Of a DNA stretch of 64,000 nucleotides, positions 1-64,000 are shown piece by piece (position 1 is the stretch's first letter; every line of letters starts with the position of its first letter). The translations under genes were made by a program, and so were the position numbers. Origin of the DNA: Acidobacteriota bacterium (lineage in GTDB: Bacteria; Acidobacteriota; Blastocatellia; UBA7656); assembly GCA_038040455.1 (NCBI GenBank), contig JBBPIH010000039.1, positions 4,998 to 68,997 on the forward strand. Direction: 5' to 3'. The notes under the pieces were generated by a model that worked only from the letters and a program-made list of their open reading frames with translations, was not told the DNA's origin and did no database searches.

Positions 1-336
1 AGCCTTCACCCGCACATGCATTTTCGAGGTAAGGATTTCGATTATCGGCTTGTGTACCCGGACGGCACATCGAAGCTATTGTTGTCGGTGCCTCGATGGG
101 ACTTCGGTTGGCAGATGACCTACTTCTTTAAGGAGCCGGTAGCTGCGCCCAAGGGGAGCCGTCTGGAATGCGTCGCTCACTTTGACAATTCCGCGAAGAA
201 TAAGTTCAATCCCGATCCAACCAAGCTGGTTTCGTGGGGTCCGCAAACGTGGGACGAGATGATGATCGGCTATCTGGACTACACGATTGATAAGCAGGAT
301 CTCCGCAGCAAGTTGCCGGAGTCCGGATCGAAGTAG
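1..336 (+). CDS. 5'-truncated paralog of the next gene, giving the C-terminal part of a copper type II ascorbate-dependent monooxygenase-like protein
   Basis: The ORF runs to the left window edge. Its product aligns residue-by-residue with the C-terminus of the 423..1850 product (HxRGKD...WPDG...LLSVP.FDF.WQ...HYDNS.KN..NP.P...W...WDEM). Confidence 0.5.
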
Positions 337-422
337 CACCCGTCAGGCTTGGGCGCGTTGGTCTGACTACGCCTTGACGCCCAGGACCGCGCAACTCTAT
401 GGCTGAGAGAAGGGAGGAATGG

Positions 423-1850
423 ATGAAGCGCTTGCTGGTTGTTCTCATAGCGATTCTTGCCGTTGTTGCGGTGACGGCCCTCACTCGCAGCAGTGCCTCA
501 CAAAAGCCGGTCCCAAACTTCGCCAAAGACGTGGCGCCGATAGTCTTCAACAAGTGCGCAAATTGCCATCGACCTGGCGAAGCCGTGCCTATGTCCCTTA
601 CTTCGTTTCAGGAAGTACGGCCGTGGGCCAAAGCGATTCGCGAGCAGGTGATCGAGCGCAGCATGCCGCCGTGGTTTGCCGACCCGGAGACTTCGCTCAA
701 GTTCCGCAACGACCGGCGGCTGTCGCAAAGAGAGATCGAAACCATCGTAGCGTGGGTTGATGGGGGCGCGCCAAAGGGTGATGACTCGGACCTTCCGGCT
801 TTACCCAAGTTCGCAAAGGGCTGGAGCTCAGGCGAGCCTGACGTGATAATCCCGATGCCAGTCGACTTCGACGTCCCGGCCGAAGGCGAGCTGCCCATGC
901 AGAACTTCTACGTACAGGTCCCGTTCAAAGAAGATCGCTGGGTTGAAGCGGTCGAGTTGCGTCCCGGCAATCCCGCAGTCGTGCATCACTCGATTGCAAA
1001 TGTCACGCGGCTCCCCGGAGGCAGTAAGATCGTCAACGGTCGAGCGGTTAAGGCCGAGCTGAATACTTCCGACGCAAGCCGCACCGGCGGACTGCGAGAA
1101 GGCTCGGAGGTCTTTCAAACTCAGGACTCGTTTGCCCGCGCAGGCGCGTTCAAGCTCATTGGACAAGCGCCCGGCAAGGGGTTTGAAAGACACTATGCAG
1201 GGACGGCGAAGCGGATAAGCCCGGGAATGTATTTCCAGTTCAACATGCATTATCAACCAACCGGCCGTCCAGAGAAGGACCGTTCAATGCTTGGCCTGTG
1301 GTTCGCGAAACGGCCTGTGACTCATGAGGTATTGACCAAGGGCGTCATAGACACTGTGCTGGTCGGCGGGAAGGACATTGGGGAAACCAAGCTGGTCAAC
1401 GGCCGCGAGGTAAAAACGAGAGGTAAGATCCCGAACATTCCGCCCAATGCTGATAACTGGGAAATCGCGGGCGAGATGACGGTCAAACAAGACATTACGG
1501 TGTACGCCTTCGCGCCGCATATGCATCTGCGCGGCAAGGACATCACATACATACTGGTCTGGCCGGATGGGCGCAAGCAAACGTTGCTGAGCGTCCCGAA
1601 GTTTGATTTCAACTGGCAGCTCCATTACGAGCTCGAACAGCCGCTCAAGGTTCCAGCCGGGAGCAAGATGATTGCAATTGCTCACTACGACAATTCGCTG
1701 AAGAACCGCTACAATCCTGCTCCTCAGAAGGAAGTCTTCTGGAGCGAGCAAAGCTGGGACGAGATGTTCATACCTTGGTTCGAGTACACGGTCGACGGCG
1801 CGGACATGACGAAGGTGACTGCCGGCCAGAGCGCGAGCAAGAAAGAATAG
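423..1850 (+). CDS. secreted protein with an N-terminal CxxCH heme-binding motif and a copper-monooxygenase-like (PHM/DBH-type) C-terminal region
   Basis: It begins with a signal peptide ([17 protein letters not shown]) and an RBS, aagggagg, precedes the ATG at 423. It carries a CANCH (CxxCH) motif and the HHS and HMH-type His clusters typical of Cu2_monoox-like proteins. The upstream ATG at 399 is an alternative start. Confidence 0.55.
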
Positions 1851-1853
1851 AAG

Positions 1854-1982
<129 letters not shown>

Positions 1983-1993
1983 AGCTCAGGCCT

Positions 1994-2557
1994 ATGTTAC
2001 GTGCTCTCCTTTTCCTCGTACTTGTCCTCCAGCAACAGCCTGCCCGGCCGACTGAGCCCAACGACCCGATGCCCCCGCCGAATATGGATTACTTCATTGG
2101 CACGTGGTCTTTCGATTGGAACGTGCCCGAATCGCCGCTGGGTCCAGCCGGAAAGATGAAGGGAACTGAAACCTATAAGAAGATTCTCACTGGTCCCATC
2201 TATCAGAGCGAGATCAGGGGTGAAGGACCGGATGGACCTTTTGAAGGCCGAGCCATCATGAGCTACGACGAGAAGGAGAAACTAGTCACGCGCTATGAGA
2301 TCTTCAGCTACGGTGTGTCTGCTTTCAAAAGCGGCAAGATAGGCGGAGACCTGGGCGGCTATTACACGATCTTCTGGGCAAGCGCGCCGATTAACAAGAA
2401 CGGCAAGGTGATCAAACTGAAGGGAAAAACGCAGATGCTTTCTCCTGCGCACTACAGGCTGCTGCTCGAGGTTTCAGTCGACGACGGCCCGTACACTAGC
2501 CTTGGCAACCCGTGGTTTAAGAAGGTGGAAGCTACGCCCGCTGGAAGAACCCCGTAA
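1994..2557 (+). CDS. hypothetical secreted protein (possibly DUF1579-like)
   Basis: The 187-aa ORF opens with a hydrophobic leader, LLFLVLVL. It is codirectional with its neighbours and has no recognisable catalytic motifs. Confidence 0.4.
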
Positions 2558-2839
2558 CTCATCAACTTCAACGTTCCGCTCATCAAGAGTGGGATTCGAC
2601 GCTTCGTTGTGTATAAGTCTTCGTGCGGCTTTGTGTCTTGGTGCCTTTGTGGCGGAATTCTTGCCACCAAGACACGAAGACACTAAGCCGCTCTAAGGGG
2701 TTAGAGGAATACCGGCGATCTCGGCTACCAGGATACTGAGCCATTTGAAAGTGACCGCCAAACGACTCGGGTTTCCTCTCGGTGCGACTTTCTATCCGGA
2801 TTTCTCTATGATCATCATGAGTGCCCGCCAAAACGGTGT

Positions 2840-3706
2840 TCACTTTCGCTCAACAAGCTCGATATTAATCGAGTCTGGTCCTTCAATCATCGCTGATCGA
2901 TCGTTGCTGTTGCCGAATCGGTGAAGCTCCTCTAGCACCTTCACTCCAGACTTGCGCAATCGTTCAATCTCCGCTCCAACGTTCGGATAACTCACGGCGA
3001 TGTGATCGACGACGTGCCCTCGAGTGCTTACTAGCGGGCCGGGATGCTGACGGGGATAGATTATCAAATTGATATCGCCGATCCGCACCGTCGTCGCCGG
3101 AGAGCGAATCACACCCAACGGTTCGCTTGGCGCTGCAAAAGGAACTTCGCAAGGACCCGTCCGCTGAGTGGTTGTGCGGCTCGTCGCTCCCAGATACTTC
3201 TGATACCAGTCGGCAGCGCAAAGAGGCGCGTCGCTGTACAGATGCACGTGAATGAAGGCGCGACTCTGTGAAGAATTGATCTCGACCAGTGCGCCGTCTG
3301 GCGCTTTCATGTAAGCGAACAAAGTTCCAGAGCCGAGCCTGGTCATCGGCGTGTGAAACGTGACACCACCGGCGAGGTGCCTTTGATAGTCCGCTTCCAT
3401 ATCAGTGCTGCCCCACCCGAAATGCCAGATCGCAGTGTCTGGCGAAGTCGGCGGAGCAGTCTTGACCTTGTTGAAAAGCAGGTACATGTTCTCGCTTTGA
3501 ACTGCGTCGATTCCGGCAACGGTCGCTTTCCTCGTAACGTCAAAGGTCTTCGTGAAAAACGCGATGGCCGCCGAAGGGTCGAGCGAATTCAGGTGAACGT
3601 GATGAAGCCTTGCTGACGAAGACGCATCCTTCGGCCAACCGGTTGAGCCTGCCCACACCAGAAAGACAATCGTGAAAAGAAAACTCAAACTTGAAGATCG
3701 ACGCAT
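2840..3706 (-). CDS. secreted VOC (glyoxalase/bleomycin-resistance/dioxygenase) family protein with two VOC-like halves
   Basis: The start was chosen at the internal ATG at 3704-3706, which has an aaggagag RBS and a signal peptide (MRRSSSLSFLFTIVFLVWA). It has a duplicated fold with repeated H.H...W.F.W and HV.L motifs. The ORF upstream of this start does not look coding. Confidence 0.5.
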   Translation of the reverse strand: MRRSSSLSFLFTIVFLVWAGSTGWPKDASSSARLHHVHLNSLDPSAAIAFFTKTFDVTRKATVAGIDAVQSENMYLLFNKVKTAPPTSPDTAIWHFGWGSTDMEADYQRHLAGGVTFHTPMTRLGSGTLFAYMKAPDGALVEINSSQSRAFIHVHLYSDAPLCAADWYQKYLGATSRTTTQRTGPCEVPFAAPSEPLGVIRSPATTVRIGDINLIIYPRQHPGPLVSTRGHVVDHIAVSYPNVGAEIERLRKSGVKVLEELHRFGNSNDRSAMIEGPDSINIELVERK

Positions 3707-3851
3707 CGCTTTTGCTCTCCTTAAGGCGGCTGGATCATATGAAGTGTGACCGGGTGCGTCAAGAAGTGGTTGTTGTTGGTCGGCTCTCTTGTTCATCCCG
3801 TGACCCGTGGTTATAGTGAAACGTTCAAATCCAGCTAGCGAGGAGCAATGG

Positions 3852-4991
3852 ATGGCGAAGCAATCATATTACATCGTAGCGCTGCCCGGTGACGGAATTG
3901 GAACCGAAGTGCTTTCGTGTGCTCTAAGAGTCCTCAGCGTCGCTGGTGAATTGTTCAAGGTGGAGTTCAAAGTCGAGGAGATTCCCTGTGGCGGCCACTA
4001 CTACGTCGAGCACGAGACGGAATGGCCCGAGGGCTCGTTTGAGAAGTGCCAAGCGGCCGACGCGATACTGCTCGGTGCAGTTGGGCACGAAGTTAATGGA
4101 AAAACGATCTTTACCAAGCCCGGCAAGCCCTATCCCGATCCTCAACTGGCCGGGTTTGCGCAGGTAATCGGCAATCGAAAAAAGCTCGATCTTTATGCCA
4201 ACGTTCGCCCAGTGAAACTCTACCCGGGCGTCAAACACAAGATTCACGGCAAACTCATTCAGGTTTGGGAAGCGGAGAAAGTTGACTACGTCGTCATTCG
4301 CGAGAACACCGAGGATGCTTACACGGGAGAGTTGGAAGTGATCGAAGGCGGCCGCGTCACGCCGATACGCATTACGCGCAGAGCCACGGAGCGCGTCGCG
4401 CGGTACGCTTTTAATCTTGCGCGCCGCCGGAACAAACAAAAGAAAGTGACGTGCGTCGACAAATCAAACATTATCGGAGCGCACAAGTTTTTCCGTGATG
4501 TTTTCCAAGAGGTCGGCGAGCGCGAATTTGGTGATCTCACATTGGACTACGCTTATGTAGATGCCTTCTGTCAGTGGCAGATTCGCAGCCCCGAGTGGTA
4601 CGACGTCGTAGTGGGCCCCAATCTTGTTGGGGACATCGTCAGCGACAACGGCGCGACAACCGCTGGCGGGTTGGGATTGGCGGTGGGTGGGAATATCGGC
4701 GATCAGCACGCTATGTTTGAGCCGATTCACGGCAGCGCTCCAAAGCATGCCGGCAAAGACAAAGCCAACCCGCTGGCGGCGATCCTAGCCATGCAGATGA
4801 TGCTGGATTGGCTGGGGGCTCGCCACGCGGATGCCCGGCTCGTTCGCGCGGCCGCCAAGGTCGAAGCTGCGGTCGCGATGGTGCTCTCTGAAGGAAAGAC
4901 GCTGACCTATGACTTGATCGGGGAGGAGAAGGCAGCCAGGTGCAGCGAGGTGGGCGCTGCCGTTGAAGAGCAGCTACGGATGATCGTATGA
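3852..4991 (+). CDS. isocitrate/isopropylmalate/tartrate dehydrogenase family (beta-decarboxylating dehydrogenase)
   Basis: It contains the LPGDGIG nucleotide-binding motif, the NLxGDIxSD metal-site motif and GSAPKHAGKDKANP. An RBS, aggag, precedes the ATG at 3852. I cannot resolve the exact subfamily (IMDH, tartrate DH or homoisocitrate DH). Confidence 0.7.
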   Translation: MAKQSYYIVALPGDGIGTEVLSCALRVLSVAGELFKVEFKVEEIPCGGHYYVEHETEWPEGSFEKCQAADAILLGAVGHEVNGKTIFTKPGKPYPDPQLAGFAQVIGNRKKLDLYANVRPVKLYPGVKHKIHGKLIQVWEAEKVDYVVIRENTEDAYTGELEVIEGGRVTPIRITRRATERVARYAFNLARRRNKQKKVTCVDKSNIIGAHKFFRDVFQEVGEREFGDLTLDYAYVDAFCQWQIRSPEWYDVVVGPNLVGDIVSDNGATTAGGLGLAVGGNIGDQHAMFEPIHGSAPKHAGKDKANPLAAILAMQMMLDWLGARHADARLVRAAAKVEAAVAMVLSEGKTLTYDLIGEEKAARCSEVGAAVEEQLRMIV

Positions 4992-5029
4992 GACGGCAGG
5001 CACCTGGGCTATAATCCTACGTTCGATAT

Positions 5030-5113
5030 GCCGGGGTGGCGGAATGGCAGACGCAGAGGACTTAAAATCCTCTGGCCTATAAGGTCGTGCGGGTTCGAGT
5101 CCCGCCCTCGGCA
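5030..5113 (+). tRNA. tRNA-Leu (anticodon TAA), class II with long variable arm, no encoded CCA
   Basis: The acceptor stem is GCCGGGG/CCTCGGC. The anticodon stem AGAGGA/TCCTCT has loop CTTAAAA. The variable arm is GGCCTATAAGGTC. The T arm is GCGGG-TTCGAGT-CCCGC. Confidence 0.85.
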
Positions 5114-5189
5114 TCGCAGTCGCCCTGCTATCAAACGTACTGGCTCGTTCATCCGAACTTCTCCTCGCAATTAGTATCCTAATTCGGGA

Positions 5190-6518
5190 ATGAATTACCC
5201 CTCACGCATTCTTTTGGTCCTCGCTTGCTCGGTTGCGATTGGGCTCTTGGGCCTTCTGTTCATACGCAATTTGATAGATTTTCCGGTGTATTACGCCGCG
5301 GGCCAATCATTGATTAGCGGCCGCACCGATCTTTATGCGCCCGACTTCGCGCTAGGCCGCGTGATGGATTACCGGTATCCTCCGTTCTTCCTCATACCGC
5401 TTACGCCAATTTGGCTCCTTCCATACTCCCTTGCGGCGTACATCTGGTACGTGCTGTCGGTTCTCGAAATCATCGGGTGTGTACTGATAGTCAGCCGGAC
5501 GTTTCCGGCGCTTCGCGAGTCAAAGAAGATGTCGCTCGTCGTAGCGCTCGCGGTGGTTCAATACTTCGTGATGGCTCTACATTATGGGAATGCTCATCTG
5601 CTAGCCACTTTTCTTATGTTTGCTTCGCTCTATTATGTTCTTCACCAGAAGGATCTGGCGGCTGCCGGGTTGATGGCATTGGCGATCACCATTAAGCTAA
5701 CGCCGATCTTGCTTCTGCCGTACTTCGCCGTGAAGCGGCGATGGAAGCTGTTAGCTGCGGTTTGCGTCTTCTTAATAGCGTTCAACGTAGCTCCCTCCTT
5801 ATACTTTGGGGTTCGCGGTAATAGTGAGTTGCTCCGATCGTGGTACCAGCACGTTGTCGCAAGCCAGGAGTTTCATGAAGACAACGGTCCAATAAACCTC
5901 TCGCTGAAGGGACAACTGCGGCGTTATCTATCGACGGTCGACTATTCGCAAAGAGTAGATGGAGACATTCAGTATCCATCAGTCAACGTTGCATCGTTCT
6001 CTCGCGAGCAAGTAGTTCGAGCTTGGGCGGTATTGGCGGTGGGCCTTTTCGCTGGCGTCCTGCTACTCATAAAGTGGAAGCAACGTAATCGTCCCAACTC
6101 AGACGCCGCCGTTCGACGATACGATCCCTCGCGGACTGAAGACGCTGCAGGCTTATCTCACGAATTGGCGCTGATGATCTGCCTGACGTTACTCGCAGCG
6201 CCGCTTACGTCGAAGATCTACTTCATCGAATTGCTTTGGCCGGTTGCGTGTTTGGCGCTCTTCGCCGTTGACGGCACTATGCGTCAGGGGACATTGGCAA
6301 TGAGGGTGCTTGTTGTCGTGGCTTTCGTTAATTCTGTTTTGCCTTTGCTGCCCGGACGCTCGGTTCAAAGGCTTTTGCTTGTTCTGGGAGTTGACTTCTA
6401 TGTGAACTGTCTCCTGATGGTGGGGCTAATATATGTTTTGGAGTCACAACGTCGAGCGTTTCAGACGCAATCCGGCGGACCGCAAATGCGAGACCGGTCA
6501 GGAGCCAAAACGCCATAA
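5190..6518 (+). CDS. polytopic membrane glycosyltransferase, GT87/DUF2029-like (polyprenol-phosphate-sugar dependent)
   Basis: The protein has about 12 predicted TM segments and a pattern typical of DUF2029 mannosyltransferases. The assignment comes from overall resemblance and carries moderate uncertainty. Confidence 0.45.
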   Translation: MNYPSRILLVLACSVAIGLLGLLFIRNLIDFPVYYAAGQSLISGRTDLYAPDFALGRVMDYRYPPFFLIPLTPIWLLPYSLAAYIWYVLSVLEIIGCVLIVSRTFPALRESKKMSLVVALAVVQYFVMALHYGNAHLLATFLMFASLYYVLHQKDLAAAGLMALAITIKLTPILLLPYFAVKRRWKLLAAVCVFLIAFNVAPSLYFGVRGNSELLRSWYQHVVASQEFHEDNGPINLSLKGQLRRYLSTVDYSQRVDGDIQYPSVNVASFSREQVVRAWAVLAVGLFAGVLLLIKWKQRNRPNSDAAVRRYDPSRTEDAAGLSHELALMICLTLLAAPLTSKIYFIELLWPVACLALFAVDGTMRQGTLAMRVLVVVAFVNSVLPLLPGRSVQRLLLVLGVDFYVNCLLMVGLIYVLESQRRAFQTQSGGPQMRDRSGAKTP

Positions 6519-7938
6519 CGACTTCGCCGTCACCATAGTTGAAATGGACCAGCGAACTGACGTTGAATGCCACCGCCGCGCCTAATCCTCCGAGGGCGAT
6601 TCCGCAGAGTTGCCATCGCCTATCCAGCTTAACCATCTTGATCAGCCGCCAAATCTCAACGATGAAGATCGTCATGAACGAGCAATAAAACATCACCCCA
6701 AGTAGGCCCCACCACACGGCAACCTGAACCGGCGTCGAGTGAAAGTGACCCGGCGGCAACCTGCCATTGTCGTACAGTCCCAGGCTCTGCTTGAGCTTAG
6801 CCTCGCTCCCCTTGCCTATGCCCACCAGTGGATTGTCCTTGATGATGCCAAACGCTTCGCGCCAGACTTCCAGCCTATAAGCTGTGCTTCCCTCTTCTGG
6901 ATCGAACACGGATATACCCCGAGCATGCTCGACAGCAATGAGGGCCAATGGAAGCATGATGACAACGCTCGCGATCGCCGTAACGACAACACGGCGGCGG
7001 CGGCTAGCCAGCGCCATAACTGCGACGCCAATAGCCAATCCTGCCAGTGTCGCGCGCGTTGAGGTAAGTATAAGACTCACCGCAAGAAGAGGAATCGCGG
7101 CGCTCAGAAACAATGCCGTTCCGGATCTCTTATTCGGAGTTGCGATCAACAAACCTATGGCTAGCGCCGCGATGAGCTGGAGCACTTCGGCGTAGGTCTC
7201 ATAATGGCTGTAGAATCCGGTGATTCGAAAATTCCTGCCGGGCGAAGTAGTTATCCCGAGGCGCTCGAAGCCAACGCCGCTGGCTTCCTTTATCGCTTGT
7301 CTCGGGATCGAGGTTTCCGCGATGGCCTCCTTCCTTTGTAGCTTGATTCGCAAGCGGCCGCGCTGTGAGTCGATGATTCGAGTGAGATCCTCCGGCGAGT
7401 TGACCACCTTGTCATCGGCCGCGAGTATTATGTCTCCGGTCTTGATACTCTCATTCGCAAACGGGCTATCAACTCGAATACTCTCGATTTGAAGCCCGCG
7501 CCCAATCGCCAGCTTCGCGCCGCTGTAGCCGACATTAACCAGGCAGGACACTATCATTGCCAGAACCAGGAAGGTGGCGAAGCGTATGCTCTTGACGTTG
7601 TTGCTGACAAAATAGAACGCCAGGAAGAACGCCGGACTTTTCAAACCCTTAATACTCACAAGTGGATCGTAAGATAAAAAAGACGAAACAACGCAGCAGG
7701 CGAAGAACCCAAACAGTGCTATGTCGACCCGCGTTCGCTTATGTTTCAGATTCCGAGTTGCTCCGAGCTGAACCCCCCATGCTGCCAGTCCAAGAAGATA
7801 CGCACCCTGGGTGACGGCGATCGAATGCGGAGCGAATAAAGCGTATATCACCAGCGAAAAGGAGATTACCCAGCCGGTGACCACAAACACCCGGCGACCC
7901 CGCGCCGGTGCGACAGATCCGAGGTTGCTGTCTAACAT
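6328..7938 (-). CDS. O-antigen ligase (Wzy_C)-like polytopic membrane protein with an inserted PDZ domain
   Basis: It has multiple TM helices. A PDZ-like block (GLQIESIRVDSPFANESIKTGDIILAADDKVVNSPEDLTRIID) sits between TM bundles. The C-terminal ligase-like core is STRATLAGLAIG....GHFHSTP. The start was placed at the ATG at 7936-7938, because the 79 codons upstream in the 6328..8175 ORF are Cys/Arg-rich and look non-coding. Confidence 0.45.
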   Translation of the reverse strand: MLDSNLGSVAPARGRRVFVVTGWVISFSLVIYALFAPHSIAVTQGAYLLGLAAWGVQLGATRNLKHKRTRVDIALFGFFACCVVSSFLSYDPLVSIKGLKSPAFFLAFYFVSNNVKSIRFATFLVLAMIVSCLVNVGYSGAKLAIGRGLQIESIRVDSPFANESIKTGDIILAADDKVVNSPEDLTRIIDSQRGRLRIKLQRKEAIAETSIPRQAIKEASGVGFERLGITTSPGRNFRITGFYSHYETYAEVLQLIAALAIGLLIATPNKRSGTALFLSAAIPLLAVSLILTSTRATLAGLAIGVAVMALASRRRRVVVTAIASVVIMLPLALIAVEHARGISVFDPEEGSTAYRLEVWREAFGIIKDNPLVGIGKGSEAKLKQSLGLYDNGRLPPGHFHSTPVQVAVWWGLLGVMFYCSFMTIFIVEIWRLIKMVKLDRRWQLCGIALGGLGAAVAFNVSSLVHFNYGDGEVVMAFWLLTGLAFAVRRIASETLDVVTPKHILAPPSGDSSHRSQLPEQAKAFEPSVRAAKAKQN

Positions 7939-8449
7939 GGCGGCTAAGCTTCCGATCAGGCGCTTCGCAGGGCCGGGGGCTCGCTGGCTGTTCTGCGAAG
8001 GCGGGCCGTAAGCGGTATTGTCTAGCAAAAGTCTTGAACCTCGGCATTCATAAGCAAACAGGTGTAACAGCCGTGGGAGAAGGCCACATTTTATGACGCG
8101 CGAGAGCCACAAATCAATGCCGTCGCACATTGCACATCTCGAACTGGTGTGAATAGAAATGGGACTTGACACCAACTCCGCTAATAACGAAGGCTTCGTC
8201 GAACATACTTAAAATCTCATTAACGCACCTCACTTGAAGTGAGTTGTCAATGAAAGAATCCCGGACAAAAGTCCCACCTTTGATTACACCCATCCTCGAA
8301 CGGCACGCGATTTCAAACATACTATCCGCCTATCCGCCGCTCAATCGATGGCCGCCAAGCTTGACCCGGTTATGCCTTTGATGTAGCCTGAAATTACTGC
8401 TTAACCGCACCCTTGCGGAAGCGGTTCAGTCTTGTCGGAGGTAAAAAGC

Positions 8450-8731
8450 ATGGCCAAATCCAAAAACGAGGGCGGGGAGACCGGAACGCGCTTCGGGGGC
8501 AGCAGTGCAGGAAGCGCGTCGGATTATGTGAGGCAAGCGTTTTCCGCGTTGCCTTTTGATCAGAAGTTTTCAACGCTCATAAGAATCGAACTTGATATGT
8601 TGGGCGATGCCGTCGACACCGTTGTCTCGGCTGCGTCGCAAGCGGTCGATGACCTGGCCAGGTGTTGCGAACGCTCTGAACAGTCCGCTTCTGCAACGCC
8701 GGGCGCAGCGGGCGGCGCCTCCACGAGTTGA
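8450..8731 (+). CDS. small hypothetical protein
   Basis: A ggaggt RBS precedes the ATG at 8450. There is no recognisable domain. Confidence 0.3.
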   Translation: MAKSKNEGGETGTRFGGSSAGSASDYVRQAFSALPFDQKFSTLIRIELDMLGDAVDTVVSAASQAVDDLARCCERSEQSASATPGAAGGASTS

Positions 8732-8764
8732 CCTATCATGACCAGGAATGGGTGAGGGTGTTCT

Positions 8765-9100
8765 ATGAGTGAAAGCTTGCAACTACGCGATCCGCTCTTC
8801 AGGCTAACTGTTCGATTTACCAATGGCGAGACGCTGCAGCAAGTAATGACCGATCCCGTAGATTCGAGGATGATCACGCCGGAAATAAAGTACGCCGTAA
8901 TAAGTTCGTTCTCCTGCCAGAACCCTAGCTTGTGCACCGACACAATTGTGGTGAATTTGAGGGATGTCACCTTCATCAAGACTGAGCGAGTTACCCTCGA
9001 GCAACTCGCCTCGGAACACAGAATAGGCATTCGATCAGCCGGAGTATCGGGCTCAGACGACAGGCTGCCGAAGAACCTGGCTCAACTCAAATTTGTTTAA
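8765..9100 (+). CDS. small hypothetical protein
   Basis: The 111-aa ORF is codirectional with its neighbours and has no recognisable motif. Confidence 0.3.
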   Translation: MSESLQLRDPLFRLTVRFTNGETLQQVMTDPVDSRMITPEIKYAVISSFSCQNPSLCTDTIVVNLRDVTFIKTERVTLEQLASEHRIGIRSAGVSGSDDRLPKNLAQLKFV

Positions 9101-9138
9101 CGTTAGCCTGCTCCTCATACGTGACTGGAACCTACCTG

Positions 9139-10098
9139 ATGCTCAATCGTTTGCGAGTTGATGGAATAACAACCACGGCGATTTCTTTTTTCCTGATCAT
9201 CACGGCTCCCGTCAGTTGCCGCGCGCAGACAAGTAACAGAACAGGGGATAATAGAGCTACGCACTTCGACGCTGCTCGCGCCTACGATCACGTTAAGAGG
9301 CTAGTGGCGCTGGGCCCGCATCCGTCTGGCTCGGATGCCATCAAGAAGGCGCAGGAGTATGTCGAGAACGAGCTGAAGAGCTTCGGCCTGACGGTCAGCG
9401 AGGACAGCTTCAATGCCGAAACACCCCGCGGTACGGTGGCTATGAAAAACATCATCGCCGAGTTGCGGGGTGAAAAACCGGATCTCGTGTTGATCACCGG
9501 GCATTACGATACGAAACTTCAACGCGGCTTTGTTGGTGCTAACGACGGTGGCTCCAGCACCGCAGCGGTCCTCGAGATGGCCCGTGTTTTATCGAAGACG
9601 ACTCCCGAATACACGCTGTGGTTCGTCCTGTTCGACGGTGAGGAAGCAGTTGTTGATTGGAGCGCGATGGACGGCAAAGATAACACATACGGCAGCCGCC
9701 ACCTTGCGTCAAAGTTGAAAGCCGATGGCACGCTAAACCGAGTCAAAGCGCTGGTGCTGTTTGATATGATCGGTGATAAGGATCTCGACATCAAGCGAGA
9801 GGGCGAGTCAACTCCGTGGCTGGTTGACGCTATCTGGAAGTCAGCCCACGCGCTCGGCTATCAAAAATACTTCCTGAATAGCGAGCAATACATCTCCGAC
9901 GACCACCTGCCGTTCAAAGAGGCCGGGATACCGGTCGTCGACTTAATTGATTTCAACTATGGTCCTCAGCATTCTTATTGGCACACAAATCTTGATACTC
10001 TCGACAAGATCAGCGGAGAAAGCATAAAAGTCGTTGGCGACGCGGTCATTCGAGCACTGCCTGAGATCTTCAAATATCTTAACAATCCCGCCCGGTGA
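9139..10098 (+). CDS. secreted M28 family zinc aminopeptidase
   Basis: It has a signal peptide and the motifs ITGHYDT, NDGGSS, LFDGEE and LVLFDMIGD, which are typical M28 metal ligands. Confidence 0.65.
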   Translation: MLNRLRVDGITTTAISFFLIITAPVSCRAQTSNRTGDNRATHFDAARAYDHVKRLVALGPHPSGSDAIKKAQEYVENELKSFGLTVSEDSFNAETPRGTVAMKNIIAELRGEKPDLVLITGHYDTKLQRGFVGANDGGSSTAAVLEMARVLSKTTPEYTLWFVLFDGEEAVVDWSAMDGKDNTYGSRHLASKLKADGTLNRVKALVLFDMIGDKDLDIKREGESTPWLVDAIWKSAHALGYQKYFLNSEQYISDDHLPFKEAGIPVVDLIDFNYGPQHSYWHTNLDTLDKISGESIKVVGDAVIRALPEIFKYLNNPAR

Positions 10099-10113
10099 AG
10101 CCTGTCTATGGCG

Positions 10114-10803
10114 TTATTGCTCAGGTCGAATTCGTCCGTGCCCGTTTCCTTTCGCCATTTGCTGAATTCTTATTCGATCGCTGTAATCGGATAGTGCGGA
10201 AGTTACGTACGGTCTCAGCCGGCTGAGCCGAAGCCTTGTCGAGGTCATTTCTAGAAATGCCTGCTTTGCATCGTTGTCGATGGGCAACGCTGACGCAACC
10301 AACAAAGAGAAAGCCTCTGGCTCGTCGGGGAGATCCTGATTGACGGGAGCAGAGGACTCGTCAAGCGCTTGCGCGGCTACCAGGAATTTCCTGCACATTT
10401 CCACCAGGTCGTCGAAGATTCGATTCAAGTCGGCTCCAGGTTCGAGATCATCGGTTACGGGTTCAATCCTCGCCACAACGAACGGCATTGACTGTTGCAA
10501 TGCAAGGACCCTGTAGCGGATCAAGCCTGTGGAGATGATGTTCATCCTGCCTCCTTCAAGCGGTACGACGGCGTTGATCTTCGCAACACAACCGATGCTG
10601 CCGGTCGTTGGAGGAGTCTCGTGCCCGATCGCGGCGTCGCTGCGGTATAACAATCCAAACACTCCGCCGTTCTCGAGCGCGTAACGGATCATTCTCTTGT
10701 AGCGGTCCTCGAAGATGTGCAAAGGCAGGATCGCGCCCGGAAACAGGACCGTCGCAAGCGGAAAGATGGCGATTTCTTCAAGATCTCCGAGACTCGTCGG
10801 CAC
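10114..10803 (-). CDS. LON N-terminal (substrate-binding) domain protein
   Basis: It carries IFPLATVLFPGAILPLHIFEDRYKRMI, the signature of the Lon_N/LON substrate-binding domain. There is no ATPase or protease domain. Confidence 0.55.
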   Translation of the reverse strand: MPTSLGDLEEIAIFPLATVLFPGAILPLHIFEDRYKRMIRYALENGGVFGLLYRSDAAIGHETPPTTGSIGCVAKINAVVPLEGGRMNIISTGLIRYRVLALQQSMPFVVARIEPVTDDLEPGADLNRIFDDLVEMCRKFLVAAQALDESSAPVNQDLPDEPEAFSLLVASALPIDNDAKQAFLEMTSTRLRLSRLRPYVTSALSDYSDRIRIQQMAKGNGHGRIRPEQ

Positions 10804-10905
10804 AATGCTGGAATTGTAGCATGTCGCAGCCGATAACTGTTGCGGCTGCGGGGACTGACGCGGCGGACCAGCGCATGGCGAGATTCTTGACTGTGAAAAT
10901 GCCCT

Positions 10906-11769
10906 ATGTTAGTTTCGACAAAGATGATAACGGGGTTCAACACTGACGTTCGGCATGAAGAACATGTGTATCACGTGCAGACGGAGGATGGGGGTTCAGA
11001 GAACCCTATTCTCGAATCGCTGATCTACGTCGGCGGCACTATCGTCGCTAAGAAGCTGACTCCTTACAGTGAACAGTTGGACGAAGGCGCTGACCAGGAA
11101 GCGATTGCGTCGCTGCTCAGGCGCCAACACCAGATCATCATCGCCGCAATCAAAGCTGGAAGGATTGACGACTTGATTCGGCATACCCGAAAGCAACAGG
11201 CCGGCAACGAGGCGCAAGAGAAGCGACCGAGTTACAAGCGCGAGGATGCTCAGCCTGATCGCTTGTCAGATTCGCCGAAGAAGGTCCGCGCAAGCGACGC
11301 GGTCGCGGCACCCGTATCCCCAGCGGTGATAGCAACTTCGAAGCCTGACCGGCCTTCGGCGCGCATCTCGGGTGGGCAGAAGGTCAACGCTCCGGCGAGT
11401 ACCGCTCGCGGGGACACCGGCGTTTTGAACTTCGACCAGGTGATCGCAGATTACGTGAAGCGCGGCTCGGATCAGGCGAGACTAGACGTAAGGGTGCTCA
11501 CCCCAGAAGTCTTCATCGCCGGCAGAAGCATCGGGCTCCGAGTTCAGGTTATGCATGACTCAAAGCCCAACTTGGATGCAACCGTCACAGTGAAGATCAT
11601 AGGCACTGCCTTCAAACCCCAGGTCTTCATTGGGCGCGTGGGCAGGGACGGGGTGGCAAACTTCAGCCTGGCTTTACCGGCCTTCACTGCGGGAACAGCC
11701 GCTATTGTAATTGAGGCGCAGTCCGCCGCCGGACGCGGCGAGCTGAAGAATCTGATTCGAAGAGCGTGA
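10906..11769 (+). CDS. hypothetical protein
   Basis: The 287-aa ORF lies immediately upstream of thiS. I recognise no motif. Confidence 0.35.
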   Translation: MLVSTKMITGFNTDVRHEEHVYHVQTEDGGSENPILESLIYVGGTIVAKKLTPYSEQLDEGADQEAIASLLRRQHQIIIAAIKAGRIDDLIRHTRKQQAGNEAQEKRPSYKREDAQPDRLSDSPKKVRASDAVAAPVSPAVIATSKPDRPSARISGGQKVNAPASTARGDTGVLNFDQVIADYVKRGSDQARLDVRVLTPEVFIAGRSIGLRVQVMHDSKPNLDATVTVKIIGTAFKPQVFIGRVGRDGVANFSLALPAFTAGTAAIVIEAQSAAGRGELKNLIRRA

Positions 11770-11791
11770 GCCGCACCGCAGGAAGGTTCAG

Positions 11792-12001
11792 TTGACCGTC
11801 ATCGTTAATGGAAATCAAACCGTTATTACCGAAGGGTCCGCCATCGGTGAGCTAATCAAGTCACTTGACCTAAACCCGGAACTAGTAGCCGTTGAATTGA
11901 ATAGAAGGATCATCCGCCGCGCCGATTGGGACTCGACAACGATTTCCGAAGGTGACAGAGTAGAAATTGTGCACTTTGTAGGAGGGGGGGAAGCGATGTG
12001 A
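11792..12001 (+). CDS. thiS: sulfur-carrier protein ThiS (with 4-residue extension after the Gly-Gly)
   Basis: The 69-aa protein has a ThiS-like beta-grasp pattern and ends ...VHFVGGGEAM. It has a TTG start with a ggaagg RBS and lies directly upstream of thiG. Confidence 0.55.
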   Translation: MTVIVNGNQTVITEGSAIGELIKSLDLNPELVAVELNRRIIRRADWDSTTISEGDRVEIVHFVGGGEAM

Positions 12002-12067
12002 TGCGTGATGCGTGACCGAAGCCTGCTGCTTTCCGGGTCACGCATCACGGCATTACGCATCACGCCT
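12000..12067 (+). promoter_or_regulatory. imperfect hairpin between thiS and thiG (gtgatgcgtgatgcgtgacc / ggtcacgcatcacggcattacgcatcac)
   Basis: The inverted repeat was read directly from the sequence. No U-tract follows it. Confidence 0.4.
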
Positions 12068-12083
12068 TAACATCGGACTAAAC

Positions 12084-12860
12084 ATGACGGATTCACTCAT
12101 CATCGCGGGTCGCAAGTTTCGCTCGCGCTTAATTCTCGGATCGGGGAAGTACGCAAGCTTCGAGTTGATGGTGAAAGCACTCCAGGCATCGGGCACGGAT
12201 ATGGTGACCGTTGCAGTCAGGCGAGTTAACCTGACTGATCGCGCTACCGAGTCGCTGCTCGATCACATCGACACGAAAAAGTATCACATCCTTCCAAACA
12301 CGGCGGGGTGTTATTCAGCGGATGAGGCAGTACGCACGGCAATGCTGGCCCGAGAAGTGCTCGACAACAACTGGATCAAGCTTGAAGTGATTGGCGACGA
12401 GAAGACCTTGTTTCCAGACAATCAGGGATTGTTGGAGGCGACGCGTGAGTTGGTGAAAGAAGGCTTCGTTGTATTGCCATATTTCAATGACGACTTGATC
12501 GTGGCTCGAAGACTGATCGATGCCGGCGCCGCTGCGGTTATGCCGCTTGCTGCTCCGATCGGTTCGGGGCTTGGGATTCAGAACCTCACGAACCTGAAGA
12601 TATTGCGCGAGCAGATACAGGAGGTTCCGCTGATCGTCGACGCAGGAGTCGGAACCGCTTCCGACGCGGCGCTCGCGATGGAGCTAGGGGTCGACGGAGT
12701 ACTTATGAATACCGGAATAGCTGGCGCATCGGATCCGGTTGCGATGGCCGAAGCGATGAACCTCGCAGTACGGGCAGGCAGGCTTGCATGTCTGGCTGGT
12801 CGAATCCCTCGGAAGCTCTACGCTTCGGCGTCTAGCCCCGTGACCGGGGCAATCGAGTGA
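12084..12860 (+). CDS. thiG: thiazole synthase ThiG
   Basis: It begins [23 protein letters not shown], the canonical ThiG N-terminus. The protein is about 258 aa. The track ORF beginning at 12012 has a non-coding-looking leader. Confidence 0.85.
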
Positions 12861-12947
12861 GTGGGCAACCGAAGGTTTTAGGATTCGACTTTTCAATGCC
12901 GTAATGACTCTGAATCCGAGTTTAACTTCGGCGTTTTCAACTCTACA

Positions 12948-13619
12948 ATGGCCTGCAACGCGAGATTAGAAAAGCGTCTTTTCAGAGCCGGCTCAAAGTT
13001 GATCGCCGGTTCTGACGAAGTCGGTCGCGGCGCTTTAGCCGGGCCAGTCGTGGCAGCGGCGTGCATTCTAAACCTCGACGACCTGCCGAAGGGCATTAAC
13101 GATTCCAAGCAACTTACACGGCTTGAGCGCGAGCGGCTTGCCGGCGAGATTCAGAAAAGGGCAATCGCCTGTTCGATCTCCCGCGTGGAGCATAATGAGA
13201 TAGACCAGATCAACATATTAAGGGCTTCTTTGCGTGCGATGGGGCTGGCAATAAAAGCATTGCGACCGTTTCCTGACTATGTTTTAATAGACGGGCATCA
13301 AAGGGTCCCCGATCTAGACTGCCCCCAGTCGGCAATAATCAAAGGTGATTGCCTTTCCGTTTCCGTTGCTGCCGCGTCAATAGTGGCCAAGGTGACGCGC
13401 GACCAGTGGATGAAAGAGTATGACGAGCAGTATCCAGGGTACGGCTTCGCTTCACACGCAGGATACAACACTCGCATGCATCAACAGGCCATTGCACGGC
13501 TCGGCCCTTCGGCTATTCACCGGTTGACCTTTCGTGGCGTCCTCTTCTCGCAAGCCGCTCTAAACTTCAGCGGCCCCGAAGATGAGCAGCCGCTGTCATC
13601 GCTTCCAAACTCGGACTAA
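12948..13619 (+). CDS. rnhB: ribonuclease HII
   Basis: It carries GSDEVGRGALAGPVV and DSKQLT motifs and the RNase HII catalytic core. Confidence 0.8.
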   Translation: MACNARLEKRLFRAGSKLIAGSDEVGRGALAGPVVAAACILNLDDLPKGINDSKQLTRLERERLAGEIQKRAIACSISRVEHNEIDQINILRASLRAMGLAIKALRPFPDYVLIDGHQRVPDLDCPQSAIIKGDCLSVSVAAASIVAKVTRDQWMKEYDEQYPGYGFASHAGYNTRMHQQAIARLGPSAIHRLTFRGVLFSQAALNFSGPEDEQPLSSLPNSD

Positions 13620-13680
13620 CGCACCCCGCCCCAGATCGAGCAGAGAGGATTGAGGGAGGCCTTTGGCCTCGCGGAGGGTT

Positions 13681-16600
13681 ATGTCACTAAACAAGTCTAA
13701 GGCTCTGCGCACCGCTGAGAAATATGTACTTCAGGGCAAAATACCCGCAGCGATAGACGAGTATCGCAAGGTAGTTAACGCCGACCCCGGTGACCTTACG
13801 ACGATCAACACACTGGGCGACCTGTACGTCCGAGCGGGCCGGATCCAGGACGCAATTTTCAACTTTTCTCGCATCGCCGACAGTTATCGCGAGGGCGGAT
13901 TCACTCTAAAAGCCATCGCGATGCTCAAGAAGATATCGAAGCTCGACCCGACGAATGTCGAGACTGCGATGAAGCTTGCGAATCTTTATTCGCAACAAGG
14001 CCTCCTGGTCGAGGCCCGACAGCAGTACTTGCAAGTCGCAGATGCCTATGCTCGCGCCGGACAAACACGCAAGGCGCTCGAAGCTTATCAGAAAATCGCC
14101 GATCTAGACCCTTCCAACACATCAGTGCGCATGAAGCTAGGCGACATATACTCGCGTGAAGACATGACCGAGCAGTCGCACGATGCGTTCATAATGGCGG
14201 GTGCTGAATTCCTGCGCAAAGGCGACGGTGAGCAGGCGCTCAACGCCAATCTCAAAGCGATAGCCATTAACCCCGACAGCCGCCAGGCGCTGACTGCGAT
14301 TGCCACTATCTACACCCAGCAAGGCCAGTCCGATCGCGCGATCAACATTCTCTACGAGGCGTTTGAAAGAAACCCGGGCGATGTCGAGTTGCTGACGATA
14401 CTGGGCCGTACCTACTTGGCGGCGGGAATGATGGACGATGCTGAGCGAACTTTCCTCAGCCTTGTTGAGCTGGACAAGAACCGATATCACTACTTGCTCG
14501 AGGTCGGGCGCAGGTTCTTGCAGATCGGTGATCTGGACCGCGCGGCCGAGCAAATTGACGGCTGCATTGAGGTGTTGATTGCCAAGCGCGAAGAAGACAA
14601 AGCGATAGACTTTCTTCGGCGGGTTCTCGACAAGGAGATGAATCATATCGGTGCGCTTAAGCGGCTGGCCCAGATCTTCCTGCGCATCCGCGAAGATCAC
14701 AACCTTATCGCGACACTGAACTCCCTCGCCGAAGCGGCGATGCGAAAAGGCGACGATCAGGAGGCCATCGCGGCGCTCAGAGAGTTGGCTCGATTGGAGC
14801 CCGACGAGCCTCTTCACCTTCAGCGCCTATACAACCTCGGCGTGCAAGATATAGTCGAAGCGGACTCACCGGACGTAGTTCGCGCAACCGGCCCACTCGA
14901 CTTCCAGTCAGCGGCCTTTGACGATACGTTTGTGATACGACAAATCTCCGAGGCCGAGATTTTGGCTGGCCACGGACAGGTGGGTCACGCCGTTGAGATA
15001 CTCACTCAGATTCTCGTTCACGCACCGGAGAACGTTCAGGTTCACTTAAAGCTGAAGGACATCTATTTGCGCGCCGGAATCATGGACAAGGCCTCGCAGG
15101 AATGCCTTCACCTTGCGCGAATTCACGAAGTCAGGAGCGAATCGGCTCGCGCCAGCGATTACATGGCAGAGGCGCATCAGCTTGATCCATTGATCGAGTC
15201 TGCGCCGGCTGCATCTTCCACCGAGTGCGGCGAATTGGCAGATCACCCGCCTGTGCCTTTCAGTGAAGCGGCACCAGAAGCGGCGGGTCAGTCGTCGACC
15301 AACGGCGATAGTGGCTTCGAGATAAGCGAATCGTCCGGTTTGGACTGGAGTAGATATCAGACCGGGACGCTGACTGATAGCAGCTTCGTGACCGTGCCCC
15401 CGGAGATTTCGATCCCCGGGAGCGGACTCGGCACTGACAACGGAACAGGCCACAAATCTCACACTCAAGGAACAAACGCGTTCCGGTATAGCGATACACT
15501 TGTCGGTGATCCCGCCGATCGCGAGGCTGCTCCTGCCGCCGATATGGTCTTCGACTCGGCGAGCCTGTTGCCCTCTGACACGATGCCGCGAGTACTGCGA
15601 GACGAACTGGAAGGAATCGATTTTTATATCGCCCAGGGCTATGTGGAGATCGCTCGTGACGCGTTGAACAGATTGCGAGAAGAAAACGGCGATCACCCCG
15701 AAATACTGGCACGGTATAAACAGATGGGTGGGAGCTTCAACTCTATTCCTGCTGAATCGGTGGAACCAGAATCAACAGCGCCGGTCATCGTCGAGCCTGC
15801 CGAGCTTGTCGATCGCTTGGTGTTGATGCCCGACCTTCCGAGCTCACTAGTCGATGACGAGCCCGAGGAAATGGTGGCTACAGAGTTTGAGATCACTGTG
15901 AGCGACGAAGAGACCGAAGGCTCCGAAAGCGAGCGAATCGACGGGGCACCGACGGAGTCTAACGAAGTCCAGAGCAAGGACAAGCCCTTCTTCATACAGA
16001 AGGAGTCGGGTCCGTTATATCCGGACCTCGTTGTTCAGTTGAACACCAGCGAGCTGCGGGGCCATAATCCGTTCGAGGCGCTGCGCCCGGTGGTCGACCC
16101 GGCGTCCGCACAAGCGCGCGTGGGCACGGGCGATCTCATAGAGTCGCTCGTATCAAGCATAGATTCCTCTTTTGATGCCATCCATCGACCCGGCCCCAAG
16201 TCGATGATCGAGACATCTCAGTCTGTTATTGACACTCCGCCGGCGTACGACTCAGTCCCTCTCGATCAGGCACACACAGGGGTAAGCGAGTCCACCGCCG
16301 TTGAGAGTGTCGCGAGCGTCCGCGAATCTATTGAAGACAGGTCCGCGCGGGTTGAGCTACAAGAGATCTTCGACGAGCTCAAGGAACAGACTGGCGACTT
16401 GAAGCCGCTCATCGACTTTGAGACGCACTACAGCCTCGGGCTTGCGTACAAAGACATGGACCTACTTGACGAGGCGATCTCCGAATTCCAGATGGCGTTC
16501 AGAACGGCCGGGATCGAGGATCTGGAGGGAGACTGCATCCACTGCTGCAATATGCTGGGAGTGTGCTTCAAGCGGAAGCAGATGCTCAAGGTTGCGGTAA

Positions 16601-16800
16601 TGTGGTTCGAGCGTGGCCTCAAGATACCCAGGCGGCTCGAGGACGAGTATCAGGCCTTGAGGTTTGAGATCGGGCTCTGCTACGAGGAAATGACCGAGAT
16701 CGATAAGGCCATAGAAGTATTCACGGAAGTATATGGAATCGACGTTAATTACCGCAAAGTGGGCGATAAGCTAAAGCAGTTGCGGGCCGCAAAGACGTAG
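13681..16800 (+). CDS. large tetratricopeptide-repeat protein with acidic low-complexity central region
   Basis: It shows repeated TPR-like 34-aa units (A..Y..A......A...Y). The start was set at the ATG at 13681, which has a ggaggg RBS. The TAG stop lies inside the 16797 repeat element. Confidence 0.6.
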   Translation: MSLNKSKALRTAEKYVLQGKIPAAIDEYRKVVNADPGDLTTINTLGDLYVRAGRIQDAIFNFSRIADSYREGGFTLKAIAMLKKISKLDPTNVETAMKLANLYSQQGLLVEARQQYLQVADAYARAGQTRKALEAYQKIADLDPSNTSVRMKLGDIYSREDMTEQSHDAFIMAGAEFLRKGDGEQALNANLKAIAINPDSRQALTAIATIYTQQGQSDRAINILYEAFERNPGDVELLTILGRTYLAAGMMDDAERTFLSLVELDKNRYHYLLEVGRRFLQIGDLDRAAEQIDGCIEVLIAKREEDKAIDFLRRVLDKEMNHIGALKRLAQIFLRIREDHNLIATLNSLAEAAMRKGDDQEAIAALRELARLEPDEPLHLQRLYNLGVQDIVEADSPDVVRATGPLDFQSAAFDDTFVIRQISEAEILAGHGQVGHAVEILTQILVHAPENVQVHLKLKDIYLRAGIMDKASQECLHLARIHEVRSESARASDYMAEAHQLDPLIESAPAASSTECGELADHPPVPFSEAAPEAAGQSSTNGDSGFEISESSGLDWSRYQTGTLTDSSFVTVPPEISIPGSGLGTDNGTGHKSHTQGTNAFRYSDTLVGDPADREAAPAADMVFDSASLLPSDTMPRVLRDELEGIDFYIAQGYVEIARDALNRLREENGDHPEILARYKQMGGSFNSIPAESVEPESTAPVIVEPAELVDRLVLMPDLPSSLVDDEPEEMVATEFEITVSDEETEGSESERIDGAPTESNEVQSKDKPFFIQKESGPLYPDLVVQLNTSELRGHNPFEALRPVVDPASAQARVGTGDLIESLVSSIDSSFDAIHRPGPKSMIETSQSVIDTPPAYDSVPLDQAHTGVSESTAVESVASVRESIEDRSARVELQEIFDELKEQTGDLKPLIDFETHYSLGLAYKDMDLLDEAISEFQMAFRTAGIEDLEGDCIHCCNMLGVCFKRKQMLKVAVMWFERGLKIPRRLEDEYQALRFEIGLCYEEMTEIDKAIEVFTEVYGIDVNYRKVGDKLKQLRAAKT

Positions 16801-16871
16801 CATAAACTTTAGTCTGTGTCCCGGCTCAGATGAGGGAGCGATCACCGGACACAGACTGAAGTCTATGCTAC
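16797..16871. repeat. 75-bp palindromic REP-like element, copy A (termini GTAGCATAAACTTTAGTCTGTGTC / GACACAGACTGAAGTCTATGCTAC)
   Basis: It has inverted 24-bp arms. Copies also occur at 17807..17883 and 28603..28678. Confidence 0.8.
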
Positions 16872-16875
16872 GAAT

Positions 16876-17262
16876 ATGTCAGTCAAGCTAACAATCGTCT
16901 TCTTCATTTTGATCTGTTTCGAGATCGGTATTCTGCTGGTTATCCTTCCGTGGGTCCCGAGTCCTTCCTGGAACGAGAACTACCTGCTTGTGCTTGCTGC
17001 CGACAAGATTCACTGGCCGTGGCTGGCGCTTGCGATGAAGAGTGGCTACGCACGAGGCGCGGTTACCGGCCTTGGTCTGTTGAACATATTGCTGGGAGTG
17101 TGGGAGATTATCAATTTCAAGAAGACCGCTCGCGCGTTTCAGGTGGAATGGCAAGGTGAAGAGACTTATTCAAGATCCCTCGACGCCACTGGTATACGTG
17201 ATAACCGACCGCCGGTTGCTATCCCGCCAGTCCAGGATCCCGGACCTGACCTTCCTGATTGA
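16876..17262 (+). CDS. possible small two-TM membrane protein
   Basis: The N-terminus is hydrophobic. The ORF overlaps thiE by about 107 nt in another frame, so its real extent is uncertain. Confidence 0.3.
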   Translation: MSVKLTIVFFILICFEIGILLVILPWVPSPSWNENYLLVLAADKIHWPWLALAMKSGYARGAVTGLGLLNILLGVWEIINFKKTARAFQVEWQGEETYSRSLDATGIRDNRPPVAIPPVQDPGPDLPD

Positions 17263-17815
17263 GTTCGCAGATCGCGCAGTCGCTGCCGGGGTCGATATCG
17301 TGCAGATTCGCGAACCGGACCTCTCGGCTCGCGATCTGTTGTTCGTGGCTGAAGCTACGAGAGAGTTCGCTTGCCAGTCAAGGGCTTGGGTCCTGATCAA
17401 CGACCGTGCCGATATCGCTGCAAGCGCCGCGGTCGGAGTACATCTTACAACTAGATCGTTGACTGCCGAAGTAATACGGAGAGCGTTCGGCCCAGATCTG
17501 GTCGTCGGAGTATCGACCCACTCATTCGAGGAAGCGACCACCGCTGAACGCGGCGGCGCTGACTTCATAGTCTTCGGACCCGTTTTCGAGACCGCGAGTA
17601 AGAAGCAGTATGGCGAGCCCGTTGGACTTGAAGCATTGCATCGGGTCGCGACACGTTTGAGCATTCCGGTTCTCGCACTTGGAGGCATTAAGCAATCCAA
17701 CTTTCGCGAGGCGCTTGACGCCGGGGCTGCGGGAGTGGCCGGTATATCGATGTTTACCGAAGCGCCTGATCTCAGTAGACTGGTGGCTACGATAAAGGGC
17801 CACGGCGTAGCATAG
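17156..17815 (+). CDS. thiE: thiamine-phosphate synthase
   Basis: It carries VYVITDRR, VQIREPDL, GVHL and GVSTHS motifs and ISMF near the C-terminus. It has a GTG start. Its stop lies inside repeat copy B. Confidence 0.8.
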   Translation: MKRLIQDPSTPLVYVITDRRLLSRQSRIPDLTFLIEFADRAVAAGVDIVQIREPDLSARDLLFVAEATREFACQSRAWVLINDRADIAASAAVGVHLTTRSLTAEVIRRAFGPDLVVGVSTHSFEEATTAERGGADFIVFGPVFETASKKQYGEPVGLEALHRVATRLSIPVLALGGIKQSNFREALDAGAAGVAGISMFTEAPDLSRLVATIKGHGVA

Positions 17816-17883
17816 ACTTTAGTCTGTTTGCGGTCGATCGCGACTTACGACCGCCCAAGTACATAGACTAAAGTCTATGCTAC
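17807..17883. repeat. palindromic REP-like element, copy B
   Basis: Its termini are GTAGCATAGACTTTAGTCTGTTTG / CATAGACTAAAGTCTATGCTAC. Confidence 0.8.
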
Positions 17884-17905
17884 GTCTGTCGAAATCGACT
17901 TCATC

Positions 17906-18721
17906 ATGATCACATCAATCCACCCGCCTGTTGTGTTGACCATCGCGGGGCTCGACCCTTCAGGAGGCGCGGGAATTCTTGCCGACATCAAAACGATCAG
18001 CGCCTTCGGATGCTACGGAGTTGCTGCCGTCACGAGCTTGACTTTCCAAAACACGCAGCAAGTCTACGGCACACTCGATCAGAGCGCAGAGACCGCCCGG
18101 CGGCAAATCGAGCCGCTATTCGAGGATTTTGAGATTGCCGCTGTCAAGACGGGCATGCTGCCGACCGCTGAGGTCATTCGAGAGATAGCCGCGCTAATCG
18201 AGGCCAAAGGTATTCCTATAGTCGTGGTCGATCCGGTTTTGAGAAGCTCCAGCGGCTTTGACCTCGTGACTGACCAAGCCGCCGGCGCGCTCATGAGCTG
18301 CCTGTTTCCGCTGGCGTCACTGGTAACGCCTAATGTTGCTGAGGTCCGCCGCATTACCGGCGTGGACGTTAAGAATCATGCTGAAATGGAACGCGCGGCG
18401 GAAGCAACTCTGAAGCTCGGTGCACGCGCGGTGCTGATCACTGGTGGCGATGCAGACTCCGACTTATCGGCGGACCTGCTGCTCGATGGGGAAGGAGCGG
18501 TTGTATACAGTACAGAACGAATCAGGTCGAAGCACACACATGGCACAGGCTGCACGCTGGCTTCCGCACTTGCCTGTTTGCTAGCACGAGGACTGTCGCT
18601 ACGCGAATCGGTTCCAATCGCTAAGCGATATATCAAGGCGGCCATTCGCAGCGCGCCTGGCATCGGTCACGGCCACGGCCCACTCAACCACTTGCCGCCC
18701 GGGTTCGAGATCGCGAACTAA
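17906..18721 (+). CDS. thiD: hydroxymethylpyrimidine/phosphomethylpyrimidine kinase
   Basis: It carries VLTIAGLDPSGGAGI, the AVKTGML..VVDPV block and the HTHGTGCTLASALA anion hole, all typical of ThiD. Confidence 0.85.
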   Translation: MITSIHPPVVLTIAGLDPSGGAGILADIKTISAFGCYGVAAVTSLTFQNTQQVYGTLDQSAETARRQIEPLFEDFEIAAVKTGMLPTAEVIREIAALIEAKGIPIVVVDPVLRSSSGFDLVTDQAAGALMSCLFPLASLVTPNVAEVRRITGVDVKNHAEMERAAEATLKLGARAVLITGGDADSDLSADLLLDGEGAVVYSTERIRSKHTHGTGCTLASALACLLARGLSLRESVPIAKRYIKAAIRSAPGIGHGHGPLNHLPPGFEIAN

Positions 18722-18931
18722 CATCACCAGACGGCGACGATTAGACTGCCCATCCTCAAACGGACAACATTAAGCTAGGAGCCCTTCCTGTGATTTGCTA
18801 TACTCGTTGCCGCGCCAGGCAGGAGGCGCTTCCTCAGAAATAGAAATCGCCCTAAAGCATATAATAGTGGGACCGTGGCGGAAGTGTAAAAGCTGAGCGA
18901 CCAGTCCCTTTTGGAAGGGCGGGGTAACCGT

Positions 18932-19636
18932 ATGGGGGATGCGTGCTGGGTGGCTGTTGAACTGACGGTTTACGAATTACTAAAGCGGTGTCTAGAGCGT
19001 CCTCCTGACGAGGTTGCCTGGCAAGAATTTGTCTATCGGTACCATCGGGCGATCAAGGCCAGTGTCGCGAAGACCTTTCGTCTCAGGGTGAGTCAAGAAA
19101 CAGAGCGCCGCGCGCAGTTCCCGGATGACCTCATCGAAGACCTGGTGCAGACGGTGTATGTCCGCCTGGTCGAGGAAGGGAACCGCGCGCTGGATCGCTT
19201 TGAAGGCGAGCACGAGAATTCAATATTCCGGTACTTGGGGATCATCTCGATCAACGTAGTGCGCGATCACTTCAGAGAAGCAAAGGCTCAGAAGAGACCG
19301 AAGGTGACTTTTTCGCTCGACGAACTGCTGGATAACGCGGGCGAGGGAGGGATACTCAAAGACGCGATCAGCAGCATCGACGGCAACCCCATAATGGGGT
19401 CGGCATTGAATCTCACGATGGAGGATGTCGAGGCCGCACTGAGACGATCGGTCAGCCGCAGACATCGAGACCGCGACGCGCTGATTTTCAAGCTACGCTA
19501 TTTCGACGGGTTGACTCTCGAGGAAATCAGAAAGGCCCTTGGGCTTGATATCTCCCCAATGGGCATCGGCTCAATACTGAATCGCATCAACGGCAAGCTT
19601 AGAGCGCGATTGACCCGTCCCCCGAGGAACCTCTGA
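18932..19636 (+). CDS. sigma-70 family (ECF-like) RNA polymerase sigma factor
   Basis: It has a region-2-like block (DLVQTVYVRL) and a C-terminal region-4 HTH (LTLEEIRKALGLDISPMGIGSILNRINGKLR). The ATG at 18932 follows a G-rich RBS. Confidence 0.5.
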   Translation: MGDACWVAVELTVYELLKRCLERPPDEVAWQEFVYRYHRAIKASVAKTFRLRVSQETERRAQFPDDLIEDLVQTVYVRLVEEGNRALDRFEGEHENSIFRYLGIISINVVRDHFREAKAQKRPKVTFSLDELLDNAGEGGILKDAISSIDGNPIMGSALNLTMEDVEAALRRSVSRRHRDRDALIFKLRYFDGLTLEEIRKALGLDISPMGIGSILNRINGKLRARLTRPPRNL

Positions 19637-19684
19637 ACTCGTGCCCGTTACGCGCTGTCTCGGAGCCTTGGCGAATCCGCAATA

Positions 19685-20608
19685 TCAAGCCTTGCCAAGA
19701 AGGTAGATCGGCATAGTCGGTTGCTGGGAACCGCCTTCGGGTTCCAGCGTGATCGCGGCTGCGGCGAGTCGGTTCATGTTCGGAGGTAACTGAACGACTG
19801 TGAAACCGTGACCGTCATTATGGAGATTGATCAAGCCTGCGCTGATCTTAGCTGCGGGGGTGACGAACCACAACTGATAAACCCTTCCTTGGGGCGGGGG
19901 CGGCAGATCTGCAGTTACCACCCATCGCTTGCCTTGCACATCCCAGTAAATCCTTGCGGAGGAAGCTGGCGCGGGCTCTTGTGATTCAAGCGGGATGATT
20001 CGCCACTGAGGTGAGCTAAGCACAGAATTGATCTGGGCCAACTCCGTCGATGTCGATCTCTCTTTTTTGAGCTGCTCTTTGAGCCTGGCATTCTCTTCAC
20101 GCGCGGACGCCCCCTCTTCTATTGCCGCCTGTAAGGGCCGGCGTTCAGACTGCCAAGCAGTGAATGTGTAAGCGAACGCGATCAATAGCGCAGCGGCGAC
20201 GGCCCAGGGCAGCCATACGCCGCTGAAAGGTGAGCGCGCCGGAGCCGACCTGAGCTCGGTGGCGCCGGCTTGTTCCGGGAACGGAATCACAGTCGCTGAC
20301 GCAGATGGCGCGTCTGGCGCCTCCCTCCCTATCCGAACCGCAAGCAGGTCGCGCAAGTAGGCCGGAGGCGCAACCGGCGCCGCGACCGAGCCCATCACTC
20401 CGACCACCTGGTCGAACTGCTTCAACTCTGCGGCGCACGCCGAACAGCCCTCGCGAATGTGGACGTCAAACGCGCAGGCTTCACGCTGCGAGAGCGCGCC
20501 CAACGCATACAGCGCCGCGACCTCCTGGCCTTCTCTGGTTACGCGATCATGGTTCAATACGTTAATGCCCTTCAACTGAATCGGCTTGCGCGGTCCACGG
20601 TAACGCAA
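19685..20608 (-). CDS. membrane anti-sigma factor (zf-HC2 N-terminus, one TM helix, RskA-like C-terminal domain)
   Basis: It carries the H..C..C zinc motif (HIREGCSACAAEL), a central TM helix (WLPWAVAAALLIAFAYTFTAW) and an extracytoplasmic C-terminus. Confidence 0.55.
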   Translation of the reverse strand: MRYRGPRKPIQLKGINVLNHDRVTREGQEVAALYALGALSQREACAFDVHIREGCSACAAELKQFDQVVGVMGSVAAPVAPPAYLRDLLAVRIGREAPDAPSASATVIPFPEQAGATELRSAPARSPFSGVWLPWAVAAALLIAFAYTFTAWQSERRPLQAAIEEGASAREENARLKEQLKKERSTSTELAQINSVLSSPQWRIIPLESQEPAPASSARIYWDVQGKRWVVTADLPPPPQGRVYQLWFVTPAAKISAGLINLHNDGHGFTVVQLPPNMNRLAAAAITLEPEGGSQQPTMPIYLLGKA

Positions 20609-20629
20609 GCTGGCAGCTTGCCCTACGGC

Positions 20630-21238
20630 TCAGCGCGCGTCCAACACCTCATAGCGTTCCGGAGCTATTAGCAGAAATAGGGTTCCATCCACCGTGTAAG
20701 TCGTCTCGTGGATGCTGCCCGCTTCCGCTCGGTGGTAATCGCCAGGATTAAGCTTCTGTCCGGCGACGTTGCAGTCACCCTCGATGACGAAGAACTGTTC
20801 GACGCCAATGTGTTGGTGAATGGGCAACGCCGTGCCCGGCTGCATTCTGACCAGCGACGTCGCGATCCCGGACGCCTGGTCCAGGTGAATCCTTTTCAAC
20901 AAGACGCCCTTCTGCACCTCGCGCCATTCGCCGTCAGAAGCGAGGACCGATACGAACTGCTTTGACGCGCCCGTTTTTACTGCCGTTGGTTGACCCGATG
21001 CGGACTTGCTCAGCCTCGTCAACAACTCTGCTCGCACTCTTGCAGGAGGCTGTTCATCGGGAGCACTGAAGGCCAAAGCCCTCACAGTCTGCGCGAACGA
21101 TTCAAGCTCGGCACTGCACGCGTCACAGCCTTCAGCCAGGTGCTGTTCAAAGGATCGAGCTTCGTGCAGAGAGAGAGCGCCCAACGCGTACAATGCTGCA
21201 ACGTCTGTCATTTCGTGTGCCGCGGCGCGGTCGGTCAT
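20630..21238 (-). CDS. ChrR-like anti-sigma factor (zf-HC2 plus C-terminal cupin)
   Basis: It has the ALYALGALSLHEARSFEQHLAEGCDACSAEL zinc motif and a C-terminal cupin (LPIHQHIGVEQFFVIEGD). Its stop overlaps the start of the upstream sigma gene (ATGA). Confidence 0.65.
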   Translation of the reverse strand: MTDRAAAHEMTDVAALYALGALSLHEARSFEQHLAEGCDACSAELESFAQTVRALAFSAPDEQPPARVRAELLTRLSKSASGQPTAVKTGASKQFVSVLASDGEWREVQKGVLLKRIHLDQASGIATSLVRMQPGTALPIHQHIGVEQFFVIEGDCNVAGQKLNPGDYHRAEAGSIHETTYTVDGTLFLLIAPERYEVLDAR

Positions 21239-21849
21239 AGCTGGACCTCCAGCATTGGACGAAGCATATCGCGCAGCTTCATCATGCCGAGCCGCGTTCG
21301 TGTCTTCACCGTGCCAAGCGGCTGACCTAGCTGAAGTGCGATCTCGCTGTGACTCAAGCCTGAATAATAGGCCAGCTCGATCACCTCTCGCTGCTCAGCC
21401 GACAACGCCTCAAGGGCTGTACGGACCAATTGCCTTCGCTCGGACGAGACGGTATCTTCCTCAGGGCTCGCGGTCGTCGCGGTGACCTCACCTATTGCGT
21501 CCAGCGATTCTTTGTTCTGATGTTCATGTTTACCTGATCGAAGCCGATCGATGCCGCGCGTGCGAGCAATCATCATCAGCCACGCCAGCGGGGCGCCGCG
21601 CTTGGTGTCATACGTTGAGGCTTGGCGCCACACTTGAGTGTAGACGTCGAGCAGTACTTCTTCTGCGGTCGACCTATCGCTCACTACCCGCAGGAGCAGT
21701 CCGAACACCAGCCTGCTCGTGGAGTCGTACAGCGTCGTAAGCGCGGACTGATCCCCATCGGCCACTCTCTTGATGAGCGCCGCCCAGTCCTGATCTCGAG
21801 TGCTGAGCTCTCTAGAATCTTGGGGTGACCCCAATGCTTTTCCCCTCAT
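21235..21849 (-). CDS. ECF (sigma-24 type) RNA polymerase sigma factor
   Basis: It has region 2 (DRSTAEEVLLDVYTQVWR) and a region-4 HTH (LSHSEIALQLGQPLGTVKTRTRLGMMKLR). Confidence 0.75.
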   Translation of the reverse strand: MRGKALGSPQDSRELSTRDQDWAALIKRVADGDQSALTTLYDSTSRLVFGLLLRVVSDRSTAEEVLLDVYTQVWRQASTYDTKRGAPLAWLMMIARTRGIDRLRSGKHEHQNKESLDAIGEVTATTASPEEDTVSSERRQLVRTALEALSAEQREVIELAYYSGLSHSEIALQLGQPLGTVKTRTRLGMMKLRDMLRPMLEVQL

Positions 21850-22090
21850 CTAAGTCTACGCGAACCCTCTTGCTAATGGATTCGCCCTAATTTGTTGTAG
21901 CTCTCCAAGACTATCGTTAAGAGTATGGATGATACAACAAGGATAGCAAGTCGCTAAAGTAATCTGTCGTTGACGCGGCTATGCCGGTTGAAATCAAGAG
22001 CCACTCTGGAGTCAGTCGCTTATCGATGACGCATAGTTTACCTTGGGTACGTCTGGACTCAGCGATGCGAGCTTGGATAACACAGTTTGG

Positions 22091-22209
22091 ACCTGGGAGC
22101 GCAGGCATCCCTGCCTGCGCGGAGTGCGCGAGAAGCGCTTTAAGAAAGAGAACCCGTTAGCCGAAAGAGGCAGGCAGGCAGGCAGGTAGGGATGCCTGCG
22201 CTCCCAGTC
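22091..22209. repeat. 25-bp near-perfect inverted repeat pair (CTGGGAGCGCAGGCATCCCTGCCTGC ... GCAGGTAGGGATGCCTGCGCTCCCAG) with a (GGCA)4 tract
   Basis: It was read directly from the sequence. It lies in the 370-bp gap between a phosphoesterase gene and the ECF sigma operon. Confidence 0.6.
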
Positions 22210-22222
22210 CTTCAGATTGATA

Positions 22223-22942
22223 TCACCGATCGCTGGTGATTCTTTGAAACTCTATCTCCGCGGGTGCGAAGTTCGCCGCGTCCGCACTCACCAAGAGGTA
22301 GGTTGTCCTTACCCGCAATCCTGTAAGAGCTGTACTTATGTCGTCGCCGTGCAGATGCCCATACACACAAACGTCTGCGCCGTATTCATCAATCAACTCC
22401 GTGAAAGCGGAGGGTTCATGCGTTGCGTTGGTCGGAGGATAGTGCAGCGCAACGATCAACTCATCGAACTCGCTCTTGCGACCGTGGAGGGATCCGAATG
22501 CAGCGCGCAAGCGCGCGACTTCGCGCTCATAAATCCTCGCGTCCTGCTCTTCAAAGTGCGGGTCGTTAGGGCACGTCCACCCACGGGTGCCGACTACGGC
22601 GACGCGATTCACGATGATCGAGCTAGCCTGGAGGATCTTGATCGAGGGGTGGAGCGCGCGGCTCATCTTAGACTTGGACTGCCACCAATAGTCGTGATTG
22701 CCTTTGACCAGCAGCTTGAGCCCCGGCATCTGACCGATGCGTTCAAGGTCCGGCATCGCGTCTTCGAGCCGCATAGCCCAGCTTGTATCGCCGACTATGA
22801 GCACCAGATCTTCGTCGCGCACTGTTCTCTCCCACGCGTCGAATACTTTCAGATCGTGGTCGCGCCAGTGCTCGCCGAAGCGATCCATCGTCTTTCCGGT
22901 GCCGCCCGCGAGGTGAAGGTCGCCGATTGCGAATACTCTCAT
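22223..22942 (-). CDS. calcineurin-like metallophosphoesterase
   Basis: It carries the GDLH, GD..D and GNHD phosphoesterase signature motifs. Confidence 0.65.
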   Translation of the reverse strand: MRVFAIGDLHLAGGTGKTMDRFGEHWRDHDLKVFDAWERTVRDEDLVLIVGDTSWAMRLEDAMPDLERIGQMPGLKLLVKGNHDYWWQSKSKMSRALHPSIKILQASSIIVNRVAVVGTRGWTCPNDPHFEEQDARIYEREVARLRAAFGSLHGRKSEFDELIVALHYPPTNATHEPSAFTELIDEYGADVCVYGHLHGDDISTALTGLRVRTTYLLVSADAANFAPAEIEFQRITSDR

Positions 22943-22954
22943 CGACGAATGATA

Positions 22955-23207
22955 CAGGATCAGAGGTCAGAAGTCAGAAGGCGGAAGGCAGAAGGCAGAA
23001 GACGGAAGGCAGAAGACGGAAGGCAGAAGGCGGAAAGGCAGAGGTGCCAAATCAGAGGTCGGAAGTCCGAGTGGGAAGTCAGAAGCTGTTTGGCCAACGC
23101 ACGAGCGGGCTGAAGCCTGCCTCGTGCGGTCCTGACCGCTGGCCTGACCTCTGATTTCTCACCTCCGCCGGCTGCCTTCTGCGTTCTGCCTTCTGCCTTC
23201 TGATCTC
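22955..23207. repeat. inverted arrays of degenerate heptad repeats (GCAGAAG/GCGGAAG x about 12, then CTTCTGC x about 4) forming a long imperfect palindrome
   Basis: It was read directly from the sequence. The two ORFs the track predicts here (22927..23154 + and 22960..23241 -) translate to KAEGRR-type low complexity and are artefacts of the repeat. Confidence 0.7.
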
Positions 23208-23210
23208 TGG

Positions 23211-24755
23211 CTACATCGGAAGCCGCAGTCGAGCTTCGCACCCGTGTGCGTTTTGCCGGTTCTCGAGTGTCAGAGTCCCCCCGTGCGCCTCTGCGATCTG
23301 GCGGCTCAACACAAGGCCGATTCCCGAGCCGCCGGGTTTGGTAGTGAAGAAGGGAACGAACAGGTTGCTGGTATTTGAGAGGCCGGGCCCTTCGTCTTCG
23401 ACCCAGACTTCAATTCGCCCTAAGACCCTGCGCCATCCGACTCTAACGCGGCCTCCCGTCTCGAGCGAGGCATCGACGGCGTTGCGGACAAGGTTGATCA
23501 ACAGTTGCTCGAGCTGATCGCCGTCCGCGCGGATTGTGATCTCCGGACCGGCAGACAGTTCGATGGCGACTCGAGTTTCCAGTCCTACGACTCGCTTTAC
23601 CAGCGCGCTGATGCTGAGCGGTTGTAGTCTTGGCAGCGGAAGCCGCGCGAGTCTCGAATAAGCTTCCATAAATCGATTGAGCGAAGCAGCTCTTGCGGCG
23701 ATAACTCCCAGACCGCGGCGCATGTCTTCCTTCCAGTCAGCCGGTTGCGTCTCGCGAGCGACCAAGCTTTCAAGGCTGCCGGCAATCGACTTGATTGGAG
23801 CGAGTGAGTTATTGAGCTCGTGGCCGAGCACACGAACCAGCCGCTGCCATGCTTGACGCTCTTCTTCGCGGAGCGCGCGACTGAGATCAGACAGCACGAG
23901 CAACTGGTGCGGCGCGCCCCGCTCGCGGAAGGTGCTGCGATGCACCTCCCACGGCCCGGCGCCGCCAGCAAATGGCCTCTGAAGCGTGCGAGTGCTTTCG
24001 CCGCTCAGGCAATCGGCAAGCCCGAGATCACCGGCGCTTTTTGCCATCAGCCGCTCGGCAGGTTGAGCCAGGAGGCGTTCACCCGCGCGGTTCACCAGCT
24101 TGAGCTTTTGCTCGCTGTCGAATGCGAAGACGGCAACTTCGATTTCGGCCATCACGGTTCTGAGCAGCGCCGTGGCTTCCAACGCCCCAAGCCGCTGCTC
24201 GCGCAGAATCTGCCCGAGGAAATTCACCTCGAGCATCGCTTCTCCTAGAGCATCGTCGCGAGCCGCACCTCGCGCGCGAATCGAGAAGTCGCCTTCGCGC
24301 AGCGCCGCAAGCAGGTTGGAGAGAGTCTGTAGGGGAAACACCACACGCTCGCGCACGGCGTGAGAGAAGCCAAGCCAGAAGCCGATTATAACGACCGTGA
24401 GGGTCCACTGCACTCTTGCCGGTTGTGGCTCACTCCACAACAAGATCAGGGCAATAAGCACCGCTGGAAATCCCGATGCAAGCGCCATCACGAGTATTCG
24501 GCGATCGTGCTTCGCAGTGAAGTAGCTGCGTGAGGTTTGCGGCGGCATTTTTGCGCGTGAAGCCGCCGGCCGACGCAAGGAGTCCGTATCCGTTGTGGTC
24601 TGTCTGGAAGTTTTCAGTGAAAGCGGTTCCAATTGTGCGTCAATACCGGGCGAGGTAGCCGCGCGATCTTCGTCATCAGCTCGCTCATCGGAGGTACCGC
24701 CGGAGACGAGCGGCGACGCGAGCTTCGGGATGGCTCGTGCTTTGAGGCGCTTCAT
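23211..24755 (-). CDS. sensor histidine kinase (TM, HAMP/PAS-like linker, HisKA, HATPase_c)
   Basis: It has an H-box (HELNNSLAPI) and N, G1 and G2 boxes (NLVRNAVDA, DEGPGL, GGSGIGL). The start ATG at 24755 overlaps the regulator stop (ATGA). Confidence 0.75.
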   Translation of the reverse strand: MKRLKARAIPKLASPLVSGGTSDERADDEDRAATSPGIDAQLEPLSLKTSRQTTTDTDSLRRPAASRAKMPPQTSRSYFTAKHDRRILVMALASGFPAVLIALILLWSEPQPARVQWTLTVVIIGFWLGFSHAVRERVVFPLQTLSNLLAALREGDFSIRARGAARDDALGEAMLEVNFLGQILREQRLGALEATALLRTVMAEIEVAVFAFDSEQKLKLVNRAGERLLAQPAERLMAKSAGDLGLADCLSGESTRTLQRPFAGGAGPWEVHRSTFRERGAPHQLLVLSDLSRALREEERQAWQRLVRVLGHELNNSLAPIKSIAGSLESLVARETQPADWKEDMRRGLGVIAARAASLNRFMEAYSRLARLPLPRLQPLSISALVKRVVGLETRVAIELSAGPEITIRADGDQLEQLLINLVRNAVDASLETGGRVRVGWRRVLGRIEVWVEDEGPGLSNTSNLFVPFFTTKPGGSGIGLVLSRQIAEAHGGTLTLENRQNAHGCEARLRLPM

Positions 24756-26122
24756 AACCCGAACCGTTGAAGCCGTCTGTAGAGAGCGCTGCGGCTGAGA
24801 CCGAGCTTCTCCGCCGCGCGGCTTACGTTGCCGTCGCACTGCGCAAGGGTTCTCTGAATCAAGAAGCCTTCGACCTCTTCCAGGCTCATGTCTTCCAACC
24901 GGCGCGAGACCTCGCGCCCGGACTGGAGGCCCAAGTCCCGAGCCTCCAAAGTGGCTCCCAGCGCCATGAGCACGGCACGCTCGACGGCGTGGTCAAGCTC
25001 GCGTACGTTGCCGGGCCACGCGTGTTTCAACAGGGCCTGCATTGCCGCCGGGTGGAAGCCTTCGAGGTTCTTGCGGTAGCGGCGCTGGTGTTGACGAAGG
25101 AAATGCGTTGCCAGCAGCGGAATATCTTCCCGGCGGTCGCGAAGCGCCGGCAAATGTATCTCGACTGTGTTAAGCCGGAAGAGTAAGTCCTGGCGGAAGC
25201 GGCCGGCTGCGACTTCTTCGCCAAGATCGGCGTTCGTTGCTGAGATTATTCTCACGTCCGAGCGTCGCGTCTTTGAAGAGCCCACGCGCTCAAACTCGCC
25301 CGTCTCGAGCACGCGCAGGAGCTTCGGCTGATGCTTTATCGGAAGGTTGGCGATCTCGTCCAAAAACAGCGTGCCGCCCTCAGCCATCTCAAACCGCCCA
25401 ACGCGATCCGCCTTTGCATCGGTGAACGCGCCTTTGACGTGGCCGAACATTTCGCTCTCAAACACGCCCTCGGAAAGTCCACCTACATTGGCGGTGACCA
25501 TCGGCTTTGAAGTCCGGCTGGACATGACGTGAAGCGTCTGAGCGACGACTCCCTTACCGGTGCCGTTCTCGCCGGTAATTAGAACGTTTGCGTCGGAAGC
25601 GCCGACGCGTTCGACTATCTGAAGCACCGGCTGCATGGCTGGAGACTCGGCGATGAGTTTGGGTTTTCCCTCGTCGCGAAGTATGCGGTTCTCGGCCTCT
25701 AACCGCTGGCCCCTTCTTAACGCCTGACCGAGTTCTGCTTGAGTGTGTAGGATGGTCAGCAGTCTCGCGTTATCCCACGGCTTCTGGATAAAGTCGCTCG
25801 CACCGCGGCGCATAGCCTCGACCGCGATGTCCACGCTGCTCCAGGCGGTCATCACAACGACCGGCAGAGTGCTGTCGAGCTTTTGAATCCGCGTGAGCAT
25901 ATCCAGGCCTTCCTGCCCTGACGTCGTGTCACGCGTGTAGTTGAGGTCCATCAAAAGAACGTTGAAGTCCCGCTCCTCGATCGCCTTGATGATATCGCCG
26001 GGCTTCTTGACCGTTTCAATTTGGTATCGTTCGGATTTTAGCAGCAGACGAAGCGCCTCCAGGACGTCCGGCTGATCGTCGGCAATCAACACTCTGGGTG
26101 TGAATGATTCGAGCGCTTTCAT
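24752..26122 (-). CDS. sigma-54-dependent response regulator (REC-AAA+-Fis HTH, NtrC/NtrX family)
   Basis: It has a REC domain (LIADDQ...D), Walker A (GENGTGKG), the GAFTDA sigma-54 interaction motif and a C-terminal HTH. Confidence 0.85.
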
Positions 26123-26420
26123 ATCCAGATTCGTAACAGGGTGTGCCTAATATTAACCTCAGAGCGAGTTGAAAACTAGCCGCGTTTACGGCCCCGGAGG
26201 TTGGCCGGCAAGTAGGAAGCCGGAGGTCGTCATCAATCCACGGGTGCAGCCAGGCGTCCTTGCTGAAAGGTGGAAACCGCCGGACTTCGTGCACCAAAAG
26301 CTGGAGCGGCGCCATCACGCTGAAGCTCGCAACGGCGCCGCTCGTAGCCCTAAAAGCAGATGCGGCGCGCCAACGTATTGAAGCTGGATCTGCTGAACTG
26401 TAGCGCAGGTGGCGGTTGTT

Positions 26421-27161
26421 CTAAACCTTCTCAAAACCGCTTTCTTGCATCTCGTGCTCCGCCTTGGGCTCGTGCTCCTCGTCGACCACGCGGCCATCAA
26501 ACAAGTGCACTTGCCGGTCGGCGTGACGCGCGTAGCGAGGATCGTGCGTGACCATGCACACGGTCGCGCCCTGGCCATGCAACTCGCGCAGCAGCTCCAT
26601 CACCGCTTCGCCGTTTGTAGAGTCGAGGTTTCCAGTGGGCTCATCCGCCAGGAGGATCAGCGGATCGCCGGCTACCGCTCGCGCTACTGCGACGCGCTGC
26701 TGTTGACCGCCGGATAGCTGGCTCGGAAGATGCTTCGCGCGATGGGCCATGCCGACGCGTTCGAGCGCATCCATCACTCTCTTCTTCCGCTCGGCGGCTT
26801 TGGTGCCGCGATAGGTCAGAGGCAGCTCGACATTCTCGAAAACGTTGAGGTCACCGATCAAGTTAAAACTTTGAAAAATGAATCCGACCTCGCGATTTCG
26901 AACTCGCGCGCGTTCCGACAGCGGCAGGTCCGAAACTGGTTTGCCCGACAGCGAGTAGGTTCCGTCGGTGGGCGAATCCAACAAACCGAGAATGGAAAGC
27001 AGCGTTGACTTGCCGCAGCCCGAGGGCCCGGCTATCGAGATGTATTCGCCCTTCTTGATTTCCATATGAATCCCTGACAGGGCGTGGGTCTCAACCTCGT
27101 CGGTGAGAAATACCTTTGTAACACCTTCGAGCCGAAGCAGCGGTTGGTCGCTTGCGCTCAT
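26421..27161 (-). CDS. ABC transporter ATP-binding protein (MacB/LolD-like nucleotide-binding domain only)
   Basis: It has Walker A (GPSGCGKST), the signature LSGGQQQRVAVARA and Walker B (LLADEPTGNLD). It has no TM domain. Confidence 0.8.
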   Translation of the reverse strand: MSASDQPLLRLEGVTKVFLTDEVETHALSGIHMEIKKGEYISIAGPSGCGKSTLLSILGLLDSPTDGTYSLSGKPVSDLPLSERARVRNREVGFIFQSFNLIGDLNVFENVELPLTYRGTKAAERKKRVMDALERVGMAHRAKHLPSQLSGGQQQRVAVARAVAGDPLILLADEPTGNLDSTNGEAVMELLRELHGQGATVCMVTHDPRYARHADRQVHLFDGRVVDEEHEPKAEHEMQESGFEKV

Positions 27162-27199
27162 TTGTTTTCATTCCTCCAAAGTTTAGTAGATCGCGATCG

Positions 27200-28453
27200 T
27201 CAGTTAAGACGGATTCGATCATTGTTATCCCACTGGGTTGTGTCGGAGAGGATCACTATATCACCCTCCTTAAGGCCATCAATAACCTCGATTGTAGTCA
27301 CGGAACCTTTGCCGAGTTTTACTTGAACGCGGCTCGCGCCTGCGCGATCCGGATCGAGCTTGAAGATTCCGATCGTTGCGTTCTCGGATCCGTGAACCGG
27401 GCGATTGACCCAGAGTATGTTATCAAGCTTCTCCAGCTGTATCGTGCCGTCGACGCTCAAGTCGGGGACAGCACCCTTTGGCAGTTCCCCTTCGAGGGAT
27501 GCATCTACGGTGCGGGTGCCATTCTGGACTGAAGGGTCTATCCGAATTACCCTGCCGGCGATTATTCCGTTGCGCGTGTCAACCGACACCGGCTGGCCGA
27601 GTTGAATATCTTTAGCCTGAGTTTCAGAAATCTTGAGCTCCGCCTTGAGCCGCTTGGGGTTCGCTACTCTCGCGAGCTCCTGGCCGAGGGTAACTTGCTG
27701 CCCGACTTGAACTGCGACTGTCTGTAATTCTCCATCGATTCCCGCGCGGACTATCAGCGCGTCAAGTTGTCGGCGCTTGAGCTGCACTGCGTCTCTGAGC
27801 TGGCGAACTTTTTCATCTTCGGCGGCCAGCCTGGCTTTGGCTTCTGCTCGGCTGCCGGCCAGGCGCTTTCGTTCGAGCGTCACTCGATTGTCCAGGTCTT
27901 CTGCTGCGATTTGAGACAACTGCAACTCGAGCTTCGATTTCAAACCTTGCGTGGCGAGGGAATCGTTCACCTCGTATTGCATCTTGGCCTTCTTGAAATC
28001 AGAACTCACCTGGGCCAGCGACGCCTCTTGATCCAGGATCGTCTTATCCATTTGAACCTTCAACGTCGTGAGGTTGGCCCCGGCGCCGCGAAGTTGCGAC
28101 TCCGCATCGACAAACGCTTGTTGTATTTCCGGATTGGTCAACTCCATTAGCACGGTATCGGCTTTGACCTGCGCGCCAGGCTGGACGAGTCTCTTCTCGA
28201 TTCGGCCAGTGCTGATAGCTGGGACATAGCGAATCTCTTCAGGTACAAGCGTGCCTAATCCGCGAACATTGCGAAGCATCGGGCCTCGGGTGACTGTGCC
28301 TTTCCACAGAGTAGCGTCGTCAACGCTGGGAGCGGCAGGTTTCAAACGCGATACGCCGACGGTTATCAGCGCAACAGCTACGACTGCCGTTAGCGCGTAC
28401 AGGATCCTTCGAACTCGACGCTTTTTGGCTGCAGATTTACGCGGTATATCCAT
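27200..28453 (-). CDS. HlyD/MacA-family periplasmic adaptor (membrane fusion protein)
   Basis: It has an N-terminal TM anchor and a long coiled-coil, lipoyl and beta-barrel pattern typical of membrane fusion proteins. Confidence 0.7.
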   Translation of the reverse strand: MDIPRKSAAKKRRVRRILYALTAVVAVALITVGVSRLKPAAPSVDDATLWKGTVTRGPMLRNVRGLGTLVPEEIRYVPAISTGRIEKRLVQPGAQVKADTVLMELTNPEIQQAFVDAESQLRGAGANLTTLKVQMDKTILDQEASLAQVSSDFKKAKMQYEVNDSLATQGLKSKLELQLSQIAAEDLDNRVTLERKRLAGSRAEAKARLAAEDEKVRQLRDAVQLKRRQLDALIVRAGIDGELQTVAVQVGQQVTLGQELARVANPKRLKAELKISETQAKDIQLGQPVSVDTRNGIIAGRVIRIDPSVQNGTRTVDASLEGELPKGAVPDLSVDGTIQLEKLDNILWVNRPVHGSENATIGIFKLDPDRAGASRVQVKLGKGSVTTIEVIDGLKEGDIVILSDTTQWDNNDRIRLN

Positions 28454-28602
28454 GCTTCCTCCAACACCTTCTAAGGAAGTTCCGTGCCATCGGTGCGGCC
28501 CCCTTAACTCTTTCCGTAATTCATCTTAACACAACTGCGACGGTCACTGTAAGCGACCCGGCTTTTCGCTTCTGGGAACCCCGTGTTCAGAAGCGGACAC
28601 AG

Positions 28603-28678
28603 TAGCATAGACTTTAGTCTGTGTCTGGTGATTGCCCTTGTAGCGGAGTTACCCGACACAGACTAAAGTCTATGCTAC
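28603..28678. repeat. palindromic REP-like element, copy C (perfect 24-bp termini)
   Basis: Its termini are GTAGCATAGACTTTAGTCTGTGTC ... GACACAGACTAAAGTCTATGCTAC. Confidence 0.85.
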
Positions 28679-28679
28679 T

Positions 28680-29345
28680 TCAGTCGTTCACCACCCAACC
28701 GTCCCTCAGCTTGATGACCCGGTGCCCGTAAGAGGCATTTACCTCAGAGTGAGTGACCTGAATGATAGTCGTGCCCCCCTCGTTGAGCCTCTTGAACAAC
28801 TCCATGATTTCTTTGCCCTGGTCCGAATGCAGGTTGCCGGTCGGTTCGTCCGCGAGGATCACCTTTGGGTTGGCTATGACCGCCCGCGCGACGCCCACCA
28901 GTTGCTGCTGACCTCCTGATAGCTGAGTCGGATAAAGGTTTCGCTTACCGACAATTTGAAAACGGTCCAGCACGTCGCAGACTGTGCTTTCGCGCTCTGC
29001 TTTCTTAACGTCCCGGTACGACAACGGCACTTCGAGATTCTCGTAGACGGTCATGTGATCGAGCAGATGATAACTCTGAAACACGAAGCCGATGTTCTTA
29101 TTGCGCAACTCCGCTCGCTCCTTCTTGCCGAGCTTGTGGATCGGCTTCTCGAGAAAATCAAACTCGCCGGTCCACGCGCTGTCGTGCATGCCTAGGATGT
29201 GAAGCAGTGTCGACTTGCCCGCGCCCGACGGACCCATTATCGAAACGAACTCTCCCGCTTTGATATCGATGTTAACGCGGCGCAGCACAAACGTCTTGCC
29301 CACGCCCGACTCAAAAAACTTTTCAACGTTGCGTAATGCAATCAT
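28680..29345 (-). CDS. ABC transporter ATP-binding protein (second stand-alone nucleotide-binding domain)
   Basis: It has Walker A (GPSGAGKST), the signature LSGGQQQLVGVARA and Walker B (ILADEPTGNL). Confidence 0.8.
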   Translation of the reverse strand: MIALRNVEKFFESGVGKTFVLRRVNIDIKAGEFVSIMGPSGAGKSTLLHILGMHDSAWTGEFDFLEKPIHKLGKKERAELRNKNIGFVFQSYHLLDHMTVYENLEVPLSYRDVKKAERESTVCDVLDRFQIVGKRNLYPTQLSGGQQQLVGVARAVIANPKVILADEPTGNLHSDQGKEIMELFKRLNEGGTTIIQVTHSEVNASYGHRVIKLRDGWVVND

Positions 29346-29872
29346 AGCTGAACTCCTATGTTTTCAATCATAATGTCGCCGGATCTCTTGGCATTCGAGT
29401 GATGTGATGATACACGAAACAACGCTGCGGCCCAAAGAACTCCAAGCGATTCGAATAGTCATACTAGCCAAGTTCCGTGCCACGGAAGGCCACGGCGATA
29501 AACAGACAAATTGCGCGGCTTAGCGGGTGCCAGAGCGGTGAAGACAGGAGAGCGCTTTCCACTCGTGGGAATCGGTCTCCCACAAGCGGACAGGAAGATC
29601 AGCGGCGGATCGGGTTAGCGGCTGAATCGCACGTGATTGGTCGTTTCTTACCTCTCTTTGAACTCGCCCGCATTGAGCTGCTAGAATAAAACGCTTGATA
29701 GGTTCTGGAACTTCTTCTGAAGAGAATGATAGAACCAAGACTTTGGCTGCGAATCCTCGGGGCACTGGGGTCCTTTGGTTCATCTTCGCGCTGGATGAGC
29801 AACTCGACTCTCCTAGCTTGCGAGATTGCCTTCGATTTACTTGCCCACGGGCCATTGATTCAGAGGTAAGAG

Positions 29873-30199
29873 GTGGCGTACTTAGGCAACAGAAATGGGC
29901 CTCGTGAGTCAAATATCCTAGACCGAATGGGTTTCAGCTATTTTGGCTGCACGCCGGCAGGTCTTGAAGAGGATATTTCTTACCACCGTTTTGCGGAAGC
30001 ACGCGGAGAGGTCGTTCCAGTGCACGTAGATCAAACCGGGCGTGCTTATGTGGAGTTTAGTTCGCCAGAGCAAGGCAAAACTACAAAGTACGTGTTGGAA
30101 GAGCACGGCTATAACCTCAGGGGTAACATCGCGACGTTTTCGGAGGAGGAACGCGCCCATTGGCGAACGCGGGAATCTGCCGAGAATGCGGAACTCTAG
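29873..30199 (+). CDS. hypothetical ORF in a low-coding, lower-GC region
   Basis: It is the only sizeable ORF in 29346..30394. I see no motif. Confidence 0.2.
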   Translation: MAYLGNRNGPRESNILDRMGFSYFGCTPAGLEEDISYHRFAEARGEVVPVHVDQTGRAYVEFSSPEQGKTTKYVLEEHGYNLRGNIATFSEEERAHWRTRESAENAEL

Positions 30200-30394
30200 C
30201 GTTCGTTCGTATAGCGCGATGGATAACGTTCGAGTCTATATTGTTTCGAGCCAATCCTGCCGTAACCGAAGACCAATAGTTCAGACACAATGAGAGAGGG
30301 GCGCGTTCACTCAGGTTCTGCATTCTGATAGCGCAGCGCAATAAGGGGACGCTCCAATAAGCTGCGAGAGCTATGCAATACGATGTTGTTATGA

Positions 30395-31282
30395 TTGCCA
30401 GATCAAGGAGAAGTCTTGATGGTTAATGAAAACCCGACCTCCCGCACAGCCCTACTGTTTGACATCGATAATACGCTTACACCTCCCCGGCAAGTACTGA
30501 GAGAATCAATGGCGAACGTGCTAAAACGCCTTTGCCTTCCGTTTCATGTCGTAGCCGGGAGCCATCTTGATATTCTGCAAGAACAGTTTTTTGATCCGCT
30601 TTACGCATTCGGTTTCCGTAAGCAATTCGAAGCCTTCCTCAGCCTAGGTGGCGTTCATTATCGATGCGACTACTCCAAGGGGATGTCTATTGAGGTGGTA
30701 TCAGCATTTGACATGCGCGAATATCTCGGTGATATCGATTATTGCTTCCTAATGGACGTGCTTACGAAGACCCTTGGTTTTGCGACGTTCCGGCTACCCC
30801 CGACTCTTGAGGTTATCGGTGAAACCATAACTTATCGGGGCTCAATGATCAATTTCTGCCCAATCGGGAGAGCCGAACAAGAAAGCACAGAGTACCGGCG
30901 CAATCGAGATAACTTCGTGGAATTCGATCGTGCGTCTAATTACCGGCAAATCATGATGGAGCATTTAAAAGGCGAATTGTCGTCGCTCGTGAAGGACAGG
31001 AAGCTAACAATAGTGTTGGGCGGTCAGACATCGTTCGATATCAGTGTTGCAACTCGCGATAAGACATACGCGGTTCGAACGCTGCTGGACAGAGGGTTCG
31101 AACGGTTGGTCTTTATGGGCGACGCTTTGTTTGATGGCGGCAATGATGCCGCCATACGTGAATTCGCGGAGAACTGGCGTTCGGAGACCCGATGCCCACT
31201 TGAAACAATCCAGGTGAGCGGCTGGGAAGAGACCATCCGGCGACTCTATGAGCTTCAGTTCGTCGCTGAGCACGGTGATTGA
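30395..31282 (+). CDS. HAD-superfamily hydrolase of the eukaryotic-type phosphomannomutase (PMM, HAD-IIB) family
   Basis: It has motif I (LLFDIDNTLTPPRQ), a motif II region (VVAGSHLDILQEQF, compare PMM VGGSDFEKVQEQL), a K-containing block (GGQTSFDISVATRDKTYAV, compare PMM GGQISFDVFP.GWDK.YCL) and motif IV (MGDALFDGGNDAAI). The true start may be at MVNENP (30419). Confidence 0.5.
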   Translation: MPDQGEVLMVNENPTSRTALLFDIDNTLTPPRQVLRESMANVLKRLCLPFHVVAGSHLDILQEQFFDPLYAFGFRKQFEAFLSLGGVHYRCDYSKGMSIEVVSAFDMREYLGDIDYCFLMDVLTKTLGFATFRLPPTLEVIGETITYRGSMINFCPIGRAEQESTEYRRNRDNFVEFDRASNYRQIMMEHLKGELSSLVKDRKLTIVLGGQTSFDISVATRDKTYAVRTLLDRGFERLVFMGDALFDGGNDAAIREFAENWRSETRCPLETIQVSGWEETIRRLYELQFVAEHGD

Positions 31283-31290
31283 TCACACTG

Positions 31291-32322
31291 CTATTCTTTC
31301 AGGCTTTTTAGCAGATCATCGAACCAACCCTGATCTTTTGTGGACAGGCGGTCCATGTGACGAACGTATTGCGGCAATCTCTGAGGGTCAAGTGTCTCTA
31401 TCCCAAGTACAATCACTCGGCTGCTCCCGGTGTTGATTTGTTCGTGAATCCTGGATTCCAACTCGTGCAAACACCAGGGTGAATTGAGGAAACTCGGACT
31501 CAAACACGCAACGAGGTACTTACTGTTGTTCAGCGCTTGGTGTATCTTGGTAACAACTGGAAGCGTGGGTTTCCTCTGTACCTGATACCTCCACACCGAA
31601 AGCCCCTGGTTTTCAAGTCGGTTGGCAATCTGCAGCACGCGCTTTTGATCATGACCGGAGTGGCACAAGAAAGCATCAAATCGCTCGGGAGAGACAATAC
31701 GCCAGTCGCTAACCGCATTTTGAGTCACTTCCACCTTTACCAAGACCTGAAAGTCTTTGTTCCAAGGAATATTTCGGAGTCGTTCATAAAACTCTTCCTG
31801 ACCTAGAAAGAGATCTACTCCCATCTGACCATAAGCTCTTAGTCCCGCAATCACGAATTCAATCTTCTTATTAACGGTCCTCTTGGAGATTAGACAGTAA
31901 TCTTCTCTGATTCTGTCGTCCTGAAAATCAATCTCATACTTTCTTTTGTTCGCGCCGTGTAATATGCGGATTTCGGGATCTGGATCGAAGTGGATCGGAC
32001 AATTCCTTGTGGCAGCGTTTGCAAACGGGTTTGTAGGAGGGCCACCAATCAACACTCTGTGGCAGTCGGGCAATTTTGGCAGTTTATAGGCGAACGCTAC
32101 TTCTACCTTACCAGGGTACGATCTCTCAAGAAGGGAATAAACTCGCATTGCCGAGTATAGATCATCTGGAAACACGTAGTGGTCGAATAGGGGATAGTTT
32201 GCGCATTGCAAGGTGAAGGTATTTCGTGGCCGCTCCTTCCCGGGGACGAAGATCTTTATCTCCTTAGGACGATGACCAAATCCGAAAAACTCTTTTGCAA
32301 GCTTGTAGACCTCACTGTCCAT
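31291..32322 (-). CDS. two-domain protein with an uncharacterised N-terminal domain (about 210 aa) and a C-terminal TIR domain
   Basis: The TIR motifs are FDAFLCHSGHDQ (the betaA (D/F)xFISY-type motif), LVACLSPSFLNSPWCLHELE (the S..WC..EL alphaC motif containing the conserved catalytic-position Glu) and VIVLGIE. Its stop is 9 nt from the convergent PMM-like gene. Its start is overlapped by 11 nt by the NUDIX gene stop. Confidence 0.7.
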   Translation of the reverse strand: MDSEVYKLAKEFFGFGHRPKEIKIFVPGKERPRNTFTLQCANYPLFDHYVFPDDLYSAMRVYSLLERSYPGKVEVAFAYKLPKLPDCHRVLIGGPPTNPFANAATRNCPIHFDPDPEIRILHGANKRKYEIDFQDDRIREDYCLISKRTVNKKIEFVIAGLRAYGQMGVDLFLGQEEFYERLRNIPWNKDFQVLVKVEVTQNAVSDWRIVSPERFDAFLCHSGHDQKRVLQIANRLENQGLSVWRYQVQRKPTLPVVTKIHQALNNSKYLVACLSPSFLNSPWCLHELESRIHEQINTGSSRVIVLGIETLDPQRLPQYVRHMDRLSTKDQGWFDDLLKSLKE

Positions 32323-32836
32323 TTTGCGAGTCCTTTTTCAGGTATTTGTCCAGACCGGAGAGTACCTCAAGGGTGCTTTTGAATTTAGTGCTTGGCAAAT
32401 CCCGCAAGTCGAACCAACCGTAGTCTAGTATCTCTTCTCCGACATCAATTGCATTGGAGACTAGGCTCGCTTTGTAAAAAAGGTTTAAGCAGAATTCTGC
32501 ATTAGGTCCATAAGTATCCACGGATGCTGTCAGAAGTTCTCCGATCTTAACCTCAGCGTTCAGCTCTTCCTTCATTTCCCTGGTCAGACCACGCTCAGGT
32601 GCCTCTCCGTATAGCAGGAATCCCCCCGGCAGATCCCACGTTGAATGTGAGATCGAATCACAAACCATAAGTACTGTATCTTCTTGAAGAATTACCGCGC
32701 ACACGGACGGCTTTGAATTCAGATACATTACCCTCCCACACTCCTGACATCTAGAGCCCGATTCTTGAAGAAGCTCAGAGATCTGCTTGCTCCCACAGAA
32801 CTGACAAAACCGAGCCTTATTATTCGCATACGGCAT
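32312..32836 (-). CDS. NUDIX hydrolase with N-terminal CxxC-x15-CxxC zinc ribbon (NudC-like architecture)
   Basis: It has a zinc ribbon (CQFCGSKQ...CQECGRVMYLNSKPSVCAVIL) followed by a Nudix box (GGFLLYGEAPERGLTREMKEELN, i.e. Gx5Ex7REUxEExGU). It lacks the SQPWPFPxS motif of bona fide NADH pyrophosphatases. Confidence 0.7.
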   Translation of the reverse strand: MPYANNKARFCQFCGSKQISELLQESGSRCQECGRVMYLNSKPSVCAVILQEDTVLMVCDSISHSTWDLPGGFLLYGEAPERGLTREMKEELNAEVKIGELLTASVDTYGPNAEFCLNLFYKASLVSNAIDVGEEILDYGWFDLRDLPSTKFKSTLEVLSGLDKYLKKDSQNGQ

Positions 32837-32940
32837 AGCAGATCTCCCATCCGAGCCTAAACCGCAGACTTCGTCGTGAAGCCTGGCCCTCCAGCAGGTA
32901 AAGTAGCCTCGCGAACAAGTACAGTGCGCTTGGGGAGCGC

Positions 32941-34101
32941 TTAGATCGTCTCTTCTATGACCTGAGCTATGTAGTCGATCTCTTCTTTGCTAATCCCTGA
33001 ATGTACGGGCAGAGATACGCATGTTCCGGAGAAATACCGAGCGCTATTGACTTCGCCTATAAGCCTAAACGGGAGTTGCCCATACACGGGTTGGTGGTCG
33101 ACACAATATGGCCACATGACCCGGGTTTCAATCCCGTGACGGGAAAGTGTCTCTCTCAAACGCTCGCGATATTGAGACAGAATTGTGAATGTAAAGCCAT
33201 TGGATTTGAAACGACTATCCTTATACGCTTCTAACGCCAGGTTCCTCAGCGCGTCTTTCTCAAGGTAGTAACTTATGACCTGGCGACGATTGCTCAGAAT
33301 CTGTTCCTTGCGGCGAATCTGTGAAATGCCTAAGGACGCAGCAAGGTCAGTCAAGCGATAATTGCCGCCGAAAACATCATAAGAGTATTTCTTTCCAGGT
33401 GTCTCACCGTGATTCCTGATTTGTCTAAGCAGAAGCGCCAGATTCTCGTCGTCCGTAACTATTGCGCCGCCTTCACCAGTAGTCAGAGGTTTGGCCGCAT
33501 GAAAACTAAAGATAGCCGCCTTACCAAACGAGCCAGCCGGAGTGCTGTTAGTGTGCGCGAGGAAAGATGAAGCCGCGTCTATCATCAAGATGATTCCTCT
33601 GTCTTCGCACAGACTGGAGATGTCTGACCAATCATTTGCAAAACCGGAATAGTCTATTCCTATCACAGCTCGCGTGCGCGTTGAGATACAGGGTAATACA
33701 GTTTTAGCATCAATCATTCCAGTGTCTCTGCTTATATCAGCGAGAACCGGGAGTGCACCTGACATCGTTACGGCGAAAGGGACGGCAATGAACGACATCG
33801 CCGGTATTATTATTTCACAAGTGTTCGAAACGCCGAGAGCTATCAACAGACACACTAGAGCCGAAGAACCCGAATTCACAGCCACGCAATATTTCCGATT
33901 AGAGTAGAGTGCGACTAGACGTTCAAACTCCTCAACCTTTGCACCCTGCGAGATCCAGTGTGAGTCAAAACATTCCTTCAATGAATCAGAATCTTCCGAG
34001 CAAATGTCTGGATTTGCCCAACTGACTTTGAGCTTGGCTTTCTCCTTCATCGCATCCCTGATCTGTCTTCGGAATCTAGCAACTTGTTCGCTTCGTGGCA
34101 A
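32941..34101 (-). CDS. DegT/DnrJ/EryC1/StrS-family PLP-dependent sugar aminotransferase
   Basis: It has an N-terminal HWISQG..VEEFE block. The PLP-lysine region is FSFHAAKPLTTGEGGAIVTDD. The start may be at 34050 (MKEKAKL). Confidence 0.75.
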   Translation of the reverse strand: MPRSEQVARFRRQIRDAMKEKAKLKVSWANPDICSEDSDSLKECFDSHWISQGAKVEEFERLVALYSNRKYCVAVNSGSSALVCLLIALGVSNTCEIIIPAMSFIAVPFAVTMSGALPVLADISRDTGMIDAKTVLPCISTRTRAVIGIDYSGFANDWSDISSLCEDRGIILMIDAASSFLAHTNSTPAGSFGKAAIFSFHAAKPLTTGEGGAIVTDDENLALLLRQIRNHGETPGKKYSYDVFGGNYRLTDLAASLGISQIRRKEQILSNRRQVISYYLEKDALRNLALEAYKDSRFKSNGFTFTILSQYRERLRETLSRHGIETRVMWPYCVDHQPVYGQLPFRLIGEVNSARYFSGTCVSLPVHSGISKEEIDYIAQVIEETI

Positions 34102-34416
34102 TGCGGCCAGCGCTACCTTTCAGAATTGTCATCGGTGTTCCCTCCGCCTGTCTGGAAGGTCATCTCGGATAACGCCCCCGTTTGCCCAAGCGCATACATT
34201 GACGGGGACTTTTTTTCCCTCATAGTGGGATTGGTGAGCAAGGAATTCAAGCGATCGATCTAAACCCGAACTACGAAACGGCGCACTCCTACTTAAGGTC
34301 TGTCGTTGATGATGATGGGTGCGTGCACGAAAAGATGGCAGAGGTGAACCAAGGGGAGAAGCTGGACCCGCTCCTCGTCATGGCGAATATCGGCGCGGCG
34401 TAGAGGTTGAAGCCTT

Positions 34417-35268
34417 TTACAAAGCAGTAGCGCTGAAGGTATCTCCCTGGCTGATGTCGCCCGTATCAAATCCTTTGCGAAACCAGCGGAGGCGTTGCTC
34501 TGAAGTGCCGTGGGTGAACGAGTCAGGCACAACGTACCCCTGAGATTGGCGCTGCAGCCGGTCGTCGCCGATGGCACTTGCCGCTTGAAGCGCTTCCTCA
34601 ATGTCTCCGGGCTCGACGATGCCTCTGCTCTTGGCGTGATGCGCCCATACCCCTGCCAGGAAATCAGCCTGAAGTTCGAGTCTGACCGAAAGCTGGTTCG
34701 CCCCCTCTTTTCTCAGACGTCCCTGGGCGGCATTGACCTTCTCCATCGTCCCCAGGAGGTTTTGGATGTGGTGGCCGATTTCGTGCGCCATCACGTACGC
34801 CTGCGCAAAGTCTCCCGGAGCGCGAAACCGTGTCTTCAACTCTCGATAGAACGAGAGATCAATGTAAACCTTCCGATCGCTCGGACAGTAGAACGGACCA
34901 ACCGCGGAGCCGGCAATACCACAACCGGAACGGACCTGATCGGTGAACAGAACCAGCGTGGGTGCCGTGTAGCGCTTGCCCGATTTGCGAAAGATGGCAG
35001 TCCAAACATCCTCTGTGTCGGCGAGCGCTGCCCCGACGAACTGTCTGAGTTCCGCCTCCTCCGGGTTAGTCGGGCGCGAGGTCCCGGACCCTGAGCCCGG
35101 AGCACCGCTTGGGACCTGTTCTAACAACTCACCCGGATCTGCGCCGAGCAGCAGTGCGATCACCAGTACCACGATACCGCCAAGACCGCCGCCGACGGCC
35201 ATCCCACCGCGTGAGATACCTCGCCGATCCTCAACGTTGTCGCTTTGACGCCGATCCTTCCAGAGCAT
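34417..35268 (-). CDS. YpfJ-like putative neutral zinc metallopeptidase (membrane anchored)
   Basis: It has an N-terminal TM helix, a HEIGHH zinc-binding motif and the overall pattern of PF04228-type proteins. Confidence 0.6.
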   Translation of the reverse strand: MLWKDRRQSDNVEDRRGISRGGMAVGGGLGGIVVLVIALLLGADPGELLEQVPSGAPGSGSGTSRPTNPEEAELRQFVGAALADTEDVWTAIFRKSGKRYTAPTLVLFTDQVRSGCGIAGSAVGPFYCPSDRKVYIDLSFYRELKTRFRAPGDFAQAYVMAHEIGHHIQNLLGTMEKVNAAQGRLRKEGANQLSVRLELQADFLAGVWAHHAKSRGIVEPGDIEEALQAASAIGDDRLQRQSQGYVVPDSFTHGTSEQRLRWFRKGFDTGDISQGDTFSATAL

Positions 35269-35350
35269 GTTTCATAACCCCCTTTGGTCGATCTTCTGGA
35301 ATTATCGCACGGCGCGAGGCTCTCGGAAACTCGTATACGAGGACACCTTC

Positions 35351-36425
35351 TTAGTTCTTGCCAGCTCCAAAAGTCACTCGTATCCCGGTGGTCAGCAGTA
35401 AATCATTCTTCTTTATCCCGGGGATTGGATTGCTTATGTATCTGTCGCTCAAAGTCACCTGCCAGCCGAGGGTCTTACTCAGTCTTGTGACAGCAGTCGT
35501 GTCGAACGAAATGCGAAACTCTCCTATTTCGCTCAGGTTCGGATACAGTACTGCTCTTTGCGCGAGAGAGGTGCTTGACGAGAGTTTGTAGGTGAGTTCC
35601 TCGCCCAGAATAACTTCCCCCGATTTGCGGTTAAGCCCGGTCGAGAAATACTCCTGGTTGAACGCGCCTCCGGCAAACAGGTCTAGACGAGTCCTTTCGG
35701 TCTTGGCAGCATGAAAGCCAAGCCCGCCGCCCAGCACGAGGCGAAGGTCGAGTTGCTGAAACTTGTCATACTCTATATCGCTCAAGCCAAAAGCGAAGAC
35801 ACGGTCACTAAGATTGAAATCATACCGGAGCCCGCCCCGGGCAGAACTTGCGGTAGTCACCGATTCGCCGGTCGTCTTGTTCTTTGCGAAAAGCGACGCG
35901 AAATATACGCTTGTCTTGTCTCTAGTTGTAGTGCGCGCCGCCTGAGCGCCCACGCCGATAGTTGTCGTATCTGCATTGCCTTTCGTCAAGCTGAGACCCG
36001 CATCGGCTGATCCGCTCCACAGATCCCCAAGCCCCGGGTTACGCAATCGCTCCACTTCGGCAAGATGGGCGGCATGTTCTGCTGCCGAGCGCAATAACCG
36101 GATCGCCTCTTTGGACGTAGCAACTATTCCCGCTTCTTTGGTCTGAACCTCGATCCTGCTTGTCGTGGTGGTAACGGTACCAAAAATGATTGTCCGTCTT
36201 TTAGCAGGACATACAAAGGCCGGTCGCTTGATAGCTGTTCAATGGCCGCCCATTGAATCTTTACTTCACCTGCAAACTCCGATTTTAGGCTCAGGTTTTC
36301 ACCGTGGGATCTGAGAATAGTCCCCGATAAACGATCACCGTTTTTCAAGATACCTGGTCGGCAAATACGTCAAAACAGAGCAGGGCGCTGATCACAAGCG
36401 TAAGAGTGAGGATTCTTCGCATTGG
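35351..36425 (-). pseudogene. DUF481 (YdiY-like) outer-membrane beta-barrel protein gene interrupted by two frameshifts
   Basis: Three consecutive minus-strand frames carry three pieces. The first is the signal peptide MRRILTLTLVISALLCFDVFADQVS, which stops at 36351-36349. The second is LKNGDRLSG...RFRPKKRE (36124..36348, the YdiY-type N-terminal motif). The third is the beta-barrel body (35351..36094). The frame changes occur near 36345 (next to an A5 run) and near 36125-36180. Confidence 0.5.
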
Positions 36426-36535
36426 TCTCTCCTTCCGTCATTAGCCCATAAGCCATAAGGTTGCACTCACTGGGGGTGGCGCCCAGTCTCTATCCTGGAG
36501 TAGCGGTATTAAAACCGGTGTAAACAAATCCAGCT

Positions 36536-37699
36536 TTACCGCTGGAATGCCTCAAGGTACTTCACACCTGCGCCGGTATTGAACAGCACGATCCTCTCGT
36601 TGCGATCAACCTCGCCGCGCTGTATCACCTGCTTCAACGCGGGCAGACACGCCGCACCTTCGGGCGCAGCGAAGATGCCTTCAGCCGAGCCAATCTCCTT
36701 CACTGCCGCAATCAGATCATCGTCAGTGACCGATACAGCGGTTCCGCCGCTGTTGCGTAAGATGTCCAGCATTATGAAATCGCCGACGGCCTTCGGGACT
36801 CGCAACCCCGCTGCCACAGTATGAGCATCGGGGATGTCCGCGCCCGAGCTTGCGCCTGCCGCGAAAGCTTTCACAATCGGCGCGCAACCCTCTGCTTGAA
36901 CCGTCACCATTCGCGGCCGGCTGTTGCCGATCCATCCCATTCGCTCCATCTCGTCGAACGCCTTCCACATCCCGATCAAGCCCGTGCCGCCCCCGGTTGG
37001 ATATAGAATCACATCGGGCAGCTCCCAGTGGAATTGTTCCGCCAGCTCGTAGCCCATCGTCTTCTTGCCTTCCACTCGATAAGGCTCCTTCAGCGTCGAC
37101 ACATCGAACCAACCTTCCGCTGTTTTGCGTTCCGCGATGATTTTTCCGCAGTCGGTTATCAGGCCATCGATCAGCGTAACGTTCGCACCTGATTGCTGGC
37201 ACTCGATGATGTTTGCCCTGGGAGTATCAAGGGGCATGAAAATAAACGCCGGAAGGCCCGCCTTCGCCGCATAAGCCGCAAGTGCGCCCGCTGCGTTGCC
37301 AGCCGACGGCACCGCGAGCTTCTTAACCCCGAGTTCTTTCGCCATGGAAATCGCGACCGCCATCCCGCGAGCCTTGAACGAGCCGGTAGGGTTCACGCCT
37401 TCGTCTTTGATAAATAGGTTCGACAAGCCGAGCTTCGCACCCAGCCGCTCGGCTTTCAACAACGGCGTCATGCCCTCGCCGAGACTCAATATGTTCTTGT
37501 AATCGTCAACAGGCAGCACCTCGCGGTAGCGCCACAAAGTCGGCTCGCGTCCCACAAGCGACTCGCGTGTCAGGGTCCGCGCCGCAGCCGCGAGGTCGTA
37601 AGCTACCATCAGCGGCTTGCCGCATTCGCATAAGTTGTAGACCTTTCTCGGTTCGTATTGTTTGCCGCACGATGAGCAGTAGAGATGAGTGACGTTCAT
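36536..37699 (-). CDS. thrC: threonine synthase
   Basis: It has an N-terminal zinc ribbon (CSSCGK...CECGK), a PLP-lysine motif (TGSFKARG) and a GNAAGALAAYAAKAG glycine-rich loop. The ATG at 37699 has a GAGGAG RBS. Confidence 0.7.
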   Translation of the reverse strand: MNVTHLYCSSCGKQYEPRKVYNLCECGKPLMVAYDLAAAARTLTRESLVGREPTLWRYREVLPVDDYKNILSLGEGMTPLLKAERLGAKLGLSNLFIKDEGVNPTGSFKARGMAVAISMAKELGVKKLAVPSAGNAAGALAAYAAKAGLPAFIFMPLDTPRANIIECQQSGANVTLIDGLITDCGKIIAERKTAEGWFDVSTLKEPYRVEGKKTMGYELAEQFHWELPDVILYPTGGGTGLIGMWKAFDEMERMGWIGNSRPRMVTVQAEGCAPIVKAFAAGASSGADIPDAHTVAAGLRVPKAVGDFIMLDILRNSGGTAVSVTDDDLIAAVKEIGSAEGIFAAPEGAACLPALKQVIQRGEVDRNERIVLFNTGAGVKYLEAFQR

Positions 37700-37825
37700 T
37701 AATGGCTCCTCGGGTACCAACCAGGACTCAGCAGTATAATGTTGGGTCAGAGCCGAGGCAACTTGTACGCACGCCGAAGGCGATGCTAGAGTCTGCGAGG
37801 CTTAAGAACAGAGAAGGAGACCAGG

Positions 37826-38290
37826 ATGGCTAATAGAAAAGCAATCATCGAAACGAACACAGGCACCATCACAATCGAGCTCTACGAAGACAAGACGCCG
37901 ATCACGGCGGGGAACTTCATCGATCTGGTCGAGCGCGGATTTTATAACGGCTTGAAGTTTCACCGCTACGAGCCGGGCTTCGTTATTCAGGGCGGCGACC
38001 CCAGAGGCAACGGCACCGGAGGCTTCGTCGATCCACAAACGGGCCGCGAGCGACGAATCAAACTGGAGGTCAGCCCGGAGTTGAAACACGGCGACGCGGG
38101 CGCGGTTGCGATGGCCAGGTCTCAAGATCCAAACAGCGCGTCTTGCCAGTTTTACATCACCCTTGGTCCGGCGGCGTTTCTGGATATGAACTACGCAGTG
38201 TTCGGGAGAGTTCTTGACGGTCTGGATGCGGTCAAGCAACTCCGCGCAGGCGACTCGATGACCAAGGTGACGTTGGCCAAAGTGGAATAG
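37826..38290 (+). CDS. ppiB: cyclophilin-type peptidyl-prolyl cis-trans isomerase
   Basis: It carries the [15 protein letters not shown] and NGTGG cyclophilin signatures. Confidence 0.85.
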
Positions 38291-38366
38291 GCCACGAATA
38301 GGCGGATCGACGGATTAACGCGGAGTCAGGCCCGTGCGAAGCCGTCGAATCCGGGTGATCCGAGAT

Positions 38367-39377
38367 TTATCCCATCGTTAGTACCACCCGCCCGGTGATC
38401 TTTGCGTGGCGCATTTCATCAAACACTTCGTTGACCTGTTCAAGCTGGCGCGTTTCGACCTGGCACTTAACTTTACCGGCGGCGGCGAGATCCAGCACTT
38501 CACGCATATCTTCGCGAGTACCCGTCGCCGTTGACATAATACTGATCTCGCGCATCATGATCGCCGGGAACGACAGATCTTCGGCGGGCATTCCGACGAC
38601 CATTAACGTACCGCTCGATCGCACACCGTAGAATGCCTGGTCGTATGCAGCCTTTGCAGCGGACGTGACTACGGCCACGTGAGCCCCGCCCAGTTTGCGA
38701 AGCTTCTTCACGACCTCGTCGTTGGCGTTCATAGTAATGTCGGCGCCCAGTCGTTTTGCGAATTCTAATTTGTCATCGGCGATGTCGATGGCGATCACTT
38801 GAGCCCCGAAGCATTTCGCGATCTGAACCGCGAGATGTCCGAGCCCGCCAACGCCAAACACCGCTAGACGCTGACCAGGCTTGACGCCGGATTTCTTTAT
38901 CGCGTGGTAAACGGTAACGCCCGCGCAGAACAGCGGCGCCGTTTCTTCTGAAGTTAAGGCGCCGGGCACCTTCAATGCGTGGGAAGCTTTGGCTTTCATA
39001 AACTCCGCATAGCCACCGTCGACCGTTGCTCCGGTGATCATCTGCTTCGAGCAAAGATTTTCGTGACCTTCTTTGCAGAGCTCGCACTCGCCGCACGTCC
39101 AATGGGTCCAGGCGATGCCCACGCGATCGCCGACGTTGAGGTTGCTCACCACCTCGCCCTTCTGAATTACGCGGCCAACTACTTCGTGGCCAGGAATGAG
39201 CGGGCGCTTGATGATTCTGAGCAGATGGGTCCAGTCGCCTTCGGCAATGTGCAGGTCAGAGTGGCATACGCCGCAAGCTTCGACTTTGATCAGCACCTCA
39301 TCGGGGCCCGGCGTCGGAGTTTCGGTGTCTTCGATTTTGAGAGGCTGTTTGTAGTCACGGACTATGGCTGCTTTCAT
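38367..39377 (-). CDS. zinc-dependent alcohol dehydrogenase (MDR family)
   Basis: It has the CGVCHSDLH catalytic-zinc motif, GHEVVGRV, the structural-zinc Cys cluster and the GVGGLGHLAVQ Rossmann motif. The ATG at 39375-39377 has a ggaga RBS. The longer track ORF reads through the 39447 palindrome and is rejected. Confidence 0.8.
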   Translation of the reverse strand: MKAAIVRDYKQPLKIEDTETPTPGPDEVLIKVEACGVCHSDLHIAEGDWTHLLRIIKRPLIPGHEVVGRVIQKGEVVSNLNVGDRVGIAWTHWTCGECELCKEGHENLCSKQMITGATVDGGYAEFMKAKASHALKVPGALTSEETAPLFCAGVTVYHAIKKSGVKPGQRLAVFGVGGLGHLAVQIAKCFGAQVIAIDIADDKLEFAKRLGADITMNANDEVVKKLRKLGGAHVAVVTSAAKAAYDQAFYGVRSSGTLMVVGMPAEDLSFPAIMMREISIMSTATGTREDMREVLDLAAAGKVKCQVETRQLEQVNEVFDEMRHAKITGRVVLTMG

Positions 39378-39446
39378 TTTTTCTCCATGGGCAAACGCGC
39401 GCATGCTACTACGTCGAGAGGTGAAACGTGAAGAGTGATGAGTTAA

Positions 39447-39600
<154 letters not shown>

Positions 39601-39668
39601 GCGTCACACTCACGCATAACGCCCTGCTCCCTTCGAGGCGAGTCAGGTGTCGTGTAGAATGACTTCGA

Positions 39669-40742
39669 ATGCTAGTTCTCGGCATAGAAAGCTCGTGCGA
39701 CGAGACCGCGGCCGCGGTGATCGAAGACGGTCGTGTGATCAAGTCGAATATCATTGCATCTCAGGTTAAGACTCACGCGCCGTTTGGCGGAGTAGTGCCC
39801 GAGCTTGCTTCGCGCGAGCACCTTGATCGAATCGCGCCCGTGGTCGAGAGCGCGCTCGGTGAAGCAGGCGCGACGCTCGAAGGGATCAACGGCATAGCCG
39901 TCACCCAAGGTCCAGGTCTGATAGGTTCGCTTCTCGTTGGAATCAGTTTCGCTAAGTCGCTCGCGATGGTGGCAGACAAGCCCATCGTTGGCGTCAATCA
40001 CATCGAAGGGCACATCTACTCAGTCGTCTTTGAGAACTTGGCAGTCGAGTATCCAGCGATGGCGCTGATCGTTTCAGGCGGGCACACGACACTTTTTCTA
40101 ATCCCTGAGCCCGGCCGATACGCCGTGCTGGGCCGAACGCGCGACGACGCCGCGGGTGAAGCTTATGACAAGGTTGCGAAGATGCTTGGGCTTGGTTATC
40201 CGGGTGGGCCGGTGATTGACCGTCTAGCGAAGTCCGGTGATCCGCGTGCGGCTGAACTTGTGTTCACACTTCCGCGAATGGACTCACCTAATCTCGATTT
40301 CAGCTTCAGCGGACTGAAAACCGCGGTGCTTCGCTATGTAAGAGAGAAGGGAATCGAGCCAGTAACGAACGGCGGCGAACCTGATCAGAAAATCGTTGAT
40401 CTCCTCGCGAGCTTTCAGGACAAAGTTATTCGGTCATTGCTCGCGCGCTTACGAACGGCTGTTCGGCGACATCATCCTCGGACGATCATCCTGGCGGGCG
40501 GGGTTGCGTGTAACAGCGCGTTGAGATCGACGGTAGACGCTGAAGACTTCGGCGCGCCGGTTTACTACCCGAGCCCGGTCCTTACTACTGATAACGCGGC
40601 GATGATCGCGGCTGCCGGTTATGCGAAGCTCGCTCGCGGCGAGAATCATGGGCTGGAATTCACGGCATCGACTTCGATGAAGCTGGAGAATGTTTTCCTG
40701 GAAGGCTACGAGGTTCCGCGCACCGCAAGGTACAAAGTTTGA
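39669..40742 (+). CDS. tsaD: tRNA N6-adenosine threonylcarbamoyltransferase TsaD
   Basis: It begins [17 protein letters not shown]. It has the HxEGH metal motif and overall Kae1/TsaD pattern. Confidence 0.85.
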
Positions 40743-40839
40743 CCTGTCGGGGCGGCCTCTGTGCCCTTCGCGGCTGTAGAGCACTTCCTTGTTCAGGAGC
40801 GGCAGCCCTCAGAGTGCCGCCCCCTACATTTACACGCAC

Positions 40840-41898
40840 ATGCTGGATACAGACACACTTCTAATGAACCGCGCGATTGTGTTGGCGCGGCAAGGCGCCG
40901 GGCGGGTTAGCCCCAATCCGATGGTCGGGGCGGTGCTCGTCAAGGACGGACGGGTCGTCGGCGAAGGTTATCACCGATATGATCTGCTGAAGCACGCCGA
41001 GGCTTACGCGATCGACAACGCCGGAGAGCTTGCGCGCGGCGCGACGCTTTACTGTAATCTCGAGCCGTGTTGCCATCACGGCCGCACTCCTCCTTGCACC
41101 GACGCGCTGATCGAAGCAAGGATCGCGCGCGCGGTGCTCACCGTCAAAGATCCGGACCCGCGAGTCAACGGCCGTGGGATCGAGCAGTTGCGCGAAGCGG
41201 GCATCGAGGTCGAAGTTGGGCTCTTGGAAGATCGCGCGTTGCGACTCAACGAGAGCTATTTCAAATTTATCACCACCGGAACACCGTTCGTGCACGGGGT
41301 GATCGAGTACCCGTCCGACGCATCAGCCAGCTTGACCGATTGGCATCCTTCAAATGAATTTCTCCAAGCGGCTTCAGAGTACGACGCGGTGATGATCGGC
41401 GGGCGGCCAGAACTCAACAGACTCGTGTTAGATACCGCGTTGGTCCGCGAGCGGTACCGTCCGCTCGTTGTAGCCGCTAGTGATGCGGAGCCTCTGCTTC
41501 TGGAGGCGCTGCGGGAACGAGGCGCTGGCGAAGTCTCGATCGTGGCGGTCGAAACTCAGTCTTCGACGGCTGATACAACCGGAAAGGTAGTGAGGTTGGA
41601 AGAAGGGATCGCGCGTGGCGTTTTGAGGTCGCAGGTGGGCTCGCTACTAGCGACGCTTGCGAGAAAAAGCGTTACCAGTTTGCTGATTCTCCCGGGTCTC
41701 TTCGACTTTAGCGACCCTTCGAACTTCGTAGAGTTCGACAAAGCAACGCTTGTTATGCCAGGCCCGATGCCTGAACACCGCCTCGCTACGCAGTGGGCCT
41801 TCGGCGATATCGAGTTCGATCTTGAAGACGTGAGCATAGCGGAAGCCGACGGCTTCACCGAGATGACCGGGTACCCATCCTTGCGAGAGGTCGCTTGA
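40840..41898 (+). CDS. ribD: bifunctional riboflavin biosynthesis protein RibD (deaminase plus divergent reductase domain)
   Basis: The CMP/dCMP-type deaminase motifs are HAEAYAI and CNLEPCCHHGRTPPC. A C-terminal RibD_C-like domain is present. The start is uncertain: ATG at 40789, 40840 or 40864. Confidence 0.65.
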   Translation: MLDTDTLLMNRAIVLARQGAGRVSPNPMVGAVLVKDGRVVGEGYHRYDLLKHAEAYAIDNAGELARGATLYCNLEPCCHHGRTPPCTDALIEARIARAVLTVKDPDPRVNGRGIEQLREAGIEVEVGLLEDRALRLNESYFKFITTGTPFVHGVIEYPSDASASLTDWHPSNEFLQAASEYDAVMIGGRPELNRLVLDTALVRERYRPLVVAASDAEPLLLEALRERGAGEVSIVAVETQSSTADTTGKVVRLEEGIARGVLRSQVGSLLATLARKSVTSLLILPGLFDFSDPSNFVEFDKATLVMPGPMPEHRLATQWAFGDIEFDLEDVSIAEADGFTEMTGYPSLREVA

Positions 41899-42743
41899 AA
41901 AGCTTGATCAAGGCTAGGAAAAGCCTCGGGCAATACTTTCTCACTGACCGTCGAGTCGCGCGGCGAATCGTCGATGCGGTTGACCCTCTACCGACTGACA
42001 TCGTTTTTGAAATTGGCTCGGGCACCGGTGCGCTGACACGGTTGCTCGTTGAAGAAAGCGGGTACGTTGTGGCCGTCGAAATCGATGACCGGCTTGCTCG
42101 AGAGCTGCAGAGCTCGGTGAAGGCTGAGAATCTGTCTGTCGTCGCAGCGGACGTCTTGAGCCTGGATTGGGGGAAACTCATCGAAGATGCGAAGTCGAAG
42201 CTGCATTCCCTTCGTCCCGCTGATCAAGAGAAGAGGCGGGTGCGAATAGTAGCCAACCTCCCCTACTACATTTCAACGCCGATAATCGAGAGACTCCTTT
42301 CGCTGGGTCAGCGCTTGCTCGATATGACGCTGATGCTTCAGAAAGAAGTCGCCGACCGGATCACCACCGGTCCGGGCAGCAAAGAGTACGGCTATCTGTC
42401 GGTGATGATGCAGTATTACTGCGACGCGACGAAGCTGTTTGAAGTTCCGCCGTCAGCATTCACTCCTGCGCCCAAAGTCCAGTCGGCAGTCATCAGGCTG
42501 ACGGTGCGCGAGCAGCCGCCGGTTGAAGTCGTAGACGAAGCGAGGTTCTTCGCGCTTGTGCGGGCCGCGTTCGCTCAAAGGCGAAAGACGATTCTGAATA
42601 ACTTGAAGGCAGCGAGGACCCTCGAATTTATCGAACCGCTGGAATCGGCTTTGGAAGCCGCTTCGGTGGCGTCACAGCGGCGGGCCGAAACACTGTCGCT
42701 CGCCGAGTTTGCTGCGTTGTGCAAAGCGCTCTACCGGGAATGA
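41895..42743 (+). CDS. rsmA: 16S rRNA (adenine1518/1519-N6)-dimethyltransferase
   Basis: It carries the KSLGQYFL and EIGSGTGALT SAM motifs and NLPYYISTPI. Its start overlaps the ribD stop (ATGA). Confidence 0.85.
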   Translation: MKSLIKARKSLGQYFLTDRRVARRIVDAVDPLPTDIVFEIGSGTGALTRLLVEESGYVVAVEIDDRLARELQSSVKAENLSVVAADVLSLDWGKLIEDAKSKLHSLRPADQEKRRVRIVANLPYYISTPIIERLLSLGQRLLDMTLMLQKEVADRITTGPGSKEYGYLSVMMQYYCDATKLFEVPPSAFTPAPKVQSAVIRLTVREQPPVEVVDEARFFALVRAAFAQRRKTILNNLKAARTLEFIEPLESALEAASVASQRRAETLSLAEFAALCKALYRE

Positions 42744-42824
42744 AATGTTTGCTCGACCGGCTCGTGATGTTGCTATACTTCTCGTTTAGAAGAAAGAGCA
42801 AAGAACTCGACTGGAGGGATCAAT

Positions 42825-43202
42825 ATGGGCCGGATACGTCAGATGATTAACGTTCAGGGGCGGCAAAGTTGGACGCTCTTTGATACAGGGGCTCGTAGAA
42901 CCTACATTGTGCCGGCGGTCGCTTCCGTTTTGACCACGGCTGCGCTATCTCAGCCGATCCGCACCGCAATTGGCGGGGCAGTCCAAGAGAGCAACGAGCA
43001 CGCCTTGCTTGAGGCGGAGATTGAAGGCTTGCCGATATCGACTCACGCAATGGTGATTGACAATATCGGCAAGGACGATGAAGGAAGGCCAATCGAGGTA
43101 TTGTTCGGGGCGTTGGCGATGCAGGAATGGGGCATCCGTTTGATTCCTGAACATGAAAAGCTGGACATGTCTCACTACCCCTCGGAGTTTGTCGAGTTCT
43201 AA
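42825..43202 (+). CDS. retropepsin-like (clan AA) aspartic protease
   Basis: The LFDTGARRTYI active-site motif (D-T/S-G-A) sits in a protein of about 125 aa. Confidence 0.5.
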   Translation: MGRIRQMINVQGRQSWTLFDTGARRTYIVPAVASVLTTAALSQPIRTAIGGAVQESNEHALLEAEIEGLPISTHAMVIDNIGKDDEGRPIEVLFGALAMQEWGIRLIPEHEKLDMSHYPSEFVEF

Positions 43203-43214
43203 TCGGACAAATAA

Positions 43215-44876
43215 ATGGCAGAACACAAACTCGAAATAATACCTCTCGGCGGCGTCGGTGTGTTCGGCATGAACATGATGGCGATGCGCTGCGGTGGTGA
43301 GGCGATCATCATAGATGCGGGCATGGGCTTTCCTGAAGAGGACGCACCGGGGGTGGACATCGTTATTCCCGACTTCTCGTTCATCGATCAGTATCGCGAC
43401 GAGATTTCTGCTATCGTGCTGACTCACGGACACGAAGATCACATTGGCGCGGTTCCGTTTCTGCTTAAGGAAGTCAACGTCCCCGTGTACGGCACTCACC
43501 TCACACTCGCGTTCGTTGAGAATAAGCTCCAGGAGCACGGTCTGTCGGCTTCGACTTCACTGCATGCGGTTGAACCGCGAGACCGAGTTGCGCTTGGGAA
43601 CTTTGAAGTCGAGTGGATGCACGTCACTCACAGTCTTACATCCTGCACAGCAGTGGCGGTGACTACGCCGGCTGGAGTGGTGATTCACTCGGGCGATTTC
43701 AAGATCGACGAGACGCCTGTGGTCGGGGCTGGGACTGATCTTGAACGGCTGAGCGAATACGGCGACCGGGGCGTGCTCGCCTTACTGGCGGATTCGACTA
43801 ACGCTGAACGTCCAGGTCGCACGCAGTCAGAGCGCGCGGTCATTCCTGCGCTGGAAAAAGTATTTGAAGAAGCGACGGGTCGAATCGTGCTGAGCTGTTT
43901 CACCAGTTCAGTTCACAGGATTCAAATCGTGCTCGACCTCGCGCGAGAGTATGGGCGCCGGGTCGCGCTCCTTGGCAGAAGCATGCTGCGCAACGTCGAA
44001 ACGGCCGAAAGTCTGCGCCAACTCGACGTGCCAGACGGTATCTTCGTCAGCCCGGCGGAAGCCCGGCAGATGGACGACGATCATTTGTTGCTGCTTGTAG
44101 CGGGATGCCAGGGTGACCCGATGTCAGCGATGACCAAGCTCGCGACGGATCAACATAAGAACCTCTCGGTCGGGGAGGGTGACACAGTGGTTCTCTCGGC
44201 ACGGCAGATACCGGGCAATGAGCCTTCGATCTCGCGGCTGATCTCGCATTGCTACAAGCGGGGCGCTCGCGTGATCGACAGCAGCATTGCGCGGGTTCAC
44301 GTTTCGGGTCACGGCAGCCAGGAAGACTTGAAGATACTGATCGAAGCGACGAGGCCGAAGTTCCTGGTGCCGATTCACGGCGAGCATCGCCAGCTCTACA
44401 GGCACAGGGATTGGGCGACGACGCTGGGTATCGTTGAGCCGGAGAATATCGTTGTGTTTGAAAACGGCGACGTGTTGGAGCTCACAGAATCGAGCGCGGA
44501 GATAACCGCGACGGAGTTTGTTGGGCGAACCTTCATCGATTCGAGCTACGAACACGTCGAAGACATGGTCGTCCGTGATCGAAAGCACCTGTCATACGAC
44601 GGCATCGTCGTGGCGATCGTCGCGATCAATCCCAAATCGGGAGAGCTCGAGTCTGAGCCTGAACTGGTAACGCGAGGCTTCATCCACGAGGAAGACGCAA
44701 CCGAGATGCTCTTGCAGCTCAAGCAACTGGTTGAAGAGACGGTGACTTCCGCGGCCCACGAGGAGCGCATCGACTACGCGGTGATAAAGGAAAAGATTCG
44801 TGTGGCATTGAAGCGATTCATCCAGAAGGCCACGGGTCGCCGGCCGATGATCATTCCGGTGGTTGTTGAGGTGTAG
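43215..44876 (+). CDS. rnj: ribonuclease J
   Basis: It has a metallo-beta-lactamase HGHEDHIGA motif, a beta-CASP domain and an RNase J C-terminal domain. The size is 553 aa. Confidence 0.85.
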   Translation: MAEHKLEIIPLGGVGVFGMNMMAMRCGGEAIIIDAGMGFPEEDAPGVDIVIPDFSFIDQYRDEISAIVLTHGHEDHIGAVPFLLKEVNVPVYGTHLTLAFVENKLQEHGLSASTSLHAVEPRDRVALGNFEVEWMHVTHSLTSCTAVAVTTPAGVVIHSGDFKIDETPVVGAGTDLERLSEYGDRGVLALLADSTNAERPGRTQSERAVIPALEKVFEEATGRIVLSCFTSSVHRIQIVLDLAREYGRRVALLGRSMLRNVETAESLRQLDVPDGIFVSPAEARQMDDDHLLLLVAGCQGDPMSAMTKLATDQHKNLSVGEGDTVVLSARQIPGNEPSISRLISHCYKRGARVIDSSIARVHVSGHGSQEDLKILIEATRPKFLVPIHGEHRQLYRHRDWATTLGIVEPENIVVFENGDVLELTESSAEITATEFVGRTFIDSSYEHVEDMVVRDRKHLSYDGIVVAIVAINPKSGELESEPELVTRGFIHEEDATEMLLQLKQLVEETVTSAAHEERIDYAVIKEKIRVALKRFIQKATGRRPMIIPVVVEV

Positions 44877-45707
44877 TTGTTGAGAGAGCACGGAGTTCAG
44901 GCTTTAGCCTGGGATTGGGTTTGGAAACGGCGATTCGTGCTCGGCGTTGTTCTTACCTTCACAGCGTCTCTCGGCGTCGGCTTCTACGCCTTTTGGATCG
45001 AGCCATACTGGATCGAGGTCACTCATCACAACATCTCCGCTCCATTAAGCTCACCTCTTAAGATTGTCCACCTCACTGACATTCATACCTACGGACTTGG
45101 CCGGCGAGAGCGCAAAATGCTTCACGCGGTAGAAGCTGAGCAACCGGATTTAATCGTCATCACCGGGGACTCGATAAATATCAGCTCGAACTATCCCGGG
45201 CTTCGTGACGTGTTGACCTGGCTTCACGCTCCGTTGGGCGTCTGGGTTGTTCGCGGGAATCACGAAGACTGGTGGCCGGTCAAAAACGAACAAGAGTTCT
45301 ACGAGTCCGCGGGAGCAACGCTGTTGTTGAACTCAAGCCGCGAAGTGCGCGATGGCATCTGGCTCGTTGGGTTCGACGATCTTTACGGCGGGAGGCCAGA
45401 TGCGGACAAGGCGTTTGCCGGGGTGCCTGAGTCAGCTTACAGAATCGCACTGTTTCACTCGCCGCCTTACTTTGAGAAGGCGGCGGGACGTTGTGACCTT
45501 GCACTGGCCGGTCACACACATGGCGGACAGGTGCGACTCCCTTTGATCGGGCCGCTTTGGCTGCCACAGTTTTCGGGCAAGTTCGTTGCGGGTTGGTTTG
45601 AGCAGCGGGGAACGCGAATGTACGTGAACCGCGGAGTTGGGACTTCGATCCTTGACGTACGATTCCTGTCTCGGCCTGAGATTGCGGTCATTACGATCGG
45701 TCGCTAG
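44877..45707 (+). CDS. membrane-anchored calcineurin-like metallophosphoesterase
   Basis: It has an N-terminal TM helix and the HLTDIH, ITGDSIN, GNHE and GHTHGGQ motifs. Confidence 0.65.
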   Translation: MLREHGVQALAWDWVWKRRFVLGVVLTFTASLGVGFYAFWIEPYWIEVTHHNISAPLSSPLKIVHLTDIHTYGLGRRERKMLHAVEAEQPDLIVITGDSINISSNYPGLRDVLTWLHAPLGVWVVRGNHEDWWPVKNEQEFYESAGATLLLNSSREVRDGIWLVGFDDLYGGRPDADKAFAGVPESAYRIALFHSPPYFEKAAGRCDLALAGHTHGGQVRLPLIGPLWLPQFSGKFVAGWFEQRGTRMYVNRGVGTSILDVRFLSRPEIAVITIGR

Positions 45708-45717
45708 CGCAAGGTTG

Positions 45718-46260
45718 CTAGATCAACCCCATACCGGTTGCTTTGATGGCGTAATAGATCAGGGCGATCCCGCCGAAGAGCAGCAGGAACAGCGCGCCTA
45801 ACAATACAAATAGCCAGGCCCAGTCGCTCCAGAATGAGCCCCGTTTGCCCGAAGCGTACTTGTTCAACAAGCTTAGATTGCGAGTGTTGACCTTCCATAC
45901 AAAGTCAACTGCGTCTCCGAGAAACGGGATGCTGCCTACGGCGAAGTCGGCGGCGATGTTAAAGACCATCCTCGCAATCACGATCTTCGGCAAGCCGTAG
46001 CGGACCGAGATGAAAACTATATACGCCGACACAATTGCGCCAATGGCGTCTCCGGCTACAGGGAAAAAGAACCCGATGACCGGGTCCAAGCCGAATCTTA
46101 TGTCGGTGCCGGGGATTCGGACTGCCTTGTCCATCAGCAAAGCGATGCGTTCCAGATGTTGGTCGATTGGCGGGCGAGAGAGTGCCTCCAGGCCTGAGTC
46201 CGTGTAGGGCGCTGACGCTCTCTCGATTAGGGCTCGGTTTGGGCTTCTGGGATCTGGCAC
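45718..46260 (-). CDS. DUF4112-family membrane protein
   Basis: It carries the GLDPVIGF..PVAGDAIGA and FLGDAVDFVWK patterns characteristic of DUF4112. Confidence 0.5.
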   Translation of the reverse strand: MPDPRSPNRALIERASAPYTDSGLEALSRPPIDQHLERIALLMDKAVRIPGTDIRFGLDPVIGFFFPVAGDAIGAIVSAYIVFISVRYGLPKIVIARMVFNIAADFAVGSIPFLGDAVDFVWKVNTRNLSLLNKYASGKRGSFWSDWAWLFVLLGALFLLLFGGIALIYYAIKATGMGLI

Positions 46261-46325
46261 CTGGTTTCCTGTTTAACCGCCTGTTCTGGGGTGCGGACAA
46301 CTCGAGGACCTGTTGAATCGCTGAA

Positions 46326-46793
46326 TCAATCGAGGCTGAGGATTTGGGCCTCGACGCCGGAGCGCTTCAGAGATAAGATTCCCACTGTGCGTGGGAGCGA
46401 AAATCGTCGCGGGCCTGCGCTTCCTGGGTTGAACAACATAGTCGGCCCGAGCATCTCTTGATAAGGCCGATGCGAGTGCCCAAAGACGACCACGTGCGGT
46501 TGAACCTGCTCGACCATCCGTTTGTCACTCTGCCTGAGCTGATGCAGCTCACCAAAGATGTGACGAATGACAACTCGGCGTCCGGCCAATTCTTCTACGC
46601 GCTCATTGGGAAATCTTCTGAAACTGTCATTGTTTCCTTCGACCGCGAGCACCGGGGCGATCTCTTCCAGTCGGTCGATCACTTCGAGCTTCCCGATGTC
46701 GCCCGCATGTATGATTGCGTCGACGCCGTCGAAGATCGAAACTATCGACTGATCGAAAAGCCCATGAGTATCTGATATCACGCCTATTCTCAC
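46326..46793 (-). CDS. YfcE/MJ0936-type small metallophosphoesterase
   Basis: It has the MRIGVISDTHG, AGDIG, GNND and GHSH motifs. Confidence 0.7.
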   Translation of the reverse strand: MRIGVISDTHGLFDQSIVSIFDGVDAIIHAGDIGKLEVIDRLEEIAPVLAVEGNNDSFRRFPNERVEELAGRRVVIRHIFGELHQLRQSDKRMVEQVQPHVVVFGHSHRPYQEMLGPTMLFNPGSAGPRRFSLPRTVGILSLKRSGVEAQILSLD

Positions 46794-47000
46794 AGGAGTC
46801 TCTTACATGATCACCGCAAGCAAATTGAAGGCGAATCAATTCTATCAGCGAGGTGTCTTGAGGGAAACCAGCTTGAAACTTTTGGCAGGCGGTTAGAATA
46901 GAGCACAATTAAAAAAAACGCGGACGAGTTGCGAGAATCTGATGCAACTCGACCGCGGTGACAGAGTAATCTCTCTATCAAACGGGAGCTTCGCGACAGA

Positions 47001-47546
47001 CTAATCGATCTCGATGGCGCCAGATTTGGAGACGCTCACGCGGCAAGATTTGGCCGTGTTGCTGATGACGATACTAGGCTGTTCCGAGCCAGGCGCGAGG
47101 TTTCCCGAACGCGCAAAGGTCACTACGGCGTCTTCGGAGATTTCGACTCCATCCGGCAGCTCTTCAGCTTCGACGCTGTCGAGGCGGCCGTTGCCATTGC
47201 GATCCAGGCCGAACAACTTTTGTTTAGCGTTGAAGATGACACTGACGCTTACGCGTCGGGCAACTGCTTGTTCTCGCGCCAAGTCCAGTTCCTCCGCGAT
47301 GCCGCTAGTCGCGGCATTCAATCTGTACATGGCGAATCCCGTCCGGCCCAGGTGCAAAAGTACCGAGCCGACGATCAGCACAACTAGAAAGCCGACTATT
47401 GCTTCCATCAGCCCTAGCCCCGCTTCTTCACGCTGGCAAAACCTTGGTTTCGAGAATGCGTTCAATTTGTGCTCCGAATTTGGGAATCGCTGCAAGAACA
47501 GACCATCCCTCGTCTGCAATTGGGCTGCCACCGGAGTTGAGGGCAC
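47001..47546 (-). CDS. hypothetical membrane-anchored protein (weak pseudopilin/GspH-like features)
   Basis: It has a hydrophobic N-terminal helix, MEAIVGFLVVLIVG, but no canonical prepilin G-F-T-L-I-E motif. Confidence 0.3.
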   Translation of the reverse strand: MPSTPVAAQLQTRDGLFLQRFPNSEHKLNAFSKPRFCQREEAGLGLMEAIVGFLVVLIVGSVLLHLGRTGFAMYRLNAATSGIAEELDLAREQAVARRVSVSVIFNAKQKLFGLDRNGNGRLDSVEAEELPDGVEISEDAVVTFARSGNLAPGSEQPSIVISNTAKSCRVSVSKSGAIEID

Positions 47547-47633
47547 AAAGGGTTCTAAGTTCTAGGGTTTAAAGCTTGACGCGGAGAAGGATTGAAAGAG
47601 GACGGCAAGGCTGTAACCTTAGTCCACGGCATA

Positions 47634-49154
47634 TTACTCCGCTTCCACACTCGCAGACTGGACCCGCAGCGGCAGCCGGCATTGAAAGACGGTGCCGGTG
47701 CCGTCGCTTCTTTCAACATTCACGTCGCCGCCGTGCGCAACAAGAATCTTCTGCACAAGCGCGAGACCGATACCGTAGCCCCGCGACTTTGTAGTGAAAA
47801 ACGGAATGAATATCCGGTGAAGGTCTTCGGGTGAGATGCCGCTGCCGGTGTCGCTAACCCTGACGTGGGCATAGCGGTGATCCGGTCCAGTGTCGATCGC
47901 TCCGCTGATCACGATTGCTTTTGTGAGCGACTGCGGATCAATGGCTTCGATAGCGTTGCGAAGCAGGTTGATCAAAGCACGCCTGAGCAGAGACTCATCT
48001 CCCGCCAGTTGTGGAAACTCGCCTTCAACATTCAACTCGATCCGGGTACCGGTCAACTGAGGTCTGACCTCCTTGACGCAGGTGTCAACAATCGAGCGCA
48101 AGTCGACTCTTACAAGGTTCAAGTCTTGCGGGCGAGCAAAGTTGAGGAAGTCGGTCACGAGTTTGCTCAACAACCTGACTTCGTTCAAAGCGGCATCAAG
48201 GGCGATTCGGCGGTCAGCGCCGGATGCCGTCCCCCCCACGGCTTGGGCGTCCAATAGTTGAACGTAGCCGTGAATCGTAGCAAGCGAGTTCTTGAACTCA
48301 TGAGCGAGACCCGCCGCCATTTCGCCGAGGTTTGCCAGATTGTCTTTGAGCTTCATTCGCTCACGAAGCTCGATCACTTCGGTTATGTCGGTCATCAAGC
48401 AGAGGGCGCCTTCGACATTTTGCGAAGCGTCGCAGATCGGGGAGATGCTTAAACCGACGCGACGGGCGCGGCCGCCGGAAAGTACGACGGGCACTTCTTC
48501 GCGCCGGTACGTCGTAGCTTTGTCGAGGCATTCGGAGATCATCGCCGCCATCTGCGGAGATGAGCTGAAGAAGGAACGAAAGTCGACGAGGGGTGACAAG
48601 AGCTCACCGGTGTGGATCTGCCTGGCGAGCGCAGAACTACCGCGGCGCCCAGCTATTTCGAATATCGTCATAGCGTGCGCATTGACCGACGTGACGATTC
48701 CCCTCGAGTCGATAGTGATCAATCCGCTGGGAATGTTGGCGATCAAGCGCTCGCTGAACCGCTCGGATCGGTCGGCGCGCTTTCGCTCGAGCTCGTGAAG
48801 CTGTGCGAGCTCTCTTTCTTTGGCTTGAAGCTGTTCGACGAGGGCTTGAAACGTCTGAGCAACGAACTCGCCTTCGCTGACTGCGGACGACGCGCGCACT
48901 GGGCTCCCGCGCGCAGCCTGGACCATTCTCCTATAAGGTCTGAGCAGCCAGCGGATCAACATGAAGACAAGGCCGATCCCTAAGACCAGCGCGATGATCT
49001 GATAGCTGAACAGGTAGATAATGATCGGGGAGGATCTGAGTTGGCTACCGCTTCGGGAGAACAGCGCAAGGCTCAGCGCAATCAGCGACAGAAGCGACAG
49101 GATTAGAACCAGCATCGCTAAGCGGGCTTTGTTTTCGACTGCTCCGAATTTCAT
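47634..49154 (-). CDS. sensor histidine kinase (two TM, PAS, HisKA, HATPase_c)
   Basis: It has an H-box (HEFKNSLATI) and N, G1 and G2 boxes (NLLRNAIEA, DTGSGI, GYGIGL). Confidence 0.75.
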   Translation of the reverse strand: MKFGAVENKARLAMLVLILSLLSLIALSLALFSRSGSQLRSSPIIIYLFSYQIIALVLGIGLVFMLIRWLLRPYRRMVQAARGSPVRASSAVSEGEFVAQTFQALVEQLQAKERELAQLHELERKRADRSERFSERLIANIPSGLITIDSRGIVTSVNAHAMTIFEIAGRRGSSALARQIHTGELLSPLVDFRSFFSSSPQMAAMISECLDKATTYRREEVPVVLSGGRARRVGLSISPICDASQNVEGALCLMTDITEVIELRERMKLKDNLANLGEMAAGLAHEFKNSLATIHGYVQLLDAQAVGGTASGADRRIALDAALNEVRLLSKLVTDFLNFARPQDLNLVRVDLRSIVDTCVKEVRPQLTGTRIELNVEGEFPQLAGDESLLRRALINLLRNAIEAIDPQSLTKAIVISGAIDTGPDHRYAHVRVSDTGSGISPEDLHRIFIPFFTTKSRGYGIGLALVQKILVAHGGDVNVERSDGTGTVFQCRLPLRVQSASVEAE

Positions 49155-49343
49155 AGTGAGTCAAAACACAGCGTTGCGGTGGGCATCGGGTAAGTATCGC
49201 GAGCGGTAGCGAGCGCGGCACGGTCACTTGGCTTATCGAGTCATGCTCGCTACCGCTCCCGATACGGAACCGAGAGACTAGAAAGTTGTCGCCCGATGCG
49301 CAAGATTAGCACGAACCTCTGCCGCGTAACACTGGGCATAGGA

Positions 49344-49757
49344 TCATATATGCGCATCGCTCTGGTACTCTCCATCTTCGGTTGTTGCCGGTTGTCCGGA
49401 TCGATCTGAAGCCCTCACGCTTAGTGTGTTGTCAGTCAAGAAGGAGAGTCTGCCGGTCCTGTTGTACTTGGCAGGTACCGCGTAGATGCGAAAATAAGCG
49501 CCGATTAACTCAACCGATATCTTATATCCCTGGGTGTGCGGGACCGTGATCTTGGTGAAGTCAAGGGCACCAGTGCCCTGTCGAATTGCGGTATCGATCT
49601 TGTCCTTGACCAGGCGCGCGTACTCCCATAGGGTGACCGCGGCATTGTACTCATTCTCGTTCATGCGCCGCTGCTGTCTGACATTGTACTGCTTGTAAGT
49701 GTGCACGCCAAGAACGCCGACGAATACGGCGGCGAGGATCACCAGAACGATCGCCAT
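49344..49757 (-). CDS. hypothetical membrane-anchored protein
   Basis: It has an N-terminal TM helix, MAIVLVILAAVFVGVLGV. No other motif is evident. Confidence 0.35.
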   Translation of the reverse strand: MAIVLVILAAVFVGVLGVHTYKQYNVRQQRRMNENEYNAAVTLWEYARLVKDKIDTAIRQGTGALDFTKITVPHTQGYKISVELIGAYFRIYAVPAKYNRTGRLSFLTDNTLSVRASDRSGQPATTEDGEYQSDAHI

Positions 49758-50117
49758 TCTCTCACCAGTTCTTTATCAGCTTCAGCCGGGACGGAATAAG
49801 AGTACGAAAGAAGTCAACGCACGGATCGGTGCGCCCGGCCCCGGGGTTTATTGGAGGGGGTTCTCGAGAGATCTTATACACGGTGGCGCGGCCGAAATCA
49901 ACATCAACGTAGCGGTTATTAGCCGCCGATTATGGGCATTGCCTCTTCATCCGTAAGGTCAAATAACTAGCTGCGGCAGCAAATACTTCAAAGTTTCGAA
50001 AGCGGCTGGCACGTGGTAACATTCAGGGGTTGATAATCCTCACTAAGATGATTCACTGCTCGTTAGCGCATCCAAGACGCGCGATGAACGAAAGTCAGCG
50101 GTAGAGCTTTACAACTT

Positions 50118-51887
50118 ATGATGGCTCGCACGCGAAAGCTTCGAGACCTGCAGGCCGTAACATCCAGACCTGTTGAATTCCTGGTTCGCAACGTACTGTT
50201 TCTTGGCTTCTTTGTGTTGCTGTTGCTTGTCGCAGGCCTTGGCTATCGGAGCGTAAAGAGTGTAGCGGCTTTAGAGAAAGACAGCGTTCGCGTTGACGAA
50301 ACGGAAGAGCGCCATTTTCGGCTTGTGCTCGACATCCGAGAGACGGCAGGCAAAGTATCTGGCGAAACGCGAACGGTGGTAGCAAACCAGCCAAATGACC
50401 TTCTTCAGTTTCCAGCGCGGCAGCGTCTGAAGGACTACAAGAAGGAAATGGACACCGAAATCGAACAAGCTAGAAGGAGTTCCCTTGTAGATAATGAAGA
50501 GTGGAAGCAATTTGAAGCAACTTACCGAGACTTCTGGGAGGTGATGGAGCAGACCGGCCTGGCTTCCAATGCCTGGCACGACGAGCGTGACAGAATGCTG
50601 GAGGCAGTAAAGAGGCTCGTTGAGTTGGTTGACAGGGAGCGAGAGGAGAATAACCTCAAAGCGCACGAGATGAGTGTGAGCGCTCGCAACCGAATAGTGG
50701 CCGCAACGGGAGCGGTCTTGACGGTGGGCATGGTAGTGGCGTTGTTGGCTTTTTATGAGATCCGCAAAAACCTAAAGCGACTTGCGGCCGCTCACGGCGC
50801 CACTGCAGAATCGAGAGACTACCTTCAATCACTTCTTGACAGCCTCGTGTCAGGAGTAGTCGTTATCGGAAATAACGGCGCGGTGCAGACGATCAGCGAG
50901 TCGTTTCGAAGTCTGCCAGGAGTGGGGACAGAGCCGGAAAGCGGACAAAGCTACGAAGAGCTGTTCCGAAGCAACTCCTCGCTGGTTGCGGCTGTGTCCG
51001 AAGAACTCTCACAACCTACGGCGAGCAGTCATTATTACGGTAGAGTTGATCTTGGTGCGAGGCTGTTTGATTTTTACACATCGCCGTTGATGGTCACAGA
51101 TCAACGGCACGGAATTATTTTGGTCTTCGTCGATGTCACTGAAGCTACGCGCGCACAAGCGGAGCTACGTCGCAATCACGCTCTTACGGCTGTTGGACAA
51201 ATGACGGCACAGATCGCACATGAGATCAGGAACCCGCTCGGCAGCATCCGCTTTGCAGCTGAGTTGCTAAAGCGACAGACAGGCACTGACCAGTCAGGCG
51301 ACCAGTCAACTTTTCAGGTGATTGAGCGAAGCGTGGACCATCTGGCGGCGATTGTTGCTGAGCTTTCAGAGTTCGCGCGGCCCAAGGAGTTGAACCGCGC
51401 GGAAATAAACTTGAATGATTTGCTTGATGAGTTGTTGCCGATGGTCGCCGATCGACTAAATGCTAAGCAGATGCAGGTGGACAAGCGTTACAGCCCGGAC
51501 TTCCCGGTCGGGTACTATGATGCCACTGAGCTGAGGAAGCTTTTCTTAAATTTGATAATCAACGCTATTGAAGCCAGCGAGCCTCAGAGCTCTATTGAGC
51601 TGCGGACGAAGCTCAGCGAAAGCGGGATCTCGGTCGACATAACAGATCATGGGTGCGGTATGGATGCCGATACGCAGAAACGGCTATTCGAGCCGTTTTA
51701 CACCACAAAGGAGAAGGGAACTGGGCTGGGCATGGCCATCGCGAAACAGATAGCTGAACTGCACAGCGGAGACCTTCGCGTGATAAGCCAGCCGGGCGCG
51801 GGAACGACCGCGTCTGTGAAATTGCCTTTGACTAAGTTCGCTGAAGCGGACAACAGAACTGGGGTTGTTCATCGTCTTAGCACATGA
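50118..51887 (+). CDS. sensor histidine kinase (TM sensor region, PAS, HisKA, HATPase_c)
   Basis: It has an H-box (HEIRNPLGSI) and N, G1 and G2 boxes (NLIINAIEA, DHGCGM, GTGLGM). Confidence 0.75.
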   Translation: MMARTRKLRDLQAVTSRPVEFLVRNVLFLGFFVLLLLVAGLGYRSVKSVAALEKDSVRVDETEERHFRLVLDIRETAGKVSGETRTVVANQPNDLLQFPARQRLKDYKKEMDTEIEQARRSSLVDNEEWKQFEATYRDFWEVMEQTGLASNAWHDERDRMLEAVKRLVELVDREREENNLKAHEMSVSARNRIVAATGAVLTVGMVVALLAFYEIRKNLKRLAAAHGATAESRDYLQSLLDSLVSGVVVIGNNGAVQTISESFRSLPGVGTEPESGQSYEELFRSNSSLVAAVSEELSQPTASSHYYGRVDLGARLFDFYTSPLMVTDQRHGIILVFVDVTEATRAQAELRRNHALTAVGQMTAQIAHEIRNPLGSIRFAAELLKRQTGTDQSGDQSTFQVIERSVDHLAAIVAELSEFARPKELNRAEINLNDLLDELLPMVADRLNAKQMQVDKRYSPDFPVGYYDATELRKLFLNLIINAIEASEPQSSIELRTKLSESGISVDITDHGCGMDADTQKRLFEPFYTTKEKGTGLGMAIAKQIAELHSGDLRVISQPGAGTTASVKLPLTKFAEADNRTGVVHRLST

Positions 51888-51933
51888 GCCAATTCTCCCG
51901 TCAAGTAGTCCATAAGCTATGGAGGTAAGTCCG

Positions 51934-53796
51934 ATGAAGCTGAAGAGAAACCTTATGCTAGCGGTGAGCGCCGTGCTTTCTGTCGCTGTGATCGCCATGA
52001 GCAGCGGCAAGACAAGCGCTCAAGACAGCCGGCCGCGATACAGCTCGGCCCAGTCCGGTGAGCGAGGTTGGACTTTGCCTTCCGACACCGTCATCAGCGT
52101 GCAGATCAACGGTACTCTCAGTTCCCGGACCGCGCGGGTCGGAGACAAGTTCACCGCCACAGTTACCGTTCCGGTGTACGTCGACGGCCGAACTGTTATC
52201 CCCGCCGGCTCAATAGTGGAAGGGCGAGTCACCCAGGTCACGCCGGCGAAGCGAATGAACCGGTCGGGTACGATAGGAATAGATTTCGATGCTCTTGTCT
52301 TTCCGAACGGCACCGCCATCAGCCTCGTGGGAAGCCTGACCTCGGATGATCCTGAAACACGGCGTCGAATCGATGACGAGAGCCGCGTGTCGGGTGAGAG
52401 CAACAAGCGGCCATCAGTCTTTATCGGGGGCGGAGGCGCGATCGGTGCTGTGCTTGGAGGAATCGCCGGCGGCGGCAAGGGCGCCGTGCTCGGAGGAGTC
52501 GTTGGGGCCGGTGCGGGCGTAGCGAGCATTCTCCTTTCGAAAGGTGAAGAAGCCCAGGTGCCGTCGGGGACTCCGTTTGGCGTTCAAATCAAGCAGCCAC
52601 TGGTCGTCAGAGAGAGCTTCATTTCTGAAACGGGGCCAGACCGTGGGGATCGCTCCTCAGATCAACCCGTGGATCGGCCGGCAGAAAGGCCCGACCGGCC
52701 CGAGCCTGTTGGATCCCAACCAGACATTCCGGATCGGCGAATTCCTACCCGCACCGAGCCCGATACCCGGAATGACGTAGACAGGTCAACCGCTGTCGCT
52801 CCTGCGCTCCCGCTCTCGTCTCCCGAGATGGTACGAAGAGCTCAAGGGGCATTGAAAGAACAGGGTTACTACGAAGGCGAGGCTGATGGGGTTACGAGCT
52901 CGCGAACCTCCAGCGCGTTGCGGACTTATCAGCGCGAACACAAACTTCAAGAGACTGGTGACTTGGATCCGCAGACCGCAACGAGTCTTGGGATTATGGG
53001 AGCTTCTAGCGTCAGTGATCGACCCGTAGAACGCCCGAGAGAAATCAGCACAGAGAGCGGTGCGTCCGCTGAGAGTGTTATGGCAAACGTGCTTTCGGCG
53101 AGTGCTAATAGGACGCAAGACGGTGCAATCTCCGTATTGATCAGTACTCAAGCGAACTCTGGTGGGTGGCGCTGGGTCGGCGAACACGTCGTAAACGGGG
53201 ATACTCTCGAAGTGTACGCAAAGGCAGTACGGCCGACTGGAATGGTGACTCAGGTACTCACGAGAGGACGGATTGAGCTCACTGTAAGGGACGGCGTGCA
53301 GTATGTGCGACGCGTCGTGATTCACTCGGCGAGCGGTGATCAGCTGATTGCACTGGGGGGCAGAGCAGATGTCGGCGCGGAAGCGAGCACGCCTTCCGGA
53401 ACGGCGGCTTCGTCAGCGAGCAGTCTTCACCGCAAGGCGGAGGAACTGCTTTCGGAATATCAGCGGCTGTATGGCGTTCGGATGACCGGCACCGGTGTTG
53501 AAGTCGACAACGCTTCGCAGTATAGAGAGGCCGAAATAGAATTGCTGTTCGCGATAGACAGCTTTGTGAATTCGGCGCAGCTCTATGAGAGGTTCGCAAC
53601 TTCGCTCCGAGACCGCGAGAGCATGCGTAGCGCGACCCTGGCCATGGCACGGCAAGCCAGACGAACGGATCGCGTGATATCCACCACAACGAGCCGTGCG
53701 GCAGACTCTCTGTCAGCGAGGTGGGATTCTGTGCGGCAGGACGTTTTGCGGCTCATGCAGATGTATAATATCAGTTCGTCTGAGATTGAGAACTGA
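51934..53796 (+). CDS. secreted protein with Gly-zipper segment, Pro/Arg-rich linker and a peptidoglycan-binding (PG_binding_1-like) repeat
   Basis: It has a signal peptide. The Gly-rich segment is GGGGAIGAVLGGIAGGGKGAVLGGVVGAGAG. The PG-binding-like motif is VRRAQGALKEQGYYEGEADGVTSSRTSSALRTYQREHKL. The ATG at 51934 has a ggagg RBS. Confidence 0.5.
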   Translation: MKLKRNLMLAVSAVLSVAVIAMSSGKTSAQDSRPRYSSAQSGERGWTLPSDTVISVQINGTLSSRTARVGDKFTATVTVPVYVDGRTVIPAGSIVEGRVTQVTPAKRMNRSGTIGIDFDALVFPNGTAISLVGSLTSDDPETRRRIDDESRVSGESNKRPSVFIGGGGAIGAVLGGIAGGGKGAVLGGVVGAGAGVASILLSKGEEAQVPSGTPFGVQIKQPLVVRESFISETGPDRGDRSSDQPVDRPAERPDRPEPVGSQPDIPDRRIPTRTEPDTRNDVDRSTAVAPALPLSSPEMVRRAQGALKEQGYYEGEADGVTSSRTSSALRTYQREHKLQETGDLDPQTATSLGIMGASSVSDRPVERPREISTESGASAESVMANVLSASANRTQDGAISVLISTQANSGGWRWVGEHVVNGDTLEVYAKAVRPTGMVTQVLTRGRIELTVRDGVQYVRRVVIHSASGDQLIALGGRADVGAEASTPSGTAASSASSLHRKAEELLSEYQRLYGVRMTGTGVEVDNASQYREAEIELLFAIDSFVNSAQLYERFATSLRDRESMRSATLAMARQARRTDRVISTTTSRAADSLSARWDSVRQDVLRLMQMYNISSSEIEN

Positions 53797-54004
53797 TGCA
53801 TGCCACGTCAGGCTTGTACCTCTGGGCCTGGGCCATTGCGTAAGACAGGGCAGACCTCGCAACGGCGCTCCAGTTCAGCCATTAGTCAGAAGCGGGTTGA
53901 AAACTGGTGTGTCACCGGCCACTTCAGCCAGCATAGATCACACCGCGCTCGACTATCATAATGAGATCGTCGGTCTTTTTTTCCTCAGTGATTCCACAAC
54001 CACT

Positions 54005-55321
54005 ATGGCAGATCTGAAAGAAACCGCAAAGCGCGTATTCCTTGGAGCCCTAACGGCGATCGAACCCGACTCTGTGATTAAGCAAAGCGTGCGAGTCGTT
54101 GGTGAGACGCTGACCGTTGGCGCCGAACAGATAGCTCTTGATACCTATGACGAAGTGGTATTGATCGGAATGGGGAAGGCTAGCTTGAAGATGGGAGCTG
54201 CGGCGGAGAATCTTTTCGGCGAGCGAATCAAAAGGGGCATTCTAGTGACCGACCGCCGCTCGCATATACGCGTAAGATCCGAAGTTGTTGTCGCTGGACA
54301 TCCATTGCCTGATGTCAACAGCCTGATAGCTGGCGAAAAGATTTTGAATGTGGTGCGGTCGTGCGGCGCGGGTTCTTTGATAGTGTTTCTAATCTCAGGG
54401 GGAGGCTCCTCGCTGGTGGAGTCGCCGTTGTCGCCGCTGATATCGCTTGGAGATCTTCGAGTCACGACTCAAGTTCTGATCCGATGCGGAGCTACCATTC
54501 ACGAGATAAACGTTTTCAGAAAGAGTCTGTCGAACATAAAGGGGGGACGACTTGGACGCCTTGCTAAGAATTCGAAGTGCGTTGGGCTGTACATGTCAGA
54601 CGTCAACGCCGGCGATTTGCGTTCGATCGCTTCAAACCCGCTTTTGCCAGAAAGGGTCGAAACCGAGGACTTCTTTGATGTGGTGAATAAGTTCAACCTG
54701 ATGGACGAACTCCCCAGGTCGGTGGCCAGCGTGATTCGACATCGAGATCTGGTCAGTTTGGCGGATGACGGAAGCAGGGCCGGGGCGCAGCCGGTGACCC
54801 TGCTATTGTTGGACAATTCTAGCGCAGTCCAAGCCGCGGTGACCCTGGCAAAGCAGTCTGGGTTTCGAGTAGAAGTGGATGCTGACCTGATCGAAGGTGA
54901 ATATAGAGCCGTCGCTGATCAATCGATTGATCATCTCTTGAAACTCAGTTCTTCGTTTCCGAATGAACGGGTCTGCGTGATATCGGGGGGCGAGGTTTCC
55001 TGCTCTGTGCGAGGCGATGGTATCGGTGGGCGCAACCAGGAATTCGTGCTATACTCGGCAGCGCGGTTGGCTGGCGCAGGCATCCTTAAGCCAGCAGCAG
55101 TGCTTTCGTGTGGCACGGACGGTATTGACGGAAACAGCAAAGCAGCAGGGGCAGTTGCCGATGCAGAACTGGTGATCAGGGCGGCACAACGCGGAGCAGA
55201 TGCCTCAATCTTCATAAGCAGCAACGATTCTCATTCGTTTTTCAAGAAGGCGGGCGGCCTCGTTGTAACGGGGCCCACGGGCAACAATGTCAGGGACCTT
55301 AGGATCCTGATGGCTCAATGA
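54005..55321 (+). CDS. glycerate kinase of the MOFRL/DUF4147 family (GckA/TtuD-like)
   Basis: It has the LIGMGKAS motif, the GGGSSLV P-loop-like motif and a C-terminal MOFRL block (SCGTDGIDGNS). The first in-frame ATG within the coding-looking region is at 54005. Confidence 0.7.
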   Translation: MADLKETAKRVFLGALTAIEPDSVIKQSVRVVGETLTVGAEQIALDTYDEVVLIGMGKASLKMGAAAENLFGERIKRGILVTDRRSHIRVRSEVVVAGHPLPDVNSLIAGEKILNVVRSCGAGSLIVFLISGGGSSLVESPLSPLISLGDLRVTTQVLIRCGATIHEINVFRKSLSNIKGGRLGRLAKNSKCVGLYMSDVNAGDLRSIASNPLLPERVETEDFFDVVNKFNLMDELPRSVASVIRHRDLVSLADDGSRAGAQPVTLLLLDNSSAVQAAVTLAKQSGFRVEVDADLIEGEYRAVADQSIDHLLKLSSSFPNERVCVISGGEVSCSVRGDGIGGRNQEFVLYSAARLAGAGILKPAAVLSCGTDGIDGNSKAAGAVADAELVIRAAQRGADASIFISSNDSHSFFKKAGGLVVTGPTGNNVRDLRILMAQ

Positions 55322-55368
55322 TGCACAGTCTTGTTAGGTTTATTTCGATGGCAAATGGAGGACGAGAG

Positions 55369-55851
55369 ATGGTAAGACTCATACCGGTAATGGCAGTTCT
55401 TCTTTTGTTGTTGGCCTGTGACAAAAAGTCTGCTCCCGTGGCTAGAACTCAGAAGGATCCAAAGATTGCAGCGATCGAGGAGAGGGTCTCGAAGACGACG
55501 CCGGAAGGGAAATTGATCATCGAGAAGGTTCTAGCAATGAAGCCCGAGGTGAATGAGCAGGTGTCGACCAAGACGGTTGGGGAGATGGTGGACGACTATG
55601 CCAAGAACAAGGGCGCATACAACATAACAACAATCGGCTGGGAAGCGTCTCTAAAGAAGCTTCGGCCCGCAGAGAAAGCAGGTCGATGGAAGGTAGTATT
55701 CAACTACCAGGATTGGCAGAAGCAGTTGCTAGCGGCGGAGTGGGAATATAATTCCGATACGAACCAGCTATACCCCTTCGACAAGGACAATGCGCCGCAA
55801 TTCTATAGCAATGAAGGAGCAGAGCCACCAGGAAAGAAAGGCAAGAAATAG
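55369..55851 (+). CDS. hypothetical lipoprotein
   Basis: It has a lipobox, LLLLLAC, after a short leader. The ATG at 55369 has a ggagga RBS. Confidence 0.4.
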   Translation: MVRLIPVMAVLLLLLACDKKSAPVARTQKDPKIAAIEERVSKTTPEGKLIIEKVLAMKPEVNEQVSTKTVGEMVDDYAKNKGAYNITTIGWEASLKKLRPAEKAGRWKVVFNYQDWQKQLLAAEWEYNSDTNQLYPFDKDNAPQFYSNEGAEPPGKKGKK

Positions 55852-55912
55852 CATCGAACTGTTGTCCGCATCAGGTCAGTGGAAGAGTTAGACCGCGCCA
55901 GATTTTTCGATA

Positions 55913-57316
55913 ATGAAGTCGGTAGTCCTTATTGTTGACGACGAACCAGCCGCCCGGTACGGAATGAAGAGGGCGCTGGAGAAGGAAGGGTACACCATCC
56001 TTGAAGCCGACAGCCTCGCGACTGCTGACGAGGCTGTCGAGAATTATGCACCGGGCGTCGTTCTGCTAGACGTCAGACTGGCCTCCGGATCAGGTCTGGA
56101 GTATTTGCCCACCCTTGTTTCGCGAGAATACCCGCCAGTTGTTATAATAGTCACCGCGCACGGCTCTGAGCGTATGGCCGTTCAGGCAATTAAGCTTGGC
56201 GCTTATGACTACCTTTCAAAGCCTTTCGATGTCGACGAGTTGCGTATCCTCGTTCGGAACGCTGTCGAAACGCATTCGCTGAGAACGGACAACGCGAAGC
56301 TGCGACGCGAACTGGCGGCGACCGGTACCTTTGGTCAATTGATTGGGTCGTCCTCCGCAATGGAAGCCGTTTACTCTTTGATTGAGAAGGTCGCGCAGAC
56401 TGACGTCACTGTCTTGATTACAGGTGAGTCGGGTACTGGTAAGGAGATGGTTGCCAGAGAAATTCATCTGAGGAGCCGGAACTCTTCAGGTCCGTTTGTC
56501 AGCTTGAACTGCGCGGCTCTACCAGGAGAGCTCATCGAGTCTGAGTTATTTGGCCACGAAAAAGGGGCGTTTACAGGAGCTTCCGGAAGAAGAGTAGGGA
56601 AGTTTGAAGCTGCTAATGGCGGTACGCTATTTCTGGACGAGATAGGTGACATGAGCCTTTCGACGCAAGCAAAGGTGTTGCGTGCTATAGAGGAGAGGAC
56701 TTTTCAAAGGCTGGGCAGCAACGAAACATTCTCCACTGATGCGCGGATAGTAAGCGCTACCAACAAGCTGCTTGAAAAAGAAGTTGAGTCGGGCCGATTC
56801 AGGGAAGATCTCTACTATCGCCTTTGTGTCGTTAAGATAAACTTGCCGCCTCTGCGTGACAGAAAAACTGACATTCCAGCGCTCGCCAACGCCTTTTGTC
56901 ACAGGTTTTCGCTCGCATATAAGGACGAGCCGTTGAAGATCTCTAAGAGTGCCCTTAAAGTATTGCTCGAATATGATTGGCCGGGCAATGCGCGACAGCT
57001 AAGAAACAGCATTGAGAGAGCCGTTGTTCTTACTGACAGCGCAGAGATTACGGTCGAAGCTTTACCTGAAGAAATACTTTCAGATCGAAGTCCCGGTCGG
57101 CCCACGGTCGCGGCCTCCGGCCGCATTACGGCTTCCCAGTCCCAGGATTTCAGGACCGCTAAGAAAGAGTTTGAACGACAATTCATCGAGGATTCCCTTG
57201 ATCAAGCAGGCGGTAACGTAACCAAGGCGGCGGCCAAGCTAGGGATGCACCGTCAAAGCCTTCAGCACAAGATCAAGGAACTCGGATTAAGCAAACGCTT
57301 TGTTTCGGATGATTGA
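55913..57316 (+). CDS. sigma-54-dependent Fis-family response regulator (REC-AAA+-HTH)
   Basis: It has a REC domain (LIVDDEP...D), Walker A (GESGTGKE), the GAFTGA sigma-54 contact motif and a C-terminal HTH. Confidence 0.85.
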   Translation: MKSVVLIVDDEPAARYGMKRALEKEGYTILEADSLATADEAVENYAPGVVLLDVRLASGSGLEYLPTLVSREYPPVVIIVTAHGSERMAVQAIKLGAYDYLSKPFDVDELRILVRNAVETHSLRTDNAKLRRELAATGTFGQLIGSSSAMEAVYSLIEKVAQTDVTVLITGESGTGKEMVAREIHLRSRNSSGPFVSLNCAALPGELIESELFGHEKGAFTGASGRRVGKFEAANGGTLFLDEIGDMSLSTQAKVLRAIEERTFQRLGSNETFSTDARIVSATNKLLEKEVESGRFREDLYYRLCVVKINLPPLRDRKTDIPALANAFCHRFSLAYKDEPLKISKSALKVLLEYDWPGNARQLRNSIERAVVLTDSAEITVEALPEEILSDRSPGRPTVAASGRITASQSQDFRTAKKEFERQFIEDSLDQAGGNVTKAAAKLGMHRQSLQHKIKELGLSKRFVSDD

Positions 57317-57333
57317 CTTTCGCGTGCTTTTCT

Positions 57334-57762
57334 TCAGAAGGGAATGTCGTCTTCAGTGACCGGTGCAGCCGACCCCTCTTGTGCACGCGGTTTGGCGTGT
57401 GACTCGTCCCTCATCTGAGAAGCGTCGTCGCCGCGCGGGCCGACGAACTGAAGGTCTGAAGCGTTAACATCCAAACTCGTCCGGGTATTGCCGTCTCTGT
57501 CCTGATACTCCCTTTGGGTCAAGCGTCCGTCGATGTAAACCAGCTTGCCCTTACTTAGGTATTGGCTCGTTGCTTCTGCCTTGCCACCCCAGACGCTCAC
57601 ATTGAACCACGTCGTAACATCCTGGAATTCTCCTGCTTTGTCTTTTTTGCGTTCCGTGGTTGCCACCGAGAAGTTACAAACGGCGGTACCTTGGGGTGTG
57701 TATCGCAATTCTGCGTCACGACCCAAATAGCCAACTATAGTTATCCTGTTAAACGACGCCAT
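57334..57762 (-). CDS. ssb: single-stranded DNA-binding protein
   Basis: It begins MASFNRITIVGYLGRDAELRYTPQG (an OB fold) and ends with the acidic tail DDIPF. The ATG at 57760-57762 has a GGAGGA RBS. The N-terminal extension of the track ORF is rejected. Confidence 0.85.
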   Translation of the reverse strand: MASFNRITIVGYLGRDAELRYTPQGTAVCNFSVATTERKKDKAGEFQDVTTWFNVSVWGGKAEATSQYLSKGKLVYIDGRLTQREYQDRDGNTRTSLDVNASDLQFVGPRGDDASQMRDESHAKPRAQEGSAAPVTEDDIPF

Positions 57763-57902
57763 ATCTTGATCCTCCGATATTGGTTGTTGTGCGCTCGCGC
57801 TGCTCGCAACGAGCTGACACTTTGTTTGACCCAGGCTAACTGTAAGGGTGAACTCTATGAGAGTTCTGTTGGCACGCCATTGAAGAGAGGCGGAGCCCAT
57901 CT

Positions 57903-58376
57903 TCACATCTTATAATCGCTGGCATCGTCAACAAGGCTCTCAGGCCAGTCGTCTTGTTGCGAAGCCGTGTCTTCAGTGATAGCGGTGCTGGAGTTCTTGA
58001 TTACCTCATCGTTGACGTAGATGGGACAGTCAACGCGTAGGGCTAAGGCGATAGCATCGCTTGGCCTCGAATCGACCACCATAACTTCGCCCTCTCTTGT
58101 TAACTCGATCACCGCCAGGAAAGTGTTGTCAATCAAGTCCGTAATTACTACTCTTCTCACCGAGGCGCCGAATTCCCAGATAATATTCTTCAGCAAATCA
58201 TGAGTCATCGGTCGTTGCGTAGCAAGTTTTTCAATCTCGACTGCAATAGCGTTGGCTTCAAACGGGCCAACCCAAATGGGAAGCATTGACTCTCCGTTGA
58301 CGTCTTTGAGAATGATGATCGGCGTGTTTGCTGCAGGGTCCATCATTAGGCCGCGGATTTTCATTTCAATTTCCAT
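57903..58376 (-). CDS. bifunctional nuclease (DUF151/BFN) family protein
   Basis: It carries LPIWVG..EA.AI and RPMTHDL patterns typical of BFN domain proteins. Confidence 0.55.
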   Translation of the reverse strand: MEIEMKIRGLMMDPAANTPIIILKDVNGESMLPIWVGPFEANAIAVEIEKLATQRPMTHDLLKNIIWEFGASVRRVVITDLIDNTFLAVIELTREGEVMVVDSRPSDAIALALRVDCPIYVNDEVIKNSSTAITEDTASQQDDWPESLVDDASDYKM

Positions 58377-58800
58377 CGCTATTCCTCAACGGCTCGCGCT
58401 ATCGCATTTCGGCGCGACCATAAGCGCGCATTCTACGAATCATCTCAAAAAGAATATGGCAACCGAATTCGGTCCGATTAAATCACAATGGGTCAGGAAA
58501 GTCTACCAGTTAATTCTCGCGCACTGCTGCACTGCGCCGGCCATTATGGAGAGTTAGCCCGAAACTGATTTACCGTCGAGGTTCGGCCGCCAGGTCACGG
58601 AAGCGCTTGTGAACAAGTGGATTCGAGCTCGGCGAGAACGGTCACTTAATTCGTTCGCGCTGTCGAGTGCCAGCTCGTTAGCACCTGGATTGGAGGAACG
58701 TAGGCTATTAGCCGACTTACATAGGGTCGACCAGTGCTTGACACTGACCATCCTTAGCATTAGGATGCAGTCGTTTTGGCAGGCCGGAACCAGCAAGAAA

Positions 58801-59556
58801 ATGGTAATCGCCATAGCTAATCAGAAGGGTGGAGTAGGAAAAACAACAACGGCAATCAACCTGTCGGCTGCCCTCGCCCGTGCGGGTAAGAAAGTTCTCC
58901 TCATTGATTTAGACCCGCAGGCCAACAGCTCGTTAACTTTTCTAGCTCACGATGCGATTGAGTTATCGATATATGAGTTGCTCACTGACACTCAAGTTGT
59001 CCGTGACAACGTGATAAGGTCGACCTCACTCTCAGGACTGGACATTTTACCTTCCAGAATCAGCCTTGCGAAGTTCGAGAGCAAGCTGATAGGCGAGTTT
59101 GACGCTCCATTCAGGCTCAAAGACAGAATGGATGGGCTTGGTGACGCCTACGAGTACATTGTGATAGATACCCCTCCGACGCTTGGTCTCATCACTGTGA
59201 ACGCTTTAGTTGCTTCAGACTATCTGATTGTACCGATTCAACCATCGTACTTCGCTCTCGAAGGAACCGACGACCTGTTGGACACCGTTGAAAAGGTGAG
59301 AGCAAGACCTAATCCTGATCTTAAGGTGTTAGGGGTGCTCATAACACTTCTGGATAAGAGGACCACTCTTGCGAAGGACATTCACGAACAGATCAGACAA
59401 GTATTTGGCGAAAAGGTATTTGATACAGTGATCAGCAAGTCCGTTCGCCTGGAGGAGAGCCCAGCTTATAAGGAATCGATTTTTACTTTCGCGCCGAACT
59501 CCACCGGCGCGGTCGAATACGCCAGCTTGTGCGAGGAGGTGATGCGTCGTGTCTAA
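58801..59556 (+). CDS. parA: chromosome partitioning ATPase ParA/Soj
   Basis: It has the deviant Walker A, KGGVGKTT. The start is ATG at 58801 (MVIAIANQKGG). The longer track ORF is rejected. Confidence 0.85.
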   Translation: MVIAIANQKGGVGKTTTAINLSAALARAGKKVLLIDLDPQANSSLTFLAHDAIELSIYELLTDTQVVRDNVIRSTSLSGLDILPSRISLAKFESKLIGEFDAPFRLKDRMDGLGDAYEYIVIDTPPTLGLITVNALVASDYLIVPIQPSYFALEGTDDLLDTVEKVRARPNPDLKVLGVLITLLDKRTTLAKDIHEQIRQVFGEKVFDTVISKSVRLEESPAYKESIFTFAPNSTGAVEYASLCEEVMRRV

Positions 59557-60367
59557 GAAAGGGTTACCGGAGAACTTTAGGCTACGCCACGATTCCCATT
59601 ATGTAGAATTGCTTACTGGTAGAGGAACCGGCGCACCGGTGGGGCGCATGATTCCTATAGACAAGCTTGCGCCAAACCCTCTTCAGCCGCGCGTCGAAAT
59701 AGGAGATCTTTCCGAGCTTGTGCTATCGATCAGAGAGAAGGGTGTTCTTGAACCTCTGCTTGTACGTCCGAGCGATGTAGGCGGCAGATTCATGATAATC
59801 AGCGGCGAGCGCAGGTACCGCGCAAGTTTGGAAGCCGGTCTTGCGGAACTTCCTTGCATCGAGATGGATGTAGACGACAGGGAAGTTGCGGAGATTTCGT
59901 TGATAGAGAACTTGCAGAGAAAGGACCTCACCGCTTTTGAAGAAGCCGATGGGCTGGTAGCTTTAGCAAAACGCTTTGGCTACAAGCACGAGGAGATCGC
60001 CCGAAAACTAGGCAAAGCACGAACGTCAGTGACCGAGACAATTTCGATTGCTAGCATACCGCCGGATATTAGAGACCTATGTCGGCGCGCCGACATAGCT
60101 TCGAAATCAATGCTGCTTCAGGTGGTGAGACAGCCAACCGACGACGAGATGCGAGAGTTCGTTTATAAGATCGGCGCTGCTGGCTTAACGAGGGACCAGG
60201 CTCGGGAAATGAGACAGGGCAAACCTCAAAAAGTTAGGAACTTTTCTTACCAATACGATGACCCGGATAATGAGTGGTCGCTCACGATCAGATTTCGAAG
60301 GCCCGAAGCGACTAATAAAGAGCTGATACGTGCTTTGAACGATGCCCTCTCGAAAATCGGCGATTAA
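59549..60367 (+). CDS. parB: chromosome partitioning protein ParB
   Basis: It carries the ParB box LEPLLVRP...ISGERRYRAS and an HTH. It overlaps parA by 8 nt. Confidence 0.85.
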   Translation: MSKKGLPENFRLRHDSHYVELLTGRGTGAPVGRMIPIDKLAPNPLQPRVEIGDLSELVLSIREKGVLEPLLVRPSDVGGRFMIISGERRYRASLEAGLAELPCIEMDVDDREVAEISLIENLQRKDLTAFEEADGLVALAKRFGYKHEEIARKLGKARTSVTETISIASIPPDIRDLCRRADIASKSMLLQVVRQPTDDEMREFVYKIGAAGLTRDQAREMRQGKPQKVRNFSYQYDDPDNEWSLTIRFRRPEATNKELIRALNDALSKIGD

Positions 60368-60391
60368 GAAACTCCCTTAAATGTTTTACCT

Positions 60392-60922
60392 TTACTTTTT
60401 TGCCAGCTCTGCCTTGTACCGCTTTGCTAACTTTCGAGCCAGTCTGTCGAGTTGAGGTTTGAACGGCTTAAGCAGTCGAACTCGGAGACCGCCCTGCTGC
60501 TCCCTCCATTTCTCAAAGTGCCTCTCCACGTAACTCTTGATGGCCGGTTCAAGCAACGTCTTCTTTACGCCCTTAGAGAGAGTAAGCTGATAATGCTGAG
60601 CGACGAGTGACAATACAACCTGGGCTAAGTTGGATTTCAAAGCGAGCTTGGTCAACAGCCGCTTTGGAAACTTCTCCTTGGGTGCCAAGACGCTCATTGA
60701 CACTTCGGCCCACGCTGATTGACCTCCCATCTTGGGATGATACAAGGCCGGTAAGCTGGCCCTTTGGGATGCCGAGAGTCTCGGCTCCATTATTGTATCC
60801 ACTAAGACAATTTTTGACAGACCCCGGAGGTGTTCTTGCGGGACAACCTCCAGTACTTTCTCGACATTTCGATTTAGGTTCTTGTTACTCTTACTCGATA
60901 GAACCTCAATTTTTACATTCAT
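60392..60922 (-). CDS. hypothetical basic protein
   Basis: The 176-aa ORF is Lys- and Leu-rich. I see no motif. Confidence 0.3.
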   Translation of the reverse strand: MNVKIEVLSSKSNKNLNRNVEKVLEVVPQEHLRGLSKIVLVDTIMEPRLSASQRASLPALYHPKMGGQSAWAEVSMSVLAPKEKFPKRLLTKLALKSNLAQVVLSLVAQHYQLTLSKGVKKTLLEPAIKSYVERHFEKWREQQGGLRVRLLKPFKPQLDRLARKLAKRYKAELAKK

Positions 60923-60974
60923 AATTTTCTTGAACCGGCGAGACGTGTGTTTGCAGTAGCTTATCTGCGAATAT

Positions 60975-62009
60975 CTACACTGTTCCTTTAAGCATGCTTT
61001 CCAGGACCGCTATCCTGGCTTCAAGCTTGCGAACTGTCTTTTGAATATCAGGTAGTCTAGAGAAAGCCGCTGATGACCGCAGCCAATTCTTGTGATCTAT
61101 TGCCGGGGAGCCGGAGACTATCACTCCAGCCTCGACCGAGCTGGCAATTCCCGTTTGTGGCGTCGCGATCGCGCCATCTCCGATGTTCAGATGCCCGGCT
61201 GCACCGACCTGTCCGGTGAGGACTACGCCTGTCCCTGTCCGGGTCGAGCCGGCCAGTCCCACCTGGGCGCATAAGAGGTTATCACTCCCGATGACGCACC
61301 CATGTCCAATGTGGACTTGGTTATCGATCTTAGTTCCTCTCTGAACCCGAGTCTCGTGCAGCGTGGCCCGATCGATTGTCGAGCACGCTCCAATCTCTAC
61401 GTCGTCCTCAACAATCACGGTGCCAGCCTGGATGATCTTGTACCACTCCCCATTCGATTGCTTCGCGTAGCCGAAACCGTCTGAGCCGACGACTGCGTTG
61501 TTCTGGATTATGCAGTTTTTTCCGATCACTACGCTCTCACGCACGACGCAGCCCGCATGTAATAGTGTCCCGTAGCCGATCTCGGCGCCCTCCTGTATGG
61601 TACATCTGGCATTTATTCGAACATGATCTCCCAAAACGACCCGTTCGCCGATATAAGAAAGAGGCCCAATATATACGTTCTCTCCGATCACAGCCGTGTC
61701 AGCAATCCATGCCGTCGGGTGAATCGAAGGACGCACTGCGGGCGCGGTAAAAAAAATCTCAACTGCCTTTGCAAATGCCAAATAAGGATTATCGTGTCGT
61801 AGAAGAGCTATACCCATCGCCGGGCAGTCGTTCCCGACGAGAAGAGCAGAAGCGCCAGTTCGCTTTGCTTCAGTCTGATACTTTGAGTTCGTGAGGAAGC
61901 TCAGATCACCTTCGCGAGCGCTTTCCAAGGTCGCCACGCCCAGAATGTCAATTGACCCGTCCCCTTCCAACTTACATGAGAGTCTATCCGCAACCTCTGC
62001 TAGTTTCAC
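60975..62009 (-). CDS. lpxD: UDP-3-O-acylglucosamine N-acyltransferase
   Basis: It has the LpxD N-terminal domain (MKLAEVADRL...) followed by left-handed beta-helix hexapeptide repeats. Confidence 0.8.
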   Translation of the reverse strand: MKLAEVADRLSCKLEGDGSIDILGVATLESAREGDLSFLTNSKYQTEAKRTGASALLVGNDCPAMGIALLRHDNPYLAFAKAVEIFFTAPAVRPSIHPTAWIADTAVIGENVYIGPLSYIGERVVLGDHVRINARCTIQEGAEIGYGTLLHAGCVVRESVVIGKNCIIQNNAVVGSDGFGYAKQSNGEWYKIIQAGTVIVEDDVEIGACSTIDRATLHETRVQRGTKIDNQVHIGHGCVIGSDNLLCAQVGLAGSTRTGTGVVLTGQVGAAGHLNIGDGAIATPQTGIASSVEAGVIVSGSPAIDHKNWLRSSAAFSRLPDIQKTVRKLEARIAVLESMLKGTV

Positions 62010-62170
62010 CGGCTAACCTTTTACAATCGTGAGTAGTGGCGAATTGTGGCCAAAACGATTTCTTCCGGCTTCAATAAGAAGAAACCATCGCGTCGGGCTT
62101 CTTTCCGAGCTCGCATAGAATATGGCAAACTGATCGCTACGGCGTCAACCCCTCGCAATCTTGGGCTTTT

Positions 62171-63055
62171 ATGAGTGCCTTACACGAAGAGGGATTTCTA
62201 AGCTATCTGCGGGTCGAACGAGGCCTGTCGGCCAACACGTTGACTGCCTACAGAAATGATCTGGCAAAGCTCTCACGCTTTGCGAAATCGTCCGGTAAGG
62301 ATCTCTTGTCATTGCAGGCGGATGATCTCGCGACTTTCATGCGGTCGCTCCATAATCAAGGCCTTCACCCGAAGTCCGTAGCAAGGACCTTGGTACCAGT
62401 TCGAGGTTTCTACAAGTTCCTTATACAAGATGGGCATCTGAAGCTTGACCCAACCGCAAACCTCGAAGCGCCAAAGGCGTGGCTGTCCCTGCCTCGGTTC
62501 CTGGCGGACGAGGAGATTGAGAGGCTGCTTAGCTCTCCAGTCACATCGACAGACTTGGGATTGCGAGACAAGGCAATGCTCGAGGTTCTGTATGCCACTG
62601 GCCTGCGTGTCTCCGAGATAGTTGGTTTGGCTCCGCGCAATCTCAACCTGGATCTTGGATTCCTGACAGTCTTTGGGAAGGGCGACAAAGAGCGGGCGGT
62701 TCCGCTAGGGAGGAGCGCAGTTGAGTGGACGCGGAAATACCTGCCCATTCGCATGCGATTAGCGGCTCAGGTCAAAGCTACGACGGCACTGTTTATTACT
62801 GACAACGGGAAGCCACTTACCAGGCAGGCGTTCTGGAGGATAGTGGTGTCGTACGGTCAAAAAGCGGGAATAGGTCACATCACACCTCACTTACTCAGAC
62901 ATACCTTTGCCACTCATCTGCTCGAGCACGGCGCGGACCTTCGATCGGTGCAGATGATGTTGGGGCACAGTGACATAAGTACGACGCAGATTTACACGCA
63001 CGTCACAAACGAGAGGCTCCGAGAGATATACAAGAAGTTCCATCCGCGGGCGTGA
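62171..63055 (+). CDS. xerD: tyrosine recombinase XerC/XerD
   Basis: It has an N-terminal SAM-like core-binding domain (LSANTLTAYRNDL) and the catalytic R..HLLRH..A..LL..G and Y (IYTHV) motifs. I cannot assign XerC versus XerD from sequence alone. Confidence 0.75.
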   Translation: MSALHEEGFLSYLRVERGLSANTLTAYRNDLAKLSRFAKSSGKDLLSLQADDLATFMRSLHNQGLHPKSVARTLVPVRGFYKFLIQDGHLKLDPTANLEAPKAWLSLPRFLADEEIERLLSSPVTSTDLGLRDKAMLEVLYATGLRVSEIVGLAPRNLNLDLGFLTVFGKGDKERAVPLGRSAVEWTRKYLPIRMRLAAQVKATTALFITDNGKPLTRQAFWRIVVSYGQKAGIGHITPHLLRHTFATHLLEHGADLRSVQMMLGHSDISTTQIYTHVTNERLREIYKKFHPRA

Positions 63056-63087
63056 CTCAGTGGATGTGTGAAACAACCGAGAGCAAG

Positions 63088-63384
63088 TCAGATCTCTGCG
63101 ATATGGGGACTGCGCGTGAACATCTCGACTAAGTAATCATGCAGGCAGTTGTATAGCTGCCGTTGAAAGTCCCATTCGAATCCTCTTGCCTCAATCTCTC
63201 TCGGCTTCAATTGAAGCCGGTAGGGTTCATCGTACACACTTCTTACCTTCAGCCAGATAATAACTTCGACCCCGGATGATACCTGTCGCGCTTCCCAGTC
63301 GAACAAAGGATGCGCATAGCGGGAGAGTTCCTTCATGACCTTCTCCAGGTATTCGCGTTCTTGTGTGCTATCTGGCTCCGACAC
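63088..63384 (-). CDS. hypothetical protein
   Basis: The 98-aa ORF has no motif. Confidence 0.3.
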   Translation of the reverse strand: MSEPDSTQEREYLEKVMKELSRYAHPLFDWEARQVSSGVEVIIWLKVRSVYDEPYRLQLKPREIEARGFEWDFQRQLYNCLHDYLVEMFTRSPHIAEI

Positions 63385-63648
63385 TGTGAGTTCCTCCTTA
63401 GGCTCATCAGAGATAAGGATTGTGATTATAGCTGACCATAAGAAAAAAGGTTGAACCGTTGGCGATCAGTAGGGACGAGTTCGAAAGCAGCCGAAGACAC
63501 TGCGGCGAGAGTCGCCATGGGAGCGTGAGAACTGTGGAGATAAGAAGCCGGGAGATCAGATTTCACCGCACTTGTTAGTGGTCCAAAGTTGACAAACGAA
63601 TTCGCCGGTCCCTAGTATGGATGCTGTAGTGAGCGTGAAGGCACCGTT

Positions 63649-64000
63649 ATGGAATCAAAAACACCGCAAGCTCGAGTGGCACAGGGCAAACAGCCGGTAC
63701 CCGGGATATCCAATATTGTCGCTGTCAGCTCTGGGAAGGGCGGGGTAGGGAAGTCAACGGTTGCCGTGAACCTTGCCATCGCGCTTGGCCAGTACGGCGC
63801 CAAGGTGGGGCTCCTTGATACTGACGTATACGGTCCTAATGTGCCGATCATGGTCGGTGTAAACGAGGAGCTGGCGGTGCGGGGGGAAAAGCTGGTTCCG
63901 CACCAGGTCCACGGGATAAAGGTTATGTCGCTGGGCTTCCTCAACCGCGGAGACCGGCCGGTAATATGGCGGGGGCCTATGCTGCATACCGCGGTTCGGC
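63649..64000 (+). CDS. apbC: Mrp/ApbC Fe-S cluster carrier ATPase (3'-truncated at window end)
   Basis: It has the P-loop VSSGKGGVGKST and the Mrp signature. The ORF is open to the window end. Confidence 0.8.
   Translation, partial: MESKTPQARVAQGKQPVPGISNIVAVSSGKGGVGKSTVAVNLAIALGQYGAKVGLLDTDVYGPNVPIMVGVNEELAVRGEKLVPHQVHGIKVMSLGFLNRGDRPVIWRGPMLHTAVR

What the first reader, a model, noticed from the sequence alone, without database searches (positions are those of the whole stretch)
32312..32836. NudC-architecture NUDIX hydrolase translationally coupled to the TIR gene but lacking the NADH-pyrophosphatase specificity motif
A four-cysteine ribbon (CxxC-x15-CxxC-x-MYLNSKPSVCAVIL) precedes a canonical Nudix box (GGFLLYGEAPERGLTREMKEELN). 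That is the domain order of NudC, but the SQPWPFPxS motif that defines NAD(H) specificity is absent. Its stop overlaps the TIR start, which implies co-expression. The substrate could therefore be a TIR product (ADPR, a cADPR isomer or an ADPR conjugate) rather than NADH. It could also decap NAD-RNA.
Basis: partly seen in the sequence, partly recalled or inferred. Interest (0 to 1): 0.6.

Follow-up and report, generated by a model that had tools for sequence, protein, structure and literature searches.

The report
Nudix hydrolase in aminosugar–TIR cassette
This is a real, intact zinc-ribbon Nudix hydrolase, but it is not the NADH-cleaving enzyme NudC: it is a fixed part of a rare gene cassette, not found described in the literature searched, that joins sugar-nucleotide-modifying enzymes to a protein carrying a new domain and a swappable immune-effector-like module, which here is a TIR domain.

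Summary
A 174-aa ORF on the minus strand (32312-32836) has a CxxC-x15-CxxC ribbon and an intact Nudix box. It lacks SQPWPFPxS, and its stop overlaps the start of the TIR gene by 11 nt.

The protein fails NudC membership: it has no N-terminal domain and scores 39 bits against a cutoff of 158.

Its conserved partners are not TIR as such. In about 15 independent metagenomic loci, its 41-59% identical homologues sit with a perosamine-synthase-like DegT aminotransferase. In most loci they sit directly upstream of a gene encoding a new ~210-aa domain, which I call "X". X is fused to TIR in 7 loci, but to PNP, AAA+, transmembrane or unknown modules in 5 others. In distant relatives X is fused to CBASS/Pycsar-type effector modules.

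The accessory genes are of the GDP-sugar type: PMM or PGM, a GMPPB-like transferase, a probable Cj1427-like dehydrogenase (identity from memory) and an IMPase-family phosphatase. In this window the four-gene cassette is a low-GC island.

Best reading (inferred): the Nudix cleaves an NDP-linked amino sugar made by the cassette. It thereby makes or clears the ligand that X reads to gate the TIR NADase. I found no description of this cassette in the literature available to me.

The parts
32941..34101 (-). DegT/DnrJ/EryC1-family PLP aminotransferase and first gene of the cassette. The start is probably at 34050, because the NCBI-annotated protein is 369 aa.
   Evidence: Pfam PF01041, E 4e-84. The best solved relative is GDP-perosamine synthase 3bn1, E 1.4e-50. 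It scores below every NCBIfam equivalog cutoff.
32837..32940 (-). 104-bp spacer between DegT and Nudix. It is GC-rich (0.60) within a low-GC cassette. Six related loci carry an IMPase-family gene at this position.
   Evidence: gene orders. No Rfam match.
32312..32836 (-). The finding itself: a 174-aa zinc-ribbon Nudix hydrolase.
32738..32806 (-). Four-cysteine zinc ribbon (C11, C14, C30, C33).
   Evidence: Read directly from the sequence. C30 and C33 are invariant and C11 and C14 are at least 90% conserved in 22 homologues. Weak Pfam DZR hit. The region superposes on the NudC and 3cng ribbons.
32555..32623 (-). Nudix box G72..A94, with catalytic residues R86, E87, E90 and E91.
   Evidence: Read directly from the sequence. 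G72, E78, R86, E87, E90 and E91 are invariant in the family.
32312..32322 (-). 11-nt overlap (ATGGACAGTGA) between the Nudix stop and the X::TIR start.
   Evidence: In relatives the two genes are 6-40 nt apart rather than overlapping.
31684..32322 (-). 'X' domain, residues 1-213 of the TIR protein. It is a new conserved domain with motifs NYP, DD, GGPxTN, DY and GLRAYGQ.
   Evidence: No Pfam hit. 13-sequence alignment A1. AF2 model with pLDDT 89.4 and pTM 0.88. No PDB or viral fold match at E<=1e-3. 327 representatives in 1.84 billion proteins.
31351..31683 (-). TIR domain, residues 214-324. The catalytic-position Glu E287 (WCLHE) is encoded at 31462-31464.
   Evidence: Pfam TIR_2, E 4.5e-20. 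PDB TIR hits. The Glu is conserved in 19 of 19 TIR-bearing X proteins.
30395..31282 (+). Eukaryote-type phosphomannomutase-like HAD-IIB enzyme. It is convergent with X::TIR, and the two stop codons are 8 nt apart.
   Evidence: Pfam PMM, E 5.8e-21. The best PDB hits are phosphomannomutases. It is 69% identical to the gene at the same position in L007 and L015, and about 78% to that in L011. It has the same low GC as the rest of the cassette.

Best explanation
The ORF encodes a catalytically intact zinc-ribbon Nudix pyrophosphohydrolase of a small, distinct family. It is not NudC.

It is one enzyme of a compact cassette that was probably acquired horizontally. In this window the cassette reads DegT aminotransferase -> Nudix -> X::TIR, with a convergent PMM-type enzyme.

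Across relatives, the aminotransferase, the Nudix and the new X domain stay constant. The module fused to X is exchanged: TIR, PNP, AAA+ or transmembrane, and in remote relatives CBASS-type metallophosphoesterase and Pycsar-type TIR. The accessory enzymes are of the GDP-sugar type: phosphomannomutase or PGM, a GMPPB-like guanylyltransferase, an SDR whose best solved match I take (from memory) to be Cj1427, a C4-dehydrogenase, and an IMPase-family phosphatase.

My reading has four steps:
1. The cassette enzymes build an NDP-linked (most likely GDP-linked) 4-amino sugar.
2. The Nudix cleaves its pyrophosphate bond to give NMP plus amino-sugar-1-phosphate. Where an IMPase is present, it then removes the phosphate.
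3. This step either produces or clears the small molecule that the X domain binds.
4. X thereby gates the attached effector, here a TIR NADase.

Shown: gene order, synteny, domain identities, catalytic residues, module swapping and the GC island. Inferred: the substrate, ligand sensing by X, and any immune role.
For: (1) The protein is a real and active-looking enzyme. The Nudix box and four cysteines are conserved in 22 homologues, together with family-specific invariants S41, P43, W67, D68, D107, Y109, L117, N118, W141 and P148.

(2) Synteny is conserved:
- DegT-IMPase-Nudix-TM::X (a transmembrane module fused to X) in L001 and L003.
- PGM-DegT-IMPase-Nudix-X::AAA in L004.
- PGM-DegT-IMPase-Nudix-X::TIR in L005.
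- NTP_transferase-DegT-Nudix-X::TIR with a convergent PMM in L007 and L015; L022 shows the same order up to X, where its contig ends.
- DegT-Nudix-PNP::X-unknown with a convergent PMM, then Fpg, in L011. This is syntenic with L007 and L015, so it is an effector swap at one locus.

(3) DegT co-varies with the Nudix. Its closest homologues (49-66% identity, only 28 clusters) lie on contigs of the same length as the Nudix/X contigs, which I take to be the same contigs.

(4) The enzymes are of the GDP-sugar type:
- DegT best matches GDP-perosamine synthase.
- The NTP_transferase best matches human GMPPB, E 8.5e-53.
- PMM best matches phosphomannomutases.
- The L004 SDR matches 6vo6 at E 1.3e-91. 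From my own knowledge 6vo6 is Cj1427. The function of Cj1427 as a GDP-heptose C4-dehydrogenase is given in PMC10680097.

(5) Remote X proteins sit in analogous cassettes. L026 and L027 read PGM-GFO_IDH_MocA-DegT-PNP::X-IMPase-GNAT-IMPase, and L026 continues with a second PGM. L025 reads CAP12-TIR::X-GFO_IDH_MocA-DegT-glpX-like phosphatase. L013 reads Epimerase-IMPase-IMPase-DegT-SDR-X::Metallophos.

(6) The modules fused to X hit PADLOC CBASS/Pycsar effector models: PN-superfamily 1.6e-23, 'Endonuclease' 2e-36, TIR 2e-22 and PycTIR 8e-14. The fusion census of 142 representatives gives PNP 13, TIR_2 11, CAP12-TIR 4, Metallophos 3, Nuc_deoxyrib_tr 2 and EAD7 1.

(7) All four cassette genes have GC 0.47-0.50, against 0.554 for the rest of the window.

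(8) There is a biochemical precedent for a Nudix working with a DegT-type aminotransferase and a monophosphatase on a nucleotide-linked sugar. This is Pur10/Pur4/Pur7/Pur3 and AdgB-E (PMC11641026, PMC9239236).
Against: - No substrate was tested, and Nudix specificity cannot be read from sequence.
- The window cassette has no oxidoreductase, no nucleotidyltransferase and no IMPase within 64 kb. The keto substrate for DegT would therefore have to come from elsewhere in the genome.
- Ligand binding by X is purely architectural inference. X has no solved relative. It could instead be an enzyme or a scaffold.
- The defence-island context is weak. Nothing defence-like lies near the cassette in this window, and only L023 has a STAND-TIR neighbour.
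- X is absent from the phage and plasmid collections.
- TIR is still the most common partner, in 7 of 12 loci where the fused module could be read. A distant Nudix homologue lies next to an FRG domain, which PMC9503650 describes as a possible NADase. A link to NAD chemistry therefore remains possible.
- The number of independent loci is small (about 15), and they are mostly from Acidobacteriota-like soil and sediment metagenomes.
Confidence: 0.45

Rival explanations
1. The Nudix hydrolyses a product of the co-translated TIR domain (ADPR, a cADPR isomer or an ADPR conjugate). It would either process it into a signal or clear it to keep the system off.

A hybrid version is also possible. TIR could transfer ADP-ribose onto the amine made by DegT, as Thoeris II makes His-ADPR, and the Nudix would then trim the conjugate.
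For: - The 11-nt overlap and close spacing with X::TIR.
- The TIR catalytic Glu is conserved in 19 of 19 proteins.
- TIR is the commonest partner.
- The distant homologue P0016 lies beside an FRG protein. The FRG domain is described as a possible NADase in PMC9503650.
- Structurally, the nearest solved Nudix enzymes include NudC bound to NAD, and by sequence an ADPR pyrophosphatase.
Against: - The Nudix is retained at 54-58% identity, with all invariant residues, where TIR is replaced by AAA+, transmembrane, PNP or unknown modules.
- DegT linkage (12 of 12 loci) is tighter than TIR linkage (7 of 12 loci where the fused module could be read).
- In L023 the Nudix is two genes away from X::TIR and on the opposite strand.
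- The remote X::TIR-type cassette L025 shows no Nudix in the 5.1 kb available.
Confidence: 0.2
2. This is an ordinary cell-envelope glycan pathway of the GDP-perosamine type. The Nudix would be a Gmm/NudD-like regulator of the GDP-sugar pool. X::TIR would be an unrelated or merely regulatory neighbour.
For: The enzymes are GDP-sugar-like. Some source databases name the DegT homologues 'perosamine synthetase'. X relatives weakly hit the S-layer outer-domain family PF05124.
Against: - No glycosyltransferase, flippase or polymerase gene appears in any cassette.
- The X gene is present in 13 of 15 loci despite changing flanks, and it co-varies with the enzymes.
- The modules fused to X are of the immune-effector type.
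- The whole unit, including X::TIR, shares one GC anomaly.
Confidence: 0.15
3. This is a Pur7/AdgD-like role. The cassette would make a 3'-amino-3'-deoxynucleotide or nucleoside, a chain-terminating antimetabolite. The Nudix would convert the modified NTP to NMP.
For: The same enzyme families act together in puromycin and 3'-amino-3'-deoxyguanosine biosynthesis. There, an oxidoreductase, an aminotransferase, a Nudix and a monophosphatase suffice, as shown by heterologous expression (PMC11641026, PMC9239236). Related loci carry an IMPase, or GFO_IDH_MocA, which is the family I expect for Pur10.
Against: - No locus seen has all four enzymes.
- The window lacks both the oxidoreductase and the phosphatase.
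- Phosphohexomutases, the GMPPB-like transferase and the Cj1427-like SDR have no role in that pathway.
Confidence: 0.12
4. This is a housekeeping NudC-like NAD(H) pyrophosphatase or NAD-RNA decapping enzyme, or a generic MutT/RppH-type cleanser, that is adjacent to TIR by chance.
For: The top Foldseek hits are NudC (2e-11). A weak NCBIfam NudC hit has E 5.9e-10. BdRppH is the second-best sequence match.
Against: - The protein fails four NudC criteria: no N-terminal domain, no SQPWPFPxS, 39 bits against a cutoff of 158, and 20% identity.
- The family is tiny (18 clusters) and always sits in the cassette, which is unlike a housekeeping gene.
Confidence: 0.04

Closest known systems
NudC (E. coli NADH pyrophosphatase / NAD-RNA decapping enzyme; PDB 5iw4, 5iw5, 1vk6)
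   Same: Both have a four-Cys zinc ribbon directly followed by a Nudix fold. NudC is the top structural match (Foldseek 2e-11). The sequence alignment spans ribbon plus Nudix.
   Different: - It lacks the NudC N-terminal domain (174 aa against 257 aa).
- SQPWPFPxS is replaced by a family-specific VDxYG...LNLFY stretch.
- Identity is 20%, and NF001299 scores 39 bits against a cutoff of 158.
- The genomic context is entirely different.
Nitrosomonas europaea zinc-ribbon Nudix hydrolase (PDB 3cng; listed only as 'NUDIX hydrolase', no specific function named)
   Same: Same length class (189 aa) and the same ribbon+Nudix layout without a NudC N-terminal domain. It aligns end to end.
   Different: Only 25% identical. 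Its name in the PDB gives no specific function, and the family-specific invariants are not shared.
Pur7 / AdgD Nudix hydrolases of 3'-amino-3'-deoxynucleoside pathways (puromycin, A201A, cystocin, ADG)
   Same: In both cases a Nudix is operonic with a DegT-type aminotransferase and, in relatives, an IMPase-like monophosphatase. Together they act on a nucleotide-linked sugar ring (PMC11641026, PMC9239236).
   Different: No Pur10-type oxidoreductase is present in the window. Extra GDP-sugar-type enzymes are present. The sequence relationship was not testable here. The cassette is coupled to an X::effector protein rather than to antibiotic tailoring and resistance genes.
Sensor-effector proteins of CBASS, Pycsar and Thoeris (TIR-SAVED/Cap12, PycTIR, PNP and phosphoesterase effectors)
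   Same: The modules fused to X are homologous to those effector modules. They are swapped on a constant non-catalytic domain, as in those systems. TIR carries the catalytic Glu.
   Different: - The constant domain X is not SAVED, STING, CARF, SLOG or cNMP-binding. It has no Pfam hit and no PDB fold match.
- No CD-NTase, cyclase or ThsA was seen in any locus.
- The associated enzymes are of the sugar-nucleotide type.
GDP-perosamine / GDP-heptose modification pathways (Per, Cj1427, GMPPB/ManC, PMM; Gmm/NudD Nudix of colanic-acid clusters)
   Same: The best solved relatives of DegT, the NTP_transferase, PMM and the L004 SDR all come from these pathways. A Nudix acting on a GDP-sugar has a precedent, from my own knowledge, in Gmm/NudD.
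   Different: No glycosyltransferases or export genes are present. DegT scores below every equivalog cutoff. The dehydratase or dehydrogenase is absent from this window. Homology to Gmm was not tested.

Membership tests
Nudix superfamily | Nudix fold and a GX5EX7REUXEEXGU box with the catalytic Glu residues | tested here: met
   PF00293 scores 60.6 bits against a cutoff of 21.1. Box residues G72, E78, R86, E87, E90 and E91 are invariant, and the last G is N. The AF2 model matches more than 500 Nudix chains.
NudC (NADH pyrophosphatase) | N-terminal NudC domain (~95 aa) preceding the zinc ribbon | tested here: not met
   The protein is 174 aa. The NF001299 alignment covers only profile positions 100-240 of 263. 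No Pfam domain lies N-terminal of the ribbon.
NudC (NADH pyrophosphatase) | Four-cysteine zinc-binding motif between the N-terminal domain and the Nudix domain | tested here: met
   C11, C14, C30 and C33. They are conserved in the family and superpose on the NudC ribbon.
NudC (NADH pyrophosphatase) | SQPWPFPxS motif downstream of the Nudix box | tested here: not met
   NudC's 'sqpwpfpqs' stretch lies opposite 'asvdtygpnaef'. The family instead conserves D107, Y109, L117 and N118.
NudC (NADH pyrophosphatase) | Score at or above the curated equivalog cutoff | tested here: not met
   NF001299 scores 39 bits against a cutoff of 158.
NudC (NADH pyrophosphatase) | Hydrolysis of NAD(H) or NAD-capped RNA | not testable with these tools
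   This needs an enzyme assay.
Thoeris | ThsB-type TIR protein | tested here: inconclusive
   Several PADLOC ThsB models hit the TIR region only weakly (best E 1.1e-07). Other TIR models score better, for example PDC-S66 at 5.5e-12.
Thoeris | ThsA effector (SIR2 or Macro/TM with a SLOG sensor) encoded alongside | tested here: not met
   No such hit was found among the 4 cassette proteins or among 10 of the larger ORFs (>=300 aa) between 13.7 and 49.2 kb of the window. None appears in the Pfam lists of the related loci.
CBASS / Pycsar | CD-NTase or pyrimidine cyclase that makes the signal | tested here: not met
   No CD-NTase or cyclase family is listed in any locus. The cassette proteins give no PADLOC cyclase hit.
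CBASS / Pycsar | Effector protein made of a known nucleotide sensor (SAVED, STING, cNMP-binding) plus an effector module | tested here: not met
   The effector modules are homologous. The partner domain X, however, has no Pfam hit and no PDB fold match at E<=1e-3.
Pur7/AdgD-type 3'-aminonucleoside module | Four enzymes together: Pur10-type oxidoreductase, DegT-type aminotransferase, Nudix and IMPase-like monophosphatase | tested here: not met
   The window has only the aminotransferase and the Nudix. Relatives add an IMPase, or GFO_IDH_MocA without a Nudix. No locus seen has all four.
Pur7/AdgD-type 3'-aminonucleoside module | Sequence orthology of the Nudix to Pur7 or AdgD | not testable with these tools
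   The Pur and Adg sequences are not in any reachable collection. The link rests only on the papers PMC11641026 and PMC9239236.
GDP-perosamine-type sugar pathway | PMM, GDP-sugar pyrophosphorylase, C4-oxidising SDR and perosamine-synthase-like aminotransferase | tested here: inconclusive
   The window has PMM and the aminotransferase only. The transferase is present in L007, L015 and L022. SDR enzymes are present in L003, L004, L013, L023 and L024.
GDP-perosamine-type sugar pathway | Glycosyltransferase, export or polymerase genes that use the sugar | tested here: not met
   None appears within any cassette. The only glycosyltransferase seen lies about 8 kb away in L005, in a separate cluster.

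The most novel reading that the evidence does not exclude
The cassette is a previously unrecognised kind of signal-based conflict system. In it, the messenger is not a cyclic nucleotide or an NAD derivative. It is an amino-sugar nucleotide, or the amino-sugar phosphate released from it.

The messenger would be made by a DegT aminotransferase with mutase, transferase and dehydrogenase helpers. It would be turned over by the zinc-ribbon Nudix, with or without an IMPase. It would be read by a new sensor fold (X) that switches on interchangeable effectors: TIR, PNP, phosphoesterase, AAA+ or membrane modules.
Probability: 0.2. Interest if true: 0.9.

Novelty: new variant of a known kind. Interest (0 to 1): 0.68.

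Why it matters
The Nudix on its own is a new member of a very large superfamily and would be of modest interest. The value lies in what it leads to.

It marks a rare, tightly conserved cassette that couples sugar-nucleotide chemistry to a new domain carrying swappable CBASS-, Pycsar- and Thoeris-type effector modules. I found no paper describing it among those I could search.

If X senses a product of the cassette, this would add a new chemical class of messenger and a new sensor fold to bacterial signalling and immunity. It would also give a defined and testable role to a Nudix enzyme as the maker or off-switch of that messenger.

If the rival reading (an ADPR conjugate) is right instead, it would tie TIR chemistry to an amine acceptor made in the same operon.

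Either way, the system is small (3-6 genes), and each inferred step can be tested in vitro: Nudix specificity, ligand binding by X, and TIR NADase activation.

Tried and rejected
- **NudC orthology:** rejected (see the membership table).
- **Thoeris or CBASS membership:** rejected, because no ThsA, CD-NTase or cyclase was seen in any locus (and the Pfam lists).
- **X in mobile elements:** no hit in plasmids, phages or IMG/VR.
- **Genome collection scan:** only one locus was found, the same Pyrinomonadaceae MAG as L007. Taxonomic breadth therefore stays poorly known.
- **Close Nudix homologues on plasmids:** only matches at 33% identity or less.
- **FRG neighbour of a distant Nudix homologue:** it does not contain X (hhalign probability 0.2%).
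- **RNA element in the spacer or cassette:** no Rfam match at E<=1. The promoter and terminator scans were no better than shuffles.
- **Defence-island context in the window:** none was found. The only PADLOC hit among the 10 other large window ORFs scanned is a generic sigma-54-type AAA+ activator.
- **Literature:** searches for TIR with Nudix, aminotransferase, IMPase or sugar-nucleotide defence found no description of the cassette. The 2015 NAR survey of nucleotide-centric conflict systems was not held, so I could not check it.
Full report
**1. The observation**

The ORF lies on the minus strand at 32312-32836 and encodes 174 aa. It has C11-x2-C14-x15-C30-x2-C33. Three residues later comes MYLNSKPSVCAVIL. 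The Nudix box is G72-FLLYG-E78-APERGLT-R86-E87-M-K-E90-E91-L-N-A.

Pfam NUDIX scores 60.6 bits, E 2e-16. A 100% identical protein is annotated in an Acidobacteriota MAG. Seventeen further clusters (41-62% identity; 41-59% for those covering most of the query) conserve the cysteines, the box and a family signature: S41, P43, W67, D68, D107, Y109, L117, N118, W141 and P148.

The stop of this gene overlaps the ATG of the next gene (31291-32322, minus strand) by 11 nt, ATGGACAGTGA. An AAGGA lies 9 nt upstream of that ATG. Homologues align from that Met.

**2. It is not NudC**

- The NCBIfam NudC model scores 39 bits against a cutoff of 158. It aligns only to profile positions 100-240 of 263, so the N-terminal domain is missing.
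- In the alignment with E. coli NudC, the SQPWPFPQS stretch lies opposite ASVDTYGPNAEF.
- The AF2 model has pLDDT 86.8. It does find NudC first (2e-11, 20% identity). It finds the short Nitrosomonas ribbon-Nudix 3cng equally well (5e-11, 25% identity). Dozens of other Nudix enzymes follow within three orders of magnitude.

'NudC architecture' is therefore true only for the ribbon+Nudix part.

**3. What the neighbour is**

The downstream protein (343 aa) has a TIR domain at residues 214-324 (TIR_2, E 4.5e-20). Its catalytic-position Glu is E287 in WCLHE. This matches the S-x-W-C-L-x-E-L pattern of active plant TIRs, which I know from memory. The Glu is conserved in 19 of 19 TIR-bearing relatives.

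Residues 1-213 have no Pfam hit. I call this region X.

- X is highly conserved, with motifs NYP, DD, GGPxTN, DY and GLRAYGQ.
- It models confidently, with pLDDT 89.4 and pTM 0.88.
- It has no convincing solved or viral structural relative.
- A profile search of 1.84 billion representatives finds only 327 relatives, 28 of them at E<=1e-30.

**4. Comparative genomics changes the picture**

Contexts of the Nudix homologues:

| Locus | Gene order |
|---|---|
| L001/L002 | DegT-IMPase-Nudix-TM::X (transmembrane module fused to X) |
| L003 | DegT-IMPase-Nudix-TM::X-Epimerase |
| L004 | PGM-DegT-IMPase-Nudix-X::AAA+, convergent Epimerase |
| L005/L006 | 846-aa membrane protein-PGM-DegT-IMPase-Nudix-X::TIR |
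| L007/L008 (Pyrinomonadaceae MAG), L015 | NTP_transferase-DegT-Nudix-X::TIR, convergent PMM, then Fpg |
| L022 | NTP_transferase-DegT-Nudix-X (contig ends inside X) |
| L011/L012 | DegT-Nudix-PNP::X-481-aa protein, convergent PMM, then Fpg (DegT, PMM and Fpg seen in L011 only) |
| L017, L019, L020 | (DegT-IMPase-)Nudix-X::TIR |
| L024 | Nudix-X+unknown tail-Epimerase |
| L023 | PMM-Epimerase-X::TIR-unknown-DegT, then Nudix on the opposite strand |
| L028 | FRG protein (opposite strand), Nudix, methyltransferase (opposite strand), DegT; no X in 4.5 kb |

L011 is syntenic with L007 and L015. Only the module fused to X differs, so this is an effector swap at one locus.

- DegT is present in 12 of 12 loci where upstream DNA exists.
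- X is present in 13 of 15 loci.
- TIR is present in 7 of the 12 loci where the fused module could be read.
- DegT's own closest homologues form only 28 clusters at E<=1e-60 (49-66% identity). They lie on contigs of the same length as the Nudix/X contigs, which I take to be the same contigs (71046, 7901, 5024, 23708, 24987, 75884, 2235 and 2967 nt).
- In the window, the four genes PMM, X::TIR, Nudix and DegT have GC 0.47-0.50. The rest of the window has 0.554.

The unit is therefore the cassette, not a Nudix-TIR pair.

**5. Nature of the enzymes**

- DegT best matches GDP-perosamine synthase (3bn1, E 1.4e-50).
- The NTP_transferase of L007 best matches human GMPPB (E 8.5e-53).
- The HAD enzyme best matches eukaryotic phosphomannomutases.
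- The L004 epimerase-family enzyme matches 6vo6 at E 1.3e-91. From memory this entry is Cj1427. Cj1427 is the GDP-heptose C4-dehydrogenase that makes a 4-keto GDP-sugar (function per PMC10680097).
- The IMPase best matches histidinol-phosphatase and inositol monophosphatases.

Remote X proteins sit in analogous cassettes:
- L026/L027: PGM-GFO_IDH_MocA-DegT-PNP::X-IMPase-GNAT-IMPase, and L026 continues with a second PGM.
- L025: CAP12-TIR::X-GFO_IDH_MocA-DegT-glpX-like phosphatase.
- L013: Epimerase-IMPase-IMPase-DegT-SDR-X::Metallophos-...-PF01676 mutase.

No glycosyltransferase or export gene occurs in any cassette.

The enzyme logic is oxidise, transaminate, cleave the pyrophosphate, dephosphorylate. 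This also parallels the proven Pur10/Pur4/Pur7/Pur3 and AdgB-E module for 3'-amino-3'-deoxynucleosides (PMC11641026; PMC9239236). However, no locus here has all four enzymes, and the mutase and guanylyltransferase genes point to GDP-sugars.

**6. Nature of X**

In 142 representatives, X is fused as follows: PNP_UDP_1 (13), TIR_2 (11), CAP12/Pycsar TIR (4), Metallophos (3), Nuc_deoxyrib_tr (2), and EAD7, Rhodanese, RadC and AAA (1 each). Eighteen weakly hit PF05124, the S-layer outer domain.

The fused modules hit PADLOC CBASS/Pycsar effector models: PN-superfamily 1.6e-23, 'Endonuclease' 2e-36, TIR 2e-22 and PycTIR 8e-14.

X therefore sits where SAVED, STING or cNMP-binding domains sit in known sensor-effector proteins. 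Yet no CD-NTase, cyclase or ThsA was seen in any locus.

**7. Best explanation (confidence 0.45)**

The Nudix is the pyrophosphatase step of a dedicated NDP-(probably GDP-)amino-sugar pathway. It makes or clears the small molecule that X reads to gate the TIR NADase.

- Shown: synteny, co-variation, domain identities, intact catalytic residues, module swapping and the GC island.
- Inferred: the substrate, ligand sensing by X, and any role in conflict.

Weak points:
- The window lacks an oxidoreductase, a transferase and an IMPase.
- There is no defence-island context in this window.
- There are few independent loci.
- There is no biochemistry.

**8. Rivals**

- (a) The Nudix acts on a TIR product or an ADPR-amine conjugate: 0.20.
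- (b) An ordinary GDP-perosamine-type glycan pathway with an incidental X::TIR: 0.15.
- (c) A Pur7-like 3'-aminonucleotide pathway: 0.12.
- (d) A NudC- or RppH-like housekeeping enzyme: 0.04.

**9. Novelty**

The Nudix alone is a new member of a known kind. The cassette, with a new sensor-position domain coupled to sugar-nucleotide enzymes, is at least a new variant of sensor-effector systems.

I found no description of it in the searchable literature. One key survey, the 2015 NAR paper, could not be checked.

The boldest reading not excluded is that an amino-sugar nucleotide serves as an immune messenger. I give it about 0.2.

Noticed in passing
window 30395-34101: The four cassette genes form a low-GC island. 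PMM has GC 0.50, X::TIR 0.473, Nudix 0.47 and DegT 0.48, against 0.554 for the rest of the window. The flanking genes are at 0.53-0.60. This suggests horizontal acquisition as one unit.
   Followed up: yes
window 32837-32940: The 104-bp DegT-Nudix spacer is GC-rich (0.60), unlike the genes around it. It sits where six related loci carry an IMPase gene. By eye there is a short hairpin, GCGCT-CCCCA-AGCGC, right after the DegT stop. There is no Rfam match.
   Followed up: partly
window 34050-34101: The start of DegT is uncertain. The longest ORF starts at TTG 34101 (386 aa). The NCBI-annotated identical protein is 369 aa, which implies ATG 34050, and homologue alignments also begin at about that point.
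   Followed up: partly
L023:11075-12631 (minus strand): A 518-aa protein combining a STAND NTPase with a CAP12/Pycsar-type TIR lies directly beside the cassette's Nudix gene. It is the only clear defence-type neighbour seen in any locus.
   Followed up: partly
L028:272-1132 (minus strand); also L029: A distant Nudix homologue (P0016) lies next to an FRG-domain protein (PADLOC PDC-S15, E 6e-39), a methyltransferase and DegT. No X domain is present within the 4.5-kb contig. The FRG protein has no X domain by hhalign.
   Followed up: partly
L005:1522-4062: An 846-aa protein with many C-terminal transmembrane segments heads the PGM-DegT-IMPase-Nudix-X::TIR operon. Near its N-terminus is a GGGFAGQVYRVKV stretch that resembles a kinase glycine loop. 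It has no Pfam or PADLOC hit.
   Followed up: no
L011:2692-4137: A 481-aa gene follows PNP::X, overlapping its end. It has only weak ROK and type III pantothenate kinase (ASKHA-fold) hits, E about 3e-3. It may be a sugar kinase that accompanies the PNP variant.
   Followed up: no
related loci L001-L027: IMPase and the GMPPB-like NTP_transferase were never seen in the same cassette. IMPase variants use PGM_PMM-type mutases, and transferase variants use the HAD-type PMM. The sample is small.
   Followed up: no
X-domain relatives P0079, P0084, P0100, P0112 (about 240 aa): A set of short proteins weakly matches both the X profile and Pfam PF05124 (S-layer outer domain). Foldseek also lists the Methanococcus voltae S-layer anchoring domain 9fsa. 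X may therefore derive from an S-layer-like or glycan-associated fold.
   Followed up: partly
window 24752-26122 (minus strand): A 456-aa protein matches the PADLOC RtcR/PspF-type AAA+/HTH model (1e-95). It looks like a generic sigma-54-type activator, next to ABC-transporter and HlyD-like genes at 26421-29345. It is not part of the cassette.
   Followed up: no
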